Origin: Verrucomicrobiota bacterium
Lineage (GTDB): Bacteria; Verrucomicrobiota; Verrucomicrobiia; Limisphaerales; Palsa-1400
Length of the DNA stretch: 64,000 bases
Assembly: GCA_049510745.1 (NCBI GenBank)
Contig: JBEKYR010000004.1
Coordinates: forward strand, 1-64,000
Reading direction: 5' to 3'
The position numbers and the translations under genes are program-made. A model generated the notes under the pieces. That model searched no databases, was not told the origin of the DNA, and saw only the letters and a program-made list of their open reading frames with translations. Positions 1 to 64,000 of the stretch are shown here, piece after piece. The stretch's first letter is position 1, and each line of letters starts with the position of its first letter.

Positions 1-154
1 CTCGAAGGGGTCGTCAGTTATCAGGGACAGACCAATCTGCCGCGCTTATCCAGCCAGGATTCGCGCGAAAGCTTGACAGCTTCCGCCACGTCGCCCAACA
101 CCTGCCATGCCATGATGCGCGCACCCTTATACCACTTCTAGTCCGTAATTGCAC

Positions 155-241
155 TATTCTAAAAGCATTGGGGTCAACTTCATTATTCTAAAAGCATTGG
201 GGTCAACTTCATTATTCTAAAAGCATTGGGGTCAACTTCAT
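155..241. repeat. Three perfect head-to-tail copies of a 29-bp unit (TATTCTAAAAGCATTGGGGTCAACTTCAT), no spacers
   Basis: Copies at 155-183, 184-212 and 213-241; a fourth partial copy at 254-275 runs into the inverted-repeat element. Confidence 0.95.
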
Positions 242-259
242 TGGCTAAATGGGAAAGCA

Positions 260-364
260 TTGGGGTCAACTTCATACATTCAACAATTGAGTTAACGTGC
301 GGTAGGCTGCCGGATAGGGCTGAACAAAATCGGCGAAATGTTGAATGTATGAAGTTGACCCCAA
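260..364. mobile_element. Small non-autonomous inverted-repeat element (MITE/REPIN-like) with GGGGTCA...TGACCCC termini
   Basis: Perfect 26-bp inverted repeat TTGGGGTCAACTTCATACATTCAACA (260-285) / TGTTGAATGTATGAAGTTGACCCCAA (339-364) around a 53-nt core. Mobility is inferred. Confidence 0.65.
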
Positions 365-401
365 ATCGCAACACCCCAAATCGCAAACACAAATCGCAAA
401 A

Positions 402-554
402 TCGGCGGAGGAATCCCGGGCTGGCATCCGTGTTCCGCCCGGTTTCAAAGTCGAGATCGTCGCGAGCGAGCCGCTGATTGAAAGTCCCGTCGCCTTCGAG
501 TGGGGCGCGGATGGAAAACTTTGGGTGGTCGAAATCCGGGATTATCCCAGTGGA
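402..554 (+). pseudogene. Fragment of a PVC-type membrane-bound dehydrogenase / heme-binding protein N-terminal domain
   Basis: Translates SAEESRAGIRVPPGFKVEIVASEPLIESPVAFEWGADGKLWVVEIRDYP, typical of the family N-terminus. About 50 codons only, no proper start, degenerates into G-rich sequence. Confidence 0.7.
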
Positions 555-706
555 ACGGGTGGGGGTGGCGGGGAGGCCCGCCGGGACGGGAGCCAGGTTC
601 CGGCGTCGCCTGGTTCATCCGCCGGATCCACCGCCTGGCGTTGCACGCCGCCCCGATGAAATCCGGTGACGCGGCGCGCCACATTCTCTGTTGAAGAATG
701 CCAGTT

Positions 707-2221
707 TCAATCCCTCAGTTTGCTCCGCCAATGACCATAGCAGAAATAGAGCGCCAGGCCCGCCACCAACCAGATGCCGAATCTCAGCCAGGAAACGCGC
801 GGCAGCGCGGCCATCAGCCAGCCGCAGGTGATGATCGAGCTGATCGGCACCCAGGGCACCCACGGCGTCTTGAAACCGCGCGGGCGGTCCGGCTCGGTCT
901 TGCGCAGGATGATAATGCCCACCGCGACGAGAATGAAGGCGAAGGCCGTGCCAATGTTGCAAAGCTCCACCACCTCATCGATGTTCATCACCCCGGCGAA
1001 CGCCGCCACCAGGATGCCGGTCAAGAGGGTCGAGAGGTGCGGTGTCCGATATTTGGGATGCACGGCGCAGGCCCAGGGCGGCAGCAAACCATCCCGCGCC
1101 ATGCTGAAAAAAATGCGCGTCTGACCCAATTGAAAAACGAGCAACACCGACGAAGTGGCCAGCAGCGCGCCCACTGAGATAATCACAACCACCCAGTTCA
1201 AGCCCAGGCCGGTGAACGCGGTCGCCAGCGGCTCGGCCGTGTCGAGTTTGCTTGAAGGCAGCATCCCGGTCAGCACCACGGCGACGGCGATATAGATGAC
1301 GGTGCAAACGCCAAGGCTGCCAAGGATGCCGATGGGCATGTCGCGTTTCGGCTGGCGGGTTTCTTCCGCCGCCGTCGAGACCGCGTCGAATCCGATGTAA
1401 GCGAAAAAAATGATCGCTGCGCCGCTGACGATGCCCTTCAACCCATGCGGCGCGAAGGGCGTCCAGTTGGCCGGTTTCACGTAATGCGCGCCCAGGATTA
1501 TGAAGAACAACAGGATGACCAGTTTCAGGACGACCATCGCCGAGTTGAACCAGGCGCTTTCCTTGATCCCCCTGACCAGCAGCCAGGTCAGCAGCATGAC
1601 GATGCCAAAGGCGGGCAGGTTGAAAATAATCGGCACACCGAGCAAACGCGGCGCCTCATGCCAGGCCTGGGCGGCCCGCAACACGCCCGCATCCAGCGTG
1701 GAAAGATCAACGTGTCGGACGGTGGCGTCCGCCACCGCGGCGGCGGCTTGGAACGCGGACCGAAAGTCCACCCCCAGCCAGCCGGGCCACTGATAATGCA
1801 GCAAGGCCTGAAAATACCCCGACCAGGAAATTGCCACCGCGACATTCCCCACCGCGTATTCCAAAATCAGGTCCCAGCCGATGATCCACGCCGCCAACTC
1901 GCCCAGCGTCGCGTAGGCATACGTGTAAGCCGACCCGGACACCGGCGCCATGGACGCGAATTCGGCGTAGCACAGCCCTGCCAGCGCGCAGATCGGCGCC
2001 ATGAGCAGGAAGGAAACAATGATCGCCGGTCCCGCCCCGGTGTGGTCCGCGCCCCCCGCTGCCGCCGTGCCGACCGTGGAGAAAATCCCCGCGCCGACAA
2101 TCGCCCCCACGCCAAATAACGTCAAATGCACCGGCCCAAGCACTCGCTTCAGCCGGTGTTGCGGCTCGATGGTCTCGCTCACAAGCTGGTCAAGCGACTT
2201 GCGGCGGAAAAGCTGGCGCAT
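707..2221 (-). CDS. APC-family amino acid permease
   Basis: GVGAIVGAGIF, CYAEFASMAPVSGSAYTY and FFAYIGFDAVSTAAEE motifs; many TM helices; start placed at MRQLFRRKS. Confidence 0.93.
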   Translation of the reverse strand: MRQLFRRKSLDQLVSETIEPQHRLKRVLGPVHLTLFGVGAIVGAGIFSTVGTAAAGGADHTGAGPAIIVSFLLMAPICALAGLCYAEFASMAPVSGSAYTYAYATLGELAAWIIGWDLILEYAVGNVAVAISWSGYFQALLHYQWPGWLGVDFRSAFQAAAAVADATVRHVDLSTLDAGVLRAAQAWHEAPRLLGVPIIFNLPAFGIVMLLTWLLVRGIKESAWFNSAMVVLKLVILLFFIILGAHYVKPANWTPFAPHGLKGIVSGAAIIFFAYIGFDAVSTAAEETRQPKRDMPIGILGSLGVCTVIYIAVAVVLTGMLPSSKLDTAEPLATAFTGLGLNWVVVIISVGALLATSSVLLVFQLGQTRIFFSMARDGLLPPWACAVHPKYRTPHLSTLLTGILVAAFAGVMNIDEVVELCNIGTAFAFILVAVGIIILRKTEPDRPRGFKTPWVPWVPISSIITCGWLMAALPRVSWLRFGIWLVAGLALYFCYGHWRSKLRD

Positions 2222-2375
2222 AAACGGCCCAAAGCAAATTTGACCGGCGGCGCGAAGGCAAGAAGAAAAGAGATCCGGCGCGGATGAGTTTTTTAACCCT
2301 GCGGGTTCCAGGAAGCAATTGCGGGCTTGCTCACGGCGCGGGCGCGGCGCTATGGTGAGGACCGGAATTGCGCTC

Positions 2376-4154
2376 ATGAAAAAAATTCATTTCCTCTTGT
2401 GTGTTGCGCTGGCGGGGTGTTCCTTCGGCGGACTGCCCCTTGAATCAGCCGCCGCCGGCAGCGGGGACGCGGCTTTTAACCAGCTTGCCGATGAATACTT
2501 GACAGGTTTTCTGGCCTGGCGGCCGCTGCAAGCAATGCAACTGGGCTTCCACCAGTACGACGGAAAGCTCACGGATTGCAGCCGGGCTTCCATTGAAGGG
2601 GAAATTGTCCGGCTCAAGGCGTTTGATCGCCGGCTGGACGGGATCAATACGGCGGCGCTCAGTCCGCAGTCGCATTTCGATTTCCGCAATTTGCGCGCGG
2701 GAATCCGGCGCGAGTTGTTCGGCCTGCAAGAGATGGGGTCCTTCTGGCGCAACCCGATGACTTACGCCGGGGCGCTGGATGTCAGCCCGTATATCAAGCG
2801 TGACTTCGCGCCCCTGGAGCAGCGGGCGCGCTCGATCATCGCCATTCTCAAACTGGCGCCGGCCGTTATGGCCGCGGGCCGCGCCAATCTCGAGGATTCA
2901 CTGCCCAAACCGTGGCTGGAAGCGGCCATTGAAGTGGGCGACGGCTCGGCGAAGTTTTTGGAAAAGGACCTGATGGACGCCCTCCAGGGCGTCAAGGACG
3001 CGGGCTTGCGCGCGGAACTCAACGCCGCCGACCAGCAGGCCGTCGCGGAAATGCGCGGTTTTGTGAAATTCCTGAAGGACGAGAAATTGCCCAGGGCGGG
3101 CAGCCCGTTTGCGCTGGGCGCGCCCAACTTCGCCAAAATGCTGCGCGAGGGCGAGTTGATCACGCAGTCGCCGGAAGAGATTCTGCGAATCGGCCTGGCG
3201 GAATTGCGTCGGGAGCAGGCTCTTTTCGCGGAAACGGCGGCCAAGATTGATGCGACGCAGAAGCCGATTGACGTTTTCAACCAAATCCAGCGCGATCATC
3301 CGACCGCCGAAGGATTGATCCCGGACACGCGAAAAGACTTGGAGGCCATACGGAAATTCGTCATTGACCATCACATTGTCTCGATCCCCTCGGAGGTGCG
3401 TCCGCGCGTGGAGGAAACGCTGCCGTTTGAACGGGCGGACAGCTTCGCCTCGATGGACAGCCCCGGCCCGTTTGAAACGAATGCGACGGAAGCCTATTAC
3501 TATGTGACGCCGGTGGAGACCAACTGGACGGCGCAAGAAAAGGAGGACTGGTTGCGCGCGTTTAATTATTACACCAGCGACGTGGTCTCCATTCATGAGG
3601 TTTATCCGGGGCACTACGTTCAATTCTTGTCCATGAACGCCTCGACCGCCACGAGACTGGAGAAAATTCTGGGCAGCTACGCTTATATTGAAGGATGGGC
3701 GCATTACTCGGAGCAAATGTTGATCGATGAAGGGTATGGCGAGGTCGGACCGGCGGCGGGCAGCCAGCCCGTCGCGCTCAAGACGGCGAAATTCCGCCTG
3801 GCGCAACTGGACGAGTCGATGTTGCGGGTTTGCCGCCTTTGCGTGGCGATCAAGATGCATTGCCAGGGGATGTCGTTGGAGGAGGGAACGAAGTTTTTCC
3901 AGGACAACTGTTATTACGGAGAGAAACCCGCCCACGCCGAGGCGAGGCGCGGGACGTTCGATCCGGGTTACGCCAACTACACGCTGGGCAAGCTGATGAT
4001 TCTCAAACTGCGCAGGGATTTCCAAGCGCAGGAAGGGGCACGGTATTCGCTGGAGAAATTTCACAATGAATTCCTGCGCCACGGCATGCCGCCGGTGCCG
4101 CTGCTGCGGACGCTTCTGCTCAACGACTCGCGTTTGTGGGACGAAGCGCTTTGA
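2376..4154 (+). CDS. DUF885-family exported protein (putative metallopeptidase-like)
   Basis: Signal peptide MKKIHFLLCVALAGC; HEVYPGH, EGWAHYSE and YTLGKLMI motifs. Confidence 0.88.
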   Translation: MKKIHFLLCVALAGCSFGGLPLESAAAGSGDAAFNQLADEYLTGFLAWRPLQAMQLGFHQYDGKLTDCSRASIEGEIVRLKAFDRRLDGINTAALSPQSHFDFRNLRAGIRRELFGLQEMGSFWRNPMTYAGALDVSPYIKRDFAPLEQRARSIIAILKLAPAVMAAGRANLEDSLPKPWLEAAIEVGDGSAKFLEKDLMDALQGVKDAGLRAELNAADQQAVAEMRGFVKFLKDEKLPRAGSPFALGAPNFAKMLREGELITQSPEEILRIGLAELRREQALFAETAAKIDATQKPIDVFNQIQRDHPTAEGLIPDTRKDLEAIRKFVIDHHIVSIPSEVRPRVEETLPFERADSFASMDSPGPFETNATEAYYYVTPVETNWTAQEKEDWLRAFNYYTSDVVSIHEVYPGHYVQFLSMNASTATRLEKILGSYAYIEGWAHYSEQMLIDEGYGEVGPAAGSQPVALKTAKFRLAQLDESMLRVCRLCVAIKMHCQGMSLEEGTKFFQDNCYYGEKPAHAEARRGTFDPGYANYTLGKLMILKLRRDFQAQEGARYSLEKFHNEFLRHGMPPVPLLRTLLLNDSRLWDEAL

Positions 4155-4220
4155 CAAAATCACCCAAATCCAACCGGCGTTTTTGACTTTCGCCCCGCGT
4201 TCACCTAGTGTCCTCGCCGT

Positions 4221-5531
4221 ATGAATGTGATCTCCTGGCGCGACGCGGATTTTGCCGCCCAAATCGCGCGCCTCCTGGCGCCGTCGAGTTTGTTCGATCC
4301 GGCCATCGAAGAGCAGACCCGCGCCATTATCGAGGCGGTGCGAACGCGCGGCGACGCCGCCCTGATCGAATTGACCGAACGGTTCAACGGCGCCCGCCTG
4401 GAGCCGGACCAGTTCGCCGTCAGCCAGGCGGAATTGATGGCGGCGTTCTTGCAGGCCGATGCGGCCTTGCGCGCGGCCCTCGCCGAAACGACCGGAAATG
4501 TCGAGGGCTTCGCCAGACGGTCGCGGCGCAAGGACTGGTCGATGCGCAACAGTCATGGCGCGATGGTCGGGGAAAAATTCGATCCGTTTACGCGGGTGGG
4601 CATCTATATCCCCGGCGGCGCCGCCCCGCTGGTTTCGACGGCGCTGATGACCGTGCCCCTGGCGCGCGTGGCGGGTTGCCGCGAGATTGTGGTTTGCACG
4701 CCCTGCGACCGCGACGGCCAGGTCAACCCGGCGCTGCTTTTCGCGGCGCGGCGCGCGGGGGCGACGGAGATTTACCGGCTGGGCGGGGCGCAGGCCATCG
4801 CCGCCCTGGCCCTGGGCACCGCGACCATCCGTAAAGTCAATAAAATTTTCGGCCCCGGCAATGCCTACGTGGTCGCGGCCAAACGCCTTTTATTCGGCCA
4901 CGCGGCGATGGATTTGCTGCCCGGCCCGAGCGAGCTGCTGGTGCTGGCCGATGACACGGCCAATCCGGTCTTCGTCGCGGCGGACCTTCTGGCGCAGGCC
5001 GAGCACGGCTCCGGCCACGAGCGCGTCTGGCTGCTGACGCCTTCGGCCAGACTGCTGGGCGCGGCGCGGCGCGAAATCTCGCGCCAACTGCCCAAACTGG
5101 CGCGGCGCGATTTGATCGAGCGCGCCCTGGCCCGCAACGGCTGGCTGGTGCAGGTCAGAGACATGGAACAGGGTGTCGAACTGGCCAACCGCCTGGCGCC
5201 GGAACACCTGGAAATCATGACCCGCCAACCCGCCCGCCTGGCGCGGTCGCTGCTCACCGCCGGCGCGATTTTTCTGGGCAACGAATCCCCCACGGTTTTG
5301 GGCGATTACGTGGCCGGTCCCAGCCACACGCTCCCCGCCGGCGGCACCGGCGCCAGCTTCGCCGGGCTGACCGTGGACCAGTTTCAGCGCCGCACCAGCA
5401 TCGTCGAGTACAAAAAGCCGGCGTTGGGAAAGGCTCTCCGCGCCGTGGAAAAATTCGCGGAAATGGAAGGTCTCGACGCGCATGGCTGGTCGGCGGCGGC
5501 GCGCCTGGCCGGCGGGCGAAAACGACGATGA
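4221..5531 (+). CDS. hisD: Histidinol dehydrogenase
   Basis: VGIYIPGG, GGAQAIAALA, IFGPGNAYV, PGPSE, DLLAQAEH, APEHLE and GDYVAGPSHTLP motifs. Confidence 0.97.
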   Translation: MNVISWRDADFAAQIARLLAPSSLFDPAIEEQTRAIIEAVRTRGDAALIELTERFNGARLEPDQFAVSQAELMAAFLQADAALRAALAETTGNVEGFARRSRRKDWSMRNSHGAMVGEKFDPFTRVGIYIPGGAAPLVSTALMTVPLARVAGCREIVVCTPCDRDGQVNPALLFAARRAGATEIYRLGGAQAIAALALGTATIRKVNKIFGPGNAYVVAAKRLLFGHAAMDLLPGPSELLVLADDTANPVFVAADLLAQAEHGSGHERVWLLTPSARLLGAARREISRQLPKLARRDLIERALARNGWLVQVRDMEQGVELANRLAPEHLEIMTRQPARLARSLLTAGAIFLGNESPTVLGDYVAGPSHTLPAGGTGASFAGLTVDQFQRRTSIVEYKKPALGKALRAVEKFAEMEGLDAHGWSAAARLAGGRKRR

Positions 5532-5551
5532 GAAACGCCCGCGCTTTGCGG

Positions 5552-5854
5552 CTACGCCAGCAGTTGCCGGGCGTGGGCCAGCAGTTCCCGTTCGATTCGG
5601 CTTTTGAACGGGAGGGCGGTGAAAGGCAGATTTATATCCACCCGGATTTGGGCCGACTGCACCTCCAGCCTCCCGGCGACGGAGAAGCCCCGGGCGCGAA
5701 AGCTGAACGTGTCCACGTAACCGGTCCAGGTTTCGGCGACGTCGCTCACCTGGCCGGAAGTTTGCGCGCGGGTTTCGGCGATCAACCGGGCGATGCGCTG
5801 CCTGGCTTCCTCCTGGCCCAGTTGGTGCGGGACGGACAAACTGATTTTCGGCAT
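5552..5854 (-). CDS. Polyhydroxyalkanoic-acid-system family protein (PHA_gran_rgn-like)
   Basis: 100 aa; MPKISLSVPHQLGQEEARQRI...VDINLPF pattern. Confidence 0.75.
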   Translation of the reverse strand: MPKISLSVPHQLGQEEARQRIARLIAETRAQTSGQVSDVAETWTGYVDTFSFRARGFSVAGRLEVQSAQIRVDINLPFTALPFKSRIERELLAHARQLLA

Positions 5855-5891
5855 GAGACACTATAGAGAAACGGCGGCGGCGGGCAATCCT

Positions 5892-6698
5892 TCAAAAGTC
5901 CTCCGCGCAAAGGGAACAGGGCCGCTGGCCCCCTTTGGGTTCGCGTTCCAGCGCGTGCGCTTCCCACACCAGGCGCAGCCCCTCCAACGTCAGCAGCGGT
6001 TCCACCGCCGTGATCTCGGGGAGTTTGGAGGAAATGAGCCGCGCGTAACCGCCCGTGGCGACGACCGGCAGGCGGGGGCAGCGCAAGGCGCGTTTCAAGT
6101 CGCCCACCAGTTGGCGGATCAGTCCGCGATAGCCATGCACCGCGCCGATGAGCATGGCTTGCCCGGTGTTTCTGCCCACCGCGGCGGTCACTTCCCGGAT
6201 GCGAATCCGCGGCAACAACGCGGTCTTTTCATGGAGATAATCGGTCATGGCGTTGAGGCCGGGGGCGATGACGCCGCCGACGTAGTTGCCGCGCCGGTCC
6301 ACCACATCGAAGGAAACCGCCGTGCCAAAATCCACCACCACGGCGGGCGCCCCAAAGTGGCGGCGCACCGCCACGGCATTGGCCAGGCGGTCCGGGCCGA
6401 TGGTTTCCGGCCGGGGGTAATCGATGCCCACGCCGCGCACCGTCCTGGCGGTCAAAACCAGGCAAGGCAGGTTAAAGTTGGTCTTGACGAACTTCACCAC
6501 CACGGGCGTGACGGCCGGCACGACGCTGCACAGGATGGCGCCGGTGAGCGCCGGGGTCTGGAGCAGTCGGGCCGCCGCCCGCTCCCCCTCCCCTGCCCGC
6601 CAGCCGCGTGTGGGAACATCGCCCTGGCGCACGACGCGGCGCGCATCAGCCAGGCCGATGTGCGTGTGAGTATTGCCAATGTCAAACAATGCAATCAT
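5892..6698 (-). CDS. coaX: Type III pantothenate kinase
   Basis: FDIGNT, SVVP, GPDR, VVDFGTA, GGVIAPG, ATGG and LTLEGL motifs; start at MIALFDIGNT. Confidence 0.95.
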   Translation of the reverse strand: MIALFDIGNTHTHIGLADARRVVRQGDVPTRGWRAGEGERAAARLLQTPALTGAILCSVVPAVTPVVVKFVKTNFNLPCLVLTARTVRGVGIDYPRPETIGPDRLANAVAVRRHFGAPAVVVDFGTAVSFDVVDRRGNYVGGVIAPGLNAMTDYLHEKTALLPRIRIREVTAAVGRNTGQAMLIGAVHGYRGLIRQLVGDLKRALRCPRLPVVATGGYARLISSKLPEITAVEPLLTLEGLRLVWEAHALEREPKGGQRPCSLCAEDF

Positions 6699-6778
6699 CG
6701 GCCCATCGTTCCCCAATTCGCCGGGAAAGTAAATCCGCGGGAAGACCCCGGCGCGGGTGATCCGCCTCCTCCTAATCG

Positions 6779-9760
6779 ATGCGAATAAACATCCCCAGCC
6801 CAATCATCGAGAACTGCGCCGATCCGCTGCGGGTGAAGGCGTGGCTGGAACAATGGCCGGCCGACGGCTCGGGCATCCGCTGGAAAAAACTGTCCGCCGC
6901 CCAAGCCCGCGTGCTGGTCTCGCTCATCAGCGGGTCGCAAGCCTCCGCCGAGTTGCTGCGGGCGCATCCGGACTGGCTGCCGCCTTTGCTGGAACCGGGG
7001 TTTCTGGAGCACCCGCGCCGGGAGCAGGGTTTCCGGCGGGAGGTCGAGCATTGGCTGGCGCCGATGCTCCAACGCGGCGAGGACGAGGCGGCCTTCGCTT
7101 GTTTGCGCCAATTCAAGCAGCGGGAAATGCTGCGCATCGCCGCGCGCGACCTGGCCCGGCTGGGCGACCTCTTCCAGATCACGCGGGAGCTTTCCGACGT
7201 GGCCGATGTCTGCCTCCAAGCGGTCTATCGGCTTTGCCAGAAGCGTTTGCTCGAACGGCTCGGTTCTCCGTACCACCTCGACGCGCAGGAGCAGTGGCGG
7301 GAAACAAAATTTTGCGTGCTGGGCCTGGGCAAGCTCGGCGGACAGGAATTGAATTACAGTTCGGACATCGATGTTCTCTTTGTCTATACGGAGGAGGGAA
7401 ATGTTTTCAAAGCTCCGCCCCGCCTCCACGAGCAAACGGGCCGGGGCCTGACCAATCACCAGTTCTTCTTGCGCCTGGGGGAAATGATGATCGCCGAAAT
7501 CCGGAAGATGGCCGCGGAAGGCGCGCTCTATCGCATCGACCTGCGCCTGCGGCCGGAAGGCAAGGCGGGGCCGCTGGCGCGTTCCCTGGGGAGTTACGAG
7601 AATTACTACGCGGAATGGGGGCAAACTTGGGAGCGGATGATGCTGCTCAAGGCCCGGCCCGTAGCGGGCGACGTTTCCCTGGGGGCCGAATTCCTGGAAA
7701 TGATCCACTCCTTTCGTTATCCCCGCTCGCTGAACCAGCGGATTCTGCGGGAAGTGGCGGCGATCAAGGCGCGGATAGAAACCGAGATCGTCAAGGCGGG
7801 GGAACTGGACCGCAACGTCAAGCTGGGGCGCGGCGGCATCCGCGAAATCGAGTTTTTGGCGCAAACGCTGCAACTGCTGCACGCCGGCCGCCTGCCGTTC
7901 CTGCAAGGGGCGGCGACCGTTCCGGTGCTGGAAAAACTTGTCAAATACTCGCTGCTGACGCCGGACGACGCGGCGGAACTGGCCAAGTCTTATGTTTTCC
8001 TGCGGGAGGTCGAGCATCGCTTGCAGATGGAGGCCCACCAGCAAACCCACACCATCCCCACCGAGCGCCGGGCGCGGGAGCGGCTGGCCCGGCTGATGGG
8101 GTGCGCCACCCTGGCGGAGTTCGAGGAGGCGCGCCGGCAGCGCGCCGCGGCGGTGCGCCGGATTTTCAACCAGCTCCTGGCCGGAGACGAGCCGCCCGGC
8201 CCGGACCTGCCGCCGGTGGACGCGGCGGAAGCGGCAGGGCCGTGGAAGGAAGTCTTGACAAAGAGCGGCTTCCGGGACGCGGAGAGCGCCTTCGCCATGG
8301 TCAGGCTGTTTATCCGGGGGCCGGACTACGCCCATATTTCCCCGCGCACGGTGGAACTGGCGCGGGAACTGTGGCCGCGCTTTTTGGCGCTCTGCCCGCG
8401 GCCTCCGTCCGGCGCCGCGCCCAATCCGGAGCGGGTCCTGTCCGACCCGGACCGCGTGCTGGTGCGGCTGGCCAGTTACATTGAGGCCTACGGCGCGCGG
8501 GCGGCGCTCTACGAGTTGTGGACGCATAACCCGTCGTTGTTCGAGTTGTTGTTGCTCTTGTTCGACCGCTCGGAATTCCTGGCTGAACGGGCCATCCGCG
8601 CGCCCGATCTGGTGGATGAGCTGGAATCCAGCGGCCGGCTCAACCGGGCCAAAAGCGCGGAGGAAACGCTGGCGGACTTGCGCCACGGCACGGAGGACGC
8701 CGACCAGCGGCTGTGGTTGCGGCTCTATCATCAAGCCGAACTCATGCGCCTGGGGTTGCGCGACATTTTGGGCCTGGCCGACTTCGAACGGAACCTGTTC
8801 GAGCTTTCCTGCCTGGCCGACGCCTGCCTGCAATACGCGGTGGACGTGTTGATGCGCCGGCACAAATTGAAAAGCGCGCCCTTCTGTGTCGTGGGCCTGG
8901 GCAAACTGGGGGGGCGCGAGATCAATTACGGGTCGGACCTGGACATCGTCTTTGTCGCGCGCTCCGGGGCGGCGAACCTGCCCCAATGCCAGCGGCTGGC
9001 GGCGGAGTTGATGGAATTGCTCTCGGCCCAAACGGAGATGGGGGCAACTTTTCAGACCGACGCGCGGCTGCGGCCGGACGGGGAAAAGGGCCTGCTGGTC
9101 AACACACTGGAGGGGTTCGAGGAGTATTACCGGCGGCGGGCGGCACTGTGGGAGATTCAAGCCCTGGTGCGAACGCGCGCCATCGCCGGAGACCGCGAAG
9201 TGGGCGCCAAGTATGAACGGATGACCGGGGCGCTGGCCGATTTCTCCCCGCAAAACGTGGCGGCCGGGGCGGTCCCGGCGGCCTATACGCCGGCGTGGAT
9301 GAGTGAAATCGACCAGATGCGCGAGCGCATCGCCAGGGAGCGCACGCCGCCCGGCAAGGACCATTTGGCGATCAAGACCGGCACGGGCGGGTTGATCGAC
9401 GCGGAGTTTCTGGCGCAGGCCCTTTGCCTGGGCCACGGCTGGCACGAACCCAACACGTTGCAGGCCCTGCGGCGCGCGCGGGAAACGGGAGCGTTGGCGG
9501 AGGCGGACGGGGAATCGCTCTTGCGGAACTACGGCCAATTGCGGCGGATCGAGGAGATTTTGCGGCGCTGGAGTTTCGCGGGCGAAACCCTGCTGCCGGA
9601 CGAGGCGGCGCCCTTTCATCGGGTGTCGGTGCGATGCGGTTTTGCCGACGCCGGCCAATTCAGCCGGGCACTGCGGGACATCCGCGCCGGCATCCGCGCG
9701 GTGTACCTCAAGTATTTTCGGCCCTTGCCAGCCGGGCCAAAGGGTGATAAAATTACTTGA
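6779..9760 (+). CDS. glnE: Bifunctional glutamine synthetase adenylyltransferase/deadenylase
   Basis: Two nucleotidyltransferase halves (GKLGGQELNYSSDID...DLRLRPEG and GKLGGREINYGSDLD...DARLRPDG); KLGRGGIREIEF. Confidence 0.96.
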   Translation: MRINIPSPIIENCADPLRVKAWLEQWPADGSGIRWKKLSAAQARVLVSLISGSQASAELLRAHPDWLPPLLEPGFLEHPRREQGFRREVEHWLAPMLQRGEDEAAFACLRQFKQREMLRIAARDLARLGDLFQITRELSDVADVCLQAVYRLCQKRLLERLGSPYHLDAQEQWRETKFCVLGLGKLGGQELNYSSDIDVLFVYTEEGNVFKAPPRLHEQTGRGLTNHQFFLRLGEMMIAEIRKMAAEGALYRIDLRLRPEGKAGPLARSLGSYENYYAEWGQTWERMMLLKARPVAGDVSLGAEFLEMIHSFRYPRSLNQRILREVAAIKARIETEIVKAGELDRNVKLGRGGIREIEFLAQTLQLLHAGRLPFLQGAATVPVLEKLVKYSLLTPDDAAELAKSYVFLREVEHRLQMEAHQQTHTIPTERRARERLARLMGCATLAEFEEARRQRAAAVRRIFNQLLAGDEPPGPDLPPVDAAEAAGPWKEVLTKSGFRDAESAFAMVRLFIRGPDYAHISPRTVELARELWPRFLALCPRPPSGAAPNPERVLSDPDRVLVRLASYIEAYGARAALYELWTHNPSLFELLLLLFDRSEFLAERAIRAPDLVDELESSGRLNRAKSAEETLADLRHGTEDADQRLWLRLYHQAELMRLGLRDILGLADFERNLFELSCLADACLQYAVDVLMRRHKLKSAPFCVVGLGKLGGREINYGSDLDIVFVARSGAANLPQCQRLAAELMELLSAQTEMGATFQTDARLRPDGEKGLLVNTLEGFEEYYRRRAALWEIQALVRTRAIAGDREVGAKYERMTGALADFSPQNVAAGAVPAAYTPAWMSEIDQMRERIARERTPPGKDHLAIKTGTGGLIDAEFLAQALCLGHGWHEPNTLQALRRARETGALAEADGESLLRNYGQLRRIEEILRRWSFAGETLLPDEAAPFHRVSVRCGFADAGQFSRALRDIRAGIRAVYLKYFRPLPAGPKGDKIT

Positions 9761-9776
9761 CAAACAGGAGCGCAAC

Positions 9777-10022
9777 ATGCCTTTATACGAATACGAACTG
9801 TGCGAGGGCGACTGCGCGGCGTGCGGCGGAAAATTCACGCTGCGGCGCCCGCTGGACGCGCCGGAATTGAAAGTCTGCCCGGCCTGCCGCCGGCCCGTGC
9901 GCAAACTCATTTCCACCTTCAGTTCCCCCGTCAAACTCAAGCCGCTTTCGTTTTCCGACGCCAAGAAGGCCGGCTTCACGGTGCTCAAGCGCCTGGGCAA
10001 GGGGGAATACGAAAAGCAATAG
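9777..10022 (+). CDS. FmdB-family zinc-ribbon protein
   Basis: MPLYEY start, CAAC and CPAC Zn knuckles; AGGAG upstream. Confidence 0.88.
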   Translation: MPLYEYELCEGDCAACGGKFTLRRPLDAPELKVCPACRRPVRKLISTFSSPVKLKPLSFSDAKKAGFTVLKRLGKGEYEKQ

Positions 10023-10031
10023 GAGAGGCGA

Positions 10032-12653
10032 TCAGGGCGACTTGAGCCGGTAGAAAGCGCCCGAGCCGGCGGGACTGTCCGTAAAGGAGTTCAGGCCGTT
10101 GGTGACAAACGGCTCCTCCGACGGGAACTGCCAGCCATTGGTGAGCGCCAGATTGGTGCTGCGTTGCAGGAGAAAGCTGACCGAGGACTGCGGCCAGGTG
10201 ATGAGCAGCTCCGGGGGATTTGTCAGGAGCGCGATGCTCAAGGTGCGTTGGGCGGCGGAAATGAAATAGGTGTAGGCATAGGCCAGGTTGTTGTAGCCGG
10301 CAAGGTTTCCTTCCACGAATCCCATGCTGGCGGTGTTGATGGCCGAGCCGGGCGCCGAGGCGGCCGCGACGACCTGGATGGCGGCGCTGGCGTTATTGGA
10401 GAAAATGCCGATGTCGCAGACGACCTGGCTGTTGCTGTAAAGGCAGCTCCCAACGCTGCTCGCGGCGGAAACAAACGAGAGCGTGCTCGGAACAGTGTCG
10501 GTCACGAGCAGGCCGGTGACGGTGGACGGCCCTTCGTTGGTCACCAGCAGGGTGTAGGTGACGTTGGTGCCCGGCCCCGAGATGACGGGGCTGGCGGTTT
10601 TTGTCAAGACTAATAAACTCGGCTGGGTCACGGTGAAATTGTTGGAGCTGACGTCGTTCCCGTAAGGGGTGACGACCGTGATCGGGCCGATTTTGCCTCC
10701 CGCCGGCACGGTGACCTGCAACTGGTTGGTGGCGGCGGTGAAGACGGGGGCGTTGACCCCGCCGAATTGCACGTTCGTCACGTCGAAGAGGCTGGTGCCG
10801 CTGATCGTGACGACGGTGCCGGCCGGGCCGATGGTCGGGGTGAAGCTGTAGATTTTGGGCAGGATGGCGAAGGCGTTGGTGCTGATGATGACGCCGCCGG
10901 GGGCGGTGACGCGGATCAAGCCGGTGGACGCGTTGGTCGGGACGGCGGCGGTGATCTGGGTGGCGGTCGCGCTGAAATTATAATTTACTCCGTTGACCTG
11001 CACAGCGCCGGTGTTGAGGAAATTGCGCCCGGTGATGGTGAGGGTGGCGTTGACGATGGCGGCATTGGAGCTTAACGACGTGATCCAGGGCTGAAGATAG
11101 AAGTTTGCCGCGCTCGTGCCGGTGCCGCCGCTGCTGGTGACGCTCACCGGCCCGGAAGAGGCGCCGGCCGGCACGGTCGCGGTCAAAGCCGTGGTGGAGG
11201 TGGGCGTCTGGTAAGTGGCGGCGACGCCGTTGAACCTGACGGCGGGATTGGACAGGTTGGTGAAATTGCCGCCGGTCAGGATCACGCTCTGGCCGCGCAC
11301 GCCGCCGGCGGGAGTGAAACCGGTGATGACGGGGGCGGCGGTGGTGACGGTGAAATTGCTGCTGGTGGTGTCACTTGAGGCGCCGACTGTCACCTTGATC
11401 GGGCCGGTGGAGGCGGTCGATGGGACTGTGGCGGAGATTTGCGTGGGGGCCACTACGGAAGACGCCGCAGTGATGCCGTTAAAGGTGACAGTGGCTCCGG
11501 TTGCAAAATTCAACCCGTCGATGGTCACCGTCGAGCCGACCGGCCCCAGCACGGGGAAAAAATCCGTCACGAGCGGGGTGGCGCTGTTGGTGAAGTTGGT
11601 GCTCGTGGTGAAGTTGCCCTGGGCCGTGGTCACTTTGATCGTTCCGATGCCGGAGCCGACGGGGGGATAAACCTGGAGTTGGCTGGCGGTATCGGCGGTA
11701 ATGGTTGCGGCCTTGCCGCTGAAGGTCACGCTGGTGGCCGAGGCCAGGTTCAGGCCGTCGATCGTGACAGCCGTATTGGAGGTGCCGAGGGTGGGCGCGA
11801 AGTCTGTGATGATGGGGCCGACGCCGGTGAGAAAATTGCTGCTGGTGGTGAAGGCGCCGTTGGTGGTGGAAACGGTTATCGGGCCGCTGGTGGCCGACAT
11901 AGGGACGGTGGCGCTCAATTGCGTAGTCGAGACGACGGTGGCGCTGGCGGTTGTGCCGTTAAACTTGACAGTGACCGGCGAAAAGAAGTTTCCCCCGTTG
12001 ATGACCACGGCCGCGCCGCGGGCGGCCGCCACGGGCGAGAACCCCGTGATGGTGGGCGCGGTGGAGGTGATGAAATTATTGGTGCTGACGTTGGTTCCGG
12101 CGCTGGTGATGACGGTGATGGGGCCGTTGGCCGCGCCAGCCGGGACCGCTGCCACCACTTCAGTCAGGGCGACGACCGTTCCGGCGACGGAAGCGTTCGT
12201 GCCGCTAAAGACGACGGTGGTGCCGTTGGTGATGAAATTGGCGCCCTGAATCGTAACGACGGTGGGCGAGGTTCCGCTGGTTGGAGTAAAATTGGTGATG
12301 ACCGGCGCCACCAGGAAACTGGCCGCGCTGGTGGCGGGGCTGGAGCCGATGTACACCTGCAACGGCCCGCTCGCCGCCCCCAGGGGCACGACAAATTGCA
12401 ATTCGCCGTCCGAAATGACCGTGAAATCGGCGGGCGTGGGGGCGAAGGTGTTGATTTCCACGAGGGTCGCCCCGTTGAAGCCCGATCCGTTGACGGTGAC
12501 GACGTTGCCCGGCTGGCCAAAGGAGGGGGAAAAGCCGGAGATGGCCGCCGCGCGCGCCGCCAAGGGGAGCCAAAGCGAGAGCATCCCCGCCGCCGCCGGC
12601 AGAGCAAACAAAAACCTCCTGTTCCCACCCCATAAACCGGGCCGCCTAAGCAT
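10032..12653 (-). CDS. Secreted/surface protein with about 8 IPT/TIG repeats, a DUF11-like domain and a C-terminal FYRL tail
   Basis: Repeated P-x-I-T-x-F-x-P...G..V.I.G.NF...V.F.G...VP.GA.SGP.I.V units; LTKTASP...VTYTLLVTNEGPS (DUF11-like). Start codon uncertain. Confidence 0.85.
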   Translation of the reverse strand: MLRRPGLWGGNRRFLFALPAAAGMLSLWLPLAARAAAISGFSPSFGQPGNVVTVNGSGFNGATLVEINTFAPTPADFTVISDGELQFVVPLGAASGPLQVYIGSSPATSAASFLVAPVITNFTPTSGTSPTVVTIQGANFITNGTTVVFSGTNASVAGTVVALTEVVAAVPAGAANGPITVITSAGTNVSTNNFITSTAPTITGFSPVAAARGAAVVINGGNFFSPVTVKFNGTTASATVVSTTQLSATVPMSATSGPITVSTTNGAFTTSSNFLTGVGPIITDFAPTLGTSNTAVTIDGLNLASATSVTFSGKAATITADTASQLQVYPPVGSGIGTIKVTTAQGNFTTSTNFTNSATPLVTDFFPVLGPVGSTVTIDGLNFATGATVTFNGITAASSVVAPTQISATVPSTASTGPIKVTVGASSDTTSSNFTVTTAAPVITGFTPAGGVRGQSVILTGGNFTNLSNPAVRFNGVAATYQTPTSTTALTATVPAGASSGPVSVTSSGGTGTSAANFYLQPWITSLSSNAAIVNATLTITGRNFLNTGAVQVNGVNYNFSATATQITAAVPTNASTGLIRVTAPGGVIISTNAFAILPKIYSFTPTIGPAGTVVTISGTSLFDVTNVQFGGVNAPVFTAATNQLQVTVPAGGKIGPITVVTPYGNDVSSNNFTVTQPSLLVLTKTASPVISGPGTNVTYTLLVTNEGPSTVTGLLVTDTVPSTLSFVSAASSVGSCLYSNSQVVCDIGIFSNNASAAIQVVAAASAPGSAINTASMGFVEGNLAGYNNLAYAYTYFISAAQRTLSIALLTNPPELLITWPQSSVSFLLQRSTNLALTNGWQFPSEEPFVTNGLNSFTDSPAGSGAFYRLKSP

Positions 12654-12760
12654 AACTTTCACGAACAAAGCCGCGGATGACCGCCGACTCGGATTCGCCC
12701 GCAATGGTATGCGGTCTGGGGAGGTGGGGCAAGGATGAAGAAGGATGAAGGATGAAGGCA

Positions 12761-12791
12761 TCCGCCGTCGCCAAGGCTCTGGCGCGACAAG
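12761..12791 (+). repeat. Mini-hairpin element (about 30 nt), copy A
   Basis: TCCGCCGTCGCCAAGGCTCTGGCGCGACAAG, interrupting GAAGGATGAA stutter repeats. Confidence 0.7.
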
Positions 12792-12910
12792 GAAGGATGA
12801 AGGGGCCAAGCCGTCCACTGGGCTTGATGTTTATGGGTCATGTTCGCGTTTTTGGTCAAAATTGGCCATCGGCGAGTGGTGGATACCCCCCCACCCCCCT
12901 GTTGTTCTGG

Positions 12911-12960
12911 GGTTTGATTTAGTCTGATTTAGTCTGATTTGGTTTGATTTGGTTTGATTT
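12911..12960. repeat. Five tandem 10-mers (GGTTTGATTT / AGTCTGATTT)
   Basis: Read directly from the sequence. Confidence 0.9.
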
Positions 12961-13144
12961 TCCTTGGCCGGAAGCTGTTGGAGAGGGCCGGCCCGGAGGC
13001 AGGCCGGCGGGTTGCCGACGGATCGCCTTGAGCCGAACCCCGTCTTTCCCCATGTGATGATTCTAAGTTTCATCGAAAGAAGGATTACCACCGTTATTTG
13101 GAATATGCAAGGCAGATTATCGAAAAATTGTGAAGTCAGAATCA

Positions 13145-13174
13145 TCCGCCTTTGCCAAGGCTACGGCGGACAGG
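13145..13174 (+). repeat. Mini-hairpin element (about 30 nt), copy B
   Basis: TCCGCCTTTGCCAAGGCTACGGCGGACAGG. Confidence 0.7.
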
Positions 13175-13262
13175 GTGAATGAGTGAGTGGGGCAATGGAG
13201 GCGGGAGATTGCCGCGAAAATGCGCAACGATTACACAGACAAGGAGTTATGGAGTTTTTTTG

Positions 13263-13638
13263 GGTTCCTCGACGATTCCAGTGGAATGAACAGCGACGTT
13301 TGGAGGGTCATGATGGTTTCGCCAATCCCAACGGGATTGAATCTTTCAGCCCAGGGTTGCGACTTGCCGCGCCGTAGCGCAGCGAAGGCGGGGGCACGAG
13401 CTACCCTGGGTAAGATCAGAGAAAAATCACAACCCTGCAAGGGTTGACTCTGTTTCCTAAGCCTTTGATATACAACCCTTTCAGGGTTGTGTCACTCGAA
13501 TGCAACTACCCAGGGTAGGCCTCTCGGAATCGGCCAACCCTGGGCTGAGTGATTCAATCCCTTCGGGATTGAAGAACAGTTTTTGGCTGCGATTGGATGA
13601 ACGCACCATTTCCATTCCACCGAAAACAGCGAGGAACC
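13263..13638. mobile_element. MITE-like element copy 1 (terminal inverted repeats, REP-like multi-hairpin core, extra 30-nt insert)
   Basis: Starts GGTTCCTCGACGATTCCAGTGGAATG, ends CATTCCACCGAAAACAGCGAGGAACC; near-identical to 21916-22262. Confidence 0.8.
13363..13392 (-). repeat. Mini-hairpin element (30 nt), copy C, inserted inside MITE copy 1
   Basis: Reverse complement CCCGCCTTCGCTGCGCTACGGCGCGGCAAG; absent from the same position in MITE copy 2. Confidence 0.85.
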
Positions 13639-13644
13639 GTTTTT

Positions 13645-13893
13645 CTAGTGCATGTTATCTTTTGAGCCAGTCTTCGACGCGAAGCTTCGGTCGAGCTTGT
13701 CCAGCAAAGCCAAGCCCCGCGTCACGCTGCCGCGCGCCGCCCGGTTCAAAAAGCGCGTTTCCACGTCGAACTGTGCCAGGGCCACGCTGGCCCATTCCTC
13801 GACCAGTTTGTTGAGGCTGATGCCCTGGCGTTGGGCGAGCAGTCGCAGGCGCTTGTGTTTGGCTTCAGGAATTCGAATCGTCATCGTTGCCAT
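13645..13893 (-). CDS. Ribbon-helix-helix (HicB-like) antitoxin-type protein, no adjacent intact toxin
   Basis: MATMTIRIPEAKHKRLRLLAQRQGISLNKLVEE RHH signature, 82 aa. Confidence 0.8.
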   Translation of the reverse strand: MATMTIRIPEAKHKRLRLLAQRQGISLNKLVEEWASVALAQFDVETRFLNRAARGSVTRGLALLDKLDRSFASKTGSKDNMH

Positions 13894-13939
13894 ACGTATT
13901 TCTCCATCGTTGCATAAACTCCGCCGGAGTTTCGATCCG

Positions 13940-14033
13940 CTATGGAGGAACGCGCAAGTGTTCATCACTGGTCAAGAGCATGAAGCGTCCGAGCAACGGC
14001 GACGAGTTGTGGCCGGTTTGGTCTCGCCGCCAT
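13940..14033 (-). pseudogene. Possible remnant of an internally deleted PIN-domain toxin
   Basis: MAARPNRPQLVAV overlaps the end of the upstream small gene and is followed in another frame by LLTSDEHLR, resembling the first and last PIN motifs. Confidence 0.4.
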
Positions 14034-14166
14034 AGTAAAGCTTCATGAATCCTTCTCCGAGTTTTTCGCGTTGCGCGTCCGTCCACTTGTTGCCGTCGGC
14101 CCGCGCCCGTGCGGCGAGCACCGTGCCAGTGGACGCCTTCTCGAGTCGCGCCTTCTTGCGTTTCAT
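13972..14166 (-). CDS. Small hypothetical protein, probable antitoxin
   Basis: 64 aa basic/helical protein with its own TTGAAA-N16-TAAAGT promoter 6 nt before ATG. Confidence 0.6.
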   Translation of the reverse strand: MKRKKARLEKASTGTVLAARARADGNKWTDAQREKLGEGFMKLYYGGETKPATTRRRCSDASCS

Positions 14167-14348
14167 GCCGTTACTTTACCCGCTTTGGAAAAAGTTTCAA
14201 ACCCCGAAAAATTGAGGCGGATTACGATTAGGCTCTGGTGCGACAGGGGCAAATAGGGCGCAAAACTGCAATGCTGGAACGGTGCTGCGCTCTTGCCGCC
14301 CGGTCTTAATAATGAACGTCATTCCGAATTCCGGGCTTGACCCCTTTC

Positions 14349-14447
14349 CCAGAGATCAGGCACGCGGCACTGGTGACATACGCCAACCAGCGACTTCTCG
14401 ACAAACTGAAGGCACCGTCCCGCGTTGCCTGCAGCGATTTGTTAGAC
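14349..14447 (-). mobile_element. Integron attC recombination site, truncated before the R' (GTTRRRY) box
   Basis: Minus strand just after the gene stop: GTCTAAC (R'') AAATC GCTGCAGGCAACGCGG ... CCGCGTGCCTGATC TCTGG. The arms pair with unpaired bulged bases as in attC. Confidence 0.75.
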
Positions 14448-14454
14448 GCATCTC

Positions 14455-14859
14455 TCATAGCGCATCGGTATCCTCATCGACCCACACATCGATCAGGTGA
14501 CCGTTCTTGTCAAAACCCCAATATGCATACTTTGTGGTCTCGAAAGGAAACATCGTGAAATGCGTCGTGCCAAGCTCGCATGCCACGAAGCTGCTGCCGA
14601 CCTCGACTGAATGTGCTTCATTCTGACCCGGACGACGCATCACAAATCCTTTGTCATGGCTCTCAGAATGAACAGACCAGTGCTGCTCCTTGATAAACGC
14701 ATAAACCTGATCGCTCGAACATCCCAGCGGCGTCCGCTTCAATAGCGACGCACGAACTTTCTCATCGGACCGACAAAGCGGCCCTGCGGTAGAGCAACCG
14801 ACTAAGACTAGGACCAACGCTGTGGCCAGGCAGCAGAGTAGTGTGGTCTTGCGGTTCAT
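14455..14859 (-). CDS. Hypothetical lipoprotein carried as an integron-type gene cassette
   Basis: Lipobox LVGC after a hydrophobic signal; lower GC; bounded by GTTAGACGCATC / GATGCGTCTAAC. Confidence 0.8.
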   Translation of the reverse strand: MNRKTTLLCCLATALVLVLVGCSTAGPLCRSDEKVRASLLKRTPLGCSSDQVYAFIKEQHWSVHSESHDKGFVMRRPGQNEAHSVEVGSSFVACELGTTHFTMFPFETTKYAYWGFDKNGHLIDVWVDEDTDAL

Positions 14860-14865
14860 GTGGTC

Positions 14866-14904
14866 GATGCGTCTAACTATTGATATACGAACGGTAGTTC
14901 GTAT
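14866..14904 (-). mobile_element. attI-like cassette 5' junction
   Basis: Minus strand TATATCAATA-GTTAGAC-GCATC just upstream of the ATG; AT-rich; adjacent palindrome ATACGAAC-N4-GTTCGTAT; no attC stem on this side. Confidence 0.55.
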
Positions 14905-15150
14905 GTTGGAACCAGTCTCCGACTAAAATCGAAGGTCGAAAGTTGTTCATAATCAGCAAGCCTTGTTTTAATATACAAACGCCTGATCGTTATCGCAACA
15001 CAAAAATCCAGTCTCCCTGGCGGCATTACCCGGTCAATATCCCAATTCGCGGCGAAAATCGAGCTTTTCCATAATCCGTCAGCAGCAAAGTAAAACGAGC
15101 AGAACCGGAAAGCGAGCCATTCTGTTCACGTGGAAAGACTGGAAGACCAG

Positions 15151-16527
15151 TCAGCCGGAAAGGTCCGCAAGGTGGTGAACTTGGACATTGGGCGGTGGGC
15201 TGCCCCGCGGCTTGTGCTTCAGATACAAGTGAAGACCCCGGCTGAAGCCGTTTGTTTTGGGATAGTTGGCGCACTTCGCTTCGAGATCTATCAACAGCTT
15301 TGAGACGCTTTCAGTCTCTCCCCATTTGCATTCGCCAAAATCGATCCATTTATCCCGGCGGATCCCGACGACGTCGATCTGCATCGCGTCGTCCCAGTAC
15401 TGCCCCACGTGCTGCCAAAGAATCTGCCGCCGCCTGTAAGACTCGACCAGACCCTCCTGGCAGAGTTTCTCGAAACGGGTTCCAAAATACGACTCCAATT
15501 GCGGCGCAATGCGCTGATGAAACACGGCTTGCTCCTGGCCTGGGCGGCAAAGTTGCAGATTGGGAAAAATGAATCGGAACCAAAACCGGAGCATCGGGTC
15601 GGCGATTTCGTATTGGACCCGTTTCGGGCTGACTTTACCCGGCAGCACTGGATAAACCTTGCTGATGTATCCCAAGCTGAGAAGCGTTTCCAAGTACCCC
15701 GCCAACACCGAGGGATCGAGGTGGCTCTGCCGGGCCAAATCTTTGTGCCGAATCCGGTGAGCCGCCATCAGCGTAAGAATGGTGAAATAACGAGACGGCT
15801 CCCGCAGTTCCTCGCGCAGGAGAAAGTGCGGCTCCAGCGCAAAAAACTTCAACTCGGAACAAAACTCTTCGGTGATGGCGCGGTGCAACGATCTGGTTGC
15901 CTGGAACCGTTCCAGATAGGCGGGAATCCCGCCGACCAGGAAGTAGATTCCAGCCCGGTCCACCTCCGCATAGTGAGGGAGCATTTGCACGGCTTCCGGG
16001 TAGGGCAAGGGTCCCAGTTTGATCTGGTCGCTCCGTCGGCCGAACAGAGGACTTTTCTGGCCAAGGATATCGCGTTCCATGAAGCCCAGGTGGGATCCAC
16101 AAAGGATGATCATCAAGTCCGGGCGCTGCTTCCATTCCCTGTCCCACAGTCCTTGCAGGACGGACGGAATCTCGGGTGATGCCTCGGCCGTCCACTGCAA
16201 CTCATCGAGCACCAAAACGAGCTTCCGCTCCTTCTTCCAGAGGCGGGTGGCGGTTCGCAAAGCGGCTTCCCAGTTTTCAAAACGGGCGTGAGCCAGCGCT
16301 TCGTCCTGCAATGTCTGCTGGGCGGCTTCACGAAATTCCCGGAGCTGTAACTCTGCCGCGGTGCGCTTGCCCAGGAAGTAAATGCATGGCTTACCGCGGA
16401 CGAATTCGTCGATGAGCCGGCTTTTCCCGATGCGGCGTCGTCCGTAGATGGGGAGGAAAGCAGAAGACGTGGAGGCGTAATGATCCTCCATGATCTGCAG
16501 CTCCGATTTCCGGCCAACAAACTTCAT
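15151..16527 (-). CDS. Archaeal-type AAA ATPase with winged helix and C-terminal DUF234 / PD-(D/E)xK-like domain
   Basis: FVGRKSEL, YGRRRIGKS (Walker A), LVLDELQ (Walker B), ILCGS, SPLFGR, IADPMLRFWFRF, QIDVV...GECKW. Confidence 0.9.
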   Translation of the reverse strand: MKFVGRKSELQIMEDHYASTSSAFLPIYGRRRIGKSRLIDEFVRGKPCIYFLGKRTAAELQLREFREAAQQTLQDEALAHARFENWEAALRTATRLWKKERKLVLVLDELQWTAEASPEIPSVLQGLWDREWKQRPDLMIILCGSHLGFMERDILGQKSPLFGRRSDQIKLGPLPYPEAVQMLPHYAEVDRAGIYFLVGGIPAYLERFQATRSLHRAITEEFCSELKFFALEPHFLLREELREPSRYFTILTLMAAHRIRHKDLARQSHLDPSVLAGYLETLLSLGYISKVYPVLPGKVSPKRVQYEIADPMLRFWFRFIFPNLQLCRPGQEQAVFHQRIAPQLESYFGTRFEKLCQEGLVESYRRRQILWQHVGQYWDDAMQIDVVGIRRDKWIDFGECKWGETESVSKLLIDLEAKCANYPKTNGFSRGLHLYLKHKPRGSPPPNVQVHHLADLSG

Positions 16528-16697
16528 GGCTGGAGCATGGTCGTTGGTTTTGGAGTTGTCAATTCCAAAGCAAACGATAATCGCACGCCTATTTTACACT
16601 GGCGAACCGCAGGAGGCCGGGCGAGGTCCGACGAGCCGCCTTGCCAACTCCCACAGGGGCAAGTTCAGAGCGATAATTGTGTTCAAAGCGATAATTG

Positions 16698-17321
16698 TCA
16701 GGGGGTTAAGCTGGCGCAAACGAAGTCGCGGATGACGGCCAGCTCGGGTTCGCCGGCGATGGTGTGCGCTTTGTTGAATTCGTGCCAGTCGATTTGCAGG
16801 CCGGCTTTGCGCAACAGTTCCATTTGCGGGCGCGTCCAGGCGATGGGGATGAGGGGGTCCGCCGTGCCGTGCGTGAGGAGAAAGCGCTGCTGGCGGGCGA
16901 CCGGGGAGAGTTCGTGGACGAGCTTTTCCGGCTCATGCACGTAACCGCTCACGCCGACGATCCCCGCCAGGCGGTGAGGGTATCTTGCGCCGATTTCAAT
17001 GGCCAGGAGGCACCCCTGCGAGAAGCCGAAGCAGATGGTCTTTTCGGACGGGAAACGGTTTATGCGCTGTTCGTCCAGCAAGGCAAAGAGCAATTGGCGG
17101 CTGCGCTCGATGCCGCGGGCGGGATCGTGGTCTATGTCGTACCAGGCGAATCCGCCGTAGTAAGGGTCGGGGGCGTTGACGAGCAGGTAGTTGAGCCAGG
17201 GCAATTGCAGGGCGTCCGGCAGCCAGCGATAGCCTTCGAGGCTGTCGCCTAGTCCGTGCAGGACGATCATGAGGCGACGGTCGGTGCCGGTGGTTGCGGC
17301 GATGAATTCAGTGTGGAGCAT
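16698..17321 (-). CDS. Phospholipase/carboxylesterase (alpha/beta hydrolase)
   Basis: LHGLGD, GFSQG nucleophile elbow, HGTADP, terminal AHTI. Confidence 0.92.
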   Translation of the reverse strand: MLHTEFIAATTGTDRRLMIVLHGLGDSLEGYRWLPDALQLPWLNYLLVNAPDPYYGGFAWYDIDHDPARGIERSRQLLFALLDEQRINRFPSEKTICFGFSQGCLLAIEIGARYPHRLAGIVGVSGYVHEPEKLVHELSPVARQQRFLLTHGTADPLIPIAWTRPQMELLRKAGLQIDWHEFNKAHTIAGEPELAVIRDFVCASLTP

Positions 17322-17353
17322 AAATTATTGCGGCGGCATGGAAATTCTGAAGC

Positions 17354-17408
17354 ATGTGCCCGGCGGGGGCGCCGGGCACGGCGGGCGAGGGCGCCCGCGC
17401 TCCCCAAA
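17354..17408 (+). repeat. REP-like double hairpin ending in GCTCCC, copy 1
   Basis: GTGCCCGGCG-GGGG-CGCCGGGCAC then GCGGGCG-AGGG-CGCCCGC-GCTCCCC; 32 nt identical to 42323-42354. Confidence 0.8.
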
Positions 17409-17455
17409 GAATTAAAAGAATTGCCGACGTGTGTCATAACTTCATTGTGGCGATG

Positions 17456-19615
17456 CTATTTTGGTTTGGATGAAAAGGGGCTGGGGGCCAGTTTGAGGCG
17501 CGGGTAGGCGGGCTTGGTTTGGGCGGCGGCGGGATCAAATTCGGGGCGGGCCTCCGCCGCCTGGAGCAATTCAACTTGACTGCGATGCAGGATGGCGTCG
17601 CGACGCGAGCGCGGACAGACGTAAGAGCCGTCGGCTTGCAGAAAGCGCGCCTTGACGTTGTCGCGCAGGAGGGTTTCGAGGACTTCGGCGCGCAGGCGCT
17701 CGCGCAAATTGCCGTCTTCGATGGGGAAAGCGACGTCGATGCGGCGGAAGAAATGGTTGGGAGTCCAATCGGCGCTGCTGAGCCAGAGTTCCGGCTGGCA
17801 GGCGTTTTCGAAATGGAAAATGCGGCTGTGCTCGACAAAGCGGTCCACGATGGCGCGCACGGTGATGTTCTCGCTCAAGCGCGGGACTTGCGGGCGCAGG
17901 CAGCAGACGCCGCGCACGATCAAGTCGATCTTGACGCCCGCCCGCGAGGCGCGGTAGAGGGCGGCGATGATCTGGGGGTCGTCCAGGCAGTTGATCTTGG
18001 CGATGAGGCGGGCGGGCAGGCCCTTTCTGGCATGGCCGGCCTCGCGCTCGATCAAGGCGAGGATGCGGGCGTGCAAATCGAAGGGGGCGACGACCAGCTT
18101 TGTGGCGCCGGGAAACTGGCAGATGCCGGTGAGCAGATTGAACAGATTGGTCGCGTCCTCGCCGAAATCGGGCCGGCAGGTGAGCAGGCCCAGGTCGGTG
18201 TAAAGGTGGGCGGTGGCCGGATTGTAGTTGCCGGTGCTTAAATGGAGGTAGCGGCGGATGGCGTCGTCATCCTTGCGCACGACCAGGCACATCTTGGCGT
18301 GAACCTTGCAGCCGACCAGGCCATAGACGACGTGGACGCCGGCTTCCTCGAGGCGGCGCGCCCAAGCGAGATTGGCGGTTTCATCGGAGCGGCCTTTGAG
18401 TTCGACGACGGCGGTGACTTGTTTGCCGTTGCGCACCGCATCCATCAAGGCGCTGACGATCTGCAAATCCCCGCCGGTGCGGTAAAGGGTTTGTTTGATG
18501 GCGAGCACCTTGGGGTCGGAGGAGGCCTGGCGGAGGAAATCGACCACGCTGCTGAAGTTCTCGAAAGGATGATGCAAGAGGACATCGCCCCGGCGGATGG
18601 CGGCAAAGAGGTCGGTTTCCTCCCGCAAGGCGGGGGCGACGGGCGCGACGAAGGGGGGATCGCGCAGTTCCGGGGAATGGTCGCCCTCGGCCAGGGCGAG
18701 GAGGCGGATGGGGTTGACAGGGCCGTCAATAATAAAGAGGTCGTCCTCGTGGAGGCGGAGGTGTTCGAGGAGGAAGGAGCGGATTTCCAGCGGACAGCCT
18801 TCCTGGACTTCCAGGCGGACGGCGTCGCCCTGGCGGCGCTGGCGCAATTCGATTTCGACGCCTTTGAGCAGGGCGGCGGCTTCCTCCTCGTCGGCGTAGA
18901 GTTCGCCGTTGCGGGTGACGCGGAAATGCCAGCAGCCGAGGAGGGACGAGCCGGGAAACAGGTCGGCAAGGTAATGCCCGATCAAGTCGCCCAGAAAAAC
19001 GTAGTGCCGCTCGCGGGAGTCGAGGCGGGGCAGCTTGACCAGGCGGGGCAGGACGCGGGGCACTTGCACGACGGCCAGGCGGCGGCGGCGCTGGCCCGCC
19101 TCCGTCAGTTCCACGTGGACGATCATGTTCAACGATTTGTCGAGCAGTTTTGGAAAGGGATGAGCCGGGTCCAATCCCAGCGGAGTGAGCACGGGGCGGA
19201 CCTGGCCGCGGTAGAAGTCGTCCACCCAGGCGGCGTCGGTCTTGGAAAGGTCCTTGAAGGACAGAAAAGCGATGTCGTTGCCGGCCAGGGCGGGCCGGAG
19301 TTGCTCGCGCCAGCACTGGTATTGGCGCTGGACCATCTGGCGGAGGCGGCGGTGGACGGCCTGCAAGGTTTCGGTCGCGGTCAAGCCGTCGGGGCCGGCG
19401 GCGGCGCTTTCGATTTGAAGTTTGAGGCCGGCGACGCGGGTTTCAAAAAAATGGTCGAGGTTGGCGCTGAAAACGCAGAAGAATTTGACGCGCTCCAGCA
19501 GCGGGGTGGAGGGGTCCAGGGCCTCGTCGAGGATGCGCTGGTTAAACTCCAGCCAGCTCAACTCGCGGTTGAGCAGGTGTTGAGGCGCCAACTTTTGCGG
19601 TTTGCCCGGCTTCAT
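17456..19615 (-). CDS. ppk1: Polyphosphate kinase 1
   Basis: NRELSWLEFNQRIL, AHPFP, LLHHPFE, IKQTLYR, KVHAK, TGNYN, IVRGVC, EHSRI and SSADW motifs. Confidence 0.95.
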   Translation of the reverse strand: MKPGKPQKLAPQHLLNRELSWLEFNQRILDEALDPSTPLLERVKFFCVFSANLDHFFETRVAGLKLQIESAAAGPDGLTATETLQAVHRRLRQMVQRQYQCWREQLRPALAGNDIAFLSFKDLSKTDAAWVDDFYRGQVRPVLTPLGLDPAHPFPKLLDKSLNMIVHVELTEAGQRRRRLAVVQVPRVLPRLVKLPRLDSRERHYVFLGDLIGHYLADLFPGSSLLGCWHFRVTRNGELYADEEEAAALLKGVEIELRQRRQGDAVRLEVQEGCPLEIRSFLLEHLRLHEDDLFIIDGPVNPIRLLALAEGDHSPELRDPPFVAPVAPALREETDLFAAIRRGDVLLHHPFENFSSVVDFLRQASSDPKVLAIKQTLYRTGGDLQIVSALMDAVRNGKQVTAVVELKGRSDETANLAWARRLEEAGVHVVYGLVGCKVHAKMCLVVRKDDDAIRRYLHLSTGNYNPATAHLYTDLGLLTCRPDFGEDATNLFNLLTGICQFPGATKLVVAPFDLHARILALIEREAGHARKGLPARLIAKINCLDDPQIIAALYRASRAGVKIDLIVRGVCCLRPQVPRLSENITVRAIVDRFVEHSRIFHFENACQPELWLSSADWTPNHFFRRIDVAFPIEDGNLRERLRAEVLETLLRDNVKARFLQADGSYVCPRSRRDAILHRSQVELLQAAEARPEFDPAAAQTKPAYPRLKLAPSPFSSKPK

Positions 19616-19710
19616 GTCCTGGGGCGGTTTAAGGTTTAAAGCGCAAAGTTAAAAGGTTAAAGTGCAAGGGGGATAGCTCTGGAGCCGACTGAAAAGAGCC
19701 GAAAAGGAGG

Positions 19711-21840
19711 TCAATGCTTTTCCAAACCGGGAACGGAAGGCGGGTGCGGCGCGAAATCGTTTTTGTTTTCCGCCCACCATTTTTCGTAGGCAGCCGGGTC
19801 CGGGCCGAGATTCTGCCCTGTAAGATGGCGTAGTCTGGCACGCACGTCCCATCGGACGTATTCGTCGGGGTCCCGCAGCATGGCCACCATCCGGTCAACC
19901 GCCTCTTTATCCCCGACTTTAGTCAGCCGTGCAAGGCCCCACACCCGCGCTATGGGGAGAGAATTAGTTAAAAGCGGCTCGAACTCATTCCGTTCAAGGC
20001 TCTGAGATCGCAATTGGCCAAGGGCGATTCTGAGCACAAAATAGTTCGTCGAGGACAGAATATGAACCAGTTGTTTCCGCGAGAAAGTGTTGGTAGGCAG
20101 CAAGGTGAAGACCAGGTACGCACCCGGACGGTCTTCCTCGACAATCTTCTTGTACACCGGAATTTGCGAGTCATCCGGATGTGCGCGCAAACAGCCTATT
20201 GCGGCTGCGCGGACCTCCTCATCTGAATCATACAACAATTCCGCCACGCGATGGGAAAAGGAGGCGTCCCAATTCCTTGCGGCGGCATAGCAGGCGTTGC
20301 GGCGGACTCCCTCGTCCGTATCCCCCAGCAACCTGGACACGGCCTCTGGGAGCCGGCCATCCTGCATTCTGCCCATAGCCGAGGCAGCGAACTTGCGCTC
20401 GATGGGGTTGGAACTCTTCGAGCTTGCCAATAAGACAGGAATTACGCGCGCACCAAACTGCGGCAAACACGAGGCGGCCGCTTGACCATCGGCTTCGCGA
20501 AGTTTTCCCGCCAATATCGAAACGGCTGGCTCGAATTCAAGATCACGCATCTCTTCCGGCGCGAACACCTCGACCTGTTTGGTCAGCCACCAGGATTTGG
20601 CCGCCAGCCTGGGCATCTCTTTGGAACATGCACGAAGGTCTTTGGGACCAGCCTCCATGCTCTCGACTAAATCGCTTCCTCCGTAATATCCATCCTCAGA
20701 TTCCCCGTGGAGCCCCTTGGAAAGAAAGTCTTTCATGGAATGAAAAACTATCCCTTCGGACCGGCGCCTGATTGCCATGCCAGGTTCGGGGTCGTCCGGA
20801 TCATTATCCCACGGTGTCCATTCTATCGCGCGGCCACCGCCAAACAAGCGGGGGTCGTTCGGGTGCTCCTCACGCCGTTGCCGATATTCCTTGATGTGTT
20901 TATCGAGCAGGTCATCCAATGCCTTCCTATTCGCCTCCTCCTGCTTCTGCCCATCGATTGCTGTCTGTAGCGCTTTCGCCCGCTTTCGGCTTTCAGCGGC
21001 GAGCTTCTTGTCGAGAATTTCGCGACTCGCCAGCGGTTCGGATGACAGCACGTAGAGCGAGACCTCGGAGGACTTGCCGTTGACGGCTGAAATCGCTAAT
21101 GGGAACATGCATTCTTCCGAGGGAAAACTGATGACCAACGGATGCAACTCTCCACCGGCAAGCTTCTTCCGCGTGGACGGAGAAATCGCCTTTCGGTCAG
21201 GCCCCTTTTTTGGTGAACCGTGTTGCAGGAGGAAACCGTTATGGCTGGGGTCGATTTTGGCGGCGACAAAATACCACTGCTTTTTGATATAGCCATCCAG
21301 GACATCCTGTTTTTCCTTTGGAAAAGTGAAGTGATTGGACTCAAGCCATGCGCCAAGACTGGCGCCATTGGTAGCTGAGAGCACCGTCACCTCGTACGCG
21401 CCGACGGTTTTGACCTTGATCACCTTGACCCCCGCATCGGCGCTCATGCCCCGGCTCGTTCCGATGGACATGACCATGCTGTACTTCCCAAAACCGAACC
21501 GCTCCTGCGTCAGCCGGCTCAACTCGTAGAAACAATCCATCGAACCCTTCCGGACTTCGGGCAAGCCGGGCACCGGGATCAACCAGCCGAAGTCTTCGGC
21601 CGGTCCTTCATACTTGACCTGCAAAACCATGTCTTCCCGGCCCTTGTCATGGAGGATAATGGCCTTTTGGGTCGGCTCGTTGATGTCCTTTTCCTTGTTC
21701 CAGCCGAAGACAAAACACCCGTCGGCGTCCGCGTGGCCAGCGGTGAGCAGCCATGCGCCAGCGATGGCCGCAAGATAAACGGCGCGCGACCAGGAAAAGC
21801 CGCCAGAACCTGATCGATGGGCATGCCGGACAATACGCAT
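19711..21840 (-). CDS. DUF2330-domain exported protein with C-terminal HEAT repeats
   Basis: Signal peptide; EPTQKAII, FGWLIPVP, VGAYEVTVL and WYFVAAK motifs; LxDxDxxVR HEAT repeats. Confidence 0.8.
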   Translation of the reverse strand: MRIVRHAHRSGSGGFSWSRAVYLAAIAGAWLLTAGHADADGCFVFGWNKEKDINEPTQKAIILHDKGREDMVLQVKYEGPAEDFGWLIPVPGLPEVRKGSMDCFYELSRLTQERFGFGKYSMVMSIGTSRGMSADAGVKVIKVKTVGAYEVTVLSATNGASLGAWLESNHFTFPKEKQDVLDGYIKKQWYFVAAKIDPSHNGFLLQHGSPKKGPDRKAISPSTRKKLAGGELHPLVISFPSEECMFPLAISAVNGKSSEVSLYVLSSEPLASREILDKKLAAESRKRAKALQTAIDGQKQEEANRKALDDLLDKHIKEYRQRREEHPNDPRLFGGGRAIEWTPWDNDPDDPEPGMAIRRRSEGIVFHSMKDFLSKGLHGESEDGYYGGSDLVESMEAGPKDLRACSKEMPRLAAKSWWLTKQVEVFAPEEMRDLEFEPAVSILAGKLREADGQAAASCLPQFGARVIPVLLASSKSSNPIERKFAASAMGRMQDGRLPEAVSRLLGDTDEGVRRNACYAAARNWDASFSHRVAELLYDSDEEVRAAAIGCLRAHPDDSQIPVYKKIVEEDRPGAYLVFTLLPTNTFSRKQLVHILSSTNYFVLRIALGQLRSQSLERNEFEPLLTNSLPIARVWGLARLTKVGDKEAVDRMVAMLRDPDEYVRWDVRARLRHLTGQNLGPDPAAYEKWWAENKNDFAPHPPSVPGLEKH

Positions 21841-21915
21841 ACGCAGATTCCTTTTGTGTACCGCAAGTTTCTATCAAAAACCGGGCCTTGACTCAACAGG
21901 AATCCGGCTTCTTTA

Positions 21916-22262
21916 GGTTCCTCGACGATTCCAATGGAATGAACAGCGACGTTTGGAGGGTCATGGTTGGTTTTGCCAATCCCAACGGGATTGAATCTTG
22001 CAGCCCAGGGTTGCGAGGCACGAGCTACCCTGGGTAAGATCAGAGAAGAATCACAACCCTGCAAGGGTTGACTCTGTTTCCCAAGCCTTTGATATTCAAC
22101 CCTTTCAGGGTTGTGTCACTCGAATGCAACTACCCAGGGTAGGCCTCTCGGAATCGGCCAACCCTGGGCTGAGTGATTCAATCCCTTCGGGATTGTAGAA
22201 CGGTTATTGGCTGCGATTGGATGAACGCACCATTTCCATTCCACTGAAATCGTCGAGGAACC
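21916..22262. mobile_element. MITE-like element copy 2
   Basis: TIRs GGTTCCTCGACGATTCCAATGGAATG / CATTCCACTGAAATCGTCGAGGAACC; flanked by CTTCTTTA and CTTCTTTT (probable 8-bp target duplication). Confidence 0.82.
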
Positions 22263-22398
22263 CTTCTTTTTCCAGATACTCCAATCCTTAGCGATGTCTT
22301 CATTCTGTTCACCATACGGTGAATCTCGCTGCGGGACGAATTCCACCGGCGGCTGAGACGCCAGCGGCGTGGCACCGCGTTCCTACCGAATAGGGGTT

Positions 22399-22444
22399 CC
22401 GCCGGCGGGACGCCGGCGGGGGCGGTCGGGACGACCGCGCTCCC
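22399..22444 (+). repeat. REP-like double hairpin ending in GCTCCC, divergent copy
   Basis: CCGCCGGCG-GGA-CGCCGGCGG then GCGGTCG-GGA-CGACCGC-GCTCCC. Confidence 0.65.
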
Positions 22445-22526
22445 GGAAAGTCACTCGGAATTCGGGTGTGGCTGGCTTCCATTCTTCGGACTCGACGCGG
22501 GGCGTGGGCGGGACTAAGCTGCGGGA

Positions 22527-22802
22527 ATGTCAAAGGCAAAGGGCACCGAAAATACCCAGGCCGAAACAGCGGACCTGCCATTCGAAGAAGCGATCAAACG
22601 GCTCGAGGCCATCGTGGAGTCGATGGAATCGCAGGAATTGCCGCTGGAAACGCTGCTGGCCCGTTATGAGGAAGGCGCCCGGCTGGCGCAACTCTGCCAG
22701 ACCAAGTTGAGCGAGGCGGAATTGAAAGTGCAGCAATTGGAGAAAAACGCCAAGGGCGAATTAAGCTTGAAACCCGTGAACCCCCCCCAAGAAACCGTAT
22801 GA
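22527..22802 (+). CDS. xseB: Exodeoxyribonuclease VII small subunit
   Basis: FEEAIKRLEAIVESME...LPLE...YEEG...L..AELKV; directly upstream of dxs. Confidence 0.95.
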   Translation: MSKAKGTENTQAETADLPFEEAIKRLEAIVESMESQELPLETLLARYEEGARLAQLCQTKLSEAELKVQQLEKNAKGELSLKPVNPPQETV

Positions 22803-24781
22803 GCCGCTATCTGGATATGGTCGATCATCCGTCCCACGTCAAGAAGCTGACGCTGGAGCAACTGCAACAATTGGCCGGCGAGATCCGAGTCGAATTGATC
22901 ACCAAGCTGGCCAAGAACGGGGGCCACCTCGGCCCCAATCTCGGCGTGGTCGAGTTGACCATCGCGCTCCATTATGTCTTTTCCACGCCGCACGACAAAT
23001 TCGTCTGGGACGTGAGCCACCAAAGCTATGTCCACAAATTGCTCACCGGCCGGAAGGACCGGTTTCACACCATCCGCGCGACCGGCGGCTTGAACGGATT
23101 TTCGTCGCGGACGGAAAGCGAGCATGATTGCTACGGGGCCGGACACGCCGGCACGGCGCTGTCGGCGGCGCTGGGCATGTGCGCGGCACGCGATCAACGG
23201 GGTTCGGACGAGAATGTGGTCTGCATTTTTGGGGACGCGGCACTGACCAACGGCATCTCGTTCGAGGGCCTCAACAACCTGGCCCACACCACGCCGCGCT
23301 TCATCGGGATACTCAACGACAACGAATGGAGCATCGCCAAGAACGTGGGGGCCATCTCGTCCTATCTCAACAAGCTCATCACCAATCCGCGCTACAACCA
23401 ATTGCAGAAGGACCTGGAACGGTGGGTCAAACGCATGCCCAAAGGGAAGCTGGCCGTGCGGCTGGGCCACAAGGCCGAGGAAGCCATCAAAGGGGTTTTT
23501 GCCGAGGTCGCCCTGGAACAGAACCCGGAGAACCGGGAAGCCGACGGGCGGGGCGGGTATGGGAGCAGCCTGATTTTTGAGGAAATGGGCCTGCGCTACT
23601 TGGGGCCGATTGACGGACATGATTTGCCGCTGCTGATCAAGGCGCTGGAGTTTGCCAAAGCGAGCGAATTCCCGGTGGTGCTGCACGTTCTGACCAAGAA
23701 GGGCAAGGGTTACGAGGCGGCCTTGAACCAGCCGGAAAAATTCCACGGCCTTGGCCCCTACGACCCCGTCACCGGCAACACCCCGCCGGTCCAACCCGGC
23801 ACGCCGCCCAATTACCAGGACGTTTTCGGCCAGACCATGGTCAAGCTGTGCCAGAAGGACAATTCGATTGTCGGCATCACCGCCGCGATGCCCACCGGCA
23901 CCGGGCTGAAGGCGTTGGAGAAGGCCATGCCGAAGCGCTGCTTCGATGTCGGCATCGCCGAGGAGCACGCGGTCATTTTCGCCGCGGGCATGGCGACGAT
24001 GGGGTTCCGCCCCGTTTGCGCGATCTACTCGACGTTTTTGCAGCGGGCTTACGATTGCATAGTGCATGACGTGGCCTTGCAGGATTTGCCGGTGATTTTC
24101 TGCATGGACCGCGCCGGACTCTCGGCCAACGACGGGCCGACGCATCACGGGTTGTTCGACATCGCCTATTTGCGGTGCGTGCCCAACCTGATTGCCATGG
24201 CGCCGCGCAACGAGGACGAACTGGCGGACATGATGTTCACGGCCACGCACCAGAAGCATCCGACGTTCATCCGCTATCCGCGCGGGGCCGGGGAAGGGGT
24301 GGCGGTCAAAGAGCAGCCCGCGCTGCTGGAAATCGGCAAGGCGGAGGTGACGCGCAACTTTTCCGGCAAGCCCGGCCGCAAGGTGGCGCTGTTCGGGCTG
24401 GGCAACATGCACCGGGTGGCGGAAGAGGCCGCCGTGCAGTTGACAGCGGAAGGATTTGACTGCGCCGTGATCAACCCGCGTTTCACCAAGCCGCTGGACG
24501 CGGGGACGACGGAGTTTTTCGCCCGCGCCGCGGAAGTGGTGGTGACGCTGGAGGACCACGTATTGGCCGGGGGTTACGGCGCGAGCGTGCTCGAACTGTT
24601 GAGCGAGAAACGCATCGCCACGCCGGTCGCGCGCATCGGCTGGCCCGACCAATTCATCGAGCACGCCACGACCGTCGAGCATCTGCGGGAAAAATACGGA
24701 CTGACCGCCGCCCGCGCGGTGGAGCAGGTCAAGGCCCTGCTGGCGAAGGAAGAACCCGCGCGATTAACGGCGGTGGGGTAA
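22799..24781 (+). CDS. dxs: 1-deoxy-D-xylulose-5-phosphate synthase
   Basis: GGHLGPNLGVVELT, WDVSHQ, GHAGT, GDAA...LNDN, GIAEEHA, IYSTFLQRAYD and DGPTHHG motifs. Confidence 0.97.
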   Translation: MSRYLDMVDHPSHVKKLTLEQLQQLAGEIRVELITKLAKNGGHLGPNLGVVELTIALHYVFSTPHDKFVWDVSHQSYVHKLLTGRKDRFHTIRATGGLNGFSSRTESEHDCYGAGHAGTALSAALGMCAARDQRGSDENVVCIFGDAALTNGISFEGLNNLAHTTPRFIGILNDNEWSIAKNVGAISSYLNKLITNPRYNQLQKDLERWVKRMPKGKLAVRLGHKAEEAIKGVFAEVALEQNPENREADGRGGYGSSLIFEEMGLRYLGPIDGHDLPLLIKALEFAKASEFPVVLHVLTKKGKGYEAALNQPEKFHGLGPYDPVTGNTPPVQPGTPPNYQDVFGQTMVKLCQKDNSIVGITAAMPTGTGLKALEKAMPKRCFDVGIAEEHAVIFAAGMATMGFRPVCAIYSTFLQRAYDCIVHDVALQDLPVIFCMDRAGLSANDGPTHHGLFDIAYLRCVPNLIAMAPRNEDELADMMFTATHQKHPTFIRYPRGAGEGVAVKEQPALLEIGKAEVTRNFSGKPGRKVALFGLGNMHRVAEEAAVQLTAEGFDCAVINPRFTKPLDAGTTEFFARAAEVVVTLEDHVLAGGYGASVLELLSEKRIATPVARIGWPDQFIEHATTVEHLREKYGLTAARAVEQVKALLAKEEPARLTAVG

Positions 24782-24867
24782 GCGGGATCGCCCTCGACGG
24801 CAAATGATGGTTCAGTCTCCGCCATGCGCACGGAAGTGAATTGCGGTTTCGTCGCCACGACAATCTT

Positions 24868-26094
24868 ATGAATGGCGCCAGCATTCCCGCTGTGGGCGAT
24901 ACGGTGCGCCTCAAGATCGACGACATCGCCTTTGGCGGGGAAGGCGTCGGGCGGGTGGAGGAGTTTGTCGTGTTTGTGCCGTTTGTCGCGCCCGGCGAAA
25001 CGGTGGAGGCGGAATTAACCGAGGTCAAGAAACGGTTTGGCCGCGCGCGGTTGCTGAAAATCCTGGAGGCGTCGCCGGAGCGGGTGGCGCCGCCGTGCCG
25101 TTATTTCGGGGATTGCGGCGGCTGTCAATACCAACACCTGGCCTATCCCGCGCAATTGCGGATCAAGCACAAGCAGGTGGGCGATTTGTTCGCGCGGATC
25201 GGCGGGTTGGCGGCGGCGGTGGTCGATCCGGTCATCCCCTGCCCCAGCCCGCTGGGCTACCGCAACCGGCTGATGATTCGCAGCCAGTGGGACAAATTCA
25301 AACAGGGTTTGAACATCGGTTTCATCCGGGCGGACAACCGGCTGGTGGTCGATATCGAGGAATGCAAGATCGCCGAGCCTGCCCTCAACGAGCAAATCCT
25401 CCAGGTCCGCCGGCACCCCCCGCCCAAGGGCGGGCTCAAAGTGGTGCTGCGGGTGGCGCCGGAAGGCTGGGAAGTGCCGCGGGACTCGTTTTTTCAGAAC
25501 AATTTTTTCCTGCTCCCGGCCCTGGTGGAGGCGGTGGGCGGGCGCTTGCGCGAGAGCGGGGCGCGTTTTCTAATTGACGCCTACTGCGGGGTGGGGTTCT
25601 TCAGCGTCGAGCTGGCGGGCCTGGTGGAGGAGTTCGTCGGCGTCGAAGTGGACGTGGCCGCGATCAAAGCCGCGCGGCGAAACGCGGCGGCGCATGGGCG
25701 GAACAACGGCCAGTTCCTGGCGGGACGGACCGAGGAGTTGCTGCCGCGCCTGCTGGGGCGGTTCGACGCCCGCCAGACGGCGGTGATCCTGGACCCGCCG
25801 CGCACCGGTTGCCCGCCGGCGCTGCTGCAAACCCTGCGGAAGTTGCCGCCCCGGCAGGTCATATACGTCTCGTGTCATCCGGCGACCCTGGCGCGGGACT
25901 TGAACGTTTTGTGCGCGGAGAATGTCTTTGAAGTATCGAAAATTGTCCCGTTGGATATGTTTCCGCAAACCCAACACGTGGAATGTGTCGCCGACGCCCG
26001 ATGGAACGCGCCGCCGGTGAGCATCTCACTATTTGGACACTCGTCAACGTTGCGGGAGCGCCAGCCTCAATCGACCGTGGAAAATGACGAATGA
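24868..26094 (+). CDS. rlmD: TRAM-domain RNA m5U methyltransferase (RlmD/TrmA family)
   Basis: N-terminal TRAM, CxxFxxCGGC Fe-S motif, SFFQ, DAYCGVG, LDPPR, YVSC, DMFPQTQHVE. Confidence 0.88.
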   Translation: MNGASIPAVGDTVRLKIDDIAFGGEGVGRVEEFVVFVPFVAPGETVEAELTEVKKRFGRARLLKILEASPERVAPPCRYFGDCGGCQYQHLAYPAQLRIKHKQVGDLFARIGGLAAAVVDPVIPCPSPLGYRNRLMIRSQWDKFKQGLNIGFIRADNRLVVDIEECKIAEPALNEQILQVRRHPPPKGGLKVVLRVAPEGWEVPRDSFFQNNFFLLPALVEAVGGRLRESGARFLIDAYCGVGFFSVELAGLVEEFVGVEVDVAAIKAARRNAAAHGRNNGQFLAGRTEELLPRLLGRFDARQTAVILDPPRTGCPPALLQTLRKLPPRQVIYVSCHPATLARDLNVLCAENVFEVSKIVPLDMFPQTQHVECVADARWNAPPVSISLFGHSSTLRERQPQSTVENDE

Positions 26095-26223
26095 CGAAAT
26101 CCGAATGTCTAAAGAATGCTCAAATGACTCAATGACCAAGATGGACCAACACCGTCGTCCTGGCTTCGTCATTAGGAATTCGTCATTCTTTCGTCATTGG
26201 TGCTTCGTCATTAGTCATTTTCC
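26079..26223. repeat. Imperfect palindrome built of AATGAC(G) / (C)GTCATT heptamer-type repeats
   Basis: GGAAAATGACGAATGACGAA ... TTCGTCATTAGTCATTTTCC (19/20 complementary ends). Confidence 0.8.
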
Positions 26224-26352
26224 CCGCCGGATCGACCCTTGCCCTCCCGCAGCGTTGACTACCGTCCAAAAAGCGAGATGCGCCCGCGCCGCCGGGGTGC
26301 GGCGCATAAGACTTGCCAACAAGCGGTCCGCTCCTCCAAACTGATTACGTCC

Positions 26353-29259
26353 ATGACAGCCGAAGAAAAGATCAGCCCGCCGCAACCCAAGCCGATTGTG
26401 CTCTGCCCGTGGCTGGTGTTCGTGGCGGCGCTGGCGCTCTTTGGAGTGATGCTCAATCATTGGGTGACGCTGGCCAGCCTGCCGCTGGTTTCGCAAATCA
26501 CGGGGTGGGACTGGCATCCGCTCCCGCTGCCCTGGCGGCCGGAGCCGATGGCGCCGCTGTTCCTGGCGCTGACCTGGCCGGTGCGGCTGCTGCCCGCGGC
26601 CTGGCAACCGCTGGCCCTGAATCTCTTTGCGGCGGTCTGCGCGGCGGCGACACTGGGCCTGCTGGCGCGCTCGGTGCGATTGCTGCCCCACGACCGCACG
26701 CGGGACCAGCGGCAGCGCGAGCCGGGGGAATTCGCGCTCCTCTCTGTGCGGACGGCCTTTCTGCCGCCGCTGTTCGCGGTGCTGATGCTGGCCGGGCAGA
26801 GCAATTTCTGGCAAAACGCCGTTGCCGCCAGCACTGACATGCTGGACCTGGCCGTTTTCGCGTTCGTGATCTTCTGCCTGCTGCAGTACCGCATTTCGCA
26901 GAACGACAAATGGCTGCTGGGGATGGCGCTGGTTTATGGGCTGGGAGTCACCAATAATTGGGCGCTGATCGGCTTCTTTCCGTTGTTCCTGATCGCGCTG
27001 GTCTGGATCAAGGGCATCGGGTTTTTCAATTTAAGGTTTCTGGCGCGGATGATGGGGTGCGGCCTGGCGGGCCTGCTGCTCTATTTGCTGATTCCGCTGC
27101 TGGGCAGCCTGGGCGGCGACCATGACAATTTCTGGTCGCTTCTGCACCAGGAATTGGGGGCGCAGAGCTTCGGCCTCAGACTGATTCCGCACTATATCGT
27201 GTTGGTCGCAGCCATGACGACGATCCTGCCTCTGATGTTTGCCGGCGTGCGCTGGCCCTCCTTTGCGGGGGAAATCAGCGCCGCGGGAAACATGCTGACC
27301 CAATTGATGTTGCGCGTGCTGCACGTCGCGTTCCTGCTGCTGGCGCTGGTGACGTTTTTCGATTTTAGATACAGCCCCGGCCTGCGCATGAGGGAGATGC
27401 CGATCGGCTTTTTGACTTTCTATTATGTGGCCGCGCTCGCCATAGGGTATTTCACCGGTTACGTTCTGTTGCTCTTCGGCCGAAAGCCCGCGCCAGGCTG
27501 GGAGAATCTCAGCCCGCTGACAAAGGGCTTCAAGGCGGTGATGCTGGCATTGGTCTGGCTGCTGCCCGTGGCCGCGACCGCCGGGCTTTTTTGGCAGAAT
27601 TTTCCCCGGATTCGGGCCGGCAGCAGCCCGGCGCTGGCGCAATTTGCCGATGAAACCCTGGGCGGGTTGCCGGCCAAAGGGGCAATCGTTCTGAGCGATG
27701 ATCCAGCGCGCCTGTTTTTGCTCGAGGCGACCTGCCAGCGCCGCGGCATCGCCAATCGAAACATCCTCATCGAGACGGCCTCGTTCCCGCACCGGCAATA
27801 CATCCAGTATTTGGCTGCGCGCCATCCCGACCTCAAAAAAATAATGACCCCGCCGGAGCACTTGCGCCGGGTTCTTCCGGCCGAATCCCTGGTCAATTTC
27901 ATGTCGCAAGCCGGCCAACGGCAGCCGATCTATTACCTGCACCCCAGTTTTGGATACTACTTTGAGGCCTTCTACATGAAACCTCACGGCGTCGTGTATG
28001 AATTGAAGAACTTCACCAACAACGCCGCCCAACCGCCCTTGCCGTCGGAGGCCGAGATCGCCGCCAACGAGGCGTTTTGGACCCGGCTGGAAAAGGGGCC
28101 TCTGTTGCCGCTGCCGGAACTGGCCAAATGGGGCGGCAACGCGCAAGCGGTGGCGACCGATTACTCGGTGGCGCTGGACTATTGGGGCACCGATTTGCAG
28201 CGGGCCAATCACCTCAAGCAAGCCAACGCGCGTTTTCGGGAAGCGGTGCGGATCAATCCGGACAATTTCATCGCCAAGATCAACCTGGAATACAACACTC
28301 ACCTGCAGAAAGGGGACCACCGGCCCATCGATTCGGCGGAGTTGCTTTACAAGGCCTTGAGTCTTTACCGCGGCCTGGTGCCTGTTCTCAAGCTCAACGG
28401 GCCGATGGACGAGCCGGAACTGGATCTGCAATTCGGCCAACTTTTGGCCGAAGGCAAAAATTTCCGCCAGGCGGCGGCGTTGTTCGAGCGCCGGCTGGAG
28501 TTGCTGCCCGGCGACGCGGAGGCCGAATTGGCGATGGCCAAAACCTATGTGGACCTTGGCCAGGGGAACAAGGCGCTGGAGTCGGTGCGCCGCCTGCGCA
28601 ACTCCGCCAAGATCAACCCCTGGGAGTTGACCCGCGTGGAAGGGCTGGCTTATGTCGCCAACAATGATTACCCGGCCGCCGAAAAAATATTCCACGACGC
28701 CATCAAGGCCGCCCCGAACGACCCCGGCCGCGTTGCTCTATTGGCTGAGTTCGACCGGGTGACGGCCTATGAAGCGCTGCGCGCACACAAAGAGGCGGAG
28801 GCCACGCATCGCTTCAACAGCGCGCTGACCAATATCAACCTGGAATTGGAATTGTTGGCGGCGCCCACGGCGCCCGACACCGGCGCCTATGATCTGCCGG
28901 AAACGCTGCTGAAGAAGGCGGAAGTGCAAATGATGCTCAAGTCTTACGAGGCGGCCATTGCCACCCTGGATCAGATCATGCAACTGCAATCTTCCAATCC
29001 GACCGCCCTGCTCAACCGCGCCATCGCCGAGGTGCAGCTCAAGAAAACAAAGGCGGCCAAAGACGATTACAAGGCCCTGCGCAAACTTCTGCCCAATGAG
29101 TTGTATGTGGTCGATTACGGCTTGGCGGACATCGCCGCCTCGGAAAAAGACAGCGCGGAGGAGAAGCGATGCCTGCGGCATTACCTGAAAACCGCGCCCG
29201 ACGACACGGCCGAGTATAATCAGGTCAAGCTGCGCCTCCAAAAGCTGGAGGGCCGCTAA
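26353..29259 (+). CDS. Multi-pass membrane protein, DUF2723/TMEM260-like (GT-C type), with C-terminal TPR repeats
   Basis: Roughly a dozen TM segments incl. ALNLFAAVCAAATL, FWQNA, YGLGVTNNW, LYLLIPL; AIVLSDD periplasmic domain; TPR-rich tail. Confidence 0.7.
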   Translation: MTAEEKISPPQPKPIVLCPWLVFVAALALFGVMLNHWVTLASLPLVSQITGWDWHPLPLPWRPEPMAPLFLALTWPVRLLPAAWQPLALNLFAAVCAAATLGLLARSVRLLPHDRTRDQRQREPGEFALLSVRTAFLPPLFAVLMLAGQSNFWQNAVAASTDMLDLAVFAFVIFCLLQYRISQNDKWLLGMALVYGLGVTNNWALIGFFPLFLIALVWIKGIGFFNLRFLARMMGCGLAGLLLYLLIPLLGSLGGDHDNFWSLLHQELGAQSFGLRLIPHYIVLVAAMTTILPLMFAGVRWPSFAGEISAAGNMLTQLMLRVLHVAFLLLALVTFFDFRYSPGLRMREMPIGFLTFYYVAALAIGYFTGYVLLLFGRKPAPGWENLSPLTKGFKAVMLALVWLLPVAATAGLFWQNFPRIRAGSSPALAQFADETLGGLPAKGAIVLSDDPARLFLLEATCQRRGIANRNILIETASFPHRQYIQYLAARHPDLKKIMTPPEHLRRVLPAESLVNFMSQAGQRQPIYYLHPSFGYYFEAFYMKPHGVVYELKNFTNNAAQPPLPSEAEIAANEAFWTRLEKGPLLPLPELAKWGGNAQAVATDYSVALDYWGTDLQRANHLKQANARFREAVRINPDNFIAKINLEYNTHLQKGDHRPIDSAELLYKALSLYRGLVPVLKLNGPMDEPELDLQFGQLLAEGKNFRQAAALFERRLELLPGDAEAELAMAKTYVDLGQGNKALESVRRLRNSAKINPWELTRVEGLAYVANNDYPAAEKIFHDAIKAAPNDPGRVALLAEFDRVTAYEALRAHKEAEATHRFNSALTNINLELELLAAPTAPDTGAYDLPETLLKKAEVQMMLKSYEAAIATLDQIMQLQSSNPTALLNRAIAEVQLKKTKAAKDDYKALRKLLPNELYVVDYGLADIAASEKDSAEEKRCLRHYLKTAPDDTAEYNQVKLRLQKLEGR

Positions 29260-29272
29260 TCCGAAGAACCGG

Positions 29273-30436
29273 ATGCGGGTCATCCACGTCATTACCCGGT
29301 TGATCGTCGGCGGCGCGCAGGAAAACACAGTGGCGACAGTTCTGGGCCTCCAAACTCGTCCCGGCCTGCAAGTCACTCTCGTGGCCGGCCCCACCGCCGG
29401 GCCCGAAGGCTCGTTGGAGTCTTGCTTTGCCGACAAACCCGAACTGCTGACAGTCCTGCCGTCGCTGGTGCGGCCGGTTCATCCGTGGCGTGATGTTCAG
29501 GCCTACTGGCGGCTGGGCGGGATTTTTCGCGCCTCGCGGCCGCAAATTGTCCATACGCACAGTGGCAAGGCCGGGATTCTGGGCCGCCTGGCCGCGCGCT
29601 GGGCCGGCGTTCCTGTCATTGTTCATACCATTCACGGCCCGTCGTTCGGCCCGTTTCAAGGGCCGTGGGCCAACTGCTTGTTTCGCGGGGCCGAACGCGC
29701 CGCCGCCAAAGTCACGACCCATTTCGTGAGCGTGGCCGACGCCATGACGGGCCAATACCTCGCCGCCGGCATTGGCCGGCCGGAGCAATACACGCGCATT
29801 TTCAGCGGATTCGTGCTCGCGCCTTTTCTGGCCGCGCGCAATGACCTCGCATTTCGCGCCCGCCTGGGAATCGCGCCGGCGGATTTTGTCGTCGGGAAGA
29901 TCGCCCGCCTCTTCCACCTCAAAGGCCATGAGGACCTGATGGCGGCCGCGCCGGTCGTTCTGCAACGGCATCCCCAAACAAAGTTCCTACTGGTCGGCGA
30001 CGGCGCCTTGCGCGCGGAACTGGAGGGCCGGGTGCGGGCCATGGGTCTGGCGGGGAATTTCATTTTCGCGGGCTTGGTTCCGCCCGGCGAGATACCCAAG
30101 TACGTTGGCATCATGGACGCGGTGGTCCACCTCTCCCGCCGCGAAGGGCTGGCCAGGGCCTTGCCGCAAGCTCTGGCCGCGCGCCGCCCGGTCGTGTCGT
30201 GCGACTGCGACGGCGCCAATGAGGTTTGTCTGCCGGAGCAGACGGGATTTCTCATCCGGCCGGGCGATGCCGGGGCGCTGGCCGCGCGGCTGGTGGAACT
30301 GGGCGGCGACGCGGCGCTGCGCGAACGCCTTGGGCGGCGCGGCCAGGAATTTGTCCGCCGCCATTTCGCCGTCGAAACGATGGTGGAAAACATTTACAAC
30401 TTGTACCGCCAACTGGCGCCCGCGGAGCCGACGTGA
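29273..30436 (+). CDS. Glycosyltransferase family 4
   Basis: HVITRLIVGGAQ, HTHSGKAG, HTIHG, KGHE and EGLARALPQA motifs. Confidence 0.93.
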   Translation: MRVIHVITRLIVGGAQENTVATVLGLQTRPGLQVTLVAGPTAGPEGSLESCFADKPELLTVLPSLVRPVHPWRDVQAYWRLGGIFRASRPQIVHTHSGKAGILGRLAARWAGVPVIVHTIHGPSFGPFQGPWANCLFRGAERAAAKVTTHFVSVADAMTGQYLAAGIGRPEQYTRIFSGFVLAPFLAARNDLAFRARLGIAPADFVVGKIARLFHLKGHEDLMAAAPVVLQRHPQTKFLLVGDGALRAELEGRVRAMGLAGNFIFAGLVPPGEIPKYVGIMDAVVHLSRREGLARALPQALAARRPVVSCDCDGANEVCLPEQTGFLIRPGDAGALAARLVELGGDAALRERLGRRGQEFVRRHFAVETMVENIYNLYRQLAPAEPT

Positions 30437-31407
30437 ACATCATTGTGGTCTATCCTGCGGCCTTTGTATCCGCCGCGCTGGCCAGCGCCGCCTCGCTCCC
30501 CTTGTGGCGGCGCTGGTGCCGGCAAAGCGGCGTGATCGACGAACCGGGCCATCGGAAAATTCACGCCAGCCCGATTCCCCTGGCCGGGGGCCTGGCGGTC
30601 ATGACCGGCCTGCTGGTTCCGCTGCTGGCCGGGGCGGTGGCGGCCTTTTCCTATTCCCGTTCCGGCGTGGCGGGACTGTTCGAGTACGGGTTGAGCGTCC
30701 GGGCGACGCAGCTTTTGGGCATCCTGGCCGGCGCGCTGGGGATGCTGTTGATCGGATTGCGCGACGACCAAGTGGAGCTCAGGCCGGCGGCAAAGTTCGG
30801 CGGCCAGCTTCTGGTCGCGTTGATCGTGGCCGCCACGGGCGTGCGCATCACGCTCTTCGTGCCCAGTCTCCTGTTCCACTACTGCATCACGGCCCTCTGG
30901 ATTCTCGCCGTCGTCAACGCCTTCAACTTCATGGATAATATGAACGGACTGTGCGCCGGTTTGGGGGCCATCGGCGCGGCGTGGTTCGGGTTGATGGCTG
31001 CCACTCAGGGCCAGTATCTCGTCGGGGCCATCTCGTTCCTGACCGCAGGGGCGCTGACCGGTTTTCTGCCGTTCAATTTCCCCCGCGCCAGCGTTTTCCT
31101 CGGGGACGCCGGCAGCCATTTGACGGGATTCCTTCTGGCGGTGCTGGCCATCCTGCCTCACTATTACACGGCTCATCATCGGAAACCGTTGGCAGTGCTG
31201 ACGCCGTTGCTGGTCCTGGCGGTGCCTTTGGGCGACCTGGTCTGGGTGGTGCTTCTGCGCTGGCGCCGGGGCCGGCCCTTTTACGTCGGCGACACCAACC
31301 ATCTTTCGCACCGGCTGGTGCGGCGCAACCTCACGCCGGCGCGGGCGGTGATTCTTATTTGGGCGCTGGCCGGTCTGGCGGGCGCGCTGGCTTTTCTTTT
31401 GCAATAA
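30433..31407 (+). CDS. MraY/WecA-family undecaprenyl-phosphate sugar-1-phosphate transferase
   Basis: RKIH..PIPLAGG, GLRDD, NAFNFMDNMNGL, FNFPRASVFLGDAGS, DTNHLSHRL; GTG start overlapping the upstream stop. Confidence 0.92.
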   Translation: MNIIVVYPAAFVSAALASAASLPLWRRWCRQSGVIDEPGHRKIHASPIPLAGGLAVMTGLLVPLLAGAVAAFSYSRSGVAGLFEYGLSVRATQLLGILAGALGMLLIGLRDDQVELRPAAKFGGQLLVALIVAATGVRITLFVPSLLFHYCITALWILAVVNAFNFMDNMNGLCAGLGAIGAAWFGLMAATQGQYLVGAISFLTAGALTGFLPFNFPRASVFLGDAGSHLTGFLLAVLAILPHYYTAHHRKPLAVLTPLLVLAVPLGDLVWVVLLRWRRGRPFYVGDTNHLSHRLVRRNLTPARAVILIWALAGLAGALAFLLQ

Positions 31408-33226
31408 CCTCCGTCGATGAAGTGGTGGTCGCGCCGGCAGCAATGGCCTCCGACAACGCCGCCAGCGCCTCGGCCCTGAGGATGGAGCCGACGAGCCGTT
31501 TTTCCTCGAAGGTATTGACCACCGGAACATTCCGCTGCTCGCTGGCCAGCAAGACCGGCAGGGCGTCGAGCAGTTTCTGGCCGGGGCGCAGGCAGGGGGG
31601 AATGGGGCGCATAATGTCGCCGGCGATGATGGCGGTCAGTTCGCTCCCTGCTGTCAAGTATTCCTTCAAATCCTGCAACGCCACCACCCCCAGCAGCCGG
31701 TCCCGCGCGTCCACCACCGGCAGGAAGTTGTTCGCGCTGCTCAGAAAACGCCCGCCGATGTCCGGCAGGGTCGTGGTTTCCCGCACCGGCGTGACCGGCG
31801 CCCGCATCAGGTCGCCGATGGTTTGCTCGGTGGCCGCGCCCAGCCGGGACCCTTCCACCTCCAGGCTGCGCAATTTGAGCGGCTCGGTGTAAACCGAATC
31901 CGGGTGCAGCCGGCGCGAGACCAGGGTGGAGACGGCGCAGCCCAGCATGAGGGCGGGCATGAGGGAATAGTTGAGTGAAATCTCCAGGACCATGACGATG
32001 GCCAGCAGCGGCGAGCGCGTGGTGGCGGCAAAGACGCTGCCCATGCCGGCCAGGGCAAAAATGCCGATGGGCAAATGCGCCGGGGCCAATCCCCCGTGTT
32101 GCAGGGCGATCCCCAGCAGGCTGCCCAGGCCCGCGCCCAGGAAGAGCGTGGGCGTAATCACACCGCCCACCGCGCCCGAGCCGACCGTGATCGCCGTAGC
32201 CACCAGCTTGGCCAGCGAGATTCCGAGCAACTGGTCGAACTTCATCGGCTCCCGGATGATCTGGTTGGTCACTTCGTAGCCGTTGCCCCAGACCTCGGGA
32301 AAGGCCAGCGCGATGCCTCCGACCAGGAGGCCGCCGACGGTCATCCGCGTGTAAAGCAGGGGCACACGCTGGAAGAACTCCTTGCTCACCTGCAGCAGCT
32401 TGAGAAACATCGCGCCCAGCACCCCGGCAAAGAATCCCAGGATCAAAAACCACGGCAGTTGCGCGATGCTGGTGAAGTCAAAATTGGGAACTTCATACCA
32501 TCGATGAATGCCGAAAAAGCTGCGCGACAAGACGGCGGAGACGACCGAGGAGCAGAGCAGCGGCGCAAAGAGGTTCATGGAGAAATTGCCCAGGACAATG
32601 TGCGCGGCGAAAATCGCGCCGGTGATGGGGGCGTTGTAGGCGCCCGCGATGCCCGCCGCCGCGCCGCACGCCACCAGCAAACGCAGGCGATAGGGCTGCC
32701 ACTTCGCCAACTGGCCCCACTTCGAGGCCAGGGTCGCGGACAATTGCGTGATGCCCCCTTCCCGCCCAATGGACGCGCCGGTGCCGATGCTGATGATCGA
32801 GGAAACCGCGCGGACAATCCCGCTGCGAAAAGGCAGGCGGCCGTCGCCCGCCACCACCACCTCCAGGAGGTTGGTCGAGCGTTGCGTTCCGATCAGGCGC
32901 AGGCCCCAATACAAAACGGCGCCGGCGGCCAATCCGCCCAGGGCCGGGGTCAATAATCGCCAGCGCGGGTCCAGCGTCCGCGCCACCTGCACAATGGTCT
33001 GGCCCGGACGGCCCGTCAGGAAGTCCTGCATCCCCTCGACCGAGAGGTAGAAAAGCACGTTGATGACCCCGCCGATCATCCCCACGACACTGGCGAGCAA
33101 AAAGTGGAAGGCCTCCTCGCTGAGCCACAGGCGTTCGCGCACCCGCAACGCTTTTTGCCAATGCTGGCGAAGATAATTGCGGGACGTCGCGAAAAAACGC
33201 TCGATTGTGGCCGGCCGATTCGCCAT
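31355..33226 (-). CDS. ClC-family chloride channel/antiporter with CBS domains
   Basis: GASIGREGG, GAAAGIAGAYNAP, GSGAVGGVITP motifs; C-terminal CBS pair; 3' end overlaps the convergent gene by 53 nt. Confidence 0.93.
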   Translation of the reverse strand: MANRPATIERFFATSRNYLRQHWQKALRVRERLWLSEEAFHFLLASVVGMIGGVINVLFYLSVEGMQDFLTGRPGQTIVQVARTLDPRWRLLTPALGGLAAGAVLYWGLRLIGTQRSTNLLEVVVAGDGRLPFRSGIVRAVSSIISIGTGASIGREGGITQLSATLASKWGQLAKWQPYRLRLLVACGAAAGIAGAYNAPITGAIFAAHIVLGNFSMNLFAPLLCSSVVSAVLSRSFFGIHRWYEVPNFDFTSIAQLPWFLILGFFAGVLGAMFLKLLQVSKEFFQRVPLLYTRMTVGGLLVGGIALAFPEVWGNGYEVTNQIIREPMKFDQLLGISLAKLVATAITVGSGAVGGVITPTLFLGAGLGSLLGIALQHGGLAPAHLPIGIFALAGMGSVFAATTRSPLLAIVMVLEISLNYSLMPALMLGCAVSTLVSRRLHPDSVYTEPLKLRSLEVEGSRLGAATEQTIGDLMRAPVTPVRETTTLPDIGGRFLSSANNFLPVVDARDRLLGVVALQDLKEYLTAGSELTAIIAGDIMRPIPPCLRPGQKLLDALPVLLASEQRNVPVVNTFEEKRLVGSILRAEALAALSEAIAAGATTTSSTEVIAKEKPARPPDRPAPK

Positions 33227-33288
33227 GCGTTGGACACAGTTATGATTGTTCTTGGCGCAAGAGGCAAACCCCTTTTTAATGGCGGGCG

Positions 33289-34167
33289 ATGCGGCCCATC
33301 GTTTCGCTGCTGGTTTATGTGATCGTTGTTTTTCTCGGTGGCGCCCTGCTCGCGCCCTGGCTTTACTGGTTTGCGCAGTGGGCGGCCGGTCACTTCCCCC
33401 CGCTGGCGCGGCTGGCCGCAAACCCGTTCCATCGCTTCCTTGGCCGGTCCCTGCTCGGTCTGGCGCTGCTCGGCCTGTGGCCGCTGCTGCGTTGCGCGGG
33501 CATGGCCCGGTGGCGCGATCTGGGCTTTGTCAAACAAAAGCAGCCGGGGAGGGAGCTTCTGCGCGGCTTCGCCCTCGGCTGGGCGTCGCTGGCGTGCGTC
33601 GCGTTGCTCGCGTTAGTCTGCCGCGCGCGCGCGCTGATCCCCGCTGCTTCCCCCGCCGAGCTTGGCCGGCATTTGCTCAACGCCACCCTGGCGGCGGTCC
33701 TCGTGGCCGTTCTGGAGGAGATTGTGTTCCGCGGCGCTCTTTTCGGCCTGTTGCGCAAGGCCATGCCGTGGCCCGCTGCGCTGGCCGTGAGCAGCGCGAT
33801 CTATTCGCTGGTCCACTTTATCGGAGAGGCGCAAACGGCGGAGCGGGTGCAATGGTTTTCCGGCCTGACGCTGCTGAGGGAGATGTGGCGGCATCCGCCC
33901 CATTTGGTGCCCGCGTTTTTCACCCTGTTTGTCGCCGGGGCCATTCTGGCGCTGGCCTATCAACGCACCGGCGCCCTGTTTTTCTCCATCGGCCTGCACG
34001 CGGGCTGGATTTTTTGGCTCAAGTCCTGCCGTTTTCTCCTCCACTCGTCGAGCGTTGATCAAGCCTTCTGGGGTTCCGACAAGTTGATCGACGGCTGGGT
34101 GTCGCTGCTCATGCTGATTCTCGTTTTCTTCCTGGTCGCATGGCGAAGACGAAGCGAGCCGACGTGA
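33289..34167 (+). CDS. CPBP/Abi-family (CAAX) intramembrane metalloprotease
   Basis: EEIVFRG, YSLVH and IGLHAGW motifs; multi-TM. Confidence 0.9.
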   Translation: MRPIVSLLVYVIVVFLGGALLAPWLYWFAQWAAGHFPPLARLAANPFHRFLGRSLLGLALLGLWPLLRCAGMARWRDLGFVKQKQPGRELLRGFALGWASLACVALLALVCRARALIPAASPAELGRHLLNATLAAVLVAVLEEIVFRGALFGLLRKAMPWPAALAVSSAIYSLVHFIGEAQTAERVQWFSGLTLLREMWRHPPHLVPAFFTLFVAGAILALAYQRTGALFFSIGLHAGWIFWLKSCRFLLHSSSVDQAFWGSDKLIDGWVSLLMLILVFFLVAWRRRSEPT

Positions 34168-34275
34168 TTCTTTTCAGCGCTCATAAACGACTGGAGTTAT
34201 TCTGCGGCCGATTCCTTTGTTCACCGGTTTGCTCCTGGACGATCCCGCGGATGTATGCCCCCTGTGATGTCGATA

Positions 34276-36762
34276 TTATTGCTTCTGCAACTCTGCTTCC
34301 ATCTCCCGGGTCGCACCTTCAGCAAGGTTGAGTGACTGGGACCAGGTTCGGAAGCCTTCGGCCTCGACGGTGAGTAGAAGATCTTCATCGGGCAACAGAG
34401 ACGTCGAACGCCAGCGTCCATCTTGTTGTTTTTCGAACCTGACGTCACCGGAGTCGCCGTTAATCCAGTGCGGCGCCTGCGTGTATGGTTTTCTGTCGTT
34501 CGCATAGGTTGCCTGGCACTTGAAAGCCGAAATAGCACTACCGTCCTCCGCTACTGCTCGAATGAGGAGAATCGGCGCGGTGTAATACATGACGGAGATT
34601 TCATTGGTATCGTGATCGAGAATCGCGGCCGTCATCTCATTCTCGTTCCGCCAGGGGGAATCGTTGGACCAACGATATCGAGTTGATTGGTGTTCGTTCA
34701 CCATAAGAACGATTCGGACATCGGCAAGGCCTTGCGGGACCTTCACCACAATCCGGCCGTCTTGATCGGGACGCCCCTCACCCCACCAGGCTGTGTCGCC
34801 TAACCGACCTGAAACATGCACCTCGTGGGTCTTGTGCGGGTGGCCCTGTCCGTCGAGTTGCTGAATGCCGAGAAGGATATGAGGAACCGCATGGATCTCT
34901 ATGGATTGAGTCGCTTGCCCTGCTTGGATTTGCAGCTTCTGATGCAGGAACACGTCCGAAACCGGATAACGAGTGCGGTCTTGGGCGAGATTGTCCCGCG
35001 GATATTCGCTGATCAATATATGGTAGTCACCGGCCGGAAGCGGCCCGGTGGCGAACTGACCTTGCTCATCGGTGAGGGCGGAACGGGCAAGTGCGTCGGC
35101 CACCGGCATGCCGATTGACTTTTTGGCGGGGCCGCCGGAGAGTTCGGCATTCACCCAGACTTGGCTCACGGGCGAGCCATCGCTGTCGAACACCCGGCCC
35201 GAGAGGCGGACTCCATCTTCGAGCATGAACTGGCCGAGATCCCCGCGTTGCTGATGGATCAGGTGCGTAGAGGGAACGAAATCCTGGGGTAGCAACCACA
35301 GCACTGCTTCGCCGCCTTTGACGACGTTTATATGGAATGAGCCGGCGGCGTCGGTATTAGTGTCCGCGAATGAACCATAGTCGGACATATCTGTTTTGAC
35401 GGCTTTCGAGTATGTCAGCACTTTAACGCCGGCGGCGGGCGTGCCATCCGGGCGCACTAATGTCCCGCTGATGTCTTCCGCAGAAGCCAAGTCAAGATGC
35501 TCGAAAAACGGACGCTCTCCGAGGGATTGGTTCGTGCGAATCATGCTCAAGCTATAACCGTCCCACGGGCGGCGGGCATAGTTCGGGTGCGTGACCTCAA
35601 AATTCAAGTAAGTTGAGCGGTTAGTGGACTGCTCGGGCGTCAAGCCGAAGATGAACTGGCCATTCGCATCGGTCAGATGTTCAGTTTCCTCAAGCACGCG
35701 GTGTTCGGTGGAAGAGGAAATTTCGCGCCGCACCCGCACCGTTGCGCCTTGGACGGGTTCATGGGTGAGTTTATCAATGACCCTTCCCGTGAAGGACAGG
35801 GTATCCGTGACCGCACCCGTCTCTTCCGGCGCGCTTGATCTCTTTTTCATAGTGAGGGCCGAAAGGCCTTTCCTGTTCTGGTCCTGGGCGGGCACGCCAG
35901 CATCCGCGCCAGGGAAGCCATTGGCGGTGGCTGATGGTGACGCCGAATGGGGAGTAAACAAACCCCCGGCACTCACGAAGAGGAGAATTAAAGCCAGCGA
36001 AGCCCCCGCGAGGCCCGCGGCAAACTTCACCTTTGCCCAGTGCCAGGCGCGGAGAGTCTCCCGTGCCAATGGCGGCAGCATCGCGGAAGCAGATGCCGAA
36101 GTCGCTGCCAACGCAATCTTCGTGACGGCCGCGGCCATCGCTGCCGGAGCCGCCTGCACCGTTTTCTCGGCCAATACCCCGGCGAGCGCGACACCCCCCA
36201 GTTTAACACCCCGATGAACCAGAAACTCCCGCATCCTTTCCACAGCCCGGCTGACGCGCTTTTTGGCCGCCTCTTCGCTAATGCCCAGATGCTCACCGAC
36301 TTTGCGCATGGGCGCTTTTTCATAAAATCGCAGCAGAATTGCAGACCGGTCGGTTTCAGAGAGAGCGGCCACGGCCAGATCAAGGTGAGGCGCCAGTTGT
36401 TGCCAGAGGATCTCGTCGTTTTCGGGAGAATTGGGATCGTGGGTCATAATAGTGCAGGCAGTGGATTCACGGCTTTTGCGCCGCTGTTCTGCGCGCCGGG
36501 CATGGGCAGCCACGTGGCAGGTCGTGCGAAAGAGCCAGCCGCCCAGAACGGTGCCGGGACGGATCTCCCGGGCCTTGCCAGCCAGCAGCAAGAAGACCGA
36601 CTGGACCACGTCTTCGGCCAGATGCGGATCGCCCACCTGGCGGAGGGCGACGGAGTGAACCCAGTCGAGGTGGAGCCTGACCAGTTCGGCAAACGCCGAT
36701 TCCGAACGGTTCTTCGCGTAAGCCTGAAGTAATTCCCAATCGCTCATAGCGTGCAATGTCAT
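34276..36762 (-). CDS. ECF sigma factor fused to a TM helix and large extracytoplasmic carboxypeptidase-regulatory-like domains
   Basis: AFAELVRLH...AEDVVQSVFLLLA...GWLF (sigma2), DRSAILLRF...LGISEEAAKKRVSRA (sigma4), Ala-rich linker, TM, repeated GRV.D...P..G...TD..G.F units. Confidence 0.88.
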   Translation of the reverse strand: MTLHAMSDWELLQAYAKNRSESAFAELVRLHLDWVHSVALRQVGDPHLAEDVVQSVFLLLAGKAREIRPGTVLGGWLFRTTCHVAAHARRAEQRRKSRESTACTIMTHDPNSPENDEILWQQLAPHLDLAVAALSETDRSAILLRFYEKAPMRKVGEHLGISEEAAKKRVSRAVERMREFLVHRGVKLGGVALAGVLAEKTVQAAPAAMAAAVTKIALAATSASASAMLPPLARETLRAWHWAKVKFAAGLAGASLALILLFVSAGGLFTPHSASPSATANGFPGADAGVPAQDQNRKGLSALTMKKRSSAPEETGAVTDTLSFTGRVIDKLTHEPVQGATVRVRREISSSTEHRVLEETEHLTDANGQFIFGLTPEQSTNRSTYLNFEVTHPNYARRPWDGYSLSMIRTNQSLGERPFFEHLDLASAEDISGTLVRPDGTPAAGVKVLTYSKAVKTDMSDYGSFADTNTDAAGSFHINVVKGGEAVLWLLPQDFVPSTHLIHQQRGDLGQFMLEDGVRLSGRVFDSDGSPVSQVWVNAELSGGPAKKSIGMPVADALARSALTDEQGQFATGPLPAGDYHILISEYPRDNLAQDRTRYPVSDVFLHQKLQIQAGQATQSIEIHAVPHILLGIQQLDGQGHPHKTHEVHVSGRLGDTAWWGEGRPDQDGRIVVKVPQGLADVRIVLMVNEHQSTRYRWSNDSPWRNENEMTAAILDHDTNEISVMYYTAPILLIRAVAEDGSAISAFKCQATYANDRKPYTQAPHWINGDSGDVRFEKQQDGRWRSTSLLPDEDLLLTVEAEGFRTWSQSLNLAEGATREMEAELQKQ

Positions 36763-36857
36763 TTAATTATGAATTCCCGCCAACGAGAAAAGGGGACACC
36801 TTTTCAGCAGCCAATGATGCCAAAAAAACCCTCAATGCTCCCAGTGCTCCTTTTATT

Positions 36858-38858
36858 TCAACGTTGCACCTTTGGCTCCGCCCAGATTGCCCAGGAACTG
36901 TGGTTGTGCCCTTCACCTCCGTCGGTCAGCAGTTCAAGTTCCTTCACCTGCGAGATGTCGATTTTCACGTCCTCCTGCTCCCCGACGCGCAGCAGGCGGG
37001 AGCGATAAAGCTCCCGGCCATCGCCGCGCACGGTAAAAATCGCGGAACCCTGGATGTTGGCCCCATCGCGCAAGCCGATCGTGGCGGTGAAGGTCTTCCA
37101 TTTGCCATCCACGGGAAAAACATACCGCGCAGGCGAGTGCGCGTAGAGTCCTTTGTCATAGAACCGGTCGCCGAGCGTGAGAAAAACGCCCTCCTGAATG
37201 CGCTGGTCGAACCAGAAATAATTGCGCGCGACCTGGCCCCACCCGACTTTTGCGTCGGTCCACGCCGCATCGGAAAGGAAGGCGCTGTCGCCTTGCACGG
37301 CGGCGAGGGCGAATGGGGCGGCGGGATCGAGCACGGCGCGCAGCAGGCGGAGTTTGCGCGCCGCCTCAGGCGTGGGCGCGGCGGCCACAACCTCATCGTT
37401 CACGAATTTTCGCGCGTCCGGTTGGCCGGTCGAAACCGCGCTTTCCGCCCGATCGACGATCCATTCCGCATTCAAGGCGGCAAGATCGGGCGCGGAGGAG
37501 GCATCGTAAGAGAGGGGAAAACCTTCCCCGTCTGAGGCCCCGTTCACATGCAGCCTTGTCAGGATGAGATGCCAGTGATCCCACTTGCCCCTGCGAAGCC
37601 CGTCCAAGTCGAGGGTAAAGGCGCCGTCTTTGAGCACGCAAGGAAAGGTGCGCGCCCGATGGTCGTCTATCCCCTTGTCCACCGGCCAGACATAGGCGAT
37701 GACCGCGTAAGGCGGAACGGCGCCGGTGACCACGCCTTGAATTCTGATCGTGCCGTTCGTGGCGGAGAAGTGGAGGGATTTGAAACCGCTCTCCAGCGCG
37801 TCCCATCGTCCGCGGTCCGAGCCGGTCAAGAGCGGGTGCGAGAGGAGTTGAAGCGCGGAGGCGCGGCCCAGATAGGTGGGCGGTCCTCCGCCCCACAATT
37901 CCTGGCGATAGGTGATATTTCCCCCGCCCATCAGCGAAACGCCGAAGGACTTCTCCGGTTCGCCGCCGTCATCGTGCGGGAGGCCGAGAGCGTGGCCCAG
38001 TTCATGAGCCGTGCCCCCAAGATACATGGAATTGAATTTGGCGACCGTGGTCTCGACGCGCGGATAGTAGTGCTCGGTAAAAACCATCGGCTGATTCGTT
38101 TCCTTCAGCAGGAGCGGATCGAGCAGTTCGCAATCCGCCGCATGACACATTCCGTTGCGCTCCGAACCGCCGCCGTAATACGGGGCGTCGAACACGTAGC
38201 GCCCGTCGGCCTCCTTGCGGCAGAGGGCGTAAAAGACCAGCAGATGCTCGCGATCCAGGTCCATCGTTCCTTTGAGGGCGAGGCGGATCTCCTGCGCCGT
38301 GCGGTCACCGGACTTGTAATGATACTCGCTGGCCGGCAACTGCCCCCGAACGAGATGCAACACCAGCTTTCCCTCCTGCCGCTCGAGCGGCAGCCCGGCC
38401 GTCTGGATCCCGAAGCGCCGGAACCCATCGCGATAGAAGTCGCTGACGTCATTTACGACGCGATCCAGCCGCTCGGCGAAGTTGGGGAGCGGGTCGCAGT
38501 CTTTGGGAACGAAATAGACCACCCGCAGCACGCTTTTTGCACGCGGCTGGCCCTGGTGGTAGGCGGAGATAATCCGTTGCGCCTCCTGGAGCATCGCGCT
38601 GCCCGCCGGATCGTCAGGAACCACCTTGTCATCAGCTTCCCCAACCTTATTTGTTTGGGCAGACGCGGACGAAGCAACCAGTGGGGCACCTGAAGCCTCA
38701 TGCCAAACGGTTTGTTGCGCGGAGGGCATGCCTTCGACTGTCTGCAAAAGGAAAATAAGGAGCGGCATGAGCACAGGCCAACTGATGTGGTTGGAAGGGT
38801 GCGCTGGAATAATGGTTCCCGCCGAGGCGGCGTTTGGATTTGCCGGTTCGTCTTTCAT
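36858..38858 (-). CDS. Secreted zinc metalloprotease-like protein with C-terminal NPCBM/NEW2 domain
   Basis: HELGHALGLPH plus Met-turn SLMG; FLSD...GWG...KGLYAHS...F.V.GDG...WA.P (NPCBM). Confidence 0.85.
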   Translation of the reverse strand: MKDEPANPNAASAGTIIPAHPSNHISWPVLMPLLIFLLQTVEGMPSAQQTVWHEASGAPLVASSASAQTNKVGEADDKVVPDDPAGSAMLQEAQRIISAYHQGQPRAKSVLRVVYFVPKDCDPLPNFAERLDRVVNDVSDFYRDGFRRFGIQTAGLPLERQEGKLVLHLVRGQLPASEYHYKSGDRTAQEIRLALKGTMDLDREHLLVFYALCRKEADGRYVFDAPYYGGGSERNGMCHAADCELLDPLLLKETNQPMVFTEHYYPRVETTVAKFNSMYLGGTAHELGHALGLPHDDGGEPEKSFGVSLMGGGNITYRQELWGGGPPTYLGRASALQLLSHPLLTGSDRGRWDALESGFKSLHFSATNGTIRIQGVVTGAVPPYAVIAYVWPVDKGIDDHRARTFPCVLKDGAFTLDLDGLRRGKWDHWHLILTRLHVNGASDGEGFPLSYDASSAPDLAALNAEWIVDRAESAVSTGQPDARKFVNDEVVAAAPTPEAARKLRLLRAVLDPAAPFALAAVQGDSAFLSDAAWTDAKVGWGQVARNYFWFDQRIQEGVFLTLGDRFYDKGLYAHSPARYVFPVDGKWKTFTATIGLRDGANIQGSAIFTVRGDGRELYRSRLLRVGEQEDVKIDISQVKELELLTDGGEGHNHSSWAIWAEPKVQR

Positions 38859-38909
38859 AATCTGGTTCCACCTGTAGTGGCGTTATTTTGAGCCAAATGG
38901 GTCCATTTC

Positions 38910-40610
38910 CTAAAACTTGGCGCGGGAGAACGCCTCGACGCATTCATGCACCGAGGGGAAGAAAGATTCCTCGCCGATCTCGCTCGCCAACCCGGTGTTT
39001 TCGAGCAGTTCGCGCAAGGGCCGGTTGGCATGGGCGAATTTCAAGGCAATGCCCTTGTCCTTCAATTCCTGGTGCAAGGTGTGCAGCATTTCGACTGCGG
39101 TCACGTCGATATCGGTAATCGCCTGGGCGTCCAGCAGGAACCATCGGATCGGCTCGGGCCGGGCCGCGATCAAATTGTGGACGCGTTCGGCGAAGTAGCC
39201 GGCGTTGGAGAACAACAGCGGCGCGTAGAAACGGTAAGCCAGCAGACCCGGCACGGTTTCGCCCGCCGTCTCGCCCACGTCGTGGAAGCCGTGACCGGGG
39301 ACCTCGCTCAACACCGCGTCGGGCGGATGGGAGATTCGATTGATCAGGCCCAGGAGGGAAAGAACGACGCCCAGGAGAATGCCCACCACCACGCCGGCCG
39401 CCAGCACGCCCACCGTCGTCAGCGCCGCGATCCCCGCGGCGGTGGGATAGAACCGGTAAATGCGCTTCATCGCCTCGAATTCGACCAGGGTCGAACCGCC
39501 GTAAATGAGGATCGCGGCCAGCGCCACGATGGGCAAATGCGACAGCACCGGAGTCAAGAACAAAAGGAAGAGGGCCAGGCTCAGCGCCGCGACCAGGCTG
39601 GACATTTGCGATTTTGCGCCCGCGGCGTCATTGATGGTCGTGCGGGCCTGGCTGCCGGTGACGCAAAACCCCTGGAAAAACCCGTTGCACACGTTGGCCG
39701 CGCCCAGGGCCGCCAATTCCTGGTTGGGGGCAATCTCGTAGCCGTTTTTCGCCGCAAAGGCGCGGGCCAGCAGAATGCCTTCCGTATAGGCGAGAAAGGC
39801 GATGCCGATGGCCGCCGGCAACAGGCTGTGGATGTCATGCCAATCGGCCTCGGGCACTGCAAATCCCGGCAGCCCGCCGGGAAACCTTCCCACCACCGCC
39901 ACCCCCCGCCCCTCCAATCGCAAGGCGACGGAGACTGCGGTGGCCAGGACGCACGCCACCAGCGGTCCGGGAATCTTCGGCGCCAGCCGGCGCAGCGTGA
40001 AAAGCAAGGCCAGCAAACTCAACCCAAACAAGAAGGTCGGGAGGTGAATTTGGTCCAGCTTGCCGGCCACCTCGAAGACACGCGGGAAGAAATCGTTGTT
40101 GGTCAGCCGCACACCGAGCAACCCGCTCAACTGCGACGCCACCAGAATCAACGCCGCGCCCGTCATGTAACCGACCAGCACCGGTTTGGACAGGAAGTCC
40201 GCCACTTTTCCCAGTTTGACGCGGCTGCCCAGAAGCAGAAACAATCCGCTCAACACGCCCAACATGGCCGCCAACGCCGCCGCCCGGTGCCCGTCGCCGC
40301 CGGCCAATGGAATGATGGCGCTGGCCATGAGCAAAGAAATGGCGATGTCCGGTCCCGCAATGACCTGCCGTGAACTGCTGAAGAGCGGATAAATGATCAG
40401 CGGCACCAACGCGGCGTAAAGGCCGTGCTCGGGCGGCAAACCCATCAGCCGGGCATAAGCGATCACCGAGGGAATCATGACCACGCAAACGCTGGCCCCC
40501 GCCACCGCGTCCCCGGCCAGCCAGGAGCGCTGGTAATCGCGAAAGAGCGCCAGCCCCGGAATAAACCGGAAAAGCGCGGAAGGCGCGGGTTGGTCCGGGC
40601 GTTCGGTCAT
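38910..40610 (-). CDS. SulP/SLC26 anion transporter with STAS domain
   Basis: GDAVAG...IP..IAYA...GLY, SKPVLVGY, NQELAALG, PLLFSNA, DIDVTA. Confidence 0.94.
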   Translation of the reverse strand: MTERPDQPAPSALFRFIPGLALFRDYQRSWLAGDAVAGASVCVVMIPSVIAYARLMGLPPEHGLYAALVPLIIYPLFSSSRQVIAGPDIAISLLMASAIIPLAGGDGHRAAALAAMLGVLSGLFLLLGSRVKLGKVADFLSKPVLVGYMTGAALILVASQLSGLLGVRLTNNDFFPRVFEVAGKLDQIHLPTFLFGLSLLALLFTLRRLAPKIPGPLVACVLATAVSVALRLEGRGVAVVGRFPGGLPGFAVPEADWHDIHSLLPAAIGIAFLAYTEGILLARAFAAKNGYEIAPNQELAALGAANVCNGFFQGFCVTGSQARTTINDAAGAKSQMSSLVAALSLALFLLFLTPVLSHLPIVALAAILIYGGSTLVEFEAMKRIYRFYPTAAGIAALTTVGVLAAGVVVGILLGVVLSLLGLINRISHPPDAVLSEVPGHGFHDVGETAGETVPGLLAYRFYAPLLFSNAGYFAERVHNLIAARPEPIRWFLLDAQAITDIDVTAVEMLHTLHQELKDKGIALKFAHANRPLRELLENTGLASEIGEESFFPSVHECVEAFSRAKF

Positions 40611-40724
40611 GGGCCGTAGCTTCGCAGGAGAAAGCCGGTTTGTCGATTTGCGATTTACGAGAATTGGGCAAGGCGATGCGCTCGCTTCTTTGGACGGCCA
40701 ACCTAATAGGGGAAACCAGCCTTT

Positions 40725-40800
40725 TCGCGCAGAGGCGCAGAGCGCGCAGAGAAAAACTGTCTTCTTCCTCCCCCTCTGCGCCCTTTGCGCCTCTGCGCGA
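40725..40800. repeat. Empty inverted-repeat element with 9-bp periodic arms (3 x CGCAGAG-like)
   Basis: TCGCGCAGAGGCGCAGAGCGCGCAGAG / CTCTGCGCCCTTTGCGCCTCTGCGCGA, 25/27 complementary. Confidence 0.85.
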
Positions 40801-40952
40801 GTATTCCCGCTCGGAGCGTTGTCACGCACCGGGAACGCTTCATTCCCTGATCGGCACAATATGAAGAAATTTGTCCTGCACCCATTTGCCATGCCAACGG
40901 GTCCAAAACCGCGAAATCATTTCGAATTAAGGCACTTCCCGAAACTCCGCTC

Positions 40953-40981
40953 TTGACACTAATAACGCCTGGCGTTATGTC
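40953..40981 (+). promoter_or_regulatory. Sigma70-type promoter with a palindromic operator upstream of higA
   Basis: TTGACA at 40953-40958; perfect palindrome ATAACGCC-T-GGCGTTAT at 40962-40978. Confidence 0.7.
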
Positions 40982-40995
40982 GATTAGCGCTGACT

Positions 40996-41298
40996 ATGAA
41001 AAGCAAACTGCTGACCAACATAACGCCGGGCGAAATCCTGGATGAAGAATTCCTCAAGCCGATGGCCATCACGCAATACCGGCTGGCCAAAGACATCGGC
41101 GTGCCCCCGCGGCGCATTAACGAAATTGTCAAAGGCCAGCGCGCCATCACGGCCGACACCGCCTTGCGGTTGGGACGCTACTTTGGCATGTCGCCGCAGT
41201 TCTGGCTCAACCTGCAATCCCATTACGACCTCGAACAGGAACAGGAGCGGCTGGCCGGCCGGCTCGACAAAGAAGTTAAAGTCCTGGCGGCGGCGTGA
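40996..41298 (+). CDS. higA: HigA-family antitoxin (HTH), no higB adjacent
   Basis: TPGEILDEEFLKP...ITQYRLAKDIGVPPRRINEIVKGQRAITADTALRL...FWLNLQSHYDL. Confidence 0.93.
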   Translation: MKSKLLTNITPGEILDEEFLKPMAITQYRLAKDIGVPPRRINEIVKGQRAITADTALRLGRYFGMSPQFWLNLQSHYDLEQEQERLAGRLDKEVKVLAAA

Positions 41299-41327
41299 GT
41301 CGCCTCAAAGTAATGCGTCAGTGGCGG

Positions 41328-41403
41328 ATGGTAGGGACGGCTCGCCGAGCCGTCCGAGGGTGGTTCTTGCCGGGTGGTCGCCTCGGCGAGGCGACCCTAC
41401 CAT
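41328..41403. repeat. GTAG-type REP doublet (REPIN-like)
   Basis: ATGGTAGGGACGGCTCGCCGAGCCGTCC ... GGTCGCCTCGGCGAGGCGACCCTACCAT: two hairpins, inverted, each with a GTAG foot. Confidence 0.8.
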
Positions 41404-41486
41404 TCCCAGGCCCGCCGTCACTGAGTCATTACGCCTCAAACGAAAATCCGGTTGCATTTGGTGCAGAGTACTGCCAAATTCCGTCC

Positions 41487-41903
41487 ATGCCGATAACTAC
41501 TCAGATCGACGACGCGGTGCGCCAAAAGACGCTGGAACTTTGCGAAGCCATCGTCCAGCAGCCTCAATTTCAAGACATCCGCCGGCGGGTGGATTCGTTC
41601 ATGGCCGATGCCCAGGCCCAGGAACTTTACCGGAATTTGACCGAAAAAGGCCGCGCCCTGCACGAGAAACAGCACCAGGGCCTCCCCCTCGATGCCGGGG
41701 AAATCGCCGCCTTCGAATCCGGCCGCCAGACCCTGTTCGACCACCCGGTGGCCAGGGGCTTTATCGACGCGCAGGAGGAAATGCACGAGTTGCAGGAGGG
41801 CGTCCAGCAATTTGTCAACAAGACTTTTGAACTCGGCCGCGTTCCGTCCGGGGAGGACCTGGAAGGCGGCTCGTGCGGGGACGGCTGCGGCTGCCATCAC
41901 TGA
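41487..41903 (+). CDS. YlbF/YmcA-family regulator with Cys/His-rich C-terminus
   Basis: Helical ELCEAI...F...D..AQ...HPVARGFIDAQ pattern; ends GSCGDGCGCHH. Confidence 0.75.
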   Translation: MPITTQIDDAVRQKTLELCEAIVQQPQFQDIRRRVDSFMADAQAQELYRNLTEKGRALHEKQHQGLPLDAGEIAAFESGRQTLFDHPVARGFIDAQEEMHELQEGVQQFVNKTFELGRVPSGEDLEGGSCGDGCGCHH

Positions 41904-42226
41904 CCCGTTTCGCGCGCCAGCCAATCCAGATAGCGCGGCGTTCCGCCGGCCAATTCCAGCGCCACAAATTCGGGCGTGTCGTAGGGGTGCTTTTCCAGGA
42001 TGAGTTTTTCCAGCTTCGCCAGTTGGCGGGCGCGTGTTTTGAACACGATCAGGACCTCCGCGCCCGTCTCGATCCTGCCCCGCCACCAGTAATGGGATTC
42101 GAGGCGGGGAATCAGATTGGCGCAGGCGGCCAGGCGCGCCCGCAAGGCGGCGCGGGCCAGTTGGCGGGCGACCTTCACATTGGGCGCGGTTGCCAGCACG
42201 AGGCGGAATGGAGCGGCTTTTCTCAC
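41897..42226 (-). CDS. cutA: Divalent-cation tolerance protein CutA
   Basis: LAACAN, SHYWWRG, E...FKT, HPYDTPE, YLDWL. Confidence 0.95.
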   Translation of the reverse strand: MRKAAPFRLVLATAPNVKVARQLARAALRARLAACANLIPRLESHYWWRGRIETGAEVLIVFKTRARQLAKLEKLILEKHPYDTPEFVALELAGGTPRYLDWLARETGQ

Positions 42227-42300
42227 TTCAGGAACCTAACACGTTTTCCAAACCGTTCTAGAGCGGTTTAAGAAATAGTGTAGCCGGTGTTCGACGGGAG

Positions 42301-42354
42301 ATGTGTTCGGCGAGGCGCCGAACACGGCGGGCGAGGGCGCCCGCGCTCCCCAAA
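42301..42354 (+). repeat. REP-like double hairpin ending in GCTCCC, copy 2
   Basis: GTGTTCGGCG-AGG-CGCCGAACAC followed by the same second hairpin as 17354-17408. Confidence 0.8.
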
Positions 42355-42393
42355 ACCCTACGCCTCAGCGGCTACAGTTTTCATGAAATTGTT

Positions 42394-43938
42394 CTAACCG
42401 GCGCGGTAGCTCTTGACCACCCATTCGCTCAGGGTCTTCTCCGGGGCCTCGACCGCGTCGGTGTCAATAATGAACTCCTGCTGGCCGGTGTTTTGCGCGA
42501 TCAATTTCAGGCCGAATTGGAAGTCCTTGAAGCGGGCGGCGCACAACTCGCGCACCGGGACGGATTGCTCCAGGGCCAGCGCGACGAGCCGATCGGCGGC
42601 GGGCGCGGTGAAACGGACGTTGAGCTTGTAGCTGTCCTGGAACCGCCGGGCGAAATCATGCACCAACTGCCGCGCCACCACGCGTTCCTCCTTCTCGTGC
42701 TCGGCCAGCAGCTTGGCCAGTTCCACGGCCGGCGCATCGACCAATTCGCGCGTGACGACAAAGCGGCGGACAAGGGTCGAAGGCAGTTCGAATTTGAAGT
42801 CGCGAAAGACCCGTTCGCACACGGTCATCAAGCCGCGGGCGCCGGTGGATTCGTCGCCGGCCAGCTCGGCAATGCGCCGCAGACCGTCATCGCGAAAGAG
42901 CACCTCGATGCCGTAGGCGGCGAAGGTCTGTTCGTATTGACGGATAATGCTGCCTTCCGAAGTCTTGAGGATGTTGAACAGGTCCTCCACGCTCAAGGGC
43001 TGGCACACCACCCGCACGGGCAGGCGTCCGATGAATTCCGGCTCGAATCCAAACTCGATGAAATCGCGCGTCTGCGCCTCGTCCAGCACGGAACTGTCGG
43101 AACCGCTTTTGGCGGGCGGACTGGCAAAACCGATGGAAGCTTCGCGCAGCCGTTTCTTGACAATCTTTTCCAAACCGTCGAAAGCGCCGCTGACAATGAA
43201 CAGAATGTGCTTGGTGTTGATGGTGGCGGGCTGTTTTTTGCCGCGCTGGGAAAAATCCATCATGGCCTGGATTTGGGCGCCGATGTCGTTGGGCGAGCGG
43301 GCGGGCACTTCGGTTTCCTCCATCAGTTTGAGGAGGTTGGTTTGGACGCCGCGCCCGCTGACATCGCGTCCGCTGGCGTTGGAGACGGAAGCGATCTTGT
43401 CGATTTCGTCGATGTAGATGATGCCGTACTGCGCGCGCTGGCAATCGCCGTCGGCGCGGCGGAGCAATTCGCGGACGAGGTCCTCGACATCGCCGCCGAC
43501 GTAGCCGGTTTCGGAGAACTTGGTGGCGTCGCCTTTGACGAATGGCACGCCGATGAGGTCGGCGGCGTTGCGGATGAGGTAGGTTTTGCCGACGCCGGTG
43601 GGGCCGAGGAGAATGAGGTTTTGCTTGGCGTAATTGGGCTGATCCTTGCCCTCGAAGGCCAGGCGGACGTGGTGATAGTGGTCGCAGAGCGCGACGCTGA
43701 GGACTTTCTTGGCCTCATCCTGCTTGATGACAAAGCGATCCAGGTAGCTTTTGACCTCGCGCGGCTTGCGGGCGAAGGAAAAGTCCCTGCCGGACGGCGT
43801 CGGCGCGGCAGGCTCCAGCGGGCCGTCCGTGTCGGGGTTGGCCTGGGCGGCGCCGGCAAAATGCTGGCGCATGAATTCCTGCAACTGGCGCTGGAACTCT
43901 TCGGGTGAGGGCGGCCCGTTGACACATCGTTTCTCCAT
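42394..43938 (-). CDS. ClpX-like AAA+ ATPase lacking the N-terminal Zn-binding domain, with a C-terminal extension
   Basis: GPTGVGKT, ETGYVG, YIDEIDKI, RDVSGRGVQ, IGF loop, PEFIGRLP, GARGL. Confidence 0.88.
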   Translation of the reverse strand: MEKRCVNGPPSPEEFQRQLQEFMRQHFAGAAQANPDTDGPLEPAAPTPSGRDFSFARKPREVKSYLDRFVIKQDEAKKVLSVALCDHYHHVRLAFEGKDQPNYAKQNLILLGPTGVGKTYLIRNAADLIGVPFVKGDATKFSETGYVGGDVEDLVRELLRRADGDCQRAQYGIIYIDEIDKIASVSNASGRDVSGRGVQTNLLKLMEETEVPARSPNDIGAQIQAMMDFSQRGKKQPATINTKHILFIVSGAFDGLEKIVKKRLREASIGFASPPAKSGSDSSVLDEAQTRDFIEFGFEPEFIGRLPVRVVCQPLSVEDLFNILKTSEGSIIRQYEQTFAAYGIEVLFRDDGLRRIAELAGDESTGARGLMTVCERVFRDFKFELPSTLVRRFVVTRELVDAPAVELAKLLAEHEKEERVVARQLVHDFARRFQDSYKLNVRFTAPAADRLVALALEQSVPVRELCAARFKDFQFGLKLIAQNTGQQEFIIDTDAVEAPEKTLSEWVVKSYRAG

Positions 43939-44019
43939 ACGCGATTCAACTTAAACCACTCCGGCCAAAGCGCAATTCTCGACTCGACTTGTCGGTTAGG
44001 TTGTGGTTTATTTTCAGGC

Positions 44020-44343
44020 GTGCCAACAATTTCGCACAAATCGCCGGCGCCCGCCCAAGCGGAACGCCCACTGGATGCGCGACAAGCCGCCGAGTCGGCC
44101 TTCAACTATTTTCGGGCCCTTGTTCCCAACACCCTCCTGCGAGTTTCCGATCCGAGTCTGGAGGAGATCGAAATGTCCAAGGACGGCCGATATTGGCTGA
44201 TCACCCTGGGGATCAGCGAATCGCGCCGGAAAAACGAGAACCTGCCGAAGTTTTTGCAGGTGCCCCTGCGCAGGTTAAAGGTTTTCAAGGTGGACGCCGC
44301 CACCGGGCGGGTGTTGTCCATGAAGAATCCCAACGGTGAATGA
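44020..44343 (+). CDS. Hypothetical protein translationally coupled to a PIN gene (putative antitoxin; PepSY-like pattern)
   Basis: LEEIE...WLITLG...KVFKVDAATGRVLSMK; ATGA overlap with the next gene. Confidence 0.65.
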   Translation: MPTISHKSPAPAQAERPLDARQAAESAFNYFRALVPNTLLRVSDPSLEEIEMSKDGRYWLITLGISESRRKNENLPKFLQVPLRRLKVFKVDAATGRVLSMKNPNGE

Positions 44344-44870
44344 AGACGGATGCTCTGGGGCGCTTTCTGGGTAAATTCCACGGCAAGCGACTGTTGCTCG
44401 ATGCCAACCTGCTCCTTTTGTATTTCAAGGGTTGTTTCTATAAGGCGAATCTCCAAGCACCCAGGCATGGCACGTTCGTGGAGGAGGAATTCGTATTGCT
44501 CGCCCAGACCATTGAACATTTTAAGAAGGCAGGAAAGGTATTGACCACGCCGCACCTTCTAACGGAACTGTCGAACATTTCCGAGGATATGAAACTGAAC
44601 CACTTTCATTTCCTCAGGTCGATTCGAATCCTGATCGGGGATTTGGATGAGTGGTTCGACAAACCAAGAATTGGAGCCTATCGCTTGTCTGGCCAGAATC
44701 ACTTTGCCACGTTTGGGCTGGCCGACGCTGTGATCATTGAGCTTGCCCATGATCCTCTGCTCATCCTGACAAATGACAAACAGATGGCCCGCTATTTGCA
44801 GGATAAGAAAAGGAAGCGGAATGTTCTTTATTTCGGCGACTTGAAGGAACAATGCCTGGGCAGCAATTAG
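44340..44870 (+). CDS. PIN-domain protein (putative toxin)
   Basis: LLLDANLL, TPHLLTE, GLADA and LILTND acidic PIN residues. Confidence 0.82.
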   Translation: MKTDALGRFLGKFHGKRLLLDANLLLLYFKGCFYKANLQAPRHGTFVEEEFVLLAQTIEHFKKAGKVLTTPHLLTELSNISEDMKLNHFHFLRSIRILIGDLDEWFDKPRIGAYRLSGQNHFATFGLADAVIIELAHDPLLILTNDKQMARYLQDKKRKRNVLYFGDLKEQCLGSN

Positions 44871-47068
44871 CGCGGCTCTTCGGGACGGAAGACCACGACA
44901 CTTAAAGGCGGCAAGGTCATGACCGCCGAGAAGGGTTGCCGGTGGATATGATACCCCTCGGCGGTGACGCCGCCGAAGTTTCCCTGGTTGCTCCCGCCGT
45001 AAAAGCCGGAGTCGGAATTGAACACCTCGCGCCAAAAACCGCCGCACGGCAACCCGACCCGGTACTGGTGCCGCAACACCGGCGTCAGATTCAGGATGAC
45101 CGCGACGCGGCGGCTGCCGTCGGAAGTCTGGCGGAGGAAGGAAAGGACGCTGTTGTCGGCGTCGCCGCAATCGATCCAGGAAAAGCCGGCGACGTTGTAA
45201 TCGCCCTCCCATAAGGCCGGCTCGTTTTGATAGAGGCGATTGAGGTCGCGGACCAGGCGCTGGACGCCGCGATGGTAAGGGCCTTCGTCCAGCAGCCACC
45301 AATCCAGGCTGGCGTTGGCGTTCCATTCGGCGCTCTGGCCGATTTCCGAGCCCATCATGAGCAATTGTTTGCCCGGAAAGAACCATTGGTAAGCCAGCAA
45401 GGCGCGGAGGTTGGCGAAGCGCTGCCATTCGTCGCCGGACATTTTGCCCAGAAGCGAGCCTTTGCCATGCACGACTTCATCATGGGAGAGCGGGAGAATA
45501 AAATTCTCGTGCTGATGATAGAGCATGGCAAAGGTCAGATCGTTCTGGTGAAATTTGCGGAAGATGGCGTCGCGGCTGAAATAACCCAGGGTGTCGTGCA
45601 TCCAGCCCATGTTCCACTTGAAGGTGAAGCCCAGCCCGCCCAGGTAGGGCGGCCGGGTCACCAGCGGCCAGGCGGTGGATTCCTCGGCGATGGTCACCGC
45701 CCCCGGGCACTCGGTATGCACCAGATGATTGAACTGTTTGAGGAACTCGACCGCCTCCAGGTTTTCGCGCCCGCCGAATTGGTTGGGGACCCACTCGCCC
45801 GGCTTGCGCGAATAATCCAGGTAGAGCATCGAGGCCACGGCATCGACGCGCAGACCGTCAATATGAAAGCGGTCGCACCAGAAGAGGGCATTGGCCAAAA
45901 GAAAATTGCGCACTTCATGGCGTCCGTAGTTGAAAATCAACGTGCCCCAGTCCTGGTGGGTGCCCTTGCGCGGGTCTTCGTGCTCGTAGAGGGCGGTGCC
46001 GTCAAAGCGCGCCAGCGCCCAGTCGTCCCGCGGGAAATGCGCGGGGACCCAGTCCAGCAGCACGCCGACACCGGCCTGGTGGAGTTGATTGACCAGGAAT
46101 TGAAAATCGTCCGGCGTGCCGAACCGGCTTGTCGGCGCGTAAAACCCCGTCACCTGGTAGCCCCACGAGGGATAGAAAGCGTGCTCGGCCACAGGCAAAA
46201 ACTCGACGTGCGTAAAGCCCATGTTCTGCACGTAGGCCGTCAGCGGCTCGGCCATCTCGCGATAGCTGAGGGACTCGAACTTGTTTTTCTTCATCCACGA
46301 CCCCAGATGCACCTCATAGATACTCATCGGGCCGCGGAAAGGATCGGCGGCGCGCCGCTTTTCCAGCCAGGCCTGGTCCTCCCAGCGGAATTTGCAGTTG
46401 TTCCAGACAATCGACGCGTTCTTGGGGGCGGTCTCGGAAAAGAAAGCATAGGGGTCGGCCTTGAGGATGACGGCGCCGGCGGCGGTCCTGACTTCAAATT
46501 TGTAATGAGCGCCCTCGACCGCGCCCGGAATGAAAATCTCCCACACACCCGAAGCGCCCAGGTTGCGCATCGCGTGCTGGCGTCCGTCCCAGTTATTGAA
46601 ATCGCCCACCACGCTGACGCTCTGGGCCGTCGGAGCCCAGACGGCAAAACTGGCGCCGGCCACGCCGTCGAGGACTTGGAGGTGCGCGCCCAATTTGTCG
46701 TAAATCCGGCGTTCGTTGCCTTGGGCAAAGAGGTAAAGGTCCGTTTCGCCCAGAGAGGGCAGGAAGGAATAGGGATCGCGGGTCTGGACCTTGGAGCCGT
46801 CCTGGTCGGTAATGATCAGGTCGTAGGCATAGACCGCCTTGGCGCCCGCAGTCGTTCCCTCAAAAAGGCCGGGACGGACCTGTTCCAATTTGAAGCGCGG
46901 CTTCTTTTTCTCGTGGACAGGCGCAATCTCCACAGCGGCGGCTTGCGGGCGGAAAACGCGCGCGACCACCCCGGACCCATCCCCCAGAGGATGCATGCCC
47001 AAAAGCTCATGGGGCGAACGATGCCGGAGGGCGATCAGACTGTCGGCTTCTTCCTTCGTTAAAATCAT
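44867..47068 (-). CDS. glgB: 1,4-alpha-glucan branching enzyme
   Basis: FAVWAP, IYEVHLGSW, SWGYQ, DWVPAHF, GLRVDAVASMLY, IAEEST, LSHDEVVHGK. Confidence 0.98.
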   Translation of the reverse strand: MILTKEEADSLIALRHRSPHELLGMHPLGDGSGVVARVFRPQAAAVEIAPVHEKKKPRFKLEQVRPGLFEGTTAGAKAVYAYDLIITDQDGSKVQTRDPYSFLPSLGETDLYLFAQGNERRIYDKLGAHLQVLDGVAGASFAVWAPTAQSVSVVGDFNNWDGRQHAMRNLGASGVWEIFIPGAVEGAHYKFEVRTAAGAVILKADPYAFFSETAPKNASIVWNNCKFRWEDQAWLEKRRAADPFRGPMSIYEVHLGSWMKKNKFESLSYREMAEPLTAYVQNMGFTHVEFLPVAEHAFYPSWGYQVTGFYAPTSRFGTPDDFQFLVNQLHQAGVGVLLDWVPAHFPRDDWALARFDGTALYEHEDPRKGTHQDWGTLIFNYGRHEVRNFLLANALFWCDRFHIDGLRVDAVASMLYLDYSRKPGEWVPNQFGGRENLEAVEFLKQFNHLVHTECPGAVTIAEESTAWPLVTRPPYLGGLGFTFKWNMGWMHDTLGYFSRDAIFRKFHQNDLTFAMLYHQHENFILPLSHDEVVHGKGSLLGKMSGDEWQRFANLRALLAYQWFFPGKQLLMMGSEIGQSAEWNANASLDWWLLDEGPYHRGVQRLVRDLNRLYQNEPALWEGDYNVAGFSWIDCGDADNSVLSFLRQTSDGSRRVAVILNLTPVLRHQYRVGLPCGGFWREVFNSDSGFYGGSNQGNFGGVTAEGYHIHRQPFSAVMTLPPLSVVVFRPEEPR

Positions 47069-47245
47069 GATTGTCCAAGCGTAACAGGAAACGGATTAAA
47101 CACACGGAAATTGTCGCAGCGTCGATTTTTCGCCCGATCCTCCTTGGCGGTGGATTTCGCAACGGACTGCTGTTTCGGACAATGCCAGGGTTTGCGGCCT
47201 TTGATGTGTGAGAACCGCTGGCCAGCAAGGCCCGACCTCACGCCC

Positions 47246-47962
47246 TCAAAGTTGACGGAGGCGGAAAAATGAGGCCGCACCCAGGGCACTGTTGGTCACG
47301 AAATTCCAACCCCCGGACTGCGCGACCGGCTGAACCACAGACTGCCACTGATCCACCCCGCCCAGATTGGTGCAAGATTCGAGCTGATACGGCACCGGGA
47401 TGACCGGCCATGAAAGGGCCACCTGGGCCGATGCAGGCAGAGACTGAATCTGCAACTGCGGCTGGCCCACCCATTGGTAAATTTCCACCTCCTTGATCTG
47501 CGGCCCGTTGCCGCTGCTATAGGCCAAGATGCGAAGACCGGTCGTGTTCGTGTTGAGCGTGACTTCATACCAAACCTCCTCCGGCGTGCTGATCTGGTCG
47601 CTGGCTGCCACCCACGCCCCGCCCTGCGAGATGTCGAGAATGAAACTATCCAGGTAACTGTAGCTCGGATCGGTGGCGATGTAGCGGTCTGGCACCAAGC
47701 GAAACCGGGTGAGGAACAAGTTGGTGCCGAAGTCCACCTCCAGCCAGGCCTCCTGCTGGCCGCCGGCGGCGCACCAGCCGGTGTTCTCACCCTGGTCGCC
47801 CTCGAATGAGGTGATGGGGGTGTAACCATCGTACCAACTCGAGGCAGACACCATGCTCGCATCCACCGCCACCAGAGTCTCGCCTGCGGCAACCGGCAGG
47901 CAGGGTAGCGCAAGCGCCGTCAGGAATGCCAAAGCGACTGGAGTGAAGGGACATGTTTTCAT
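47246..47962 (-). CDS. Secreted discoidin/F5-8 type C-like domain protein with C-terminal FFRL tail
   Basis: Signal peptide; VSASS...GW...WLEVDFG...IKEVEIY; tail SWP...LE..TNL...W...FFRL. Confidence 0.75.
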   Translation of the reverse strand: MKTCPFTPVALAFLTALALPCLPVAAGETLVAVDASMVSASSWYDGYTPITSFEGDQGENTGWCAAGGQQEAWLEVDFGTNLFLTRFRLVPDRYIATDPSYSYLDSFILDISQGGAWVAASDQISTPEEVWYEVTLNTNTTGLRILAYSSGNGPQIKEVEIYQWVGQPQLQIQSLPASAQVALSWPVIPVPYQLESCTNLGGVDQWQSVVQPVAQSGGWNFVTNSALGAASFFRLRQL

Positions 47963-48001
47963 AGGATTTGGAGTTGTTTCTCTTGTTGTTATGGGTGATG
48001 C

Positions 48002-48220
48002 CTAACTGTGGCGGAAGGTGATGCGGGCCTTGCCCAGGTCGTAGGGGGACATCTCGACGTTGACCTTGTCGCCGACGCTGATGCGGATGAAGTTCTTGCG
48101 CATCTTGCCGGAGATGTGCGCGAGCACTTCGTGTCCGTTGGGCAACGCCACGCGAAACATGGTGCCGGGCAGGACTTGCGTCACCGTGCCAGTCAATTCG
48201 ATTGGCTCTTCTTTCGCCAC
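48002..48220 (-). CDS. infA: Translation initiation factor IF-1
   Basis: AKEEPIE...[34 protein letters not shown], 72 aa. Confidence 0.98.
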
Positions 48221-48224
48221 GGGT

Positions 48225-50051
48225 CTATTTCTCAGTTTGGTAAGGTCCGATGCTGTCGATGCGGTAGCGTTTTCTGGCGTTGTCGATGGACACTTCGACC
48301 TCTTCCAGGGGTTTGCGGTTGAGAAGAGACTGGGCCACCGGAGTCAGGTAACTGATGATGCCCTTTTCCGGATTGGAGTCCCAGGCGCCGAGAATGACGA
48401 AGTGTTCGGCGTGCTGATGTTCCAGATCGGTCACGGCCACCTGGGTGCCGATGCTGACGACATCGGTGCGAGGGTTGGCAAAATCGGAGCCGCGGGCGCG
48501 GACCAACTGGGATTCCAGTTCGCCTTTGCGGCGCATGAGCATTTTCTGCATTTCCTTGGCGGCCTTGTATTCGTGGTTTTCGCGCAAATCACCGTAGCTG
48601 CGGGCGAGGGCAATCTCCTTGGAATTGGCGGGGATGGCCTTTTGCACCAGGTCGGCGTATTCGTTTTTGCGGCGCTCCAGGCTTTCCCAGGAAACAAGGA
48701 AGGAATTCTCCTGCCGGGTCTGGTCGCCTGAAATCATGGTCTGCACCGCCGGGTAGCTCTTGACGATGCGCGCCAGGAGCGACCGTTTGTCCATGTCGTT
48801 AAAACAGGGAGAAAGTTGCAAGGCGCGGGTCAGGTCCTTGATCACCTCCAGATCGGCCGAGCCGATTAATTCGACGAGGAGGGTTGGATCGTCCAGGACA
48901 TAATCGCGCAGCTTGTTGGAGCGTTTCTCGTTGAACTGGTCGCGTTCCATGGCCGTGAGCATGGCGCGGAACACTTCGGGGCCGAGGATGTCGGCAAAGG
49001 AATCCGAGCGCTCGCGGGCCAGCCAGAGGAGCAGATCGCTGCTGGCCTGATGCTGGCTGATGAGGCGGGCCAGCAACTCTTTGAGCGCCTCGAGGTTGCC
49101 GCCGGAAATGAGGGCATGGGCCACTTCCAAGGCGAGCTTGGCGGAGACGTGGTTGAGCGAGGCGAGCAGCGCGCCGGCCCAGCGCTCGGGAGAGCTCTCC
49201 TTGAAGGACTGCAAGGCGCGCCGATGTTTGGAGGCGGGCATTTGCTCGAGGATGGTTCCGACGCGGTTGGATTCCTGGAGCCAAAGGGAGGGAGCGGACA
49301 CTTCGCCGGGAGCCGGCGCAACGCCGAAAGTGTCGCGCAACTCGTCCCGGACAAAGATCGCCTCCAGCGCGATGGCGGGCTGGGTGCGCTGATGGGTGAC
49401 AATCTCGGCGTTCAAGGCGGGAAGGATCTCTTTGGCCAGGGCCGCCTTGTCCTGGATGTCGGAAAGGTTTTTCAAGATTTCATGGGCGACGGCGCCGCGG
49501 GCCTTGAGGCCCTTGGCGGCGCGAAACTCGCCCATCAACCGGTCTGGCAAGGCGACTTCCTTGGCCTGATAAAGGATGGGATCGGATTTTTTGGCGGGCA
49601 CCTGGAAATGGCCGTCCTTTTTCAGTTCGTGCTTGGCGCCCTCCCACCATTTCTTCCAGTCGTCCTTGATGACGTCGGGGACGAGGACCTGCTGGATTTG
49701 ATCGACGGTGGCGCGGTTGCCAAAGCTTTGCAGAACCAATTTGATCAAATCCAGATGGTGCAGGGCCGCCATTTGGCGCAGGGCGTCGAGGTCCGCAACT
49801 TTGCGGGCATAGATATGATCGCTGGAAATGGGCTTGAGCGACTCGGCGGCGAACGCCAAGTCCATGGTGTGGCCGGGTTTGGACTGAAAATCGATGACAA
49901 AGCGGGAGAAGACCGCGTCCACCGTCACAATTTTTCCGAATCCCCAACTGCGGTGGTAACAGTAGCCGCTGTCGGTCAACTCCACCAAAGCGTCCACGTG
50001 TTGGCGGGTGAGTTTCCCGGCGGCCGCCAGTTTTTCAAATTCTTCTTTCAT
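48225..50051 (-). CDS. greA: Long GreA/GreB-domain transcription elongation factor
   Basis: C-terminal [18 protein letters not shown]...ILGAWD...ISY.TP Gre domain preceded by about 450 aa N-terminal region. Confidence 0.85.
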
Positions 50052-50095
50052 CGGTATATTCTCGCGTCCCATAAGTGTCCGATCATTATTAGGTC

Positions 50096-51397
50096 GTGAA
50101 CGGCGAAAATCCAAGAGAAATTGCCGTGCGCGTCTTGAGCCGGCGCGGACGGCCCGGCCAATACGTGGAAGTCCTGCTGGAGCGGGAGTTGGCCGCCCAT
50201 GCGCTTTCCCACCCGGACCGCGCCCTGTGCCAGGAACTGGTCTTTGGCCTGGTGCGCTGGCAACGCACCCTCGACTGGCTGGTCGCCCGCAAGACGGCGG
50301 GCCGCGCCCAAAACGCCACCGTCCGCCTTTTGCTGCACCTGGGGCTTTACCAGCTTTTCTGGCTGCAACGCATTCCCGACCATGCCGCGGTGCATGAAAC
50401 GGTCGAGTTGGGCAAACGTCTGGGTTTTGGGCCGCGGGCCGGCTTCCTCAATGCCCTGTTGCGCGGGTTTATCCGCGAACGCGAACAAACCAAACAATCG
50501 CTGGAGGCCCTGAAACAAACTGATCTGGCGCTGGGCTATTCCCATCCCGCCTGGCTGGTCGAGCGATGGCAGGCCCGCTGGGGCGTGGAGAAAACCCGGC
50601 GGTTGCTGGAATGGAACAACACCCCGCCGCCGACCTGCGCGCGGCGCAACGGATTGAAGACCGACTTCCCTTCCCTGGCGGCCCGGTGGAAGGAGGAGGG
50701 AATCGAGTTCGAGGAACGGCAATGGGACTGGACCGGGCCGGGGCTGGTCTTCGAGTTGCGCTCGCACCCGCCGCTGGCCGGTTGCCCCAGTTTTCAGGAC
50801 GGACTTTTTTACGTGCAGGACCCCGGCACGCTGCTGGCGGTCGAACAACTGGGGCCGCAGCCGGGCGAGACGGTCCTGGATTGGTGCGCCGCCCCCGGCG
50901 GCAAAACCACGTTTATCGCCCAGCTCATGCGGAATCGCGGACGGGTCGTGGCCCAGGACAACCAACCCGAACGGCTGGAGCTGCTGCGGGAGAATTGCCG
51001 GCGGCTCGGCGCCCTCTGCGTGGAGGTCTCCCCTGCCCCGCCCGCGCCCGGCGAGTTCGACCGAATTCTAATTGACGCACCGTGCTCGAACACCGGCGTC
51101 ATGCGGCGGCGGGTGGACTTGCGCTGGCGCCTGCAGCCGTCCGAGATTCCGCGCCTGCGGAAAGCGCAGGCGGCATTGCTGGCCCAGGCCGCGCCGAAAT
51201 TGAAGCCCGGCGGCACGCTGGTCTATAGCACGTGCAGCCTGGAACCGGAGGAAAACGAAGAGGTGGTGGGCGGTTTTCTCAAAGAGCAGCCCGGCTTCCA
51301 ACTGGACAGCGAGCGCCAACTGCTTCCGTTCGCCGAAGGGGTGGACGGGGCCTACGTCGCCAGGCTGCGGCGCACGATGGCGCATCTACAGGCTTGA
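50096..51397 (+). CDS. rsmB: 16S rRNA m5C967 methyltransferase
   Basis: NusB-like N-terminus, SHPAWL, YVQD, CAAPGGKT, DAPCS, YSTCS..PEENE. Confidence 0.95.
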   Translation: MNGENPREIAVRVLSRRGRPGQYVEVLLERELAAHALSHPDRALCQELVFGLVRWQRTLDWLVARKTAGRAQNATVRLLLHLGLYQLFWLQRIPDHAAVHETVELGKRLGFGPRAGFLNALLRGFIREREQTKQSLEALKQTDLALGYSHPAWLVERWQARWGVEKTRRLLEWNNTPPPTCARRNGLKTDFPSLAARWKEEGIEFEERQWDWTGPGLVFELRSHPPLAGCPSFQDGLFYVQDPGTLLAVEQLGPQPGETVLDWCAAPGGKTTFIAQLMRNRGRVVAQDNQPERLELLRENCRRLGALCVEVSPAPPAPGEFDRILIDAPCSNTGVMRRRVDLRWRLQPSEIPRLRKAQAALLAQAAPKLKPGGTLVYSTCSLEPEENEEVVGGFLKEQPGFQLDSERQLLPFAEGVDGAYVARLRRTMAHLQA

Positions 51398-51430
51398 GCT
51401 TCCCGGACGGAACATGCTAGATTCTGGCCG

Positions 51431-51619
51431 ATGAGTACGTTTGGTGAAATTGAAGCCGCGGTGAATGCTCTGCCGTTATCCGAGCAGAAGGCGTTGTTTG
51501 AGCATTTGACGCAACGCCTGCAAATCGGGGAGGACGTGAGGCGCCGCCTGCCGCTCGTTCCGGCGACCGGGCATCCGATCACGCAAGAGGAGATTGACGA
51601 TGCCCTCGACGCCGACTGA
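51431..51619 (+). CDS. Putative antitoxin (VapB-like)
   Basis: 62 aa, MSTFGEIEAAVNALP; overlaps the downstream PIN gene. Confidence 0.75.
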   Translation: MSTFGEIEAAVNALPLSEQKALFEHLTQRLQIGEDVRRRLPLVPATGHPITQEEIDDALDAD

Positions 51620-52046
51620 AGCGCTGCTGGACGTGAACGTGGTTATCGCCGCAACCTTTGCAGACCACGTGAAGCACGGGATTGCGCGAGGATTCGTCAA
51701 TAGACTCGACCATTTTCACACCACGCCAATGACGCAGGGCGGCTTCTTGCGTTTCGCAACGCGCCCCTGGAAGGACCACCGCAAGGTTGAACAGCCGCCT
51801 CGTCTGAGCATGTCGGAGGCGCAGTCGAAGCTCATGGAATTTACCAACGCGGCCGGGCACGTGTTTCTTTCCGACGACGCCCAGTTCACGGAACTGGGTC
51901 TGCGTTCCATGCAAGGGCATCGGCAGTGGACCGATGCCTACCTGCTTCATCTCGCTCGCAAGCACGGGTTGTCGCTGGCTTCATTGGAAAGTCGAATGGC
52001 AAACCTTGATGATCCGAGCAAGCCCGTATTATTTGTGGTGATGTAG
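51600..52046 (+). CDS. vapC: VapC-family PIN toxin
   Basis: LLDVNV, H..H, TQGGFLR, QWTDAYLL.LA motifs. Confidence 0.87.
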   Translation: MPSTPTEALLDVNVVIAATFADHVKHGIARGFVNRLDHFHTTPMTQGGFLRFATRPWKDHRKVEQPPRLSMSEAQSKLMEFTNAAGHVFLSDDAQFTELGLRSMQGHRQWTDAYLLHLARKHGLSLASLESRMANLDDPSKPVLFVVM

Positions 52047-52152
52047 CCACACAGCACGCGTCCCCCATTGGACAAAACCATCGGCGGCGCCTTTTTCCGA
52101 GGACCTCTTACGGTGCGATGCGTGAAGAACGCAAAACCATCCGCTCTTGGGG

Positions 52153-52183
52153 GACCCCATTTCCATCGTGACCCCATTTCCAT
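52153..52183. repeat. Duplicated GACCCCATTTCCAT (14 bp x 2)
   Basis: Copies at 52153-52166 and 52170-52183. Confidence 0.8.
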
Positions 52184-52202
52184 TTCCCCTGAAGGCATAT
52201 TT

Positions 52203-52961
52203 TTACTGTGCCGTCCAGCCGCCATCGACGACGATGTCGGTGCCGGTAATGAAGGCGGCGGCGTCTGAACACAGATAAAGCGCCAGTTGGCCGATGTCTT
52301 TGGGATCGCCCCAACGGCCCAACGGAGTCGCCGCGAGGAACTGCCGATTCAGCTCCGGATTCTCCATGAGCGGGAGGTTCATTTCCGTGGCAAACGGGCC
52401 GGGACTGATGCCATTGACGGTGATGCCGTCCGGGGCCAGTTCCAAAGCCAGAGCGCGAATGAAGCCCAGCAAGCCAGCCTTGCTGGCGCAATAAGCGGTG
52501 CGGCCCGCAATGGCAACATGGCTCATCGTGGACGTCATGTTGATGATTCTCCCATAGCGCCGGCCTTTCATCTGCGGCACAAAATAACGGCACATCAGGA
52601 AGACGCCGGTCAGGTTGGTGTCCAAAACCTGCCGCCATTCAGTGGAAGAAAGTTCGATAAGTGGTTTGCGAATATTGATACCGGCGTTGTTGATGAGAAT
52701 GTGCGGGACACCGGCCTCTGTGACGACGAGTTCCGCGAGCCGGGCAATCTGGGCCTCATTCGTCACGTCCGCCGGATGCACCCAAGCCTTGACGCCAAAG
52801 GCATGTGCCGCGCGCGCGGTTTCCTCCAGTTGTTCCCGGTTGCGCGAGACAAGCACAACGTCCGCGCCCGCCTCCGCCAAAGTGGTGGCCATTGCCCGGC
52901 CCAGGCCTTTGCCGGCGCCGGTGATTAGGGCGATCTTTCCCGTCAAGTTACAAGTATTCAT
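52203..52961 (-). CDS. Short-chain dehydrogenase/reductase (gluconate 5-dehydrogenase-like)
   Basis: TGAGKGLG, NNAG, YCASK, PGPFAT, VDGG. Confidence 0.93.
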   Translation of the reverse strand: MNTCNLTGKIALITGAGKGLGRAMATTLAEAGADVVLVSRNREQLEETARAAHAFGVKAWVHPADVTNEAQIARLAELVVTEAGVPHILINNAGINIRKPLIELSSTEWRQVLDTNLTGVFLMCRYFVPQMKGRRYGRIINMTSTMSHVAIAGRTAYCASKAGLLGFIRALALELAPDGITVNGISPGPFATEMNLPLMENPELNRQFLAATPLGRWGDPKDIGQLALYLCSDAAAFITGTDIVVDGGWTAQ

Positions 52962-53123
52962 TGAAGTTTCGGGTTGATTATGCCGCCCAACTCTGTTTTT
53001 GCCAGCGCCAAACTGGCGGTTTTTGACTTTCTGGCTTGTTAATGCAAAATTGTGCGACGAATGAGCCGCAACGCTTTTAACAGAGAAGAAGCACGGGCGC
53101 GGCTGTCGCCCGCCAAAACCGGT

Positions 53124-53705
53124 TTATTCCCAGTCCCACTCCTCGAACAATTCCGAGATCGGGAAGCGGAAGCCGGGCAGGAGGTCTTCGCCCTCCAGAA
53201 AACCGCCGCTGCCAATCAGTTTGCGGTCGGTGAGGGAGCGGCAGACTTCCACGTGCCGGGCTTCGGGATCGATGATCCACGCCAGACGCGCGCCGCTGCT
53301 GAAGAAATCCTTCAATCGGTCGTCGATCTCGCCGCGCGTGTTGCCGGGCGAAAGAATCTCCACCGCCAGATCGGGCGCGCCGGGAAAGAAACGGCGCGTC
53401 GAGCGCCGGAATCCCAGGGACGCCAAACGCGCCCGGCTGACAAAGGAAATGTCCGGCGCGCGGCAGTTGCGATTGTTCATCCAGAAGCCGGTGCTGGAAT
53501 CCAGGACCGCCCCCAGGCGGCCGGATCGGACAAAAGTAAGAAGCGCCGCCGACAGCCGCGTGCAGATGTCGCCATGAAAGAAATCATTCTTGGGGCTCAT
53601 AACCAGTTCGCCATCGACAATTTCGTGGATGAAGCCGTCTTCGGGCAAAGCCTGCACCTCGGCCTCGGTCCAGAGTTTTTTCGGCGCTTCAACCACAGCG
53701 TTCAT
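53124..53705 (-). CDS. Uma2-family (DUF820) putative endonuclease
   Basis: EIVDGEL.MSP...H, RAPDISF, APDLAVEILSP, W.IDP, LLPGF. Confidence 0.92.
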   Translation of the reverse strand: MNAVVEAPKKLWTEAEVQALPEDGFIHEIVDGELVMSPKNDFFHGDICTRLSAALLTFVRSGRLGAVLDSSTGFWMNNRNCRAPDISFVSRARLASLGFRRSTRRFFPGAPDLAVEILSPGNTRGEIDDRLKDFFSSGARLAWIIDPEARHVEVCRSLTDRKLIGSGGFLEGEDLLPGFRFPISELFEEWDWE

Positions 53706-53744
53706 GGAAGCATATTACGAGCGTTGGCGGCGGCTGTCGAGACT

Positions 53745-53800
53745 AACCGCGCCAGTCGCGCCAGTCGCTGAAGACTTCGTCGCGCATGAGGGTGGCGGCC
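53745..53800. repeat. 56-bp direct repeat, distal copy of the DUF2252 gene 3' end (identical to 54589-54644)
   Basis: AACCGCGCCAGTCGCGCCAGTCGCTGAAGACTTCGTCGCGCATGAGGGTGGCGGCC present twice. Confidence 0.95.
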
Positions 53801-53826
53801 CGCGAATCCGGCCATCGCCAATAACA

Positions 53827-54258
53827 CTACGGCGTAACGCATTGGAATGCGCCCAGGACCGCAAAATCATTCGCGTTTGTCGTGAGCAATGAATTGATTC
53901 CAGCGCTCCGGTAAGTCGCGGCCAGCAGTGTGTCCAGTATTCGCTTTCGTCCCAGACCGTGGCCGCGATGCCAGACAAAGAATTGTGCCATCGCGGCGTC
54001 GCCGGGAATGGTGTGTGTTACCTCGTGGGCAGTCCACCATTTTTGCGCCAAATCGCGCGCCGCCTCCATGCTAAGTGGCGCGGCAAACCGCTTGGCGTCA
54101 GTGACCACGTGGATAAACTCGGCCAGCACTTGCGGAGCCAGCGCGAATTCGTCCCCTGCGGCAACAAGTGCGGCGATTTTCGCCCGCGCGGCTTGATGAC
54201 TGGTGTGCTCTACAACTTCGGCGGCGACCAGGAATCCGGTGTCGATCCCGTGATTCAC
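53827..54258 (-). CDS. vapC: VapC-family PIN toxin
   Basis: GIDTGFL, PQVLAEF, ILDTLLAAT, LLTTNANDF; GTGA overlap with the upstream gene. Confidence 0.88.
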   Translation of the reverse strand: MNHGIDTGFLVAAEVVEHTSHQAARAKIAALVAAGDEFALAPQVLAEFIHVVTDAKRFAAPLSMEAARDLAQKWWTAHEVTHTIPGDAAMAQFFVWHRGHGLGRKRILDTLLAATYRSAGINSLLTTNANDFAVLGAFQCVTP

Positions 54259-54476
54259 TGGCGCCCTTCCAGCATCTCACCCAGCAAGTCGTCATCCGGG
54301 CTGAACGGACGAATCACCCGGCCAAGACTCACCGGTGCGATGTCCAGCACACTATGCGGCAAAGCGCTCTTGAGTCGCCGGCGGCGCATCCGCTCGGAAA
54401 GCCACTCGAACAAGCTCTCCTGTTGCTCCAGCGGCAGGGCATCGGCAGCCTGTTCGATTTCAATCAAAGTTGACAT
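54255..54476 (-). CDS. Putative antitoxin (VapB-like)
   Basis: 73 aa, MSTLIEIEQAADALP (similar N-terminus to 51431-51619), acidic tail. Confidence 0.78.
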   Translation of the reverse strand: MSTLIEIEQAADALPLEQQESLFEWLSERMRRRRLKSALPHSVLDIAPVSLGRVIRPFSPDDDLLGEMLEGRQ

Positions 54477-54586
54477 ACCTTTTTTATACGCAAAAACCGG
54501 CGATTTTCAAGCAAAATGCCGTGAGGAATTCTGACGCCTCAATCCATTTCGCGGCAAACGCCATTCAACTCCAGTCCGATGCCACA

Positions 54587-55648
54587 TCAACCGCGCCAGT
54601 CGCGCCAGTCGCTGAAGACTTCGTCGCGCATGAGGGTGGCGGCCTGGAAAAGCCAGCGGGGCGGCTTGCGCTTGAGGTCCTGGCGCAGGGCCGCGCCCTG
54701 GCCGCTGCCCAGATGAATGTTGGCGGTTTCCCAGCCCATCGAATAAAGCAGTTTCAATTCGTCGCGCTCCTCCGGCAGATGGCTTAGCTCCAGCCGGAAA
54801 CAATCGGGCGAGAGGCGGCGCACGATCCAGGCGCCTTTGATCTTCCAATAAGGGTCCTGCGCGCGGACGGCGCGGCGCAGAATGTCCTCAAGGTAAAGAG
54901 GGCCGGCGGTTTTGCCCTCGGCGAAGAGGCAGGCGGAGAGGGCCCAGGCCTTGGCTTCGCGCGCCAGCCAGCCGCCCTGCCAGACGGCCAATCCCAGGTA
55001 GCGCTCGCGCCCCAGGCTGCCCAAACCCGCGATGCGATGGGCGAAACGCAATTGAATTTTCTGGTCCGGCAGAATGGAACGAATGGCCGGGAGGACAGTC
55101 GAAGGCAGGCGGGTTTTGAGCGGGGCCAGGCGGCGAAGCTTTTTCCAGAACTTCTCCGGTTCCCGCAGGCGGTGCCGCACCATGGCGCGCAACGCCGTGC
55201 CGCGATCCACCAGGACAAACGGCGCGCCGCCCACTTTGACGGCGTCCTGGTAGCCGCGCAGAATTTCCGCCGCGGCGTCTTCGGGCGAGACGTCCAGTTG
55301 TTCGACGGCCAGAAAGGCGCTGGCGGCCAGGCGGATCAAATCGTTGGTGTAGGGCAGCGGGCTGGCTTCGTCAAAATCGTTGACGCCCCAGACCAGGCGG
55401 CCTTCGGCGTCGCGCCAGGTGCCGAAATTTTCGACGTGCAGGTCGCCGACGGAGAGGACGCGGGGGCCTTCGCAAAATTTGGGGCACGCCTGCGGCCAGA
55501 CCTGCGCCCAACGGTAATAGGTGGCGCGAAGGAAGAAAAACGGGTCCGCGCGCATGCGCTGATGCTTGAGGAGCAGGTCGCCTTTGAGGAGACGGATTTG
55601 GCGGCCGAGCCAGGCTTCGTATCGGATGGTGGATTGGCGGATGTTCAT
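54587..55648 (-). CDS. DUF2252-family protein (kinase-like fold)
   Basis: RM..DPFFFLRAT, GDLHVENFG, VNDFDEA, DLIRLAAS, AGLGSLG. Confidence 0.88.
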   Translation of the reverse strand: MNIRQSTIRYEAWLGRQIRLLKGDLLLKHQRMRADPFFFLRATYYRWAQVWPQACPKFCEGPRVLSVGDLHVENFGTWRDAEGRLVWGVNDFDEASPLPYTNDLIRLAASAFLAVEQLDVSPEDAAAEILRGYQDAVKVGGAPFVLVDRGTALRAMVRHRLREPEKFWKKLRRLAPLKTRLPSTVLPAIRSILPDQKIQLRFAHRIAGLGSLGRERYLGLAVWQGGWLAREAKAWALSACLFAEGKTAGPLYLEDILRRAVRAQDPYWKIKGAWIVRRLSPDCFRLELSHLPEERDELKLLYSMGWETANIHLGSGQGAALRQDLKRKPPRWLFQAATLMRDEVFSDWRDWRG

Positions 55649-55670
55649 AAGGCAAAGGGCGGGCGCGCTG

Positions 55671-58316
55671 TCAAGAATCGAGGGCGTCCAGAGCGGCGCG
55701 GGTCTGAGCGCGTTTGGACTGCCAATCGGCCAAGCGCTGCTCGTGCTCCTGCAAGACGGTCGCCGGCACTTTCCGGGCGAAGTCCGGGTTGGCCAGCTTG
55801 GTTTTCACCTTCTCGATTTCCGCGTCGATTTTTTGAAGTTCCCTGGTCAGGCGGGCTTTTTCCGCCTCGGCATTGACCAGGCCGGCCAGGGGGATGAATA
55901 GTTTTCCGCCGAAACCGGGATGAATCACCGGCTCGCCTTTGGAGGGCTGGTATTCCGGGCGATGCTCAATGCTTTCAGCCCCGGCCAGCAATTGGATCAC
56001 TTCCTTCTCCGCGGGATCGATGTCCGCGGGGGCGTGATAAACAATTTTGAGCCGCTGGCCGGCCGGGATGCGGTATTGGGCGCGGATGTTCCTGATGGCG
56101 ATGACCAGCTTCTGTCTGTCATCTATAAAACTGAGGACGTCTTCGGAAAGGAGGTAGTGGGCCTTGAAATCGGCGTCGAAGGGTTTGGGCCACGGCGCGA
56201 ACACAATCGTCCGGCCGCCCTGGTCGTCCGGCATGTCCTCGGCGTAACCCATCCCGTGCCACAATTCCTCCGTGATGAAAGGCAGGAAGGGATGGAACAG
56301 GCGCAGCGTGTGGGACAGAATAAAATCCATCACCGCCAGCGTGTTCTGTTTGCGCGCGGCGTCGGCGCCCTGCAGCACGGCCTTGCTCGCCTCGACATAC
56401 CAGTCGCAATACTCGCTCCAGAAGAAGCGGTAGAGAGTGGCGGCGGCGTCGCTGAATTTGTATTCGGCGAAGGCGGCGTCCAATTCGCGGATGGCGGCGT
56501 CGAGGCGGAGGAGAATCCAGCGGTCGTCGCGCGTGAGGAGGGGGGGCGCGATTTCGCCCTGGACCTGGCCGGCCTGGAGTTGGCGGAAGCGGCAGGCGTT
56601 CCAGAGTTTGTTGCAGAAATTGCGGCCCAGCTCGACCTGCTGTTCGTCATAAAGAATGTCCTGTCCCAGGGGCGCGGAGCGCATGACGCCAAAGCGCAGG
56701 GCGTCGGCGCCGTAACGGCCGATGAGGTCGAGGGGATCGGGCGAGTTGCCCAGGCTCTTGGACATTTTGCGGCCCTGCTTGTCACGAATAATTCCGGTGA
56801 AATAGACGTTGCGGAAAGGCGGCTCTCCCGTGAATTCGTAGCCCGCCATGATCATGCGCGCGACCCAGAAGAAAATGATGTCCGGGCCGGTGACCAGGTC
56901 GGTTGTAGGATAGAACTTTTGCAGCGTGTCCGTCTGGTCGGGCCAGCCCATGGTGGCGAAGGGCCAGAGCCAGGAGCTGAACCAGGTGTCGAGCACGTCC
57001 GGGTCCTGCCGCCAGCCGTCACCGGGAGAATCGATTTGACAGCGGGTCTCGCCGTCCTTGTACCAGACGGGCAGGCGATGGCCCCACCAGAGCTGGCGGG
57101 AGATGCACCAATCCTTGATGTTGACCATCCAATGGAGGTAGGTCTTGCTCCAGCGTTCCGGGTGGAAGCGAATCTGGCCGTTCTCGACCGCGGCGGTCGA
57201 GGCGGCGACCGACGGGTAGCGCAAAAACCATTGCTCGCTCAGATACGGTTCGATGGGCACGTGGCTGCGCTGACTGTGGCCGACGCGATGAACGTATTTT
57301 TCCGTCTTGAGCAGCAGGCCGAGGCTTTCCATTTTCGCCAGCACGGCTTTGCGCGCCGCCATGCGGTCCAATCCGGCAAACTCCGCGCCCGCCTCCTGGG
57401 TCATTGAGCCGTCGGGGGCGATGACGACCGTCAGGGGCAGATGATGGCGCAGCGCCATTTCGTAGTCGGCGGGATCGTGGGCGGGGGTGACTTTGACACA
57501 GCCGGCGCCGAATTTCGGATCGACCAATTCGTCGAGGATGATGGGAATGGGCTTGTTGCGGAGGGGCAGCAGGACCTTCTTGCCGCGCAAATTCTCATAA
57601 CGCGGGTCCTGCGGATGAACGGCCACGGCTTCGTCGCCCAGCATCGTTTCCGGCCGTGTCGTGGCCACGACGACAAAGCCCTCCTCGCCGACGAGGGGAT
57701 ATTTGAAGTACCACAAATGCCCGTGCTGCTCGACCATTTCGACCTCCTCGTCGGACAAGGCGGTGCGGGCGGCGGGGTCCCAATTGACCATGCGCTTGCC
57801 GCGATAGATCAAGGACTTGTTGTAGAGATCGACGAAGACGCCCTGGACGCAACGGCTGTAGGCGGGGTCCATGGTGAAGCGCTCGCGCGTCCAATCGCAG
57901 GAAGCGCCCAGCATGACAAGCTGCTGAATGATGATGCCGCCGTGCTTTTCCTTCCATTCCCAGACCTTCTCCAGAAGTTTTTCGCGGCCGAGGTCCTCGC
58001 GGGACTTCATCAGGCCCTGCTGGCGCAAATTCTTCTCGACAACGGCCTGGGTGGCGATGCCGGCGTGATCGGTGCCGGGCAGCCACAACACTTCAAACCC
58101 CCTCATGCGGGCCAGGCGGGCCAGGATGTCCTGGATGGTGTTGTTGAGGACGTGCCCGAGGGTGAGCACGCCGGTGACGTTGGGCGGCGGGATGACGATG
58201 GAATAGGCCGGCTTGGCCGAGCGCGGATGGGCGACAAAGCACTTTTGGTCGAGCCAAAACCGGCGCCATTTTTCCTCGACGGCGCGGGGTTCGTAGGCTT
58301 TTGGGATTTCGGACAT
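55671..58316 (-). CDS. valS: Valine--tRNA ligase
   Basis: PPPNVTG.LTLGH, DHAGIATQ, WCISRQLWWGH, DVLDTWFSS, KMSKS, C-terminal coiled coil. Confidence 0.98.
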   Translation of the reverse strand: MSEIPKAYEPRAVEEKWRRFWLDQKCFVAHPRSAKPAYSIVIPPPNVTGVLTLGHVLNNTIQDILARLARMRGFEVLWLPGTDHAGIATQAVVEKNLRQQGLMKSREDLGREKLLEKVWEWKEKHGGIIIQQLVMLGASCDWTRERFTMDPAYSRCVQGVFVDLYNKSLIYRGKRMVNWDPAARTALSDEEVEMVEQHGHLWYFKYPLVGEEGFVVVATTRPETMLGDEAVAVHPQDPRYENLRGKKVLLPLRNKPIPIILDELVDPKFGAGCVKVTPAHDPADYEMALRHHLPLTVVIAPDGSMTQEAGAEFAGLDRMAARKAVLAKMESLGLLLKTEKYVHRVGHSQRSHVPIEPYLSEQWFLRYPSVAASTAAVENGQIRFHPERWSKTYLHWMVNIKDWCISRQLWWGHRLPVWYKDGETRCQIDSPGDGWRQDPDVLDTWFSSWLWPFATMGWPDQTDTLQKFYPTTDLVTGPDIIFFWVARMIMAGYEFTGEPPFRNVYFTGIIRDKQGRKMSKSLGNSPDPLDLIGRYGADALRFGVMRSAPLGQDILYDEQQVELGRNFCNKLWNACRFRQLQAGQVQGEIAPPLLTRDDRWILLRLDAAIRELDAAFAEYKFSDAAATLYRFFWSEYCDWYVEASKAVLQGADAARKQNTLAVMDFILSHTLRLFHPFLPFITEELWHGMGYAEDMPDDQGGRTIVFAPWPKPFDADFKAHYLLSEDVLSFIDDRQKLVIAIRNIRAQYRIPAGQRLKIVYHAPADIDPAEKEVIQLLAGAESIEHRPEYQPSKGEPVIHPGFGGKLFIPLAGLVNAEAEKARLTRELQKIDAEIEKVKTKLANPDFARKVPATVLQEHEQRLADWQSKRAQTRAALDALDS

Positions 58317-58374
58317 AAATTTTCAACCACGAATGGACACAGACATATATTTTCAACCACGGATGGACACGGAT

Positions 58375-58539
58375 TCACACGGATAAAGCCAGTGAGTTCT
58401 CATATATTTTTTCGTTAAGTCCGTGCCCGATCTCGTTAAGCACCTCGAACGCAAAGCCAATAAGTTTCTCCGTTTCGGCTTTGAAAATCAATTTTGATTC
58501 GCGGCTGCTGCTTAAGTTCTGTCTTTCATCCGTGTCCAT
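58375..58539 (-). pseudogene. Truncated GxxExxY copy (N-terminal third, 54 aa)
   Basis: Near-identical to the 5' part of 58636-59046; lacks about 260 bp containing the catalytic core. Confidence 0.85.
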
Positions 58540-58635
58540 CTGTGTCTATCCGTGGTTAAATTGTTTTTTTCATCAGGCGATATTCCATGACATAAATTTT
58601 CAACCACGGATGGACACGGGTTCACACGGATAAAG

Positions 58636-59046
58636 CTAGAGCACCACACGCTCCCATTCCATTCGGGCGCGCTTAAAATTCACGATTAACCCCACCCGCA
58701 ATTTGGAGATGCGGAGATAATTCAGCATCTGGCCGCGTTCATGGTCGGTAATGCAATCAATGACTTTGGTGTCCACAATCACCGAACCAAAAGCGATAAG
58801 GTCTGGAATGAATTCGCCGACTTGAACACCCCGGAAACACACCGGGAATCTTCTTTGCTGGTCGAACGCAATCTCGTTTTGCTTGAACAAAACCACCAGT
58901 GAGTTCTCATATATTTTTTCGATAAGTCCGTGCCCGATCTCGTTAAGCACCTCGAACGCAAAACCAATAAGCTTCTCCGTTTCGGCTTTGAGAATCAGTT
59001 TTGATTCCCGGCTGCCGCTCAAGTCCGGTCTTTCATCCGTGTCCAT
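58636..59046 (-). CDS. GxxExxY family protein (PD-(D/E)xK-like nuclease)
   Basis: GLIEKIY signature, FIPDLI...IVDTK, QMLNYL, GLIVNF; the ATG lies inside the inverted repeat. Confidence 0.93.
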   Translation of the reverse strand: MDTDERPDLSGSRESKLILKAETEKLIGFAFEVLNEIGHGLIEKIYENSLVVLFKQNEIAFDQQRRFPVCFRGVQVGEFIPDLIAFGSVIVDTKVIDCITDHERGQMLNYLRISKLRVGLIVNFKRARMEWERVVL

Positions 59047-59105
59047 CTGTGTCTATCCGTGGTTAAATTATTCTTTCATCAGGCGATACTCCGTGACATA
59101 AATTT

Positions 59106-59291
59106 TCAACCACGGATGGACACGGATTCACACGGATAAAACCGGTGAGTTCTCATATATTCTTCGTTAAGTCCGTGCCCAATCTCGTTAAGCACCTCGA
59201 ACGCAAAACCGATAAGTTTTTCCGTTTCGGCTTTGAGAATCAGTTTTGATTCCCGGCTGCTGCTCAAGTCCGGTCTTTCACCCGTGTCCAT
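59106..59291 (-). pseudogene. Truncated, frameshifted GxxExxY copy
   Basis: Same internal deletion plus a 1-nt loss in the EKIY codons. Confidence 0.85.
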
Positions 59292-59373
59292 CTGTGTCTA
59301 TCCGTGGTTAAATTATTTTTTCCATCAGGCGATACTCCGTGACATAAATTTTCAACCACGGATGGACACGGAT

Positions 59374-59538
59374 TCACACGGATAAAACCGGTGAGTTCTC
59401 ATATATTTTTTCGTTAAGTCCGTGCCCGATCTCGTTAAGCACCTCGAACGCAAAGCCAATAAGTTTCTCCGTTTCGGCTTTGAGAATCAATTTTGATTCG
59501 CGGCTGCTGCTCAAGTTCGGTCTTTCATCCGTGTCCAT
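59374..59538 (-). pseudogene. Truncated GxxExxY copy (54 aa)
   Basis: MDTDERPNLSSSRESKLILKAETEKLIGFAFEVLNEIGHGLNEKIYENSPVLSV-stop. Confidence 0.85.
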
Positions 59539-59559
59539 CTGTGTCTATCCGTGGTTAAA

Positions 59560-61119
59560 TTATTTTTTCATCAGGCGATATTCCATGGAATCGACCAGGG
59601 CCTGCAAACTGGCCTCGATGATGTTGGCGCTGACGCCGACGGTGCCCCATTCCTCGGTCCCGTCGCTGGACTGAATGAGGACGCGGGTCTTGGCGGCGGT
59701 GCCGGCGGTCGAGTCAAGGATACGGACCTTGTAATCGGTCAGGCGAATGCGCTTGAGCTGCGGATAGAAACCGGCCAGGGCGGCACGCAAGGCGGAGTCC
59801 AGGGCGTTGATCGGGCCGTCGCCCTCGGCGACGGTGTGGGCGGACTTGCCCTCGACCCGGACCTTGACCGTGGCCTCGCAAATCGAGGAGCCGCCGTCGC
59901 GCCGCATCGAGACGTGATAGACGGTCACCTCGAACGGCAGCGTTTGGTGATGGAGTATCCTGTGGATGAGAACGGCGAGCGAGCCGCCCGCGGCCTCGAA
60001 TTCGTAGCCCTGGTGTTCGAGGGTTTTGACGCGTGCCAGGATTTCCTTCAACTCCGGTGCGTCGTCGGCCAGGCGGATGCCCAACTCGCGGGCCTTGAGG
60101 AGAATGTTGCTGCGGCCGGCCAGATCGCTGATGAGCACGTTGCGCGCATTGCCGACGGATGCCGGGTCGATGTGCTCGTAACTGCCAAAAATTTTCTGGA
60201 CCGCGTTGACGTGCATGCCGGCCTTGTGCGAAAAGGCGGCCGAGCCGACCCACGGCTGGCGCGGGCTGTGGCGGAAGTTGGCGATCTCATCCACGAATTG
60301 CGACAGGTCCTTGAGCAGCGGCAGCGAAGCGGCCGGCACGCACGTTTTGCGCAATTTGAACGCGATGTTAGGAATGACGCTGGTCAGGTTGCAATTGCCG
60401 GTGCGTTCGCCGTAACCATTGATGGTGCCCTGCACCTGCGTGGCGCCCGCCTCCAGCGCCGCCAGGGCGTTGGCCACGCCGAGGCCGATGTCATCGTGAG
60501 TGTGGATGCCGATGCGCCCCTTGAGCGCGGCGCGGGCGGCGCGGGTGATGGCGGCGATTTCGCCGGGCAACCTGCCGCCGTTGGTGTCGCACAAAACGAC
60601 CCTGTCGGCGCCGGCGTTTTCCGCGGCCTGCCAGGTGGCCAGCGCGTAGGCGTTGTTGTCCTTGAACCCGTCGAAAGCGTGCTCGGCGTCATAAACGACG
60701 AATTTTCCGTGCTGCTTGAGGAACCGGACCGTGTCGGCGATCATGGCCAGGTTTTCATCCGGCGTGGTGCGGAGGACTTTGCGGACATGCAACAGCCAGG
60801 TCTTGCCGAAAATAGTGACGACAGGCGTATGCGCTTCGAGGAGGAGCCGGACCTGGTCATCGGCGGCCACGGCGACATCCTTGCGGCGGGTCGAGCCGAA
60901 GGCGGCCAGTTGGGCGCGCCTGAATTTTTTGCGTTTGGCCTCGTGGAAAAACTCGATGTCCTTGGGATTGGAGCCGGGCCAGCCGCCCTCGATGAAATGG
61001 ACGCCGAAGGCATCGAGCCGTTCGGCGATGCGCAACTTATCGGTGAGGGAAAAGTTAACGCCTTCGCCCTGGCTGCCATCGCGCAAGGTCGTATCGTAGA
61101 TTTCGACATCGGGTTTCAT
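59560..61119 (-). CDS. cimA: Citramalate synthase
   Basis: YDTTLRDGSQGEG, IEGGWPGSNPKD, YDAEH.FDG, LCDTNGG, HTHDD, GYGERTGN, YEHIDP..VGN; LeuA-type regulatory C-terminus. Confidence 0.93.
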   Translation of the reverse strand: MKPDVEIYDTTLRDGSQGEGVNFSLTDKLRIAERLDAFGVHFIEGGWPGSNPKDIEFFHEAKRKKFRRAQLAAFGSTRRKDVAVAADDQVRLLLEAHTPVVTIFGKTWLLHVRKVLRTTPDENLAMIADTVRFLKQHGKFVVYDAEHAFDGFKDNNAYALATWQAAENAGADRVVLCDTNGGRLPGEIAAITRAARAALKGRIGIHTHDDIGLGVANALAALEAGATQVQGTINGYGERTGNCNLTSVIPNIAFKLRKTCVPAASLPLLKDLSQFVDEIANFRHSPRQPWVGSAAFSHKAGMHVNAVQKIFGSYEHIDPASVGNARNVLISDLAGRSNILLKARELGIRLADDAPELKEILARVKTLEHQGYEFEAAGGSLAVLIHRILHHQTLPFEVTVYHVSMRRDGGSSICEATVKVRVEGKSAHTVAEGDGPINALDSALRAALAGFYPQLKRIRLTDYKVRILDSTAGTAAKTRVLIQSSDGTEEWGTVGVSANIIEASLQALVDSMEYRLMKK

Positions 61120-61232
61120 ACATTTCCGCCGGCCCGGACCAACCCGCCGCCGGCGGACTGAAACAATTACGACAGGGGCGCGGTTTTTGCAAAACATAAT
61201 GGGAAGACCCTCCTCGCCCAAGGATTTTTTTA

Positions 61233-61298
61233 AACCGCGAAATATGCGAAATATGCGAACGGATTGGATTTTTCGCGTCGTTCGGGTATTTCGCGGTT
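61233..61298. repeat. Empty inverted-repeat element with 9-bp periodic arms (3 x GCGAAATAT-like)
   Basis: AACCGCGAAATATGCGAAATATGCGAA / TTCGCGTCGTTCGGGTATTTCGCGGTT; outer 12 bp perfect. Confidence 0.8.
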
Positions 61299-61376
61299 GA
61301 CTCGGTTTTCTATATATGAAAAAACTCTCCGCGTCATCCGAAACAGTATTCACCGGGACAAACTACTGAATGCAAA

Positions 61377-63998
61377 TCAGCGCGCGCACGAATGGAGGAG
61401 GCGCCTTTCTTGACACTTACTGCGCATCGTCGAGACAATTGTCTCAGCCGCCCTTTTCCAGGTCCATTGCTTCATGTCTTCCGCGGCCGCCCGGCCGCGC
61501 GCTTGCGCCTCGGCGCGATGCTCGCGGGCGTATTCAATGCTGGCGATGATTTCGTCCAACGAAGGCTCAACCCACTGAGCCACCAATTGTCCTTGCGGGT
61601 CGTTGATGGCGAGAGGCCGGAGACTCTTGAGCAGGAAGGCATTGTTCTCATGGCAGACATCCTTGTGCCCGGTGGCATCGGTGACAATGGCCGGTTTGCC
61701 GCAGGCCATGTATTCCATGAGGACCAGATTGGTCCCTCCCTCACAACGATTGGGGAACAATCCAAGGTCGGATTGGCCATAGGCCCGGGCCATTTGTTCC
61801 GGCGTCAAATCCGCCATGGTGATCACTCGCCGGGGGTCGATCCCGTTGAGTCGATAGAGGTGCTCCATCTGCCCGACCCAATGGCGGCCGGACAATTCAA
61901 ACCGAATGTGAGGCGACGCCTTCATCGTCTCCATGGAGGCCGGCCACGGGTTGTGCCATGCTGTCAATAATATCATATCGGGATGCCTTTGGCTGAGGAT
62001 GGCGAAAGCCCTGAGCACAAGGTCCTGGCCCTTGCGCAGTTCGAATTTCCCGCCGGAAAAGAGCACGAAACGCCCGCCTGGCGCGGCCGCTTGGGGGTGA
62101 AACACCGTCCCGTCCACGCCTTGAATCAACAAGGCGCCGCGTGAAATGGCTTTCTCTCGCAGACGTTCCAGGCACCAGGTTGAGCCGGCAAAAACGACGT
62201 CGAACTGGCGGGCGTTTTCCACCGACTCGGACGTCAACTCGTTTTCAAAAAAGGCATAGCCGAAATTGTTGCGTCCCCGCGCGGTGGTGAAGGGAGTGAA
62301 AGCAGACCCTTGCAGGGGCGTGAAGAGATCGCCGGGCAGCGCTTTGCATTGGAACATGGGGTCGCTGCTCTCCAAAGGGCGCACTTCCACCAGTTTTGAC
62401 AATTCCGCCAACAAATGCCGGTTGCAGACGCCCCAACCGAAGCCGTGGCCCGGTTGTCCTGCGTAGTAAAGCGGGGTTGAGTCGGGGACGCCTGCCGGCG
62501 GCGCGACAGAATTGAATCCCGAATCAGCAGATTGATTCGCAGGCCGTGCAAGAGCGCGCAGAGCCACTTCGATTTGCGCGATGACCCCCGCCCAATCACC
62601 GGGCTTGGGCTGGCGAAAGAGGGTCATTGTGGGATACCAGGGGCTGTCCGAGCGTCCCTGCATCCAGCGCCAACAAGGGGCGTAAGAGAGAACTCCCCAC
62701 ACTGGACGCGCCAGCGCGCCGGCCAGGTGCAAGGTCGCGGTGCAGACAGAAATCACCAGGTCCATCTGGCCCATCGCCGCAGCGGTATCAGCAAAATCGC
62801 GCACGCGGCTGCCGAGGTCTTCAACCTGAATGTCCTCCGGCAACTGCCGCAAGTCAGCCGCGCGGGGACCACATTGAAGGCTGAAGAAACGAACGCCCGG
62901 CATCCGCAACAGCGGCAGAAACTGATCCAGCGAAGTCGAACGGATTCGATTCTTGCGGTATTGTTCGCCGCCAGCCCAGACGAGGCCCACTTTCAAAGTT
63001 CCCGCCGGTCCCGCGCTTAACGGAAACGTTTCGGCGGGCGGGATGGGAAGATAGGGGACGCGCGCCGGCACGTTTTCAAGCGTGGTTTTCAGCAGGTGCG
63101 GCAGGCTCATCAAAGCGGCGTGGGTGTCAAAGGGCGGGAGCGGTTCTCCCGAACCAAACAGTTGATCAATCCCCTGGACATGGCGCGCCAGAGCATGCAA
63201 GGGGGCCGGGCAAACCAGCAGCACGCGCGCTCCGCGCCCGGCCAGCAACGGGACGTAGCGGAGGAAATGGATGACGTCGCCCACGCCTTGTTCGGCGTAG
63301 AGCAAAATGGTCTGGCCTCCGAGGTCCCGGCCATCCCAGGCCGGCTCTTTCAAGGCCGGACGTTTGGCGGGCGCGTCGGGCCTGTTCCAACGCCACTCAT
63401 ACTCCGCCCATCCGCGAACAAAATCGCCGCCGGCCAGCAGCGCCAGGGACCTATTGTAACGCGCGTTGGCATCGTCCCCTTTGATGGCCAGTGCCTGATC
63501 GAAGGCCAGCACGGCTTCGCCGGGCCTGCCTTGGCCCAGAAGGGCATTGCCCAGGCTGTTGCAGGCGGCATTGGAACCCGGCTCCAACCGCAAAGCGCGC
63601 CGCGCGAACTCTTCAGCAAGGACAAAGTCACACTTCAGCTCCAAAGCCGCCGACACGGTATTGAGCAAGTCGGCGTTTGGATGCGGCTCTTGCCGGAGCG
63701 CCATTTCCAGGCTGGCCATGGCCTCGTCGCCACGTTCCAACTTGGTCAGAGCCGCTCCGAGTTGCGCGTGGACGCCGGGCAAATCCGGCTGGAGCGCCGC
63801 AGCTTTGCGAGTCGCCTCGGCCGCCTCGGCATACCGCCCCAGGGCCAGCAGGATGCTGCCTGCCGACCGGTGCGCTTCCGCGTTGGAGGGAGCGATTTTA
63901 ATGGCTCGTTGAACCCATGAGAGGGCTTGCTCGCTGCGACCCCGCTGGTGCTCGATCAGGGCCAGATAATTCAGCGCCAGAATATTGTGAGGCTCGTG
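61377..63998 (-). CDS. TPR-repeat protein fused to GT9-like and GT4-like glycosyltransferase domains (5' end outside window)
   Basis: Frame is open to the window edge with TPRs; GWAEYEWRW, EQGVGD, VGLVWAG, HLAGAL, SPWYP; then GKFELRKGQD and EGGTNLVLMEYMACGKP. Confidence 0.88.
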   Translation of the reverse strand, partial: HEPHNILALNYLALIEHQRGRSEQALSWVQRAIKIAPSNAEAHRSAGSILLALGRYAEAAEATRKAAALQPDLPGVHAQLGAALTKLERGDEAMASLEMALRQEPHPNADLLNTVSAALELKCDFVLAEEFARRALRLEPGSNAACNSLGNALLGQGRPGEAVLAFDQALAIKGDDANARYNRSLALLAGGDFVRGWAEYEWRWNRPDAPAKRPALKEPAWDGRDLGGQTILLYAEQGVGDVIHFLRYVPLLAGRGARVLLVCPAPLHALARHVQGIDQLFGSGEPLPPFDTHAALMSLPHLLKTTLENVPARVPYLPIPPAETFPLSAGPAGTLKVGLVWAGGEQYRKNRIRSTSLDQFLPLLRMPGVRFFSLQCGPRAADLRQLPEDIQVEDLGSRVRDFADTAAAMGQMDLVISVCTATLHLAGALARPVWGVLSYAPCWRWMQGRSDSPWYPTMTLFRQPKPGDWAGVIAQIEVALRALARPANQSADSGFNSVAPPAGVPDSTPLYYAGQPGHGFGWGVCNRHLLAELSKLVEVRPLESSDPMFQCKALPGDLFTPLQGSAFTPFTTARGRNNFGYAFFENELTSESVENARQFDVVFAGSTWCLERLREKAISRGALLIQGVDGTVFHPQAAAPGGRFVLFSGGKFELRKGQDLVLRAFAILSQRHPDMILLTAWHNPWPASMETMKASPHIRFELSGRHWVGQMEHLYRLNGIDPRRVITMADLTPEQMARAYGQSDLGLFPNRCEGGTNLVLMEYMACGKPAIVTDATGHKDVCHENNAFLLKSLRPLAINDPQGQLVAQWVEPSLDEIIASIEYAREHRAEAQARGRAAAEDMKQWTWKRAAETIVSTMRSKCQERRLLHSCAR

Positions 63999-64000
63999 CT

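Follow-up and report, generated by a model that had tools for sequence, protein, structure and literature searches.

In the Ssn system, as described in the available part of Chenal et al. 2025 (PMC11893778), a small single-domain nuclease gene lies between hairpin repeats (NTS/SRM) that are also found without the gene, enzyme and repeat are paired family-wide, and SsnA cleaves single-stranded DNA within the variable flank, a few bases beyond the hairpin. These features are shared by the GxxExxY locus analyzed here, the last as the activity proposed for its enzyme. SsnA also reduces the integration of NTS-flanked DNA (same part of PMC11893778). REPtrons with their RAYT (TnpA-REP) gene and TIRtrons similarly hold a nuclease gene within inverted repeats and have gene-less derivatives, and RAYT/BIME systems form tandem arrays whose copy number varies by locus and for which enzyme-primed local amplification has been proposed, according to the accessible sections of PMC3333891 and PMC3733652. 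Homing endonucleases such as T4 seg/mob (PMC2988022, in the part available) and I-Ssp6803I resemble the locus in being intergenic nuclease genes that recur at orthologous sites and whose distribution is patchy and host-incongruent, and co-conversion is described for the free-standing ones in the same part of PMC2988022. GxxExxY itself is listed as function unknown, with multiple transfers, in the available portion of PMC3424549, and no published description of GxxExxY arms, mobility, or arrays was found.

The window, a stretch of 64,000 nucleotides from a verrucomicrobial genome (G000), carries four head-to-tail units and a 30-bp stub in the gap between cimA and valS. All are on the minus strand and are listed in the order in which that strand is read.

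59560..61116, minus strand: cimA (citramalate synthase), upstream host gene (TIGR00977, 709 bits, above the cut-off); its final 27 nt also open unit 1
59341..59586, minus strand: unit 1, with the true cimA tail, left arm (59527-59557), internally deleted gene (54-aa ORF, 59538-59374), right arm (59352-59383), and a copy of the first 5 nt of valS
59095..59340, minus strand: unit 2, with a variant cimA-tail copy, left arm (59280-59310), deleted and frameshifted gene (61-aa ORF, 59291-59106), and right arm (59106-59137)
58589..59094, minus strand: unit 3, the complete cassette with copies of both host-gene ends
59035..59065, minus strand: left arm of unit 3, three 10-mers, holding the ATG
58636..59046, minus strand: intact GxxExxY gene of unit 3, 136 aa (TIGR04256, PF13366, alignment, structure model, fold searches)
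58600..58631, minus strand: right (inverted) arm of unit 3
58342..58588, minus strand: unit 4, with a cimA-tail copy, left arm (58528-58558), deleted gene (54-aa ORF, 58539-58375), right arm (58353-58384), and a valS-start copy
58312..58341, minus strand: stub, 30 bp, repeating the outer right arm and the spacer and closing with the genuine first 5 nt of valS
55671..58316, minus strand: valS (valine-tRNA ligase), downstream host gene, intact (NF004349, 1133 bits)

Each unit consists of 27 nt of the cimA end, a left arm that includes the ATG of the gene, the coding sequence, the inverted arm, an AT-rich spacer, and 5 nt of the valS start. The coordinates and architecture of four tandem units and a stub, as claimed in an earlier note on this DNA, were reproduced, with the cimA part being 8 codons plus the stop. 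Unit 3 alone has the full gene, and units 1, 2, and 4 lack 260 bp relative to it (58895-58636). The note was therefore right about a common deletion of that size, but not about the GxxExxY helix being kept in all three units: a 1-nt deletion shifts the frame of unit 2 within the motif, which is lost there and retained in units 1 and 4 only. The scattered substitutions it reported between units were counted at 7-19 per ~246 nt. A 1-nt insertion in units 2 and 4 puts the copied cimA stop out of frame, and unit 2 is a mosaic, unit 3-like in its 5′ part and unit 1-like in its 3′ part. Both duplications of the window terminate at the identical base, 5 nt inside valS and 14 nt past the last GTGG of the right arm. 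The stub has a period of 30 by TRF, and its duplication, read from the sequence, involves 4 nt of microhomology provided that one later C>T change is assumed. A folded short unit had a z of -4.45 versus shuffles.

The unit 3 protein belongs to the GxxExxY/PDDEXK_3 family (TIGR04256, 117 bits, cut-off 35; PF13366, 109 bits, cut-off 22), and no other domain, including GIY-YIG and transposase, was matched over the whole protein. G40, E43, and Y46 were invariant among 41 aligned sequences, as were D82 and K94; the putative catalytic or conserved residues are E43, D82, D92-x-K94, and Q106-x3-Y110. Among 107 full-length relatives, residue 92 was D in 105 and E in 2, and 99 kept all of E43, D82, K94, Q106, and Y110 with no stops. 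An amino acid identity of 82.5% was found alongside 41% identity at four-fold sites. These alignments indicate that the enzyme is maintained, with strong purifying selection on its catalytic residues. The structure model of the 136-aa protein (pLDDT 91) predicts a PD-(D/E)xK fold of Cas4/RecB-like type for this putative nuclease; this superfamily placement, already made in the note, was borne out by the model, the fold searches, and the invariant D82 and K94 together. The nearest solved fold to the model was Cas4 SSO0001 (Foldseek E 3e-4; VIA Z 7.8, rmsd 3.7, 99 aligned), a match that ties with other PD-(D/E)xK folds and, with Z <8, holds at the superfamily level only. The model shows no added DNA-binding domain. 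PD-(D/E)xK enzymes make no covalent tyrosine link to DNA, so joining must come from host enzymes. GxxExxY genes were present in 209 of 251 sampled genomes of the host's order.

Periodic inverted repeats were not confined to the window. Of 120 close-relative loci, 106 had both arms, and 81 of 106 distant GxxExxY loci had inverted repeats on their flanks, compared to 0 of 196 control windows, in agreement with the flanks that the earlier note expected around GxxExxY genes in general. The left and right arms had the identical word in 79 of 80 loci, and the word tracked the protein tree (20 changes, compared to 67.6 in shuffles). Arm word and protein travel together; agreement of this kind does not prove recognition. 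Each arm is an untagged array of three 10-mers and is not self-palindromic. The arms are internally periodic and so are slippage-prone even without an enzyme. Arm-bearing repeats were also dispersed in G000 without the gene, and a stem screen of that genome gave 12 arm-like hairpins, none with nearby direct repeats.

The strongest signal, missed by the earlier note, is that distantly related hosts have gained the cassette, and had it replaced, at the same orthologous site. The GC content of the cassette is 45%, versus 62-63% in the flanking genes. None of the 26 relatives with resolved cimA-valS adjacency had GxxExxY at that site, and 18 of them, including both same-genus genomes, had a spacer of <=95 nt; the short, GxxExxY-free spacers are the empty sites that the note had proposed to look for. 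In the valS tree, G000 falls within a 13-row clade (support 99/87) in which the other 12 sites are without GxxExxY. The gene of G000 was 90.9% identical to that at the same site in L113 (40 of 48 four-fold sites), versus only 77.1% for valS (35 of 58 four-fold sites), and a G000 and L113 host clade was rejected (p-AU 2.8e-6). L113 is only a stand-in for the donor; were there a closer donor outside the sample, ordinary recombination would suffice. Diagnostic bases were host-type through the last cimA codons and again from early valS on, with switch points a few bases from the cimA stop and the valS start. These comparisons indicate that the cassette is horizontally gained and that the native cimA-valS spacer was replaced.

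Similar exchanges were evident in other hosts. In a same-site swap between L070 and L094, flanks were 76-100% (mostly 90-100%) identical versus 75-84% for the gene. Gene and host similarity were weakly correlated at cimA-valS loci (rho 0.16, from 351 non-independent pairs), and the gene tree rejected two host clades of the valS tree (p 1e-7 and 0.016) and did not reject a third. Genes 91-96% identical occupied different sites; among 124 loci, 42 were beside cimA or valS, 33 at sufB-sufC, and 11 upstream of dxs. Movement of the cassette between sites and between hosts is supported by these patterns. No target-site duplication was found at single cassettes and no transposase domain was present, which sets them apart from insertion sequences and MITEs.

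Amplification among close relatives is rare: none of 98 distinct close-relative loci had a tandem cassette or a truncated partner unit, and none of 30 other family genomes matched the junction pattern. Same-side repeats occurred at 15 of 106 distant GxxExxY loci; the corresponding counts of direct repeats were 3 for 196 control windows and 1 for 107 other hairpins. Together with the dispersed gene-less repeats of G000, these give both the gene-less derivatives and the BIME-like arrays of REP-like elements. Locus L055 has the same design as the window, with one full unit amid deleted ones. Host-gene ends were also copied at three loci, with 120 nt of thrS at L246, about 17 nt from the tail of a thioesterase gene at L067, and 68 nt from the head of a sensor gene at L203, so the flank-inclusive duplication described in the window recurs at a few other loci. 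The captured flank of the downstream gene varied between about 1 and 120 nt, and no fixed cut offset is therefore visible. Three of four inspected junctions, including that of the window, had 0-1 nt of microhomology. Tail-to-head arm junctions were found in 14 genomes, of which two (G102 and G138, 95% and 94% complete) had no TIGR04256 match, a share close to the background of 42 in 251. The suggestion that gene and periodic arms form a selfish unit is upheld in that the cassette recurs as a mobile one and its amplification with captured host-gene ends recurs elsewhere; the ~470-bp cassette suggests a type of selfish DNA that is poorly understood.

We give a probability of roughly 0.5 to a joint account in which horizontal gain of the cassette was followed by head-to-tail duplication and by loss and mosaic formation, with the enzyme as driver. 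Comparison with relatives shows that a ~470-bp cassette was acquired horizontally and took the place of the short native cimA-valS spacer. In this lineage, a head-to-tail duplication that took in 27 nt of cimA and 5 nt of valS would have followed, then a 260-bp loss from one copy, and crossing-over of the unequal type or gene conversion would have left the present mosaic, with one unit intact and three dead; this order of duplication, deletion, and mosaic formation is the one we infer. The most likely driver would be the nuclease itself. It may bind its own arms, either single-stranded or folded into a long stem, and nick or trim the variable flank nearby, at a distance that is short and only loosely set, much as SsnA acts next to NTS hairpins. 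Re-copying could be primed from the free 3′ end and give BIME-like local arrays, and what enters the orthologous spacer of another host could be trimmed cassette DNA that carries a few bases of the conserved gene ends. Truncated units would be by-products without function. A more tentative extension is that GxxExxY cassettes may be a minimal class of mobile element without a transposase, integrase, or site-recognizing homing domain. In that class, a Cas4-like enzyme would trim or nick beside its own periodic arms and release the ~470-nt cassette with a few neighbor bases, and host machinery would anneal it into the orthologous stop-start spacer of distant bacteria; flank-inclusive arrays would arise when the same reaction acts in place, and both steps would be recorded at this locus.

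It is possible, with clearly less probability than the joint account, that the cassette is mobile but the array a host accident, in which the periodic, hairpin-forming arms caused slippage or template switching of the nascent strand, leaving one tandem duplication with any flank copied along, which RecA-dependent unequal crossing-over then expanded. The nuclease would be uninvolved in amplification, and same-site swaps would be ordinary recombination between flanking genes. The mosaic unit 2, with its unit 3-type 5′ and unit 1-type 3′ parts, fits unequal crossing-over, and the variable flank lengths, the microhomology at the stub, the junction-bearing genomes without a detectable gene, and the lack of tandem cassettes at all 98 close loci are also in its favor. 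However, only 1 of 107 ordinary G000 hairpins (which are shorter and non-periodic) had direct repeats nearby, and 3 of 4 junctions have next to no homology. Such an accident also leaves unexplained the empty-site gain with switch points so close to the gene ends, as well as the purifying selection on catalytic residues.

An improbable alternative to the enzyme-driven account is a free-standing homing endonuclease that cuts the empty allele in or near cimA or valS, with double-strand break repair copying the cassette and the array arising from mis-repaired homing. The repeated occupation of the same few sites and the gene-host incongruence would be expected from it, and a PD-(D/E)xK homing endonuclease, I-Ssp6803I, exists (PMC3424549, available portion). 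Highly similar genes at unrelated sites are hard to square with protein-DNA site recognition, though, and the protein is without an added DNA-binding domain. No co-conversion gradient was seen at flanking synonymous sites (in small bins of 15-40 codons, with the true donors unsampled), and the arms are left unexplained.

The array is genuine, as confirmed on separate contigs. A JGI metagenome contig (L112) covers the end of unit 2, units 3 and 4, the stub, and valS; the match over 2522 nt has 2521 identities, 1 mismatch, and 1 gap, although the contig or one of the four read runs below could be the window's own source. Depth was compared on Logan contigs from 4 peat runs of 4 studies (32 of 1144 pieces listed). 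Unit 3- and unit 4-specific pieces were at about the depth of unique cimA in all 4 runs, and the unit 2-specific piece in 3 of 4. The depths of cimA, unit 3, unit 2, and unit 4 were 16.1, 16.3, 17.4, and 25.2 in run X1; 13.4, 14.8, 14.2, and 18.5 in X2; and 5.4, 4.5, 5.8, and 5.3 in X3, where one contig crosses the junction of units 1 and 2 with zero differences. In X5, the unit 2-specific stretch was uncovered and the unit 1-type 3′ piece was at twice the cimA depth. The read-depth check suggested in the earlier note thus found unit-specific stretches at about single copy. That strain variants of one single cassette were strung together by the assembler is very improbable: the genome is a draft in 85 contigs and no piece covering the whole array was among the 32 of 1144 listed, but the separate L112 contig, the crossed junction, and the finding, in 3 of 4 runs, that each unit-specific piece reaches about the depth of unique cimA and not just part of that depth argue against it.

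Least likely of all is that truncated units are retained as 54-aa peptides that inhibit or titrate the nuclease, as the note had suggested, or as extra hairpins that tune cimA-valS expression, since the open 54-aa frames with the GxxExxY helix in units 1 and 4 and the persistence of the array in populations of several peat studies are set against the frameshift in unit 2, 8 synonymous and 7 non-synonymous changes in the first 44 codons across the four units (~34% synonymous expected of transitions there, thus no clear selection), the absence of truncated partners at the 98 close loci, and the lack of a sigma70-like promoter in the region. Rather than inhibitors, the truncated units seem to be by-products in decay.

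With the arms as substrate, a candidate region of cutting, and uptake at the same site and duplication in place as outcomes to measure, the locus opens the GxxExxY family to direct testing. Should the enzyme be the driver of these events, its fold would join the GIY-YIG fold of Ssn as a second nuclease fold with a repeat family of its own, the 136-aa protein might serve as a structure- or sequence-specific tool for single-stranded DNA, and there would be a route of mobility for which neither a transposase nor long homology is needed. Otherwise the array would be an ordinary scar on a mobile cassette that still awaits description.

Compared with known systems, the differences are in both enzyme and repeats. 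Cas4 proteins have conserved Fe-S cysteines as a hallmark, whereas no Cys was among the invariant columns of the GxxExxY alignment and no CRISPR context was found in the region examined, where the neighbors are cimA and valS. Unlike homing endonucleases, the cassette has inverted arms and near-identical genes at unrelated sites, with neither co-conversion nor a separate DNA-binding domain detected. The analogy to RAYT/REPIN drawn in the earlier note holds for the layout but not for the enzyme: RAYT is an HUH tyrosine (Y1) transposase with strand-transfer chemistry and a different fold, and none lies between the arms, with all 7 Y1_Tnp matches of G000 on other contigs. REPs are GTAG- or CGTC-tagged palindromes of 20-40 nt (available part of PMC3733652), whereas GxxExxY arms are untagged, and REPtrons stay at one locus and are apparently not mobile as a unit (available part of PMC3333891), whereas the GxxExxY cassette moves as a whole between sites and hosts. 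Ssn is a GIY-YIG enzyme (cd10448) rather than PD-(D/E)xK. The available text of PMC11893778 presents NTS as short semi-palindromes and does not describe same-site swaps or flank-inclusive arrays for Ssn; the GxxExxY arms are instead periodic arrays of three words that pair over the full length of the gene and provide its ATG. The GxxExxY cassette would work like Ssn/NTS and REP/BIME and is a member of neither.

On the minus strand, the array between cimA (TIGR00977) and valS (NF004349) consists of four head-to-tail units, U1 to U4 (246, 246, 506 and 247 nt long), followed by a stub of 30 nt. Every unit runs from 27 nt of the cimA tail through an arm of three 10-mers that includes the ATG, the coding sequence and the inverted arm to 5 nt of valS. 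The complete 136-aa GxxExxY gene is in U3, and 260 bp are missing from U1, U2 and U4. The units are separated by 7-19 substitutions, and the GC content of the array is 45% compared with 62-63% in the flanking genes. The unit alignment bears out the earlier note, which had described four head-to-tail units, one full 136-aa gene, a stub and scattered substitutions. Its statement that the truncated units keep the GxxExxY motif holds for U1 and U4, but in U2 a frameshift falls inside the motif. The large unit and the stub terminate at one identical base, 5 nt inside valS, which is a candidate cut or stall point.

Of 40 relatives compared, cimA-valS adjacency was resolved in 26. The spacer measured at most 95 nt in 18 of these 26, including both same-genus genomes, and held other inserts in the remaining eight; none of the 26 had a GxxExxY gene there. 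Empty sites of the kind the earlier note had envisaged are present among relatives, and the cimA-valS spacer is an insertion hot spot, with inserts of several kinds.

Several further features of the window are as follows (window coordinates):
155-242, three identical 29-bp tandem copies, near the contig end, which could be an assembly effect
12915-12960, a 10-mer repeated 4.6 times, possibly the arm of another periodic element
26165-26212, a 25-mer repeated 1.9 times, possibly the arm of another periodic element
53124-55648, downstream of valS, genes for DUF2252 and Uma2 proteins as well as a 73-aa ORF and a PIN-domain gene that probably form a toxin-antitoxin pair

Separately, related two-ORF inserts occupy the cimA-valS spacers of loci L014, L019, L022 and L023 (genomes G008, G037, G003 and G016), and by eye these resemble a PIN-type toxin-antitoxin pair. 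Remnants of this insert were seen in L021 and L024, and the L029 spacer contains a gene-less hairpin with a different arm word (the repeated 10-mer).

Related cassettes were found at several sites. The close loci numbered 124 (44 from genomes and 80 from metagenomes, partly redundant), and both arms were present in 106 of the 120 with sufficient flank. Forty-two of the 124 adjoined cimA or valS, 33 were located at sufB-sufC and 11 upstream of dxs, with others elsewhere; sufC and dxs were identified by scan, while sufB, xseB and HU were named from reading peptides. Cassette genes at unlike sites were up to 91-96% identical. The valS of the genome that contains the window (G000) groups with 12 others in a supported clade of 13 rows, and none of those 12 has the cassette at this site. 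Relative to L113, a same-site relative that serves only as a donor proxy, the cassette gene is 90.9% identical and valS 77.1%, and a host clade uniting the two was rejected (p-AU 2.8e-6). Diagnostic bases in G000 are host-type to the final cimA codons and host-type again from early valS, so the incoming tract comprised the cassette and at most a few bases. On these comparisons, the locus records the same-site horizontal gain of a repeat-armed putative nuclease cassette with sharp ends. The reverse pattern was seen in hosts L070, L094 and L146, where flanks were mostly 90-100% identical and genes 71-92% per bin, in comparisons whose pairs are non-independent and in which a faster-evolving gene can imitate this pattern. 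As judged from such alignments, same-site swaps recur in other hosts. A search of viral contigs with two patterns recovered only two distant relatives and gives no evidence for a phage carrier.

The structure model of the 136-aa protein has a pLDDT of 91, and its top fold match is Cas4 SSO0001, level with other PD-(D/E)xK enzymes. We take E43, D82, D92-x-K94 and Q106-x3-Y110 to fit a RecB/Cas4-type active site. This putative site is conserved: 99/107 full-length relatives keep these residues without stops, and amino-acid identity is 82.5% against a four-fold-site identity of 41%. In PDB sequence searches the single protein had no match and the profile gave only E values of 0.5 and 1.5. In 79/80 loci the arm word is identical on both sides, and its distribution is clustered along the protein tree, an agreement that would be expected of a co-travelling unit and is distinct from proof of binding. 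An Rfam search at E<=1 returned only sub-threshold miRNA hairpin matches, and no sigma70-like promoter sites were found in the scanned array region.

Three more distant GxxExxY genes are present in G000 (C6:176880-177221, C12:108594-108935 and C29:9094-9447), about 30% identical to that of the window and each with arms from a different word. The same genome has about nine dispersed gene-less repeats of about 150 bp that end in nearly the cassette's right arm (C10:98425, C13:16580, C2:123211, C2:149793, C20:34545, C4:85934, C54:10099, C60:11169 and C7:15740). A conserved 17-nt GC-rich motif follows this arm in the gene-less repeats; it matches 54 times across the genome, compared with 27 times for the reversed control. 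At L147, two GxxExxY genes lie in opposite orientation about 1.6 kb apart, with identities to the query of 83% and 78%.

Local amplification is evident across the family; it is exceptional in the close subfamily and common more widely. No tandem cassette was found in the 98 distinct close loci retained from the 124 after removal of duplicates and of loci with <150 nt of flank (including the JGI metagenome contig L112, which carries the same array). Stacked arm units were seen in L071 and L135, and the pattern of the tail-to-head arm junction was found in none of 30 other family genomes. The distant sample comprised 106 loci (110 of the 150 listed out of 717 TIGR04256 matches, taken in order of score and avoiding contig ends, less four with short flanks). 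In this best-scoring sample, flanking inverted repeats were present at 81/106 loci and in 0/196 control windows (196 of 200 were usable), the enrichment that the earlier note's proposal implied. At 28 of the 106 there were direct repeats of 45 nt or longer, compared with 3/196 windows and 1/107 other hairpins in G000. Fifteen of the 28 have the repeats on the same gene side; the other 13 were not scored as amplification because the repeats merely straddle the gene or copy the gene start behind it.

The design of the array recurs in L055 (G094:C114:1-1400), with at least five tandem armed units of 190-200 bp around one full GxxExxY unit, of which the short units are internal deletions. Duplications that include flanking host-gene ends, also anticipated, were seen at two loci of the distant sample, L246 (G235:C18), which copies 40 codons of thrS, and L067, which copies about 17 nt of a gene tail; a third case, L203, came from a pattern search and copies 68 nt of a gene head. 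Junction homology is 0-1 nt in G000, L263 and L270, and an imperfect 8 nt in L246. The class-wide search found the junction pattern in 29/401 genomes, screened only by script and among the matches listed (all but 37). Apart from that search, tail-to-head junctions were judged real in 14 genomes. Two matches to the junction pattern, in G158 and G237, were set aside as lying within coding sequence. In L246, L263 (G238:C174) and L270 (G159:C3), the 3' end of GxxExxY is repeated in tandem together with an arm or hairpin, and these copies reach or enter the start of the next gene, which is thrS in L246 and a PglX-like gene in L263.

We favor, at a probability of about 0.52, a mechanism in which the enzyme's action on its own arms drives both duplication and uptake. 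The enzyme would act on arms that are single-stranded or folded into hairpins and cut the flank close to them; this cut would prime duplication, and the same cut would yield short-flanked cassette DNA for uptake elsewhere. We regard the array as probably a by-product, though an informative one. The selfish mobile cassette of the earlier note is upheld in its mobility, by the same-site gain, the swaps and the recurrence of the armed unit, whereas amplification driven by the enzyme is something that we infer. The main rival, host slippage at periodic hairpins together with RecA, is possible although less likely. Three results count against enzyme dependence: flank lengths vary, and a fixed cut offset sought across arrays was not found; two of the 14 junction genomes have no detectable GxxExxY gene, about the background rate; and nearby repeats were found at none of 12 arm-like hairpins from a stem screen of G000. 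The history of the units probably also involves recombination: U2 is a mosaic, U3-type in its 5' part and U1-type in its 3' part, a structure that unequal crossing-over would yield. U1 and U4 have derived changes in common. The copied cimA tail is host-type, suggesting that duplication came after acquisition.

Classical homing is improbable. Free-standing homing endonucleases have the site fidelity seen here, but are described in PMC2988022 as bringing co-conversion, and no co-conversion gradient was detected around the same-site cassettes at synonymous sites in small bins of 15-40 codons.

That the array is an artefact is very unlikely, even though L112 or one of the four peat sequencing runs examined may be the source of the window's own assembly and so perhaps not independent. 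L112 covers the end of U2 through valS with 1 mismatch and 1 gap in 2522 nt, and one contig bridges the U1/U2 junction. In Logan contigs from the four runs, from four studies, unit-specific pieces have about the depth of unique cimA (the U2-specific piece in three of four): 16.3, 17.4 and 25.2 against 16.1 in X1, 14.8, 14.2 and 18.5 against 13.4 in X2, and 4.5, 5.8 and 5.3 against 5.4 in X3. Such depths indicate a four-unit array, since separate single-unit strains would split the cimA depth, and the read-depth check raised earlier thus supports it. In X5 the U2-specific piece is absent and a U1-type piece is at 2x depth, which suggests strain-to-strain variation in the array. Functional, for instance inhibitory, peptides from the truncated units can scarcely be credited, because the U2 frameshift and 8 synonymous against 7 non-synonymous changes point to decay, and selection on these peptides was looked for and not found.

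Among known systems, the nearest published one is Ssn/NTS, in which a small hairpin-flanked GIY-YIG nuclease cleaves ssDNA a few bases beyond those hairpins (PMC11893778). Local amplification primed by an enzyme has been modelled for REP/BIME sequences with TnpA-REP (PMC3333891 and PMC3733652), and the earlier analogy to RAYT/REPIN holds for the layout only, not for the enzyme. The cassette lacks the enzyme that defines each of Ssn, RAYT and IS, and is therefore filed under none of them. PF13366 is listed as of unknown function with multiple transfers (PMC3424549), GxxExxY is mentioned once in passing (bioRxiv 10.1101/2021.01.26.428298), and Cas4 background is given in PMC5704561. No description of armed GxxExxY cassettes was found in the open-licence PMC and bioRxiv literature, a scope that leaves most subscription papers outside. 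Within that literature the repeat-armed nuclease cassette appears to be undescribed, and this locus documents its same-site horizontal gain.
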